A program made the translations under genes and the position numbers. DNA of 64,000 nt from Oopsacas minuta. Its lineage: Eukaryota; Animalia; Porifera. The notes beneath the pieces are model-generated. The model saw only the letters and a list, made by a program, of their open reading frames with translations, was not told where the DNA came from and searched no databases. The stretch covers positions 620,001 through 684,000 of the forward strand of contig JAKMXF010000310.1 in NCBI GenBank assembly GCA_024704765.1, written 5' to 3'. The stretch's first letter is position 1. Each line of letters starts with the position of its first letter. Below, piece by piece: positions 1-64,000 of this stretch.

Positions 1-560
1 TACATACTGTGATCTTTCCTTGAAAACTGACAAACAAACAGACAAACAACAATTGAGATTTAATAATTTAGATTATAACAATTTCCAAGAGATATATCTG
101 TAACCAAGGGGTTAATAAAACAAAACAACAAATATTGACAATACGTAATTGAAGAAATAATATTTAGAATCGGCATACTCAATTTATTACAACAACAAAT
201 ATTCACAACACATAGTTGAAATATCATATTCGGAATCAGCGTACTTAATAACCACTATATGTCTGTTGAGGCCAAGTCGCTAAGTATATTTTCGACATTT
301 CAATTATTTGTTTACTTTATATTCATAAAAACAACAAGTAAATTTACATGTGATTAATTCGAAAGTGTGAAAATCGGAATGAGCATACTCGATTACCCCA
401 ATGTAGTTGTTAACCTTTCCTATATCGTTAACAAAAGGATATGTTATTCCCTGTATTATATACTCAGGTCATCTTCCCTATCATTATAATATAAGGTGGA
501 CAACAAACAAACAAACAAACACGCACATCCACAATAATTGAGTTTTAATAAAATAGATTT
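1..560 (+). repeat. Clustered fragments of a dispersed non-autonomous repeat family (possibly Helitron-like)
   Basis: Blocks such as GTTTACTTTATATTCATAAAA..AAATTTACAT.TGATTAAT..AAAGTGTGAAAATCGGA and (CAAA)n..AATTGAGATTTAAT recur at 4860-5310 (same strand) and at 19225-19620 and 47730-47940 (opposite strand). Class assignment is a guess. Confidence 0.65.
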
Positions 561-633
561 GTTAGGTTAAGGAAAATCGAATATTAATAAAATGACTTCA
601 AAGTTTAAATATAACTAACAACTGAATTTTGTA

Positions 634-3600
634 TTATATTCGATTCAATTCATTATTCAACTTGTTTAGATTGTATAAATGAGGCTCAAATGTGTGTCCA
701 CTATTGACTAGATTATCAAAATAGATTCTTCTCTTCTTTACAGAAAAACTCTTAGATGTTAGGAACTGTTCTCGAATAGCCTTCCCACCGAACTGGATCA
801 ATCTCCGTTTAATCTGCCTGCAATATTCAAACACTTTCAGCTTGACTTCTTTATGTTTCTTCGGAATATTCTCTTTCGCGTATAATTTAACTGCTGTGAT
901 TATCGGGAATATATGAATACAATTCTTGATAAATGTATCCAAATCTCCAAGAACACGAGTAGTAAGAGCAGCTAGTTTGGGCAGGTTTAACGAAAGGCAG
1001 CTGACCTCTGCGATTATCTCCTTAGTAAGAGATAAATGTACTAACTCTATGAGTTCTATAATCGTACCAGAAGGTGTTACAAAGGTTGTGGAGATCTCTT
1101 CATCACGATTTCCCTGCAAAATTGAGAATTTTATGTAACAAGGGAGTCCATAGAGAATATAGAGCAATGTCTGCCCCCAATCACTACCCAGGGGGATTTC
1201 TTTTTGTCCCACACTTAAGTGTTGATCATCTAAAGTGAATCGATTCACTGACCTCGTCACAATCATAAACTTGGAGGTCGGCTCAATAGGAAACCGATGA
1301 ATATCTAATGTCCCGTAAGTGAAAGAAAGGAATTTAAGTCGTCGTGGATTATGTTCAACATTTGAAATGTAGTGTCTACATACAGGTGATTCCATTTCAA
1401 TGTTTTTTATTATTTCAATCTGTTTGTCTTTGAAATCATCGGGGTCAGGACCCATCATGTGATTACCTCTGTAATCCTTTCCTTCTAGAGTTATCTTTGG
1501 AGCCTGCAGACAGATACACCGCAAATATTTCTTCATTATCTCGTTAAGACTTGTTACTTCCGAAGGAAGAGAATCTATAAATAGCACTGAAGAATCATTA
1601 GAGACTGAATTTGCATCAACACCTACTCTACTATTATCCTTCAGATGCGTAACAACATCAATTGGATCGAAATATTGGAAGGGAGAGTTTGGAAATAGAA
1701 TAAGAGATCCACTATGTCTCCCTATCCAACTAACTTCATGTCTAGATCCTGTAGCACCTTTGGAAGAGAAACCATCGAACCTATCTCTGTCCCAGAAATC
1801 AACTTGTACACCCAGTAATTCGAATAGTCTTTGCCAGAGTACGAACTCCTTTCTTGAAATAGATTTATCAGTTACGAACAGAATATCAGCTGGTGGATGT
1901 GAAGGGATATAAAAGGGTATGACACGAATAAAATGCTGGCGATACTCAATCAGTTTTCCTCTCAAGATAAGATCTACTTGCACTGGACATCTGTCAAACA
2001 ACTCGGCAGTATTCGACAAGGCAACATTGAAAGTGACAGTAATTTTGCTAGCAGATTGTATTTGAATTACATCTACATAGAAGCTATTTGGCACATTGGG
2101 GTCATAATGTATTCTGTATGGACAGCTCGAATCTTCTGTTACTATCGCGAAAGGTAGCAGCCTCTTATCAAAATGAACTCTCAAAGCTATTTCTCCACCT
2201 GATTGAGGGTAGTTACCATAATGTATCGTTGATATGTTAGTCAAAGTAATATGAATACTAGCTTGTTCACCTCTACACATATTCTCCGGTATACCAATAT
2301 TATCTACTTTTACTGGATATTGTACGATGAGTCTATGGATTGTTTTTGCACTGTCGAAAGGTCGTCCTAAGAGATCAACTCTGGTCTCAAAGAATGCCTC
2401 ACCCAAATACGGCCCCTCAGAATTCGGCGGTGGAACATCAAATACTCTACCAACATATTCTTGAGTAATGGCCATTGTTTGTTGTGGAGGCAGAATTGGA
2501 AGTGTGACTGTTGTTGGATGGAATTTTACAGTTGAAGTTGACACCATAGATACTATTGCCCCTTCAGGTAATGTCATGCAACCAATATTCTGTAAGGTTA
2601 ACTTGTCTATTGTGATTTGCTCGTTAGGCTCAAATATCCCATCGTCTACTGCTGATCTAACATTGAGTGATTGAGCATCCACTTTAACATGATATCTGTA
2701 ACCAGATTGTTCAATAACAGTTTGACCATCCAGGCTAAGGAGTACGAACAATAAACTTCCATCACGCCCCTTAGCTCCGTTATTGCCAGGCGGCCCATTT
2801 TGACCTTGGTACCCGGGAAAACCACTCGACCCCCTTGATCCTGAAAACCCAGATGAACCGCTAGGATTTCCACTACCTCCGAAACCCCCACTACCCCCAT
2901 GTCCCCCACTCCCTCCATCCCCACCATCCCCTCCAAACCCAGAGTGTCCACCCTTTCCAGGTTCTCCTGCATTTACTGCTACTTCGACTAGATGTAGCAG
3001 CTTAGGGTCACTAGAGTGGACGATACAATGACCTCCATTTCCAGAATTCGCTGCATCACCACCTCTTCCACCATTCCCGCCTATACCTCCTTGACCACCG
3101 TCACCTCCCCTACCCCCATTTCCGCCACTTCCTCCACTACTATTATCACTCCCACTGCTTCCACTGCCCCCACTTCCACCATGCCCCCCATGTCCTCCTG
3201 TCCCTCCTTTCCCACCCTGACCTCCAGGACCGCCATGACCTCCATGCCCACCAGTACAGTCCACACATAGAATGTACTCGCTACTCTCACCACCTAAATT
3301 TACACAATCTTCTAGTGTTCCGTTTATATTCAGATTTTCAGGTTGTCCAGATATGTATAATGAGAGGTCTGAACCATTAGTCCCATGAGTTCCTGGAGCT
3401 CCATCTGTTCCCGGATACCCTGGACCCCCAGTTCCACCTGGGCCTCCCGGGTATCCTGACCCTCCGCTGAAACCAGACGCACCATGCGATCCATGATGGC
3501 CTAATTCTCCCATTATTCCCATCTGCCCACTAGGCCCGTGCATTCCATCGATTCCTTTCGCTACTATCCATGCTCCCCATCTCTCTTTCTTGCTCACAGC

Positions 3601-4554
3601 TTTATCAACGTGATATGAGACAGTGGAGCTAGTCTCGTCGCCCCGTGGGACTTCTGGCTCTAACCGATCCGCTCCGTATATCAGCTGACGACATTCCAAT
3701 TGCAAAGGTGTTTGTTTGGCTGGCCTTGGATCTTCATAGAAAGTTTGTTGTTGAATGTGATCGATGAAAATCCGCGATTTTAAGACAGGATCCCATAGCT
3801 CTTGCTGTCCAGGTTGCAGATCTACCTCTAAGTCGAATCCAATGCTAATCAGAACATGTACTGCTTGTCCAATTGGAGGTAGAAAAGTATCATGAAGCTG
3901 TCTGTTCGTTATCAGTTTTCCTTCCTGTAGCATTCTCAAAGGTTCAGTTAACATCTTTTTATCATGTTGCTCTGTTTGGTATGAAGGTACCTTCATGTAC
4001 ACGTTTAAATCCCTTTCAGTGTATTTAGGTAGTTCCTTATCTGGGTTGGTGGAAGGTGTCTGTTGAATTGAATTGCTGATGTCTGCAGCCGTTTGTAAGG
4101 GATCGATTGCGTGTGTTATGTCCCAAATACCAGCCCACTGTTGCTCCATCTTTCTCTCTTCAACCCCTAGGATTGGAGAGAAGAGACCGCGCCCTGTAGC
4201 ACCTAGACAAGCCATCAACCATCTCTGTTGTGTTATGTCTTTCATTTTGAAAGTAGTTGACGATTTTTCTAATTTACAAGTGACGGTTATTCCCAGGAAT
4301 TTATCTGGCTCATGAGGATTGTTGTCAACGAATTCTACTAATACATTTTCGTTCTCACCATGTGTAAGCGTGAATAGATTTTGAAAATTTTCATCTCCAT
4401 TGTCTACAACTTGAAAGGGAGGTTCAACATTAACTTTTCGGATGATAGTGATCCTAGCATTTTTCCATCTTTTCAGGATCTTACTCTTACGTTGGCAATA
4501 ACAGGAGTACTCTCGTACAATTCCAGGTATTAGAACTGGTACATTTTCGCCCAT
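634..4554 (-). CDS. 1306-aa intronless protein: PH-like N-terminus, WW-like domain, three Gly-X-X/GGX tracts, beta-rich and alpha/beta C-terminal region
   Basis: Uninterrupted 3921-nt ORF with ATG in good context. PH-like pattern (CQRKSKILKRWKNARITI ... TTFKMKDITQQRWLMACL), WW-like LQPGQQELWDPVLKSRIFIDHIQQQTFYEDPR, Gly-rich region at nt 2758-3555. No signal peptide. Confidence 0.85.
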   Translation of the reverse strand: MGENVPVLIPGIVREYSCYCQRKSKILKRWKNARITIIRKVNVEPPFQVVDNGDENFQNLFTLTHGENENVLVEFVDNNPHEPDKFLGITVTCKLEKSSTTFKMKDITQQRWLMACLGATGRGLFSPILGVEERKMEQQWAGIWDITHAIDPLQTAADISNSIQQTPSTNPDKELPKYTERDLNVYMKVPSYQTEQHDKKMLTEPLRMLQEGKLITNRQLHDTFLPPIGQAVHVLISIGFDLEVDLQPGQQELWDPVLKSRIFIDHIQQQTFYEDPRPAKQTPLQLECRQLIYGADRLEPEVPRGDETSSTVSYHVDKAVSKKERWGAWIVAKGIDGMHGPSGQMGIMGELGHHGSHGASGFSGGSGYPGGPGGTGGPGYPGTDGAPGTHGTNGSDLSLYISGQPENLNINGTLEDCVNLGGESSEYILCVDCTGGHGGHGGPGGQGGKGGTGGHGGHGGSGGSGSSGSDNSSGGSGGNGGRGGDGGQGGIGGNGGRGGDAANSGNGGHCIVHSSDPKLLHLVEVAVNAGEPGKGGHSGFGGDGGDGGSGGHGGSGGFGGSGNPSGSSGFSGSRGSSGFPGYQGQNGPPGNNGAKGRDGSLLFVLLSLDGQTVIEQSGYRYHVKVDAQSLNVRSAVDDGIFEPNEQITIDKLTLQNIGCMTLPEGAIVSMVSTSTVKFHPTTVTLPILPPQQTMAITQEYVGRVFDVPPPNSEGPYLGEAFFETRVDLLGRPFDSAKTIHRLIVQYPVKVDNIGIPENMCRGEQASIHITLTNISTIHYGNYPQSGGEIALRVHFDKRLLPFAIVTEDSSCPYRIHYDPNVPNSFYVDVIQIQSASKITVTFNVALSNTAELFDRCPVQVDLILRGKLIEYRQHFIRVIPFYIPSHPPADILFVTDKSISRKEFVLWQRLFELLGVQVDFWDRDRFDGFSSKGATGSRHEVSWIGRHSGSLILFPNSPFQYFDPIDVVTHLKDNSRVGVDANSVSNDSSVLFIDSLPSEVTSLNEIMKKYLRCICLQAPKITLEGKDYRGNHMMGPDPDDFKDKQIEIIKNIEMESPVCRHYISNVEHNPRRLKFLSFTYGTLDIHRFPIEPTSKFMIVTRSVNRFTLDDQHLSVGQKEIPLGSDWGQTLLYILYGLPCYIKFSILQGNRDEEISTTFVTPSGTIIELIELVHLSLTKEIIAEVSCLSLNLPKLAALTTRVLGDLDTFIKNCIHIFPIITAVKLYAKENIPKKHKEVKLKVFEYCRQIKRRLIQFGGKAIREQFLTSKSFSVKKRRIYFDNLVNSGHTFEPHLYNLNKLNNELNRI

Positions 4555-4859
4555 GTCTTCAAGGATATTTTTATCAATCTATTCTACAAGTACTTTATAC
4601 TTGGAACTACTTGGGCATATATTGATAACATTATCTCAGCGCAGAAATATTTATCACTGTAATTTGAATCCATATACAATGCAGCCATATCACACTCTAT
4701 ATCTACTTGAGAAATACATGTGACTTTTACTATTCTATTTTTAAAAGAAATAGTTATAATTTTCTAAATACGAGTGCTTCGCTTGCGAGCCCTCGCATGT
4801 AACTCTGCACTTCGTGCCGCGACTTTTAACAATTATCATGTACTTATCTGCACTTTGAA

Positions 4860-5310
4860 AGTTCGAAATTCGGAATCAGCGAACTTGATTACCCTGTATA
4901 ATCTTTGAGACCAAGTTCCTATGACAATTTAGAATTGTTTACTTTATGCACCTAAACTATAACTAATCTATCGTATTCACAATAAGCTGTTGGATGATAT
5001 CATATTTGTAATAAGTGCTCTCCATTGGTATAACCGTTTGAAACCAAGTTTCTGGAACTATTAAAAGATTTGTTTACTTTATATTCATAAAACAACAATA
5101 AATTTACATATGATTAATCCAAAAGTGTGAAAATCGGATTTAGAATGTTCGATATATTTAGTAAAGTTTTATTGAATTATATTTACTTTCTTGATAAACA
5201 CGATAATTACATAGTTATGCGAAAATTTTAAAATTGCATACCGTAAATCCTTTCCTTAACAACGGACAAACAAACAGATAAACACAATTGATATTTTAAA
5301 CTATAGATAT
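4860..5310 (+). repeat. Copy of the dispersed repeat family seen at 1-560
   Basis: TTCGGAATCAGC.A.CTT.AT.ACC and GTTTACTTTATATTCATAAAACAACAA blocks match 225-380; ends in CAAACAAACAGA..AATTGATATTTTAA. Confidence 0.65.
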
Positions 5311-5599
5311 ATAATTATCACGAAGAATCCGTAGGGTTCTCTTTGGGGGAGGATCCCCATTTTGCGTAATTTGTAAGAAATTTTGGCGGCGGCCCTCCAA
5401 ATTTGGGGCACCCCCAATCTTTATTACCTGGGTCGAAGTCGATGAATGAGAGCAAAAAAAGTTCTGTTTCTGGCCGTTTTTTTATCTAAATTGAGGGTAA
5501 ATTCTAATGCAATTACATAATTAAAGTTTAGTAATTTAACTTTGTAGATGAAAGTACGTATCTCATTTGTTTCTCAGTTTATTCTACAAAGCCCTTACT

Positions 5600-5797
5600 C
5601 ATACTTGCCAACTGTCTCGTTTTTTAGGACATGTATTGAGGGCCAATGAGGCTAATGTCCCGCCAAAACTTTCCCGAAACCTTAATTGTCCCGCTTTTTC
5701 GCAGTCCAAGCTAATGTAAATATGCTACCTCTCGCGATGTCCCGCGCTAAATTTGTACCTTCAGTCCAGCATTTCTTCACCCAGGTGGGTAAGTATG
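5600..5797. mobile_element. 198-bp MITE of a 6-bp-TSD family
   Basis: TIRs CATACTTGCCAAC / GTGGGTAAGTATG (11/13 match); exact direct repeat CTTACT at 5594-5599 and 5798-5803. Confidence 0.75.
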
Positions 5798-5980
5798 CTT
5801 ACTACTTAATCTACTCAAACTGTATAATATTATTTATGTAAATAATTATTTATTGCAGGCAGGGGGTTAATATATGCAATAACGTCATTTGAGCTCTGTT
5901 GCATAGGATTTTGACCCGCAATACAAAATCCCAATAGCATATCCATGGTGCGGGTCAAAATCCTACGATGTAATATGTGC

Positions 5981-6083
5981 GTAGGATTTTGACCCGCATC
6001 AAAATGTATTATTGTCGTAGGATTCTGACCCGCATCAAAATGTATTATTGTCGTAGGATTTTGACCCGCATCAAAATGTATTA
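5981..6083 (+). repeat. Subterminal tandem repeat, about 3 x 36 bp, containing the Ginger TIR core
   Basis: Unit GTAGGATTTTGACCCGCATCAAAATGTATTATTGTC starts at 5981, 6017 and 6053; an inverted core copy lies at about 5950-5967. Confidence 0.9.
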
Positions 6084-8415
6084 TAGCTCTACGTATACGT
6101 ACGTAACTGAATAAACAAGTCAAATTAGAGTTGGATTCTAGAAATTAGTGAATTTGTTTGATAACATGTAAACTATATCCCCACTACGTATAACAAATTT
6201 ACAATATGTATAATTATCCAAAATGCCAAAAATGGACAGTGTATATAAATATTTTGTAATAATATTACTTGAACAGAAGGTGGTAGGTATTTGATAATTG
6301 TATTTAATAACTCATAATAAATAATATAATTTAACATGTCAATCTATATATTGCAATATATTCTATCAAATATTCTGTGTACCAATTACCGCCTGATACA
6401 GCGAGTTTCTCCTTAATCTCAAAATTTAGTTCGTTGGGTGGATGGTAAGAATATAATAAATTCAATGTTAGAGATACAGCTTTGTAGCGAGTTTCTCATG
6501 TAGTTGGGTTAAGTATGTGTTATTGACAAGGACTTATAGTATTCGAGGTTTCAATTGAAGTAGCTCAGAGTCGATATTTTCATAGATTGAGTGTTGTTGC
6601 GGTGTTTCAAATGTTTCTTCCATGGTATCCAGGCTCAATATATCATCCAATGAATCTAAATACATAATAAATAAGTGAAATGTAGGATTGCTATTATTAA
6701 TCGAATCAAAACAGAACACAACTAGTTTTATATGTACGTAATCATGGGCTGAGTCAATTAGTTATAGTTCAGTACAATATTGTCTCGCTAATATATTTAC
6801 CGCTAGATGGGAATTTGCAAGGTCTTTGGACTTCTTTGATTTGCCTGTCTTCGTTCGAACCTGCCTTTTTTCGTTTTTGCGAGAATGACATTTTCGTGAT
6901 AGATGGATAGGTAATTTGGTTGTTTTGCTATCTGGGTCTTTGCGAGCAACCAGGTGGCTTGGTTTATCTTTCTCTATCGTATATGATCCCAAATATTTCA
7001 TTGCATCTTTTGTTCCTGGGAGTCGCTTGGCTTTCTTTATATTATGTACAAGTACTTCATCTCCTTCCACAAATTCTGATCAAAGTTAAAACAATGATTG
7101 TACAAAGAATTATAATCTGCCAATTACGTACAGTTTGCAATGATGCTAATTTTATAACTAAAAGTAGGTGTTTTGGATTTTAAGAATTAATATAATTGAG
7201 GAAACAAGAAATTAGTTCCGATTCAAGACTATTTCATATTTACCTGATTATACAACAGTTAGTTTCAATATTTTGTTGTGTGACTCAACAAGTCCGTTAC
7301 TTTGTGAGTGGTATGCTGTGGTTCTTCTGGTGTTGACATTTATCTTGTGAAATTCTTGAAATTCCTATTTTGAAAGTAAATAAGAGAACGATAACAATCT
7401 ACTAAGCGCATGTATTTAGTCTTGTACAACAATAGTTAGAAAGATATAATGATTAATAAGGTAAAATTTCCTCCTGAAGGTAGTAGCATTAATTCGGAAA
7501 TTCTTATTTATTAGTATTTAACATAAATTATAATCCAATTTTCCACACGGTTACTTAAATATAGCCATCAGGACGCATAATATCCTACCAGGGTATATAT
7601 TGAAGTAATGCGCTGATAATTGACAATGCAACATGTTACGTACGTATATCCAATATAGTAAGTTGTATTGTGTATCGGGAATAATTTACTTGGTGTATTT
7701 ACAATTACTAATCTCGAGTATGTAAAAAATATGAGTTACCTTGCTTGAAAATTCTGTTCCCTGATCATGTTGGAGGATGTTAGGTACGCCGAATGAGAAA
7801 TAAATTTCCTGTAAACAATCCAATATTTCTTTAGAAGTTTTAGTCTTGAGTGGTCGGGCAATTACAAATTTACTCAGGTAACACACGATAACAAGAATGT
7901 GCAGAAATCCAAGTACAGTGCGGGACATATTGCATACAAGGTCAATTCCACAATGACACCATGGTTCTTCAGGAGGAGGAATAGGTTGAAGCTCTCGTTG
8001 TGACTGAGGAGGTAGAGCAGCAGAGGTTTGACAGTGATGGCAAGTTCGGATCTAGAACGGGAAATGATTTAATTGTCAGTTTGTAGTCCAGTCTAATGTA
8101 ATTTGCTACGTTCCAGATGTTCCACTAAATTAGCATTCCGTCCCGCTTTTTCTTCACTCAGGTTGGCAAATATGTTTATGTGAAATACTTCCACTACCTA
8201 TCCCAATTACTAACTACCGCAAGGATCATTAGTTATTAGATATATGGTTGGTTGGTTGTACCGCATAAATAGATTTCCATATGATAAATTGTATACCGGT
8301 ATACTAAATATCATCAGATCGCACAATTTGAATTTTACAATCGCACAAATAAAGCTGTATACAGTAGAATAATTACAAAGTGAATAACCTCAAACTATAA
8401 AATACATTCTGTTCT

Positions 8416-10816
8416 CAGACTTATCAACCCCTTTTGCAATTTTCCTTGGATTTCACGATATTTCCCCGATTACACACGAAAATATCAAGAAATATAGAAA
8501 AATATAGAAAAAATTTAGAAAAATATAGCAAAAATTGAGAAAAATTAAGAAAAATATAGAAAAAATATAGAAAAAAATAGAAAAAATATAGAAAAATATA
8601 GCAAAAATTTAGAAAAATTAAGCAAAAATATAGAAAAAATATAGAAAAAAATAGAAAAAATATAGAAAAATATAGGAAAATTTAGAAAAATTAAGCAAAA
8701 ATATAGAAAAATATAGAAAAAATAGAAAAATATAGCAAAAATTTAGAAAAATAGAAAAAATATAGAAAAATATAGAAAAAATTAGAAAAATATAGGAAAA
8801 TTTAGAAAAATATAGCAAAAATTTAGAAAAATTAAGCAAAAATATAGAAAAAATATAGAAAAAATATAGAAAAATATAGAAAAAATTCAGAAAAATATAG
8901 AAAAAATATAGAAATTATAGAAAAAATTTAGAAAAATACAGCAAAAATTTAGAAAAATTAAGCAAAAATATAGAAAAATATAGACAAAATTTAGAAAAAT
9001 ATAGAAAAAATATAGAAATTATAGAAAAAATTTAGAAAAATACAGCAAAAATTTAGAAAAATTAAGCAAAAATATAGAAAAAATATAGAAAAAATATAGA
9101 AAAATATAGGAAAATTTAGAAAATTAAGCAAAAATATAGAAAAATATAGAAAAAATAGAAAAATATAGCAAAAATTTAGAAAAATTAAGCAAAAATATAG
9201 AAAAAATATAGAAAAAAATAGAAAAAATATGGAAAAAATATAGAAAAATATAGCAAAATTTAGCAAAAATATAGAAAAAATTTAGAAAAATTAAGCAAAA
9301 ATATAGAAAAAATATAGAAAAAATATAGAAAAATATAGAAAAAAATAGAAAAAATATAGAAAAATATAGAAAAAATTAGAAAAATATAGGAAAATTTAGA
9401 AAAATATAGCAAAAATTTAGAAAAATTAAGCAAAAATATAGAAAAAATATAGAAAAAATATAGAAAAATATAGAAAAAATTCAGAAAAATATAGAAAAAA
9501 TATAGAAATTATAGAAAAAATTTAGAAAAATACAGCAAAAATTTAGAAAAATTAAGCAAAAATATAGAAAAAATATAGAAAAAAATAGAAAAAATATAGA
9601 AAAAATATAGAAAAATATAGCAAAATTTAGCAAAAATATAGAAAAAATTTAGAAAAATTAAGCAAAAATATAGAAAAAATATAGAAAAAATATAGAAAAA
9701 TATAGGAAAATTTAGAAAATTAAGCAAAAATATAGAAAAATATAGAAAAAATAGAAAAATATAGCAAAAATTTAGAAAAATTAAGCAAAAATATAGAAAA
9801 AATATAGAAAAAAATAGAAAAAATATAGAAAAAATATAGAAAAATATAGCAAAATTTAGCAAAAATATAGAAAAAATTTAGAAAAATTAAGCAAAAATAT
9901 AGAAAAAATATAGAAAAAATAGAAAAATATAGAAAAAAATAGAAAAAATATAGAAAAATATAGAAAAAATTAGAAAAATATAGGAAAATTTAGAAAAATA
10001 TAGCAAAAATTTAGAAAAATTAAGCAAAAATATAGAAAAAATATAGAAAAAATATAGAAAAATATAGAAAAAATTCAGAAAAATATAGAAAAAATATAGA
10101 AATTATAGAAAAAATTTAGAAAAATACAGCAAAAATTTAGAAAAATTAAGCAAAAATATAGAAAAATATAGACAAAATTTAGAAAAATATAGAAAAAATA
10201 TAGAAATTATAGAAAAAATTTAGAAAAATACAGCAAAAATTTAGAAAAATTAAGCAAAAATATAGAAAAAATATAGAAAAATATAGAAAAAAAAAAGAAA
10301 AAATATAGAAAAATATAGAAAAAATTAGAAAAATATAGGAAAATTTAGAAAAATATAGCAAAAATTTAGAAAAATTAAGCAAAAATATAGAAAAAATATA
10401 GAAAAAATATAGAAAAATATAGAAAAAATTCAGAAAAATATAGAAAAAATATAGAAATTATAGAAAAAATTTAGAAAAATACAGCAAAAATTTAGAAAAA
10501 TTAAGCAAAAATATAGAAAAAATATAGAAAAATATAGAAAAAAAAAAGAAAAAATATAGAAAAATATAGAAAAAATTAGAAAAATATAGGAAAATTTAGA
10601 AAAATATAGCAAAAATATAGAAAAATATAGCAAAAATTTAAAAAAATTAAGCAAAAATATAGAAAAAAATAGAAAAAATATAGAAAAAATATAGAAAAAT
10701 ATAGAAAAAATTTAGAAAAATATAGAAAAAATATAGCAAAATATAGCAAAATTTCCCCTGGATTTGAAGTGAAATCCCGGGGTTATCCAGGGATCCCTGG
10801 AGGGTTGGTAAGTCTG
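8416..10816. mobile_element. 2401-bp non-autonomous DNA element (6-bp TSD family) filled with a satellite, inside a Ginger intron
   Basis: TIRs CAGACTTATCAACCC / GGGTTGGTAAGTCTG (14/15); TSD TGTTCT at 8410-8415 and 10817-10822; both ends are homologous to the 88-bp element at 29667-29754. Confidence 0.75.
8489..10753 (+). repeat. A-rich satellite of about 10-12-bp units (AAAAATATAG, AAAAATTTAG, AAAAATTAAGC) with a 594-bp higher-order period
   Basis: Diagnostic variant TTCAG at 8886, 9480 and 10074 (594-bp spacing), then at 10429; TAGGAAAATTT variant at about 8793, 9387 and 9981. Confidence 0.95.
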
Positions 10817-36498: not shown

Positions 36499-37425
36499 AT
36501 GAAACGATCCTCCAATAAAGAAGAGAGTCCTAACAAGTCAGCTAAGAGAGAAAAAGAAATTTCTACAAGAAATACACACAAATATTCGTTCAAGAATTCT
36601 TACAGAGAGTTCTCTACATCTACAGGTTACCAACAACATCATGCTATTTCCCTCAATACAACTAACCAGTTACTTGCTGTATATGTAGTTTACAGAACTA
36701 CAATAAATATCTACACAACTGATGGCTACCTCGTAACAATATTCAAAGTAGTTGGCGATACATTTTTATCTATGTATAAGAGTTTCATTGGACTACATTT
36801 TTCAGATCATATGATTGTATATTCCTGCGTAAATTCTAGTTCTGATGGATTGATTCGTATAAATGATTATAATATACGACATGTTCAACTCCTTGAATTA
36901 GGCTGTATTGAATGTGATGGAAATAATATCTATTTAGCCAATAAAACATATCTACATGATACGAGTATAGATATCCTTTCACATGATGTTGAATTCATTA
37001 GAAAATTTGAAGCTTATTCCGGATATCCAATAGCTATTAAAGTAAGAGGAGATGATATGATAATGCTTGATGCAATCTCATTAGTTAGAAAGATAGCTAA
37101 TAAATTCAGATTAATTGACAAAAGATTAATTCAGATTCTAGAATATTCCTTGTCGAGTGAGCAACTAATCCGAACTATCAAATTAAACACTGAAGCTATG
37201 CCCTTCCCGACTTACTTGTGCTTCGATCAATTTCATAATTTATTAATCGGAAATGACTCTTCAAAGGAGTTCGCTATCTTGTATCGAGGTGGCAGAATTT
37301 CCTATCGCAAGATGAATCAGAAAGATCCCATTGTCAGGTTTGCTGGACTAGAAGTAACAGATAAGTTAGAATTGATAAGATTGGAAAAGTACACTGGGCG
37401 TATCCGGATATACAAGTCTAAGTAA
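36499..37425 (+). CDS. 308-aa divergent NHL-like beta-propeller protein with basic N-terminus
   Basis: Intact ORF with repeated blade-like motifs (AISLNTTNQLLAV, PIAIKVRGDDMIMLD, PTYLCFDQFHNLLIG); no RING or B-box. Confidence 0.65.
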   Translation: MKRSSNKEESPNKSAKREKEISTRNTHKYSFKNSYREFSTSTGYQQHHAISLNTTNQLLAVYVVYRTTINIYTTDGYLVTIFKVVGDTFLSMYKSFIGLHFSDHMIVYSCVNSSSDGLIRINDYNIRHVQLLELGCIECDGNNIYLANKTYLHDTSIDILSHDVEFIRKFEAYSGYPIAIKVRGDDMIMLDAISLVRKIANKFRLIDKRLIQILEYSLSSEQLIRTIKLNTEAMPFPTYLCFDQFHNLLIGNDSSKEFAILYRGGRISYRKMNQKDPIVRFAGLEVTDKLELIRLEKYTGRIRIYKSK

Positions 37426-37980
37426 TTGAACATTATTTTATAAATTAGAACATAATATTTTAGCTTCAATATTTAATGTTTTTGATTGTGCTGCTACATT
37501 TTACTGTTTACCATATACTATTCTCTAGCATAGTGGCCCAGTATTATTGCATTGGGGGCTTAATTTCGTATATTCGAAAAGCTTTGCTCCAATTCGAATT
37601 AACACAAAATTTCGCTTGTTTTTATGTAAATCGTACTATTTATGAATTACAACCTAACTACTACCCAAGTAGCAGTGAATGTGGATAATACTTGAGACCT
37701 CGAGGCGCAAACGCCGAGTTAATCGCGAAGTGACTAGCCAAAGGCTCGTTCATGCTAAAACAGGAATGGAAATTTAAAGAGCTTGCTGGAATTTTTGCAT
37801 TTGGTTTTGGTGTAAGGTAACACTTTCAATTTCCAACACACTTATCTCTATAACTATGGTAACATTCAATTGACTCGAAATAAGAGCAATAGTCTATTAT
37901 AACTTCAAACTTGAGATATCATCTACGAACTCAACTGCTTAATTGAGATTACGTCTAGTTTAGGGGGTGATAATCATGAA

Positions 37981-38175
37981 ATTACATCTCTCCGAACGAT
38001 ACAGAGATGGTATCGATAGTTTATAATGGAAAGAGACTCATTGGAAGACTATAGGTATCCGAGGTATGGAGCCCCGAATACACAAGTAACACAATAGAAT
38101 ATCGAGGCTGGAGACTGAAATATTCTGAGATCCTCATATCACCTACAGTCAGCTAGCAGAGACACTGGAGCTGAT
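37981..38175 (+). pseudogene. Degenerate mariner transposase HTH remnant
   Basis: SLRTIQRWYR*..RDSLED and DPHITYSQLAETL mirror YSTVVDWARRFREGRVSIED and DPHITLVEIADAV of the intact mariner. Confidence 0.55.
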
Positions 38176-40972
38176 GATCAGGCTTTCGGTGGGTATGGAT
38201 AACCATGAATGGATATCGACCTTCTGGTCATATCCATGGATATTATGGATATTTATATAGTATAAAGTTGTACTTTGAAAATATTCCACCCATTGGGCCG
38301 CTATATACAAAATTACAAGTATAATTAGCAACACAAATTATAAATTATAATCGTGGAAAACTCAAACTAAACGATTAATCATAACAATGCTATGTAGCAA
38401 GTACAGTTCGCCGCCCCTGATTTGGTAAAGGGTGTGGCAGAGAACAACTGCAGGTAGAAAATGTGTCCGTAGGGGGGAAGAATAGGGGAATGAGGACTGA
38501 GAGAGGGCGTATGGACTCCTGTGAGTATGAAATCGGGGTCACGGTAGATGTGGCTTTTATCTAGATTTATATTTGGTACACAGAATAGTGTCAGCTCACA
38601 TAAACAAGAAATGACAATTATGTCGTAATCAATAAAATGCTTTACAGAAGTTACGTTGCATAACTACAATAATCTCACTATATTCTGCTACATAATGCTA
38701 TACAGAGAATAATTCAAAATATATTTCCCCTTTTTTGCAAATCAAACTTTCATGTTATTTACTAAATATATTTTTAGGAATGAATGCTAAAATTCTTACT
38801 AAATAAGGTCTATTTTTAAGTCAATTGTACGATTACAGGTCTTTATTTATGAAGACTTTGAGTGTATACTGTGTTTACAATTTAATCAAATTATAGTCTG
38901 AAAATCCTAAATTTAAGTCTCAAACACAGTTTAGGTAGTTTACCCAATTAAATGAGGCTTAGCACAGTGTAATAACCAGTTTTGACCATAAAATAGGGTT
39001 CAACCCGATTTATACCGGGAGGTGGGTTAAACTAGCCAACTCTGATAAAAAGTGGCTGCTGTGGGACACTTTTGTATAATTCATAATTTATTGAAATGGT
39101 TTGACGTTGCACATTCAGCAATTTCCCGAATGTACAATGGTTAAATTATATCCTGATTACTTAAAAGTTTAAATACAAATCTAATGTAAATCTGAAAGAA
39201 TGAAAAAGAGCGAGATTTGAGCTTGCTCCATTTTTCTTGGAGCAGGATCCGGAGTGCGCTCCTTTTTCAGGGCTTGATTCCGCGTGCAACTTTTTATGCT
39301 ACCTATGTAGTATTGAGTTATCATATCGAATTTGCATGGAATCCATAATGATTTAATGGTACCGCAAAAGTATTTTGAAATGGTACTGGACTTTTATGCT
39401 TTTTGTCCGATTTTCTACCCAATTAGGTGAAAGTGAAGTTTGATCATGACTAGAGATCTGAAAATTGAGTTTTGTCGGTCAGTAAAACACTTTGATAACC
39501 TCTTGTACAATTTTGAAAATATTAGTGAAAGTCGCTTGAAATCGATGATATTTATCATGCCAGCTCTGACATTAACTATTTTAGCTAATTTCTCCTAAAC
39601 TTTACAAGATTGGTTTTCGAATGTTATTCACAGACAATAACCAACCCCAAACTACTCAATTCAAAGCTTTCAGATTTCTAGACATGATAGAAATACATTT
39701 TTCATCAGAATTGGATGAAAACTGGACAAAAGACGAAAAACCAGAACGTAAAAAGTAGTCAGCGACGTTTGTTTTAGACGAAAGGGGCAACTGATGCACC
39801 CTAACGTATATACATTTTCTGGGATCCCACATTTACCATCGGTTTACGCATGTTTACGCAGGTTTATACTATTCGATTTTTTAATACTTTTTCTACAGAG
39901 AAAATGTTAGAAAAACATGTTTTTGGCCATAATATATAGAATTCCTTCTCCAAACTAAAAGATGTTAGCAGAAGAATACGAAGCAATTACAAGCTTTCCT
40001 CAAGCAAGGTGTGTACCCAATAGCTGTCCTCCAATCTAAGATTACATGTCACGCCAAATGAACTTCAGTGTGAAGGCTTCACAGTATGGAATCGGAGAGG
40101 AAAACAAACTTTTAAGGGTAAAAACACTTGTTCTCCTGTCTGTCCTGTGTTGTTGCTGTTGGAATTCACAATGATTTATGGAAAAACCATAAGAAAGTCC
40201 GATAAGCCTGTTGGAAACATGTAGTGATCGTACGGGAATCCCCACAGAAATTCTATACAGGGGAAGGGAAGGGATGGGAATGGTAATGTCACGCTATTTT
40301 GAGAAATGGTCCGACCGGACAAAATATGGCAACCTCGAAAGGTCCCTGTTTTTATTATATAAAATTGCTCGTCATGATGATTATTGCAGGCTTTAAATGG
40401 TTACCGAGGCCAAATGGGACACTGTAATAAATTCACTCAGTTTTCCGGTCACTAGATCATGAATTTTGACTAAATTCAGAATTACAAATACACTGTAGGT
40501 AATTCATAAAATGTATAAGTACACACAAATCCCTGGAAAAATCTCTCAACTACAGGGTACAAATAAAAGTAGATAAGTAATACACAAATAATACAATTGG
40601 AAAAATATCCATGAGAGCTTATACTTGTGTCGTGTACTTTGAGGTCGGTAACTTGGATGAGTTTGGTCTGATAGGCTTAAATCGAATTGTACTGCTTTGA
40701 CATGACACAAACACGCGAGCAGACACAGACCAGCACATCGGGGTTGCCATAAGAAGGGCATTATATTACTATCATGATATATTTGGTCCCCAATAGTAGA
40801 TCCGACCGAACCATATATGGCGTCATATATGTCCCCCCCCTGACCCCTCTAGTGCAATTTATCCCCAGATAATAAACAGAAGTAAGGAACTAATTCTCTG
40901 AAGGGGAATATGAAGATTCTGGTCCAATAATACTAATGAGTTAAAATCTCACGCAATAGCTATTATCTAGTA

Positions 40973-41094
40973 CAGTGGTTCTCAACCTGGGGTCCGCGAC
41001 CCTAAACTGTTTTCGTTATGTTTATTGGCAGTGGGCCTGTGGACCCTATAAAAAGAACTAAAGAGGTTCGCGGGAGAAAAGTTGTGAACCAATG
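40973..41094. mobile_element. 122-bp hAT-type MITE
   Basis: Starts CAGTGGTTCTCAAC and ends GTTGTGAACCAATG; flanks ATCTAGTA / ATCTAGTG (7/8). Confidence 0.7.
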
Positions 41095-43230
41095 ATCTAG
41101 TGTACGACTGTTTCAACGATGTTTGGAATAAGTCCAGCTACAGTGCAACTTCTATAAGTGGGGTCTCTATAAATGGGAACATCTATAAGCGGGGCAATTT
41201 TGGTCCACCTTCATTCATTTCCGTAGAAACGAACCTTGTACGTGGGAATGGGGAATGGGCAAACTTTAGAGATAATTACGCCTCGCACCATTTATCTCCA
41301 TAAGTAGGGAATTCTACTAAAATTTTTCTTGAAAACTAATTTTTGTGTTATATTTTGAAAAAAAACATGTATTAATTGTGATCACCACCACGATGAATTG
41401 AAATTTTGGGATTCTCAGAAGAAAATTTCTTACACATCTTTATATTCAACGAACAACCTTATATTATAATAATCAAATATCCCTGGTTATAGGACATTTA
41501 CATCTGAAATCATAAATGAGGAATGGGGGGTTATCAGGAGATTTGCCGTTCCGACCTCCCCAACTTATAGAGGTTCATAACTGAACAAGTGACAAAATTA
41601 ATCATTTTGATAATAATTTCACTCAAGTCGGGAGTTATTAACACACTTGACGCATGAAAGAGGGCATGAAACAGAAAGGCAAAATAAAAAATTGCAGAAA
41701 CTTGTTTTTTTGTTTAAATGCATTGGAGGATCATACTGAATATAATTGTAATTGTATAAGATACTGTATTTATAAGATGTAAATCAAGGTCACGGGTGGA
41801 TTATGGCATAGGTCCTTGCACATAGGTGAATATCCTACAAAATTATCCAAAAGAGGCTTTATATTTTGGCAGATAGACTTACCTTCGTGCCAAGCAAGGA
41901 TATTTATATTTATATTGGGCAATATCGGATTTCTGGGGCAGAATTCCCTCAAAGGAATCTGGTTTATGGTTCTAACTCGATATTTATCAATGGAAATTTC
42001 CACATATTATAAGGCAATCAAATTCAATTTATGTTTCTGTAACACTGATAAGATTATATTCATTGAAGTAATATAATATATCCTAGATTTGATTATCCAA
42101 TCATCCTTCACATCAACTAAGTTGTTTAACACATTCGCAACGAGTGCTATTCCTAAGTACTGTACCAACTGCCGAGGGCTCACAGTGAAATTCCAAATAT
42201 ACGACGTGACCATGGGCGTAGGAGATCGCAGAGAACGATATAGTAAAATCGTGTTAAAGACTTAAAATATACTATCGAGGGTTAATATGTACATAAATAG
42301 GCGTCGTGCAAGGGTCACTCGATAGGGTTAGGATAAAATTTTAGAATGGAATGTTGTTGCATTCCTAAGGATTTTGGCGTTGCTAGGGGAAATCCTACAA
42401 ATATGATCAATATATATACCAAATGGCTGGAAATTTGAGCTAACACGAATATGATCATAAAATTTGATCTTAAAGAATTTGAATGCGCTAGCCTACATAT
42501 ACCAATATGATCCTCTAATGCATTTAAAACAATAAAACAATTTACTGCAATAGTTTTGGGGTAAGGCCATTATTTTCTTATATTGACCCGTCTATTATTA
42601 TCCACCTAAATTCATAATGGAGAATCCAAAAAATACATTCAAGCGTGTTTTGAAGCTAGTAATGGATATTTCCACATCTTTATACTTTGGAATTTCAAAG
42701 CAGTCCCATAATCCCTCACAGAATATAGCCTCTATATTGTTGGTGGCACTTGTGCCACAAACACATATGGCAGGGAATCAACCAATTATAGGAAAAACGC
42801 CAGTAATGACTTTAGCATCTTCGTATCAATATCGTATAATCATATATTAATGAGTCAGCATGTAAAAATCATCTGTATTCTTATGTAAGATGAGTGGGGT
42901 TTAACTGACACCAAAACAAATTTTGACACAAAACACCGAAAGTCCCAAGTCTTTAGGCTATCCTTGTATTCATGGAAAAATTGGTAAATAATATTTTAGA
43001 TAATCTAATTGAGCACCCCATTTAGTGTCGTCCGCACAAAATTTCTACTTCGTTATACATATTAGATGATCTATAACTTAAGTATCTATCGTGTAGAGAA
43101 AATAGCTCAATTTCGAAGTATACCTCGAGGCGCAATTCTCCGAGGTCATCAAAATCGATGAGCCAAAGCCTCAGAAATATTACTGTGTATGCAATAGTTG
43201 TCATATTAGCAGACATATTATTAATTGCAG

Positions 43231-44763
43231 TTAGATCAATGTAGTATACGTGTATACAGGAACAAATATTACTATTCCAATGAAGATGAGCAGAAGATAG
43301 CGTAGTACAAGAAGTGACTTTTTGAGAACGGTGTATTGAACTTGTTTGTCAGGATAATCTACTTTAGGCAAAAGTTTTTGTTTGATACTGGCATCTCCCA
43401 AATTTGCATTCTGTAAGACTTTACCAAAAATCTTTCTCCAATCATACAAATACAGAATAAGAATCTCCAGCAAAGCTGAAACTAAGGAACCCGCAGATGG
43501 CATAAGAAAATATCCTACTGCCCTCCATTGGACATAGAAAGATAATAAAAGGCCAAGAGGAGTTGCTATCAATAGATTACACACAAACTGAATTAGCGTT
43601 GCATATACCTGGAGGGAACAAGCCGTTAGGATACTTCTTATGGCAGTTAATATATCTGTTACAATGCAAATACTGAGAATTCGAATTCCAAATTCAATTT
43701 TCACTCTCATCTCTTCGATGGATGTAAAGAGGTTGGAGAGAGGTTCAGCTAAAGAGAATGTCAAAACCCCAAAGCAACACTCAAAGAACACCAGATATAG
43801 AATTGCTATTATCGTTGTTCGCTTTGCCGCTTGTAAATTGCCTCCTCCAAGAAGATTTCCAATTCGAACAGATGTTCCAACTCCATAACCTATAGAACCC
43901 GCTAACGTCACACACCAGATTGTGTTCAGAATTCCCAACATTGCAAATTGCTGAATATCTTTAAGGATAAATCCTATGAAAACAATCGGAGCAATCCTAA
44001 AAATAATAACATCTAGCATTAGTTGTGCTAAACATGCTGATCCATATTTTAACATATGACACCAACCAGTGAGAAATTCAAACGACCAACCATTAAAAAT
44101 CAAGATGTGAATATTTGTCAACTTGATGTAGGAAAACGCCAAGACAGCAACTATATTTGTACTAATAATGTAAGCTAAACCTACACCTTGTATATCTAGT
44201 GGTATCACAACAACTAGCAGATATTGTAAGCAGATATTGCACACGTTCCCTGCAACCATGATACACATAATAGAATATACGATATTCTGAGATTGCAGTA
44301 ATCCGTTTGCTAGTTTGTAGTATATGAAAGCTGGATAACCAAAACAGAACATCGTAGTGTACTGGCCAGCTCCTTTTGCCAGCTCTATGTCTCCAGTGAT
44401 GTAGAGAATTACAGGTGTCACACCTATCCAAACACTCAACAAGGGAAAAAAGCTGAGTGATGCGATTAGCAGAGCTCTCATGAAGTAGGTTCCTACTAAT
44501 ATGTGGTTGTAAGCTCCGTGTGCCTGGGAGCACAGCGTACACATACCAACAGTTATTCCTTGCATTATTGCGTATGCTGTGATTCCTATAATTGTTTGTC
44601 CAAGATAGAGAGCGCTAACCTTTCCGCTAATGTCCGCCCCAGATGTACGAGAGAGGAATATCGTACCTGTTTTTACTTGAATGGCATCGCTAAGGAGGCT
44701 AAATGCTCCAACAATAGCGAGCTTGTTCAAGTAGTATAATTCATTCAAAGTATATTTAATCAT
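43231..44763 (-). CDS. MATE family (SLC47-like) efflux transporter copy B, 510 aa, intronless
   Basis: TLCSQAHGA..VGTYFMRALLI and GYGVGTSVRIGNLLGGGNLQAAKR motifs; about 12 core TMs plus a 13th C-terminal TM as in animal MATEs. ATG at 44763; the track start is TTG. Confidence 0.92.
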   Translation of the reverse strand: MIKYTLNELYYLNKLAIVGAFSLLSDAIQVKTGTIFLSRTSGADISGKVSALYLGQTIIGITAYAIMQGITVGMCTLCSQAHGAYNHILVGTYFMRALLIASLSFFPLLSVWIGVTPVILYITGDIELAKGAGQYTTMFCFGYPAFIYYKLANGLLQSQNIVYSIMCIMVAGNVCNICLQYLLVVVIPLDIQGVGLAYIISTNIVAVLAFSYIKLTNIHILIFNGWSFEFLTGWCHMLKYGSACLAQLMLDVIIFRIAPIVFIGFILKDIQQFAMLGILNTIWCVTLAGSIGYGVGTSVRIGNLLGGGNLQAAKRTTIIAILYLVFFECCFGVLTFSLAEPLSNLFTSIEEMRVKIEFGIRILSICIVTDILTAIRSILTACSLQVYATLIQFVCNLLIATPLGLLLSFYVQWRAVGYFLMPSAGSLVSALLEILILYLYDWRKIFGKVLQNANLGDASIKQKLLPKVDYPDKQVQYTVLKKSLLVLRYLLLIFIGIVIFVPVYTYTTLI

Positions 44764-46079
44764 GTTTAATACCAAATTTCACTTTATTCTAACAGACTTG
44801 ATTTGCTCTATAAAGTTGTTTTACTTGTAAATTTATTCGTATAGAAATTGAATTTACATTTATATACATCAAAATACACAACTAACGAAACTATAGTATA
44901 TTCAGGGTATTTAACCATGGATTACTTCAATTTATTAAATTTGAAAGGCAATTCCAATATTTTCGATGATATAAAGTTTGGTACATTCTGGCTGGAATAA
45001 ATGTATTATTGATAGTCAATAATTGATACTAACTATATAATCAAACTATGACCTCATTTGATTTACCAACAACAGGGAAATATGTCATCAAACATGTGCC
45101 ATTTTCTAGCTCTGTTTATCGAACGCTGGTGCGAGACTTGGCTCAATGATAGTCACGAAAACTCCTCACTTATGCCTAAAAGATACAAGTTAGTTCGACG
45201 CGATAGAAATAGTGGAGAGAAACACGGAGGAATACTGTTGCTTGTTAATCAAAATTCTTCTCGATGATTTCGTGAGAGACGATTTTCCTATAGGTATTCT
45301 CATGTAGGAATTCCGATAGAAAGAAAATAATTCCCAATCTGATGGCAACCCTGAAAAAAGAATATATTCATCTCAAGAGAATGTATAAGAATTCTCATAT
45401 ATGTAATTCCCATGGGTTTTCCATATGGGAATTCCCATACCCACGGAACCCTGGTATATATATAGTCTCGTCTCGTCTCGTTACTTTTAAAGGTGACTGC
45501 TGTGGGACACTTTTGTATAATTCATAATTTATTGAAATGGTTTGACGTTGCACATTCAGCAATTTCCCGAATGTACAATGGTTAAATTATATCCTGATTA
45601 CTTAAAAGTTTAAATACAATTCTAATGTAAATCTGAAAGAATGAAAAAGAGCGAGATTTGAGCTTGCTCCATTTTTCTTGGAGCGGGATCCGGAGTGCGC
45701 TCCTTTTAGCGCGGGAGCGCGCTCCAAAAATGAGGAGTGCTTAATACCTGAAGATTCCATTTTGCCTGCCAGGTTGGTTGACACTTATTATAGTGTTGTC
45801 GCAACTAATGGGAGAACTACCATCAGTTGCGACAGCCTTGTAATATATGTGGGCTTAGCCGCCTAATGAGCTAGCTTTAGCCTCCCAGACCCTCTGATCC
45901 TAGGCATACGAGTATCTATCCCCTAGGCCCCTAAATGAGAATTAAGATGTAGTATATTCTACAGTATTTAGTAGTTAATCACAACAGCATAATCTCGGGT
46001 TTGTAAACCCTAAATTTAATTATCTATGACAACATGAATCTATACAAGATACAAACTAAAACAGTATCTTAATTGACTA

Positions 46080-46421
46080 CTAAACTGGCAGTAAGGGTTT
46101 GCTTGTTGCCAGGACCTCAACAGCATCTTTGTACTCAGTGGTGTCCTGTCTATCTTCTGATGATTTCACGAGCTGTTCTAGAGTCAGGTATCCTTCAAGT
46201 AATCTTTTTTCTGTGTCGGGTATCACATTTTTTGTTTCATCGAGAATAGCCACTGCGTATTTTATTTGACTCTCATCTCCTCCAGATTCTCGTATCTTCT
46301 CAACTTTTGCTGTATTTATTTCCAATTCCTTCAGATAAACTACTTTCTCTTTAGCTACTCTCTTCACTACTCCCGTTTGGATTCTGAGCTGTTTCGTGTT
46401 ATCAGCAGTTACAGTTGCCAT
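46080..46421 (-). CDS. TBCA: Tubulin-specific chaperone A
   Basis: KQLRIQTGVVKRVAKEK and ILDETKNVIPDTEKRL motifs; 113 aa. Confidence 0.95.
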   Translation of the reverse strand: MATVTADNTKQLRIQTGVVKRVAKEKVVYLKELEINTAKVEKIRESGGDESQIKYAVAILDETKNVIPDTEKRLLEGYLTLEQLVKSSEDRQDTTEYKDAVEVLATSKPLLPV

Positions 46422-47729
46422 TATTCTTCTGTAAAATTGTTTTCTAAATGTTATGCCTGAATTAGCTATTTATACTTTTATCTAGATATATATTTGGTAC
46501 ACAGAATAGTGTCAGCTTACATAAACAAGAAATGACAAGTCGTAATCAATAAAATGCTTTACAGAAAGTTACGTTGCATAACTACAATAATCTTACTGTA
46601 TAATGCTACAGAGAATAATTCGATACGTACAATCTACCTTGTGTATATTGATACGTATAGCACTGTACAGTCTGCATTTTAAAACATAATTCAACATGGA
46701 GAATCAGGAATTCAGGATTCGGCGTAAATTGTTACCAGTATAGTGCTATCTCGATAAGTGAGGTCCTAAAAATGGGAACCTCTACAAGCGGGGAGGCGGG
46801 AAATGGAAGCATCTTAAAGAGTATCAATACCTTATACCATTAAAATGAACTTCTATATGTAGGGTAAATGTATATTATTGGGGCGTACCCAGATAAAGGC
46901 CTGTAAGGAAAGGATTTATGGTATGTGTTTATACTGTGCCGACTATACAAAATTAATACAGGACTATCAACTCTCACGATTTCAAGTCTACAAATACTAC
47001 AGAATCCCTGGTCTTTTCATGAAAACTAATAGTAAATTGACATCTGACGATTTTGAAGGTTTCCAGGTTGAGAGCTCTGCTAATAGTATAGTGGGCAAGT
47101 ATTGAAATCACTGCCTATATTTTTGTAGAGCCATTTCTCCTGCCCTGGTAACCAAAATTGTTCCTATACTTTTTAATTAGAAGAGTACAGGTTATAACAA
47201 GGGTTCTTAAACTTTTCGCCCCCATGCCTTCCTTGGCTCCTGTGCAATGTCGTCCCCCCTACACTTATTCTCTTTAAAAACTGGAAAACATAATAAATTT
47301 ATTATAATTAACAAAAAATTAGTATAGGGGGTATAATTATGATAAAATTGGTAGAGCGTGACACACTAAAAATCGCATTCTCTGGGGGTATTATGCCCCC
47401 TAAACAAGTTTTTCATGTGAATTGGACTGCTAGAATTCGCACGATTCACATGAAATTGGTATATTTTGGGTCGATTTCCACATCGGATATGAATTTTTTC
47501 TAAAGTGAATATATCACACCTTTTGGTGGTTAATCATATTTTCACTCCTTTCTATGGAAAACACAAAGTAGTCGGGTTCTGGTGCATTGCGGCATCTACT
47601 CGAGGTCAGGGGACCCCCTGGAAAGAACAAAAATACATAACCCACTTTGTATTATCTGATAGGGGAAGATAATCTTCTGAGTATATAGTATAGGGAATAA
47701 CGAATCCTTCTGTTGACGATATAGGAAAA

Positions 47730-47940
47730 GTAAACAATTACATTAGAGTAACCGAGTATGCTGATCCCGATTATGATATTGTAAACAGCATGTGATAAAT
47801 ATTCGTTGTCATATGATTAATAACATTTTCACACCTTTGGGATGAATTTCAAACGATGCTAGAGGATTGGTTTCACCGGTATTATAGGGTGACCGAGTAT
47901 GCTGATTCCATATATAGTATTGTCAACAACGTTTTGTGAA
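47730..47940 (-). repeat. Inverted fragments of the dispersed repeat family
   Basis: ACCGAGTATGCTGAT.CCG is the reverse complement of the CGGAATCAGC.TACT motif; related interior blocks lie at 24820-24940, 47430-47525 and 60310-60420. Confidence 0.55.
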
Positions 47941-48332
47941 TATTTGTTTTTATGTGCATAAAGTAAACAAATTTCTAAATAATCCCAAAAACTTACTTTC
48001 AGCAATTATAATTAGGTAATCGACTAAGCTGATTTCGAATTTCGTACTTTCTAACTGCAAGGTACTCATGTATAAATAATAGTTGGTTCTTTTCACGAAA
48101 AAATTCGAGGCATGAAGTGCTGAGTTAAGCCGCACAGCGCGAGCAAGCGAAGCGACTCGTATCGGTTTAAACTAAATAAATTATTTATCTCAAAACACAT
48201 TACGTAAGTATATAGTTTAATAATTCCATATAATCTCATCTGAGCCACAAAATGTGTTCATGCAAACAATATGCATATGATATTCCTAGATTATATTATA
48301 AGAGCTGTAAATTGATTTGTTAGTAAAAAGAC

Positions 48333-49340
48333 ATGGAAACAGTACGAGTGAGTGAGAATGAGGTAATCGGACTTGTTAGCTTGATTCCAGCCAGCAACAA
48401 GCTACAAGACAGAATGAATACATTGAGAGAAGTTATAGACTGCAATAAATCACTAGTAATGAAGATTAACAGCTGAGAAAGTACGACTGATTATCAGGGA
48501 ACTGGAGTCTGACTGGGATAAAACGTATCAACGATTGAACAAGAGAAAGGACAAAATAAACCAAGTAATAAACAAACATAAAGAGACAATGGCAGAACTT
48601 TACGAAAACTTAAATCCAACTCTAGCAAGTTTTCTCTACCAAATGTCTGAAACCAATGAGACAATGAAAAGAGAATTGAATATCGATATTCCTTACGTGA
48701 AGCTAAACTGGAAAGTTGACGAGTTGAGGAAGAGCATCAATATACTGTGTTATTGGCAGCAGATATTTGTCAAGCTTGGAAAGTTATTCTTATTCCACTC
48801 AAGGGTAGTTGTTGTGATGAAGGTAAGCTAGAAAATCAGCTGTACAATCCATGGGGTATAGCTATTTACTCTTTTAATGAAAGAGTTTATGTAGCTGATC
48901 CTAGTATAAACAGAGTTCAGGTATTCTCTGGTAATTGAGAATGGATCAAATCTCTTAAAGACGAACAAATGGTTGAGCCAGTGAATCTTCTCATCTTTTA
49001 CAACTCTCCAACAAAACAATACTAACATACGAGACATCTCATTAGCTAAGGAGTATTCTATATTCTCCTTCTTATTACTGAATATCCGATACAAGCATTT
49101 ACTAAACAAGGAAAGATGATTAGATGTATTATACATAGTTGGTTACTTCTGTTTAGATCAACAACTAAACATAATCGTATCAGAAAGGCTCATATACTGT
49201 AAAGATATTCTCTCATGAAGGAAAGATGATATCTCTATTCGGGAAAGGAGAATTAGATAAAGGAGAGTTCAGATGCTTAACAGGAATAGCAATAGATGAC
49301 TTGTGTTCTATTGTAACAGTAGATAGGGATAAGTATTAAC
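48333..49340 (+). pseudogene. Coiled-coil + NHL-repeat pseudogene
   Basis: ATG 48333; at least two frameshifts and a TGA at 48936; NHL motifs QLYNPWGIAIYSFNERVYVAD..RVQVFS and GIAIDD. Confidence 0.75.
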
Positions 49341-50705
49341 ATGCTACAAGCAGCCTCACATCTCTGAGAGCACTTTATTATTGCGTCATAAATTGACGAC
49401 AACAACAAACAACAAACAACAAACAACAAACAACAAACAACAAACAACAAACAACTAACAAACAAACAAATAATAAACAAACAGACAAATTAGCAAGATA
49501 TTAATTTACTATTTGAATTCTAATTATTGTTATTTTATCAATATATTCTGATGGGATCATTTAAGTCCGGAGTCTTGTTGTTGCGAGATCATTTTCTCAT
49601 AGGTGGGCAGGGGCTGTTTCCGTGGTAGAGGGGAGGAGGTCAGAAGGTACTCTCGGGGTAATGGGAGTTGAAATAGGTCTTGATATATGTGATTCTAATC
49701 TTCTATATAGGTTAATTCAGATTTAACATGAATTTCGTCCGTTTGTACTATGGCATAATTCCCTTTGGTTAAAATGGGATGTAGCACTTTCCCAAAATGA
49801 ACGAAATTCACTGTCCAAGCCAATCTTTGAGTATGAACGCTTAGGTGTAGAATTGTGAAGGGGAAGAGAGAGTTGAGCGATTGCATATACTGATAAGATG
49901 CTCAGTTTACATATCAGCAAGTTGTGTTTTGGATGGGAGGCCCGGGGGCGTCCCCTACTTTCTTTCCCTGGGGCCATTTTCACCGAGGTTTTCTAAGGAA
50001 AGATTTAATTTGGACAGGGAGAGCCCCTACCAATTTATTTTGGCAAAACACCACTGACTTCAGTTACTATGATGGTTCCAATGTTGGATGAGACTGACAT
50101 TCATTGGGTGGTTTTATGACTTCAGAGGTTTTCTAATTGACTTTAAGCTGTTTGTAGTCATTTCAAGCTTAGTGCTATTGCAGCATACAACTGTTCTCGT
50201 TCTTTAATAAAACGATCAATACGAGTTTGTGTCTTAGATAAATAGAGAGATACGTAATTCGGATAACCTGGTAGAAGTTTGGAACAAACTCTAGCAGAAG
50301 TCTAGGCATAGTACGTTGAACTTATATCCTAGTTCCACCCACCGGGTTGGGGAATAGAAAAGGTTGTTCCTACAACATTTGGAAATATTAAAGTTTCAAA
50401 AATACTTATTGTATCAAATTCTACCTCGCACAAATACATATTACTGTATTACACATGTTGGCAGCCTGTCCATCGTTTGTACAACTTTCGAAATTGTAAT
50501 CCTAGATCCTATAGTATTATTTCAATGTATTTCACTAATCCGAATTCAAAACGAATATTTACAATTGGCGTAGCGTAGTGCTGTCCGGATTAGCTAGGAT
50601 GTACTGTATCGAAACTAATTTAATACTCCTCTAATCATACACAATAATAAAGTTATCAATTACACTACAGAGCTATCATTGCTACTAATCCAAATAGTTC
50701 TAGAA

Positions 50706-51095
50706 TCACTTCTTCTTAGTAGCAATCTTGGTCTTCTTAGTTCCTCTAACTTTGCTCATTCTAGTCTTACGATCCTTCCTCTGTTTACGAGTAGGTCTCT
50801 TAACCTTCTCACCACCCTGTCTAATCAGACGGTACTTAGGCTCAGCATATTTAGCACTGGACATAGAGTCGTAGATGAGAGCGAAGCCAGTGCTCCTACC
50901 TCCTCCAAACGCTGTTCTGAATCCAAAACAGAATATGACGTCAGGAGTAGTCTTGAATTTCTTAGCTAATTGCTTCCTGATGTCTTCCTTAGATACAGGG
51001 GGTTTATTGGGGTGTAAAACATCTAGGACCATTTGCTTACGATTCAAGAGTCTGTTCTTCATCACTTTCTTTGTACGGATTACAATCTCTGCCAT
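50706..51095 (-). CDS. RPS24: 40S ribosomal protein S24 (eS24), intronless
   Basis: [44 protein letters not shown]. Confidence 0.98.
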
Positions 51096-51256
51096 AATGA
51101 AACTGCTGTTATGCTAAATTTGTGATAAATAGAATAACACAGAGCTAATCAAATATTCTGTATAGATTGTCCGCATGTACCGCAAACATTTCGGAACCAA
51201 ATTCAAGAGAATGGACCAATCACTATACGTTCAATGGGTCTAACTATGTACTAACT

Positions 51257-52189
51257 CAGTGGTTCTTAACCATTTTTAGGCTCATCCTCCCTATATGACC
51301 TCTTCAGTTACCATTCCTCCCTCTCTAAATTTTTGCGGTATTTATCATCAATTTTAGATTAAGACTTTGTATGTGCCAGGCGTATCTGTATATTTGATAT
51401 AATTTCTTGTAGAACTTTGATCAAAATTTCTTATGTCGAACTTTGATCGAATGATGAAAAAGGCAAATTTTGATCAAAGTTCTACTAAAATGTCTCCAGT
51501 CGAACTTTGATCGAAAAATTGTAGAATTTTGATCGAAAATGGGAACTTTGATCGAAATGAGAACTTTGATCGAAAGTGGAGAAAATACAACAAAAAAATC
51601 CAACGATACGCCATTTTACAAAGATTAATAATAATCAATCCAACAAAACTCCATCCAATCATAAAATTAGCATAAATTTCACACTCACTTTATATTTTAT
51701 TAGTTAGAAAGAGTACCATTGGGAGGGGATTAGGGATTTATTTCGCTACCTTATGGCTCTGGGAGTATTTATTTGTGTTTGTTATTAGCTACTAAAGCAC
51801 GGGAGTGTGGAATTTATGCTAATTTTATGATTGGATGGAGTTTTTGGATTGATTATTATTAATCTTTGTAAAATGGCGTATCGTTGGATTTTTTTGTTGT
51901 ATTTTCTCCATTTTCGATCAAAGTTCGACATAAGAAAATTTGATCAAAGTTCTACAAAAAATTCGATCAAAATATACAGATCCGTGCCAGGCATGTAAGT
52001 ACAGGGCGACCAATAAATATATAATACTAGCGAGCTTCGCTTGCTAGGCCGCTGCGCGACAACTTAGGGCCTCTGGTTAGCATAAGTATAAACAGCTACA
52101 TTTCTTGATGCTTTTGATAGCTATACGACGAGATATACTCAGCACTATGTGCCTTCGGGGTTAAATTTTGTGGAAAGTTTAAACCACTG
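51257..52189. mobile_element. 933-bp hAT-type non-autonomous element
   Basis: CAGTGGTT termini; exact 8-bp TSD TACTAACT at 51249-51256 and 52190-52197. Confidence 0.8.
51382..51983. mobile_element. MULE-type foldback MITE nested in the hAT element
   Basis: Long inverted arms (about 51382-51690 / 51800-51983); exact 9-bp TSD GTGCCAGGC; the left arm has extra GAACTTTGATCGAAA repeats. Confidence 0.85.
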
Positions 52190-52399
52190 TACTAACTAAT
52201 GCTAATAAGAGAATTCAATTGTCAGTCGCCTTTCATTCTACCAGCCTAGATGTGTTGGTCCCTGTCGGCTATTCTAAAGAATAATACAAATTATTGTACT
52301 GAATTGTCGCAGTAAATAAAATATTATTATAATTTGATTTATTAAACTATTTTATTATTTTAATCTAGAATAGGCGAAATTAAATAATAATTGAAAATT

Positions 52400-52654
52400 C
52401 TAAAAGTGAGATTCATCCAGAGTTTTGCTTTTGTTCTCTAATCTTGTCAGAATATACTGAGAAGTTTCGATGAATCTGTCAAGACAATTCTTCAAACAAT
52501 ATTCATTTTTATTATCTAACTTAGCTCCTGGCTTGTCTATACACTTCTCCCAACATATATCAGTGAATTTGTGTACATCTCTCATGAACTTTGCTTGTTG
52601 AGACTCTTGTGCTAGCATACGCTGCACTTCAGGGTCTAGAGTATCTGGATTCAT
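52400..52654 (-). CDS. TIMM8: Mitochondrial small TIM chaperone Tim8
   Basis: Twin CX3C motif (TDICWEKCIDKPG..YCLKNCLDRFIETS), 84 aa. Confidence 0.93.
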   Translation of the reverse strand: MNPDTLDPEVQRMLAQESQQAKFMRDVHKFTDICWEKCIDKPGAKLDNKNEYCLKNCLDRFIETSQYILTRLENKSKTLDESHF

Positions 52655-53037
52655 TATACTTGTGTATAGAAATGCTGTATGCTATATAATGTTACAAATG
52701 TCAAAATCCGTAAACAGACCTGTAGTTACTGTATGTAGCTAGAGTTCATTTCTAACCGATTACCTCTAAGTGTAATCTTAAAGGGTACCTGTCCCCTTAA
52801 TGTTCACTTTTTGAAAATATTATAACTTTAATCTTGGTAAAAATTTTGAGCTCTATCTCAGATAATTTTTGAGATATTTTGATCTAGTGGGGCGAATTAA
52901 CCCTGATGAAGGCATGCAAATTTGCGTATTTTTAACTGTACAATAATAATTGAGTCATGTTATAGCTAAGTTGGATATCGTAAGGGAATACATAACTAAG
53001 GAAGTGATATACTATACTACCTCTTATAACTTACAAG

Positions 53038-53450
53038 CAGGGGTGTAACTGGAGGGGCCAGCCTCCTCTATTTTCCGATTTCGAGGCTGGCCTGTCACGA
53101 AAATTTCTTTTAGAAGTAGTGTTAATACATCAAAAAAAAATATGAAGAACTCAAAAATATGTAGAGAGATAATGGCAAGGTAATTCCAGTTTCATTAGCT
53201 AATTCAATTACAAAGCAATTTCCTCTGCTAGGAACGCTTCAAAATACGCCTGTCAGCAACCAAGGGGTGCCCAAAATGACAGCCAACGAGGCTGACCATA
53301 CTGGACGCAACATTTCTAATCCTCGTGTTAAATAGTTAAGATAAATACAGTAAAAATTGGTCCCGGACCAGTATTAGCCAGCCAAAACTGGTCCAGAACC
53401 AAATTTGGCGTGACAGGCACCCCATATGCTGGACTATGGTTACGCCCCTG
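53038..53450. mobile_element. 413-bp hAT-type MITE
   Basis: TIRs CAGGGGTGTAAC / GTTACGCCCCTG (11/12); flanks CTTACAAG / CTTACAAT (7/8). Confidence 0.7.
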
Positions 53451-53787
53451 CTTACAATTAGTGAATTTTACTCCGATTATAAAACCAAATGATTCAGAGG
53501 CCCTGAATACTACGTCATAACGTCACTATACAGTGAACAGTTGTACAATATAAGAATATTAATTTTATTTATAAAAAAATATTTTATATTTAAATCCACA
53601 TTTCATAATATCTAAAAATTTTAAATATACATATATACACTCATTTACACTGACCATAATAATTAACAATCGTTCCCCACTCCTTATTCACCCACATAGT
53701 TTAGTATCCTCATAGACAGGAATCTCAGATTGTTACTTCTCTGTAATATCACTTATTGTATCGTTATCATCATTGCCGTATAGCTTA

Positions 53788-56215
53788 TTATAACGATAAT
53801 GATATGAATCGGACCTCACCAATAGACAATAGCAATATATTCTCCTTTTCATCATTAATGAATACTCTTATCATTGAATCTTTAAAGGTTTTGCCTTCAA
53901 TATTTGTAATATTTGGAATGGCTAACTCTGATTCTTTAGAGATCGTAGTATTAGAGGGCTGTTTGTACGGATTTTGAACAGAGGATCTAATCTGATCCAA
54001 ATTGTATTTATGAATAGAGCCACAACACAGATCCAGCACATAGAAGTTATGTGTAGTCTTATAATTATGTGTAGTCAAGCAGCAGAAAAGAGACATCCGC
54101 TGAGATAATGTATAAAACCTAACATATTGCAGACTATTAATGTTATATACTTGAATGTAATATATGCTATCAGTTGGGTTGATTGGATTGTTAGGTAGCT
54201 CTGCCCGATGTAGAATCATTAACAGGTTAGCATCTCTAGTAGACCTCGCCATATCTACAAAGAAAGCGTGACAGGTATTGAGAATTTGTTGTGAGTAATT
54301 CGTGATGTTAATCAGTCCCTCGCTACCTCCAGTTTGAGAGTTAACTTTACATATAATAGGAGACTCAATAGAAGTTATGTAAATAGTGTTAATACCATCA
54401 AAGGTGTATAATCTAGGATTCAAATAGGTAAAACCAACTTCATTCCATATGAGGAATTGATTACGAACTTCTCCTTCTTTAGAATATACATATATCTTAT
54501 GGTTGGACATGATAACAACAGAATTATTCAAAAGAGTAATTGAAGAGTTGATTGAAAACGAAGCAGGAACTGTCACTTTAATAGTTTTATTCATATGCAA
54601 AGAATTGTGATTTTGCTTATAAGTTTTCCAGTGAGTATCAAATAAAGCATAATACATATCATCAGCAGAAATGTTTGTGATATCTGATGGGGTGTGTAGG
54701 GTAGTATTTTGAGCTTTATATCTCTCATGATGCTTATGAACCAAATATAACATTTTATTCTCATTTTTATTATCATTATCAGATTTAGCTACAGTTAAAA
54801 ATTGATTTAGAGATCTCTCTATATCCATTTGTGCTTGTGGAATGACATTGACTGAGTATGAATCTAATTGAATATTGAAATTAGTTACAAATAAAGAAAT
54901 ATCATGTAGCCTATCTATAGGTTTATTCTTGATGCCAGTTACATAAGAGTACCTGCTTAACACATCTACATAACCTGTGTATGTAATGATCTGCTCCAGC
55001 TGTTGAATAGCATCTTCCAAAGGAGTAATCAGTGCCTGATAGTTGTTAGACAATTCTTCTAACAGAACTGCTTGTCTAGTCTCCAGCTGTCTGTACAGCT
55101 GTTGAAAGAATGTGAGCACCTGTGTAGTCTGTGCATTCCATATTTTCTCAAGATTTATTTTCCTATCTTCTAGTTTACACATTTGAGACTTAGCTTCTAG
55201 GAAGCAATCTTCTAGAATCCTATCTGTTGATGATGTCATATTAGTATCATCATCCACGGAGATAGGAGACACAAAATCTTCTGGAGCTTTGTATTCCGTT
55301 GGACTAGCAATACTATTAGAATCTATGAAATAGGAATGAAATAATCACTGGCGAAACTAGGTACCAGAGTCTGGGTGGGCAAAGATAATGTCACAATCAT
55401 CCGCCCTATACAGCTATACTTTTGTATTTTGTGGAGTCGAACCTCAGTCAGGTCAGGTAATTGACTGATCACTTTTAATTTGCTTCCGCCTGGCCTAATG
55501 AGCCACACGCAAAATTGATATAGTCGTACCTTATTTATAACATTAATACTACTGCTTAAAGTAGAGGTTCTAATTGTGAGATAATACCAAACAGTCCAGA
55601 TAAATAAAAAATAATTGACAGGTCAGTTCATCCCAGAAATATGTACTCTAAGAAATATGCGTGTACACCAGAAATAGATTTATATTGAAATGATAGAGAT
55701 CTATTTTTAACACTAGTACCTGTTGTGTTAACTTGTAGACTTGTGAGAATATCCTGTACATAAGACTCCTGTAGTGTGTGTAGCTGTAGTATGAGATGTC
55801 CTATGTTATACTTCTCATGACTTTTCAAATCAATCTTGCAAATAGTAGCTTTACAGTCTACACAATAAGCTACAGCTGTCTCACCTGTGTCTCCAAACAC
55901 ACAGTCAGTACATCTGAGATTTTTTGTAGTCTTCAGTTGTTTCAGCTTGTTGATAAGGTCTGGTAAAGGATTGCTCTGTAACTCTAAGCTAACATACTCG
56001 TAACTGGGACAAAGTGGACACTGTATTGACTCAGTTCCTTCTTGTTTAACCTTCTCATCAATACAGGTCTTACAGAATGAGTGTAGAGAAGATAGGAATG
56101 TAGCTCTCTTGACAGATTCTTGACAAAATTGACAAGTGAATGTGACGTCATTAAAATATTGTTGTCGACGAGTATAATCGATTTTTATTGGAAATTCAAC
56201 TATTCTTGTAGCCAT
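53788..56215 (-). CDS. TRIM-like RING-B-box-coiled-coil-beta-propeller protein; complement(join(53788..55322,55720..56215)), 676 aa
   Basis: RING CQFC..LHSFCKTC..CPLC; B-box CTDC..YCVDCKATIC..H..H; heptad region; propeller-like C-terminus. Phase-1 GT-AG intron gives 2031 nt, in frame. Confidence 0.85.
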
Positions 56216-57290
56216 GTTGATAAGACAAACTCTCTAATAATCATTTTAAATATAGAAATATGGAGGTGTTAATTATCAGTAATCGTGAAAATGGTGTAAA
56301 AACAAAATAATATAAACAGAACAGTAGCGTATCTAGGAGGGAGATGTTGGGGATGCATCCCCCACCTGGATAAACATCAATTAAATAGAACCATAATTGG
56401 TATGAAAAATTAATTCAAAACAGAAAAATTTCCTCAAATTGCAACCAGGAAATTCGCATCTTTACGTCAATATTATGTTATAATATTCCAGGAGAATTAG
56501 ATTTAGAGCAAGACCTAGAATATATTGCAACAAAGGCGAATAATGACTTTTCTTGTAGCTTTAGTATTATTGTAGTTTAACAGAAAAAAAGCCCCAGGGC
56601 CAAATGTGTGTGTGGAACTTCTATTTTTAGTCACTTAAATAGACCACTTTTGGACACATTTCGAAAATTAAAATGCCTATAACTCGTTCAATTCAATTCG
56701 AAACGTTCTTCGCAATCAGTGATAAATTTCCCATCGTTTGAATAGTCACTTGAATATATTGGGAAAGTTTCTCCCTAGCAACGCAGGAATGTGTCAGGAA
56801 TGTGATAACTTTCCATTCTCAAAATTTGTCCTAGCCCTATAGTCCCCTTGTTCGATGGCGCTAGGCGTGTTGAGTCTAGTTATGCACATATCGACCCTCT
56901 AAATGATCTTTGAACACGATTTTATGGGATCGGTCACAGCCTATACTAGATTGTATAGGCAAGATTAAGTGGTAGTAAGGTATATAGGTACTAGTAGAGC
57001 TTATAATATATGTATATGATATAACTATTAGAGCTTATAATATATGTATATGACATAAACCTCCTAGGCTAGTATTGATATAGTCCAAATGGTATCTCTC
57101 TGACTTCACTGGTCACATAATTATAACGTGTTAAAGTGGCTCCATTTATTTCGCTGCCAACTTCACACTCATGACTGAATAGTAGGTAATTATGTAAAAT
57201 TTGTTAAATTTATAGGTATCCAGATAAGCCTATATTAAATGAATGTGCGCACGCGCACTCGACTTTTCACTATATGCCCAGCCGCCTAAG

Positions 57291-57418
57291 CTACAATTCA
57301 TGGCTAATTACAGAAATATACCTCGTTCGGATGATTGATTATCCAATCACTATTCACTGGGAGCATTCGAAACATCATCCGAATGAAGTATATGTCTGTA
57401 ATTAGTCATGAATTGTAG
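57291..57418. other. Imperfect 44-bp-arm inverted repeat (small MITE or hairpin)
   Basis: CTACAATTCATGGCTAATTACAGAAATATACCTCGTTCGGATGA pairs with TCATCCGAATGAAGTATATGTCTGTAATTAGTCATGAATTGTAG. Confidence 0.85.
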
Positions 57419-58178
57419 TTGTAGACAAAATTTTTTCAATATTTTATGACCTAAACCTATAAAACTAGGTTATATACCGATTTACATATAAACTATATAT
57501 TGTGCAATTATAGTAAAAATTTCTCACAAAACAGACGATGACAGTATGTATTCGTAAGAAATATGTGAAAAACTTACCAGAAAATATTAGGCCGCTGGTG
57601 CCGATCCCGTAAAATAGTGTTGAAAGATTATTTAGAGGAAAATACCGTTGTCAAAATAATCGATATCAACTGTACTTGCAAGTTCAAATCTAACAGCTAA
57701 ATCGTTAGTAGATTTTGCAATATTATTCCATTTTTTCAAACTTACATTTATTATTGGCCCGGATTCACCGAATCTACAAAATGTGTTTATAGAACTCTCG
57801 TATATAGAGCTTATACAGCCCTCACAATCTCAACAGGGACGCTCAAGTTCCCCTCCCTCTTCAGCTCCATATCCGACAGCCTCATAATCTCGCGGAACAA
57901 AAGATTGCTATAAGCCTCTCACATAAGACAGTGTCGATCTGCTCATAACTAAACTTCTTACAGGGAGCTGAAGAGCCTGAAAACGTCAGTCTGATCCATG
58001 AAAACACAATTTCTAATCGCCCAAAATCAATCAAGGAGCTAAACCACCAGATCAACCAACTCAAAAAATGTACCAAAGAGCTTAGAGACTGCCTAAATCC
58101 TGAAAAAGGGTTGAATTAAGCTTTGGCGTCCTCACATAATAATAATTAGTCACAATATTTGTTACAAAATAAAATTTA

Positions 58179-59576
58179 TCATAATAACTTTGCTCTTTTA
58201 CTGTCAGGAGACCTCTCTTCCCCAGCATCAGCCTCTGGAGTAACAATACTCTGTGTAGGAGTAACTGTATATGTTTTAACTCTAACTCCACTCAATACAT
58301 AACCGGTCCTACAACTTGATGACATCATTTCAGGATGTAGTTTAGACTCCGCTGGCTGATATGCTCTCAACCAGCTAGTTGTCAGGTTCTTGAGTATTAT
58401 GTTATTACTAGAGTGGAAATACTCATTACAGTTAGATATTAGTTCTGGGAACACACAGTATACAAGGAGAGGACTTGATGAAGATATAAATGGGAGACAA
58501 GCCTCTAGGATTGGTACAGGGTCGTGTTTAGAGGCAAGAATAATTCCTTCAAATTCTCCTTCTATCAGCAACTCTCTAGCAGTGCAGTAACGGTCCTCTT
58601 TCGGAGGAGTATGATCATGTTGCTCCTCAAATAATGGAGTTTCTGATTTATTCTGTGTAATGTTAACATCTATTTCAATTATAGAAGATTCCTCTAAGGA
58701 ATCTGCAGACTGTTGTAAAGAAGATATAGGTTGTTGTGCTGTATTATTTGTTTTTTGTTCTGAATTTGATAATTGAGGAGTTTGAGGATATTCTCTCAAC
58801 CTAGCCAAACGTCTGAGAGGGAAAGCAGAAAGACACTCCCAGTGCAGAGAGGAGAGATGAGAAAAGCTGGAGAGAACTGGTCTAGGATGAATAATCTCAG
58901 TAGTGAAAAGTTCTACAAGTCTACCTCCTCCTCCCATTCTCTCCAGAACTGCACCAATAACTAAACCGCCAAAATTATCCACCACCAGCAGTCTAGATCC
59001 GTATCTTACGTTAGCCAGAGACAGTAGTAGAGATAATGTGTCAATCCTTAGGAATCCTATCTTCTCTGGCCGCAGGTGATAATGCATAAGTGATAAATGC
59101 CGAAGAGACGGACGGTATATGAATATGACTGGTAGATGTTTGGCTCTCTTACGTGTTAAGTATTTCTGTTTTGAGAATTGACTCTTCTCATTGAATGTAT
59201 TACTACCTGATATAATCTCTGTTATCAGCTGTTCTCCCGCTAACTCATTCTCTTTCAATTCTTGTATATCTTCTGTAGAATACTTCTGGTTACTAGCTAC
59301 ATCTAATAAATTTCTATTGTCATTATCTTCGCTAGGTAGTTGTTGCTCTAATCTAACTTCTAGCTTATTAGGATCAAACAATTCAAGCGAGCAGCCTCTG
59401 ATCACAAACCTAGACCCGTAGTAGTGTCCTATAGCTCCTTCTGTATTTACGGTGTGTTTCCATAATCTCACAGATGTACATATCTTCACCTGGAATGTGT
59501 GGTATCTCTTCTGATCAGCTGAGTATGCTAGAGCTGTGTCTCCTTCTGATATTATACCGTTATTCTTCAGGGACAT
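58179..59576 (-). CDS. TRMT6: tRNA m1A58 methyltransferase non-catalytic subunit (Gcd10/TRM6), intronless
   Basis: DNDNRNLLDVASNQKYSTEDIQELK, TFNEKSQFSKQKYL, RIDTLSLLLSLANVRYG, ERMGG and HPEM motifs. ATG at 59576; the track start is TTG. Confidence 0.93.
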   Translation of the reverse strand: MSLKNNGIISEGDTALAYSADQKRYHTFQVKICTSVRLWKHTVNTEGAIGHYYGSRFVIRGCSLELFDPNKLEVRLEQQLPSEDNDNRNLLDVASNQKYSTEDIQELKENELAGEQLITEIISGSNTFNEKSQFSKQKYLTRKRAKHLPVIFIYRPSLRHLSLMHYHLRPEKIGFLRIDTLSLLLSLANVRYGSRLLVVDNFGGLVIGAVLERMGGGGRLVELFTTEIIHPRPVLSSFSHLSSLHWECLSAFPLRRLARLREYPQTPQLSNSEQKTNNTAQQPISSLQQSADSLEESSIIEIDVNITQNKSETPLFEEQHDHTPPKEDRYCTARELLIEGEFEGIILASKHDPVPILEACLPFISSSSPLLVYCVFPELISNCNEYFHSSNNIILKNLTTSWLRAYQPAESKLHPEMMSSSCRTGYVLSGVRVKTYTVTPTQSIVTPEADAGEERSPDSKRAKLL

Positions 59577-62125
59577 ATCTAACAATATGGCGAAACAGCT
59601 ATGGCTATAGTAATAATCGTATACATTATAATAGACAATTCTTTATCGGAATGTCTAACAGATGTCAGATTTGCCTCCCCCAAAATTAGCGAAAAGTCTA
59701 ACAAATTTGATCTAGAAAACGTGAATTCCACCAAGAAATTTAGATAAAATGAATCCTCAAATACATATATATATATTTGCAATAAATTGGTGAGTTCACC
59801 GATTTACGAGAACTAACAAGAGGACGCCACACTTAAGGGAGTCTCCCCATTAAGATTTCGATAATGAAATTTGTGACTTTAGTAATATGAAGGTGGTTCC
59901 TTATTTGATAAAAGTCATATGCCCACTCTTAGCTGATGGGGCGCTAGCCTCGTCTAGCCACATGCGAACGCAGCCACTGGTAATAACCCATCTGTACAGT
60001 ACAGTAAATACTGCGAGCATCCGGACAGACTGGAAAATAGTTGAGGGCCTGGTATGCGAGAGTGATTACCGAAAACTCAAAATCTGAGGTGTGCTCCGGT
60101 ACGGGAGGTTTTACCTGGCTAAGGAGTTCCCCAATTTGCGATTGCTAACTGTATAATAATTTAAGTGGATAGATTTGTATCTTACGTCTTTAATTAAATA
60201 AATAGTTACTTAGCGTATATATCAAAATTGTTAGACTTTCCACTAATTTTGGGAGAAAGCAAATCTGATAGACATTGCATCACCTTGGTATACCCATTCT
60301 TTATCATTAAATGTCCGAAATCTAGCAATCCGATTCACATGAAATTGGTACTAATATACGTTTTGGGTCAGTGAATTACACCCCCGACATCAATGTTTTC
60401 TAAAGTGAATTTTCACACCTATGTAAAATTTATTTCATGCTAGAGATCAGGTTTCAACGTGTTGTGATGTGTAATTGGGTGTGTAGAGTCCGATTTTGAG
60501 ATTTTGAGAGTTTGAATGTTACAAATTACAGATTATCATATGATTACAAGTAAACTTCCGAGATACTGCATCATCGGGAAAATAATTTTGTGTCCAATCT
60601 CAGAGGTTCAAGAAGTACTATTTGTATAGGAAAATCAATCGGTGGAATGGAATTGTGCCATATCTCGGAGGTGCCACTTCGGGAGGTCTACCTGTAATCA
60701 TCTTTTCACACATTTGGGTAATATTCAAAATGATGCTAAAGTAAGGTGACCAGCACGTTTAGGTCTAAATCCTGTACATTTTAGCATTTGCACCAAAACT
60801 TGCTGAATTTTCATGGGACATAATTTTTCAAATCCTGGACAAGATCCTGCACACTATATTAGTGATAAGTATATGTATAAAACTATAAATTGATGTTTAA
60901 TTTTGTAATACAAATAGCGTGAAATCTCATTTAACATGGTTGCCGCTCGTATTGATAGCCAGCTTAAGAATTTTAATGACCTTCTATTCAAAATAATAAT
61001 CTCGAGAATCCTGTACATACGTAATAAAATCCTCGACAATGGTGACCCTATGCTAGAGATTTTGTTTAAAAAGTAGGACAGAGGGGGGGGTAATTGCAGG
61101 ATAATTATTCAGGATCTTATCCATAGGATTTGAGGATATAACATGAAGTATATTAGAGGACGAATAATATTGAATATCCTGAAATATTATCAGATCCAGG
61201 AGCCCAAAATCAGTCGGGGTATGGTGCATCACGGTATCTACACAGGGGTTCAGGGGAACCTTGCCCCCTTAAAAAGAACTAATAATTATCCCTGAGCTGC
61301 ACTCTGTCGGCTGAAGATTTTTAACGAATGAAGAGATTGTCAACCTGTTTATACTTCTACTTACATCAAGTAACCAAATCTATTCTACTTAGCAACCAAA
61401 TATTGTCTTAGGAATTTCTAAAAAATGATAAGAAATTATTCCCAGGGTATCAATAGCTGATCTATTAACTAATCGAATTGCTATCCTTATTACCCTAGAT
61501 TGAACGTAGTTTGACCCGCCCCGCCCCGTAACTAAATGCGGGTCAGGTGCGGGTTAAGCGCAGGGCAAGTGTGGGCAGGGGCGGATTGGGGACATAAAAC
61601 GGCCCTGGAAAAGTCCTAAATCAATTATGCTAGTCAGCACGCCGGCCCCACTAGCTTACCACCCCATAACGCCACCGGCCCACGGGCATTTGCCCGGTAT
61701 CTCGGGTTGCCCAATCCACCCCCGAGTGCGGGTTACTGCTAGTAGCAGCCTAACATTTGGTCTGGACATATCCAGACTCACAAGTTAGGTGCTACAAAAT
61801 GTTCTGGCTAATACCATTATTATTTAGAATAAAGAATGACTGGACAATATCAAAGCAGCATTGTTTAGAAAAAGTGGCCAATCATACCCATAACAAAATA
61901 GTTCACCCAATAAATCCTCCTACTCTTTTGATACATATTATACTGCAATAAATGCCTTTTGAGAGAATTAATAGTTAATACTAATTTGGCTAAAAATGAC
62001 CAAAATTTCGCAGCAAGACTCCTTAATCACATAAATTGGTACTACTTTCAGGTTGAGGTTTTAATCGAATTTGAGAACTGATAAAGAGTCACAATTGTAC
62101 TGATGACTGAGATAGGCTAAATGTA

Positions 62126-63464
62126 CTACGGGCGTTCAATAAGTAGTCGTTATTCCAAATTTTGTAAGTCGGAATATTTCGACCTAGATCAAACTGAATC
62201 TTCTAATAACAATCCATCTATTGTGAATTCAATAATGCAGAGCTTTTTTGATTCTGATGTCTCGTTGAAATATTGTACCTATTTACATTTTGACAGTTTA
62301 TTATAGTAACATTTTTAATGGCTTCAAAAAGTACAGATTTCAAAATTGAGCAGAGAGCATATGTGAAGATCAGAACACTGCTCAAGGTTTCACCAACAGA
62401 TGTCCACAAAGATTTAGAGGAAGTTTATAAGGATACAGCACTTCCATATTCCACTGTTGTTGATTGGGCTAGACGCTTTCGTGAAGGTAGAGTGTCCATT
62501 GAAGATGGGGCAAGAATAGGGAGACCAGTTTCCAGCACCAATGACAAAAATATCCTTGAGGTATCCGCGTTACTTGAAGAAGACCCTCATATCACGCTTG
62601 TGGAGATAGCTGATGCGGTTGGTATCTCAACGGGAACTGCTCAAGCTATTGTACATGATAATATGAAATTCCGAAAGATATGTGCTCGATGGGTGCCGCA
62701 TTTACTAACTCAGGCCCAGAAAGCAAAGAGGGTCCAATGCGCTACTAAATTGCTCTCTGAGTTTGATCGAACTGACTCCAGAAGGTTATTTGAGATAGTA
62801 ACAGGTGACGAAACTTGGGTACGTTATTCTGAGCCTTTATCAAAAGAAGCAAACAAAGTATGGGTGGCAAAAGGACAGGACCCACCAATGATCCCTCGAC
62901 ATGACTTTCGGGATCCGAAGGTTATGTACTGTATATTTTTTGATTCTAATGGTCCAGTGTGCCAGATTTGTGTCCCCAAATACCAAACAATAACAGGCTC
63001 CTTCTACACCAATGAGTGTCTAACAGAGGTTGAAAAATTCTACCAAAATCGACGGCCAAGGACTGGAACTCGTGGATTGCGAATATTGCATGATAACGCC
63101 CGACCGCACAAGACAAAGCTGGTTAGAGAAAAGTTAGAAGCTATGAAAATTGTGGAGCTAGATCACCCTCCCTACTCGCCAGATCTAGCTCCCTGTGACT
63201 TTTGGTTGTTTCCAAAGCTAAAGAAACATCTATCAGGCAGGAAATTCGAGAGTCGAGCTCAGATAGGATCGGCGATTTTCCAGTATATGAAAGGTGTACC
63301 AACCGAAGACTACAAAAAAGTATTTTTCGATTGGATAAAAAGGCTGAAATTGGTTTTACAGCACGAAGGGGAATACTTTGAGAAACTCCATCACTGATTA
63401 CACAATTGTGCTAGAAAAATTTAGAATTACAATGTGATAACGACTACTTATTGAACGCCCGTAG
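62126..63464 (+). mobile_element. Full-length mariner element, 1339 bp
   Basis: Perfect 28-bp TIRs CTACGGGCGTTCAATAAGTAGTCGTTAT, with TA on both sides. Confidence 0.95.
62318..63397 (+). CDS. Intact mariner transposase (D,D34D), 359 aa
   Basis: WVPHLL, IVTGDETW, LHDNARPH and HPPYSPDLAPCD motifs; 34 residues counted between the second and third Asp. Confidence 0.96.
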   Translation: MASKSTDFKIEQRAYVKIRTLLKVSPTDVHKDLEEVYKDTALPYSTVVDWARRFREGRVSIEDGARIGRPVSSTNDKNILEVSALLEEDPHITLVEIADAVGISTGTAQAIVHDNMKFRKICARWVPHLLTQAQKAKRVQCATKLLSEFDRTDSRRLFEIVTGDETWVRYSEPLSKEANKVWVAKGQDPPMIPRHDFRDPKVMYCIFFDSNGPVCQICVPKYQTITGSFYTNECLTEVEKFYQNRRPRTGTRGLRILHDNARPHKTKLVREKLEAMKIVELDHPPYSPDLAPCDFWLFPKLKKHLSGRKFESRAQIGSAIFQYMKGVPTEDYKKVFFDWIKRLKLVLQHEGEYFEKLHH

Positions 63465-63660
63465 TACGATGACGAGAACTATTACATAGCTATTGAATTG
63501 ATCATAAGATTATAACCAATATACCCACAATATGTAACGGAGTTCAATGAACCGGGCAAACAGATCAATAATTTTTATGATAATTAATGCATTTTGTGGG
63601 CCAAACAGTATAAATTGTGGCAATTTTGAGAACAATCATATTTTTCAAATCCAATCAAGA

Positions 63661-64000
63661 ATGGCTACTCGTTGTCCAGAACATATAGCGATACAGGGAG
63701 CAGAATTACAAAGCATTCCAATCCCGAATTATGCGGAATTTCAAGTGCCAAAAGTTGCTGTAGCGAAAACAGGATCAATACCTGGAAATTTCAATGTTCC
63801 AAGAAGTATCATGATAGAGCCTCAATCCGGGAACTTTTATGTAGCAGATTCAGGAAATAAACGGATCCAAATATTCTCTAATACAGGAGAGTATATCAAC
63901 AAATTCGGTGAAGAACATCTGACGAATCCATGGGGTATTCTGTTCCATCAGGACTCTATCTATATCACGGATATATGTCATAACGCTATATTACAATTCA
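63661..64000 (+). CDS. NHL-repeat protein, 5' part (runs off the window)
   Basis: ATG 63661, open to the window end: GNFNVPRSIMIEPQSGNFYVADSGNKRIQIFS..FGEEHLTNPWGILFHQDSIYITD. Missing from the ORF track because it has no stop. Confidence 0.85.
   Translation, partial: MATRCPEHIAIQGAELQSIPIPNYAEFQVPKVAVAKTGSIPGNFNVPRSIMIEPQSGNFYVADSGNKRIQIFSNTGEYINKFGEEHLTNPWGILFHQDSIYITDICHNAILQF

What the first reader, a model, noticed from the sequence alone, without database searches (positions are those of the whole stretch)
634..4554. Intronless 1306-aa protein joining PH-like and WW-like signalling modules to a glycine-helix region and a fungal-type C-terminus
Seen: no signal peptide; an N-terminal PH-like pattern; a WW-like domain with non-canonical aromatic positions; three Gly-X-X tracts; then a RYHVKV..VDDGIFEPNEQITI..LQNIGCM block and an ADILFVT...WQRLFELLGVQVDFWD block. 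From memory, those C-terminal blocks resemble an uncharacterised Gly-rich family known mainly from fungi (often labelled DUF7932-like); this is unverified. Inference: a patchily distributed or horizontally acquired module has been coupled to animal membrane-targeting (PH) and Pro-motif-binding (WW) domains. That would be a cytoplasmic scaffold architecture I do not recognise, and it is the best candidate here for an undescribed system.
Basis: partly seen in the sequence, partly recalled or inferred. Interest (0 to 1): 0.75.

Follow-up and report, generated by a model that had tools for sequence, protein, structure and literature searches.

The report
Sponge PH–WW glycine-bundle DUF7932 protein
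This is an intact glass-sponge gene for a large cytosolic protein that joins a membrane-lipid-type PH domain and a degenerate WW domain to a rigid glycine-helix bundle and a conserved C-terminal module; it belongs to an old, catalogued but never-studied eukaryotic family and is not a foreign import.

Summary
Window 634-4554 (minus) is one uninterrupted 1306-aa ORF. It has an N-terminal PH fold, a WW-like domain lacking the second signature Trp, three Gly-triplet tracts and a Pfam DUF7932 match above threshold.

New here:
- Behind the bundle come two beta-sandwiches, an unassigned alpha/beta domain and a helical bundle (model pLDDT 90.5).

The genome matches Oopsacas minuta. It holds five family loci, one of them broken.

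The family has at least 769 cluster representatives. Named members come from sponge, a nemertean, trematodes, amoebae, Naegleria and a giant virus. Relatives carry true PH, PX+C2 or FYVE domains, which points to recruitment to phosphoinositide membranes.

On a tree the animal members form one clade (support 0.999). The PH-WW head is essentially confined to that clade. GC3 is native and dN/dS is 0.13, so horizontal acquisition is not supported.

Function is unknown. My best reading is a membrane-recruited cytosolic scaffold. No paper mentions the family.

This scan already reported a paralogue on another piece of this genome (s1-273604) with the same reading.

The parts
634..4554 (-). Complete single-exon ORF, 1306 aa (stop codon at 634-636)
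   Evidence: It aligns over its full length with 1273-1308-aa homologues. dN/dS against the C6 paralogue is 0.13.
4192..4533 (-). PH-fold domain, aa 8-121. Basic beta1-beta2 region R22 K23 K25 K28 R29 K31 R34. W112 sits in the C-terminal helix.
3862..4179 (-). Predicted disordered linker, aa 126-231
   Evidence: pLDDT 36-51. Poorly conserved in alignment A5.
3868..3885 (-). Conserved F-x-P-P-x-G motif (FLPPIG, aa 224-229), just upstream of the WW-like domain
   Evidence: F224, P227 and G229 are 90% or more conserved across 36 relatives.
3721..3819 (-). WW-like domain, aa 246-278. W254 is kept, the second Trp is Y273, and H266 and P276 are kept.
   Evidence: The family profile hits 45 WW-domain sequences in the PDB, best E 1.1e-5. 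The single sequence scores 0.013 to MAGI1 WW. Three short strands lie at aa 250-255, 260-265 and 270-272.
2755..3552 (-). Glycine-rich polyproline-II helix bundle, aa 335-600. It has three Gly-triplet tracts (aa 335-395, 434-507, 530-600) separated by short beta segments (aa 397-432, 509-526).
2314..2754 (-). Beta-sandwich 1, aa 601-747, containing the Pfam DUF7932 match (aa 631-746)
   Evidence: Pfam. Model pLDDT is above 90. Hits are to tandem Ig-like or macroglobulin-like domains.
1915..2313 (-). Beta-sandwich 2, aa 748-880
1075..1890 (-). Alpha/beta domain of unassigned family, aa 889-1160. It starts with ADILFVT - helix - VQVDFWD.
   Evidence: The AF2 secondary-structure order is beta-alpha-beta-beta-alpha-beta-alpha-beta plus hairpins, with pLDDT mostly above 85. 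There is no Pfam or PDB sequence match even at E 10. It was not tested alone by fold search.
637..1062 (-). C-terminal helical bundle, aa 1165-1306
   Evidence: Helices at model positions 569-697. The region is conserved within the animal clade.

Best explanation
Shown or predicted with high confidence: the gene encodes a cytosolic multidomain protein of the DUF7932 family. Its order is PH fold, disordered linker, FxPPxG motif plus degenerate WW domain, a polyproline-II glycine helix bundle of about 265 residues, two beta-sandwiches, an alpha/beta domain and a helical bundle.

Inferred mechanism:
- The basic PH domain brings the protein to acidic or phosphoinositide membranes, probably endosomal or phagosomal. 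In relatives this job is done by FYVE, PX+C2 or canonical PH domains.
- The flexible linker and the WW-like domain bind a proline-motif partner, or fold back on the adjacent FLPPxG motif.
- The rigid bundle, sandwiches and first beta-alpha-beta make up the ancient, invariant core of the family. This core acts as a flat interaction platform held at the membrane.

It is a vertically inherited animal-clade member, duplicated in this sponge and kept under purifying selection.
For: - Architecture.
- Membrane-module fusions in relatives: P0080 and P0093 carry 3x FYVE, P0083 one FYVE, P0153 PX+C2, P0074 PH (E 6.8e-10) plus SAM, and P0078 PH plus WW.
- Cytosolic: no signal peptide or TM segment.
- Real and constrained: dN/dS is 0.13 overall and 0.07 over beta-sandwich 1. 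There are 769 related cluster representatives.
- Native: GC3 matches the neighbours, the animal clade has support 0.999, the genome holds five loci, and the neighbouring genes are animal-type.
- Scaffold rather than enzyme: across divergent members only L914, W921, D922, W943, G949, P955, P1036, G1081, P1089, P1121 and K1142 stay invariant in the alpha/beta domain.
Against: - No experiment or expression data were available.
- The WW-like domain lacks two of the residues that form the proline-binding groove.
- Pfam-detectable lipid-binding domains occur in only a minority of relatives, about 6 of roughly 70 scanned.
- The alpha/beta and helical domains could not be searched on their own, so a catalytic or otherwise known fold is not excluded.
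Confidence: 0.5

Rival explanations
1. Membrane-targeted enzyme. The alpha/beta domain (aa 889-1160) is catalytic, for example a hydrolase or transferase acting on a lipid or protein substrate. The PH/FYVE/PX modules only deliver it, and the bundle and sandwiches serve as a spacer.
For: - The secondary-structure order is Rossmann/flavodoxin-like.
- Within the animal clade many polar residues are invariant: D890, D919, D922, S930, H939, R946, D966, H970, H1032, E1053, K1095, D1109, D1110.
Against: - In divergent members most of these residues vary. Only D922 and K1142 stay among the polar ones (54-sequence list).
- There is no Pfam or PDB sequence relative at E 10.
- Many relatives match the profile only up to about position 330, so the rest of the domain is not universally conserved.
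Confidence: 0.2
2. Innate-immune or TIR-like signalling protein. The ADILFVT...VDFWD...LILFP...D966 stretch is a divergent TIR or related flavodoxin-like signalling domain.
For: By eye, the beta1-helix-beta2 motif resembles the start of TIR domains (own reading of the sequence). The family shows paralogue expansion plus a pseudogene.
Against: - No TIR-type Pfam family was hit in 48 members at E 10.
- hhalign of the 9-sequence alpha/beta alignment against the TIR domain of an Oopsacas TIR_2-containing ORF gives probability 0.4%.
- The candidate catalytic position D966 is not conserved family-wide.
Confidence: 0.04
3. Recent horizontal acquisition of the C-terminal module from fungi, protists, a giant virus or bacteria, fused in the sponge to animal PH and WW domains.
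For: - The distribution is patchy.
- A Terrestrivirus homologue exists.
- A possibly bacterial member lies on a GC-rich, gene-dense metagenome contig.
- The single-exon structure.
Against: - The animal clade has support 0.999, and the PH-WW head is shared across it, including nemertean-type members.
- GC3 is native.
- The genome holds five loci, with divergence reaching saturation (dS 0.97 to saturated).
- The genome averages only 1.59 introns per gene (PMC10280926).
Confidence: 0.05
4. Secreted collagen-like, adhesive or antifreeze structural protein.
For: - A weak Pfam Collagen hit (21 bits) and a weak Scl1 hit.
- The best structural match of the Gly region is an antifreeze protein.
Against: - No signal peptide or TM segment.
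- The PH and WW domains, and the FYVE/PX fusions in relatives, are cytosolic modules.
- The Collagen score is below its cut-off of 27.2 bits.
- The tracts are GGX as much as GXY.
Confidence: 0.03

Closest known systems
Pfam DUF7932 (PF25560) proteins, e.g. Oopsacas minuta LOD99_9810 and LOD99_14153, Lineus longissimus LOC135501411 (XP_064649595.1)
   Same: Same family. They are 80%, 56% and about 31% identical over the C-terminal 707 aa. The order of Gly tracts, DUF7932 sandwich, second sandwich, alpha/beta domain and helical end is the same, and so is the PH-like and WW-like head.
   Different: Nothing essential differs. All are annotated 'hypothetical' or 'uncharacterized'. The Pfam model covers only about 120 of the 1306 residues.
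Glycine-rich polyproline-II helix bundles: snow-flea and springtail antifreeze proteins (2pne, 3bog, 7jjv). From the literature also the ALK/LTK glycine-rich domain, the Obg N-domain and the phage S16 gp38 tip (bioRxiv 10.1101/2023.11.25.568672).
   Different: - About 265 residues instead of 81-125.
- Cytosolic rather than secreted.
- Interrupted by beta segments.
- Embedded between WW-like and Ig-like domains.
- No evidence of ice or ligand binding.
- Similarity may be convergent low-complexity rather than homology.
Animal WW-plus-membrane-module adaptors: KIBRA/WWC1 (tandem WW + C2); PLEKHA5/7 (WW-WW-PH; own knowledge, not tested)
   Same: A WW-type domain is combined with a lipid- or membrane-binding module in a cytosolic scaffold. 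KIBRA WW2 also lacks the second Trp and is the best PDB match (E 1.1e-5).
   Different: There is a single degenerate WW, the PH comes first, and there is no homology outside these two small domains. The bulk of the protein (aa 335-1306) has no counterpart in those adaptors.
FYVE/PX/C2-bearing members of the same family in Amoebozoa (Paradermamoeba levis P0080, Pyxidicula operculata P0153)
   Same: Same Gly bundle, DUF7932 and alpha/beta core, joined to a phosphoinositide- or membrane-binding module.
   Different: The membrane module is different (FYVE at the C-terminus, or PX+C2 at the N-terminus), there is no WW-like region (0 of 35), and they sit in the other major clade of the tree.

Membership tests
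Pfam DUF7932 (PF25560) family | HMM match above the curated gathering score | tested here: met
   48.3 bits against a cut-off of 27, E 1.7e-12, aa 631-746, profile positions 8-130 of 130.
Pfam DUF7932 (PF25560) family | Shares the wider module (Gly tracts, two sandwiches, alpha/beta start) with other DUF7932 proteins | tested here: met
   A profile of aa 600-1306 finds 769 representatives, 152 of them at E 1e-30 or better. 47 of 48 scanned representatives carry DUF7932.
PH domain superfold | Seven-stranded beta-sandwich closed by a C-terminal helix with a conserved Trp | tested here: met
PH domain superfold | Match to Pfam PH (PF00169) | tested here: not met
   No PH hit for the window protein even at E 10. 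Relatives do match: P0074 at E 6.8e-10 and P0078 at E 0.046.
PH domain superfold | Phosphoinositide-binding basic motif in beta1-loop-beta2, and actual lipid binding | tested here: inconclusive
   A basic cluster is present (R22 K23 K25 K28 R29 K31 R34), but the canonical K-Xn-(K/R)-X-R spacing is not evident. Binding cannot be tested with these tools.
WW domain | Three-stranded antiparallel sheet of about 35 aa with sequence similarity to WW domains | tested here: met
   Strands at aa 250-255, 260-265 and 270-272. 45 of 46 PDB profile hits are WW domains, best E 1.1e-5.
WW domain | Two signature Trp residues 20-22 aa apart, and the beta2 aromatic that forms the XP groove | tested here: not met
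   W254 is present, but the second Trp position is Y273 and the beta2 Tyr position is I262. This comes from direct reading against the YAP1 and KIBRA alignments.
WW domain | Pfam WW (PF00397) above threshold; PPxY binding | tested here: not met
   No Pfam WW hit for the window protein. Relative P0078 scores 20.2 bits, below the cut-off of 26.9. Binding is not testable here.
Glycine-rich PPII helix bundle (snow-flea AFP type) | Gly-triplet repeats packing as a bundle of PPII helices | tested here: met
Glycine-rich PPII helix bundle (snow-flea AFP type) | Secreted, ice-binding function | tested here: not met
   No signal peptide. Ice binding is not testable. The protein is therefore filed as sharing the fold, not as an antifreeze protein.
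Collagen | Pfam Collagen above threshold; secretion | tested here: not met
   21 bits against a cut-off of 27.2. No signal peptide.
TIR domain (considered for aa 889-1160) | Profile similarity to TIR families | tested here: not met
   No TIR-type Pfam hit in 48 members. hhalign probability is 0.4% against the TIR domain of an Oopsacas TIR_2-containing ORF. This is a weak test because the target was a single sequence.

The most novel reading that the evidence does not exclude
DUF7932 proteins are a previously unrecognised, ancient eukaryotic class of endomembrane-associated machines. Their invariant core would be the largest polyproline-II glycine helix bundle known, and the first cytosolic one outside Obg. 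It is welded to two Ig-like sandwiches and a new alpha/beta fold. Different lineages would deliver it to PI3P or phosphoinositide membranes (phagosome or endosome) through interchangeable PH, FYVE or PX-C2 modules. On this reading the family has a specific, still unknown role in phagotrophic or intracellular-digestion cell biology.
Probability: 0.25. Interest if true: 0.75.

Novelty: new variant of a known kind. Interest (0 to 1): 0.55.

Why it matters
Only a handful of natural polyproline-II helix bundles are known: antifreeze proteins, Obg, ALK/LTK, a phage tail tip and acetophenone carboxylase. A widespread cytosolic family built around a far larger bundle would broaden that fold class and offer a new rigid scaffold for study and design.

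The repeated, independent fusion of one conserved core to PH, FYVE, PX and C2 modules is a strong hint of a membrane-linked function. That function has escaped study because the family is absent from the standard model organisms; none appeared among the named members. Naegleria, amoebae and flatworms offer tractable entry points.

For the sponge itself it is an ordinary native gene family, not evidence of gene transfer.

Tried and rejected
1. Assigning the alpha/beta and helical domains:
- Foldseek pdb, VIA wide, VIA second look and BFVD on the 707-residue model were all swamped by beta-sandwich hits.
- PDB profile searches with A2 and A8 returned nothing at E 10.
- Pfam at E 10 gave only noise, SPOC at 0.13.
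- ESM Atlas feature hits scored 0.90 or less and were uninformative.

2. TIR hypothesis: rejected for lack of support.

3. Prokaryotic relatives:
- Two peptide-pattern scans of 185,579 genomes found none.
- The 14 control genomes are negative for PF25560.
- These scans have low sensitivity. One GC-rich metagenome contig (L021) may be bacterial; this is unresolved.

4. Viral contigs: two pattern scans were negative.

5. A second word-based protein search with protist-clade sequences added only one new protein.

6. Collagen and adhesin readings: scores are below threshold.

7. HGT by composition: rejected.

8. Literature: no paper for DUF7932, PF25560 or the locus tags.
Full report
**Observation.** Window 634-4554 (minus strand) is a single open frame of 1306 codons starting at ATG. 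The frame is open for only 8 further codons upstream. The N-termini of independent homologues align from residue 1-10, so the gene model is complete and single-exon. The strongest 19-residue hydrophobic window scores 1.35, so there is no signal peptide or membrane span. Pfam finds DUF7932 (PF25560) at aa 631-746, at 48.3 bits against a cut-off of 27, plus a sub-threshold Collagen hit. The three glycine tracts lie at aa 335-395, 434-507 and 530-600.

**Source genome.** The assembly has 61.46 Mb in 365 contigs. This matches the published Oopsacas minuta genome: 365 scaffolds, about 61 Mb, 36% G+C, 1.59 introns per gene (PMC10280926). Two paralogues are the NCBI proteins LOD99_9810 (80% identical) and LOD99_14153 (56%) of O. 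minuta. The window's other ORFs are animal-type: LRR-EGF, WD40, dynamin, MatE, Gcd10 and a mariner-type transposase. A single-exon gene is not unusual in this genome.

**N-terminal half (AF2 on aa 1-640, 36-sequence alignment, mean pLDDT 78).**
- The window protein does not reach Pfam PH. The same region aligns with the N-terminus of relative P0074, which does (E 6.8e-10). An HMM of the region recovers P0078, which was not in the seed alignment, at 6.8e-20.
- Residues 126-231 are predicted to be disordered.
- Residues 224-229 (FLPPIG) are a nearly invariant F-x-P-P-x-G motif.
- Residues 246-278 are WW-like. A five-sequence profile of aa 220-300 hits 46 PDB sequences, 45 of them WW domains: KIBRA 1.1e-5, YAP1 3.3e-4, Su(dx) 3.4e-4. 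The model shows three short strands.
- The first Trp (W254), H266 and P276 are kept. The second Trp is Y273 and the beta2 Tyr is I262. Two residues of the canonical proline-binding groove are therefore missing, as in the atypical second WW domain of KIBRA.

**C-terminal half (AF2 on aa 600-1306, 54-sequence alignment, mean pLDDT 90.5, pTM 0.83).**
- An alpha/beta domain follows (aa 889-1160), then a helical bundle (aa 1165-1306).
- All fold searches of this model were filled by sandwich hits, so the last two domains remain untested. They have no Pfam or PDB sequence relative at E 10.
- I considered a TIR-like reading of the ADILFVT...VDFWD...LILFP stretch and found no support.
- Across divergent members only L914, W921, D922, W943, G949, P955, P1036, G1081, P1089, P1121 and K1142 are invariant there. 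That looks structural rather than catalytic.
- Many relatives match the profile only up to about position 330, just after VDFWD. The universal core is therefore the bundle, the two sandwiches and the first beta-alpha-beta.

**Family and distribution.**
- A four-sequence profile of aa 600-1306 finds 769 representatives of 50%-identity clusters, 152 of them at E 1e-30 or better.
- Named members: Lineus longissimus (Nemertea); the trematodes Calicophoron, Dicrocoelium and Opisthorchis; the amoebozoans Paradermamoeba and Pyxidicula; and Naegleria gruberi. BFVD adds a Terrestrivirus protein (E 3.1e-15).
- The contigs of unnamed members that I inspected look eukaryotic: they carry PIP5K, RGS, PHD/PLU-1 and myotubularin genes.
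- One exception is a 4.9-kb, 57% GC metagenome contig with tightly packed same-strand genes and an ATPgrasp_ST neighbour. Its family ORF is really 1175 aa (L021:210-3737) and includes Gly-triplet tracts. It may be bacterial, but I could not settle this.
- Two pattern scans of prokaryotic genomes were negative but insensitive.

**Accessory domains.** Several relatives carry recognised membrane modules:
- P0080 and P0093 have three FYVE fingers, and P0083 and one further member have one.
- P0153 has PX+C2.
- P0074 has PH plus a C-terminal SAM.
- P0078 has weak PH and WW matches.

This recurrent, independent fusion is the main functional clue.

**Evolution.**
- I built a FastTree (LG+gamma) of the C-terminal module from 89 sequences. 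These were chosen by 520 or more profile positions covered and thinned at 90% identity. Shorter fragments were left out, and the tree is midpoint-rooted.
- All named animals fall in one clade of 54 leaves (SH-like support 0.999). Amoebozoa and Naegleria fall in the other 35.
- The WW-like region is found in 37 of 54 animal-clade members and 0 of 35 others. The PH-like head is found in 31 of 54 against 1 of 35. Most animal-clade members that lack them are truncated gene models or trematodes.
- GC3 of the ORF is 0.33, against 0.31-0.46 for neighbouring genes. The GC excess lies in the Gly tracts: GC 0.54 but GC3 0.30.
- The genome holds five loci: C310 (this one), C6, C33, C44 and a broken copy on C188.
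- Against the C6 paralogue dN is 0.125 and dS 0.967, a ratio of 0.13. The ratio falls to 0.07 over beta-sandwich 1.
- The gene is therefore native, old, duplicated and under purifying selection. Horizontal acquisition is not supported.

**Mechanism.**
- Shown or confidently predicted: the domain order and folds listed above.
- Inferred: the basic PH domain tethers the protein to acidic or phosphoinositide membranes, as FYVE, PX and C2 do in relatives. The linker and degenerate WW domain engage a proline motif, possibly the adjacent FLPPIG in cis. The rigid bundle-sandwich core presents a flat platform.
- I put this at about 0.5. An enzymatic alpha/beta domain is at about 0.2. The remaining probability is unassigned.

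**Novelty.**
- The protein and its paralogues are already in public databases as 'hypothetical' or 'DUF7932 domain-containing'. No paper in the searched library mentions them.
- An earlier report of this scan (s1-273604) reached the same reading for a paralogue on another piece of this genome. It also mentioned bacterial members, which I could only partly test.
- I rate this a new variant of known kinds (PH/WW adaptor; PPII bundle) within a catalogued but unstudied family.

Noticed in passing
G000:C188:308256-310365 (loci L007-L009): This is the closest paralogue of the window gene, 88-92% identical. It is broken: one TGA, one TAA, and the match is split over three frames. It looks like a recent pseudogene of this family.
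   Followed up: partly
L021:210-3737 (JGI metagenome 3300045138): A family member lies on a 57% GC, gene-dense contig next to an ATPgrasp_ST gene. The called start (1188) is too late: the open frame is 1175 aa and includes Gly-triplet tracts.
   Followed up: partly
BFVD A0A3G4ZNF8 (Terrestrivirus sp.): A giant virus of the Mimiviridae group encodes a 1137-aa DUF7932 protein. It aligns with the C-terminal model over 849 columns at E 3.1e-15. Two pattern scans of IMG/VR found no further viral copies.
   Followed up: partly
L003:759-4613 and L003:8001-10448: Two tandem family copies lie on one eukaryote-like metagenome contig (ERZ25069326). The first, of 1284 aa, had no Pfam hit on record although it matches by tblastn.
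   Followed up: no
window 34058-35125 and 43231-44775 (minus): Two MatE-transporter ORFs lie about 9 kb apart. Each contains an identically sized nested 126-aa ORF (34512-34892 and 44162-44542), which suggests a recent tandem duplication.
   Followed up: no
window 8001-12000: A very AT-rich stretch (GC 0.18-0.28) with strong AT and GC skew. It overlaps the satellite/MITE noted by the scan at 8416-10816 (s1-266821).
   Followed up: no
window 62318-63397 (+): A 359-aa ORF with HTH and DDE (mariner/Tc1-type) transposase domains.
   Followed up: no
G000:C343:323126-323458 (L015) and G000:C3:186178-186384 (L016): The whole O. minuta assembly gives no match to Pfam TIR and only two to TIR_2. One of these is the C-terminus of a 480-aa ORF (L015:436-1878).
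   Followed up: no
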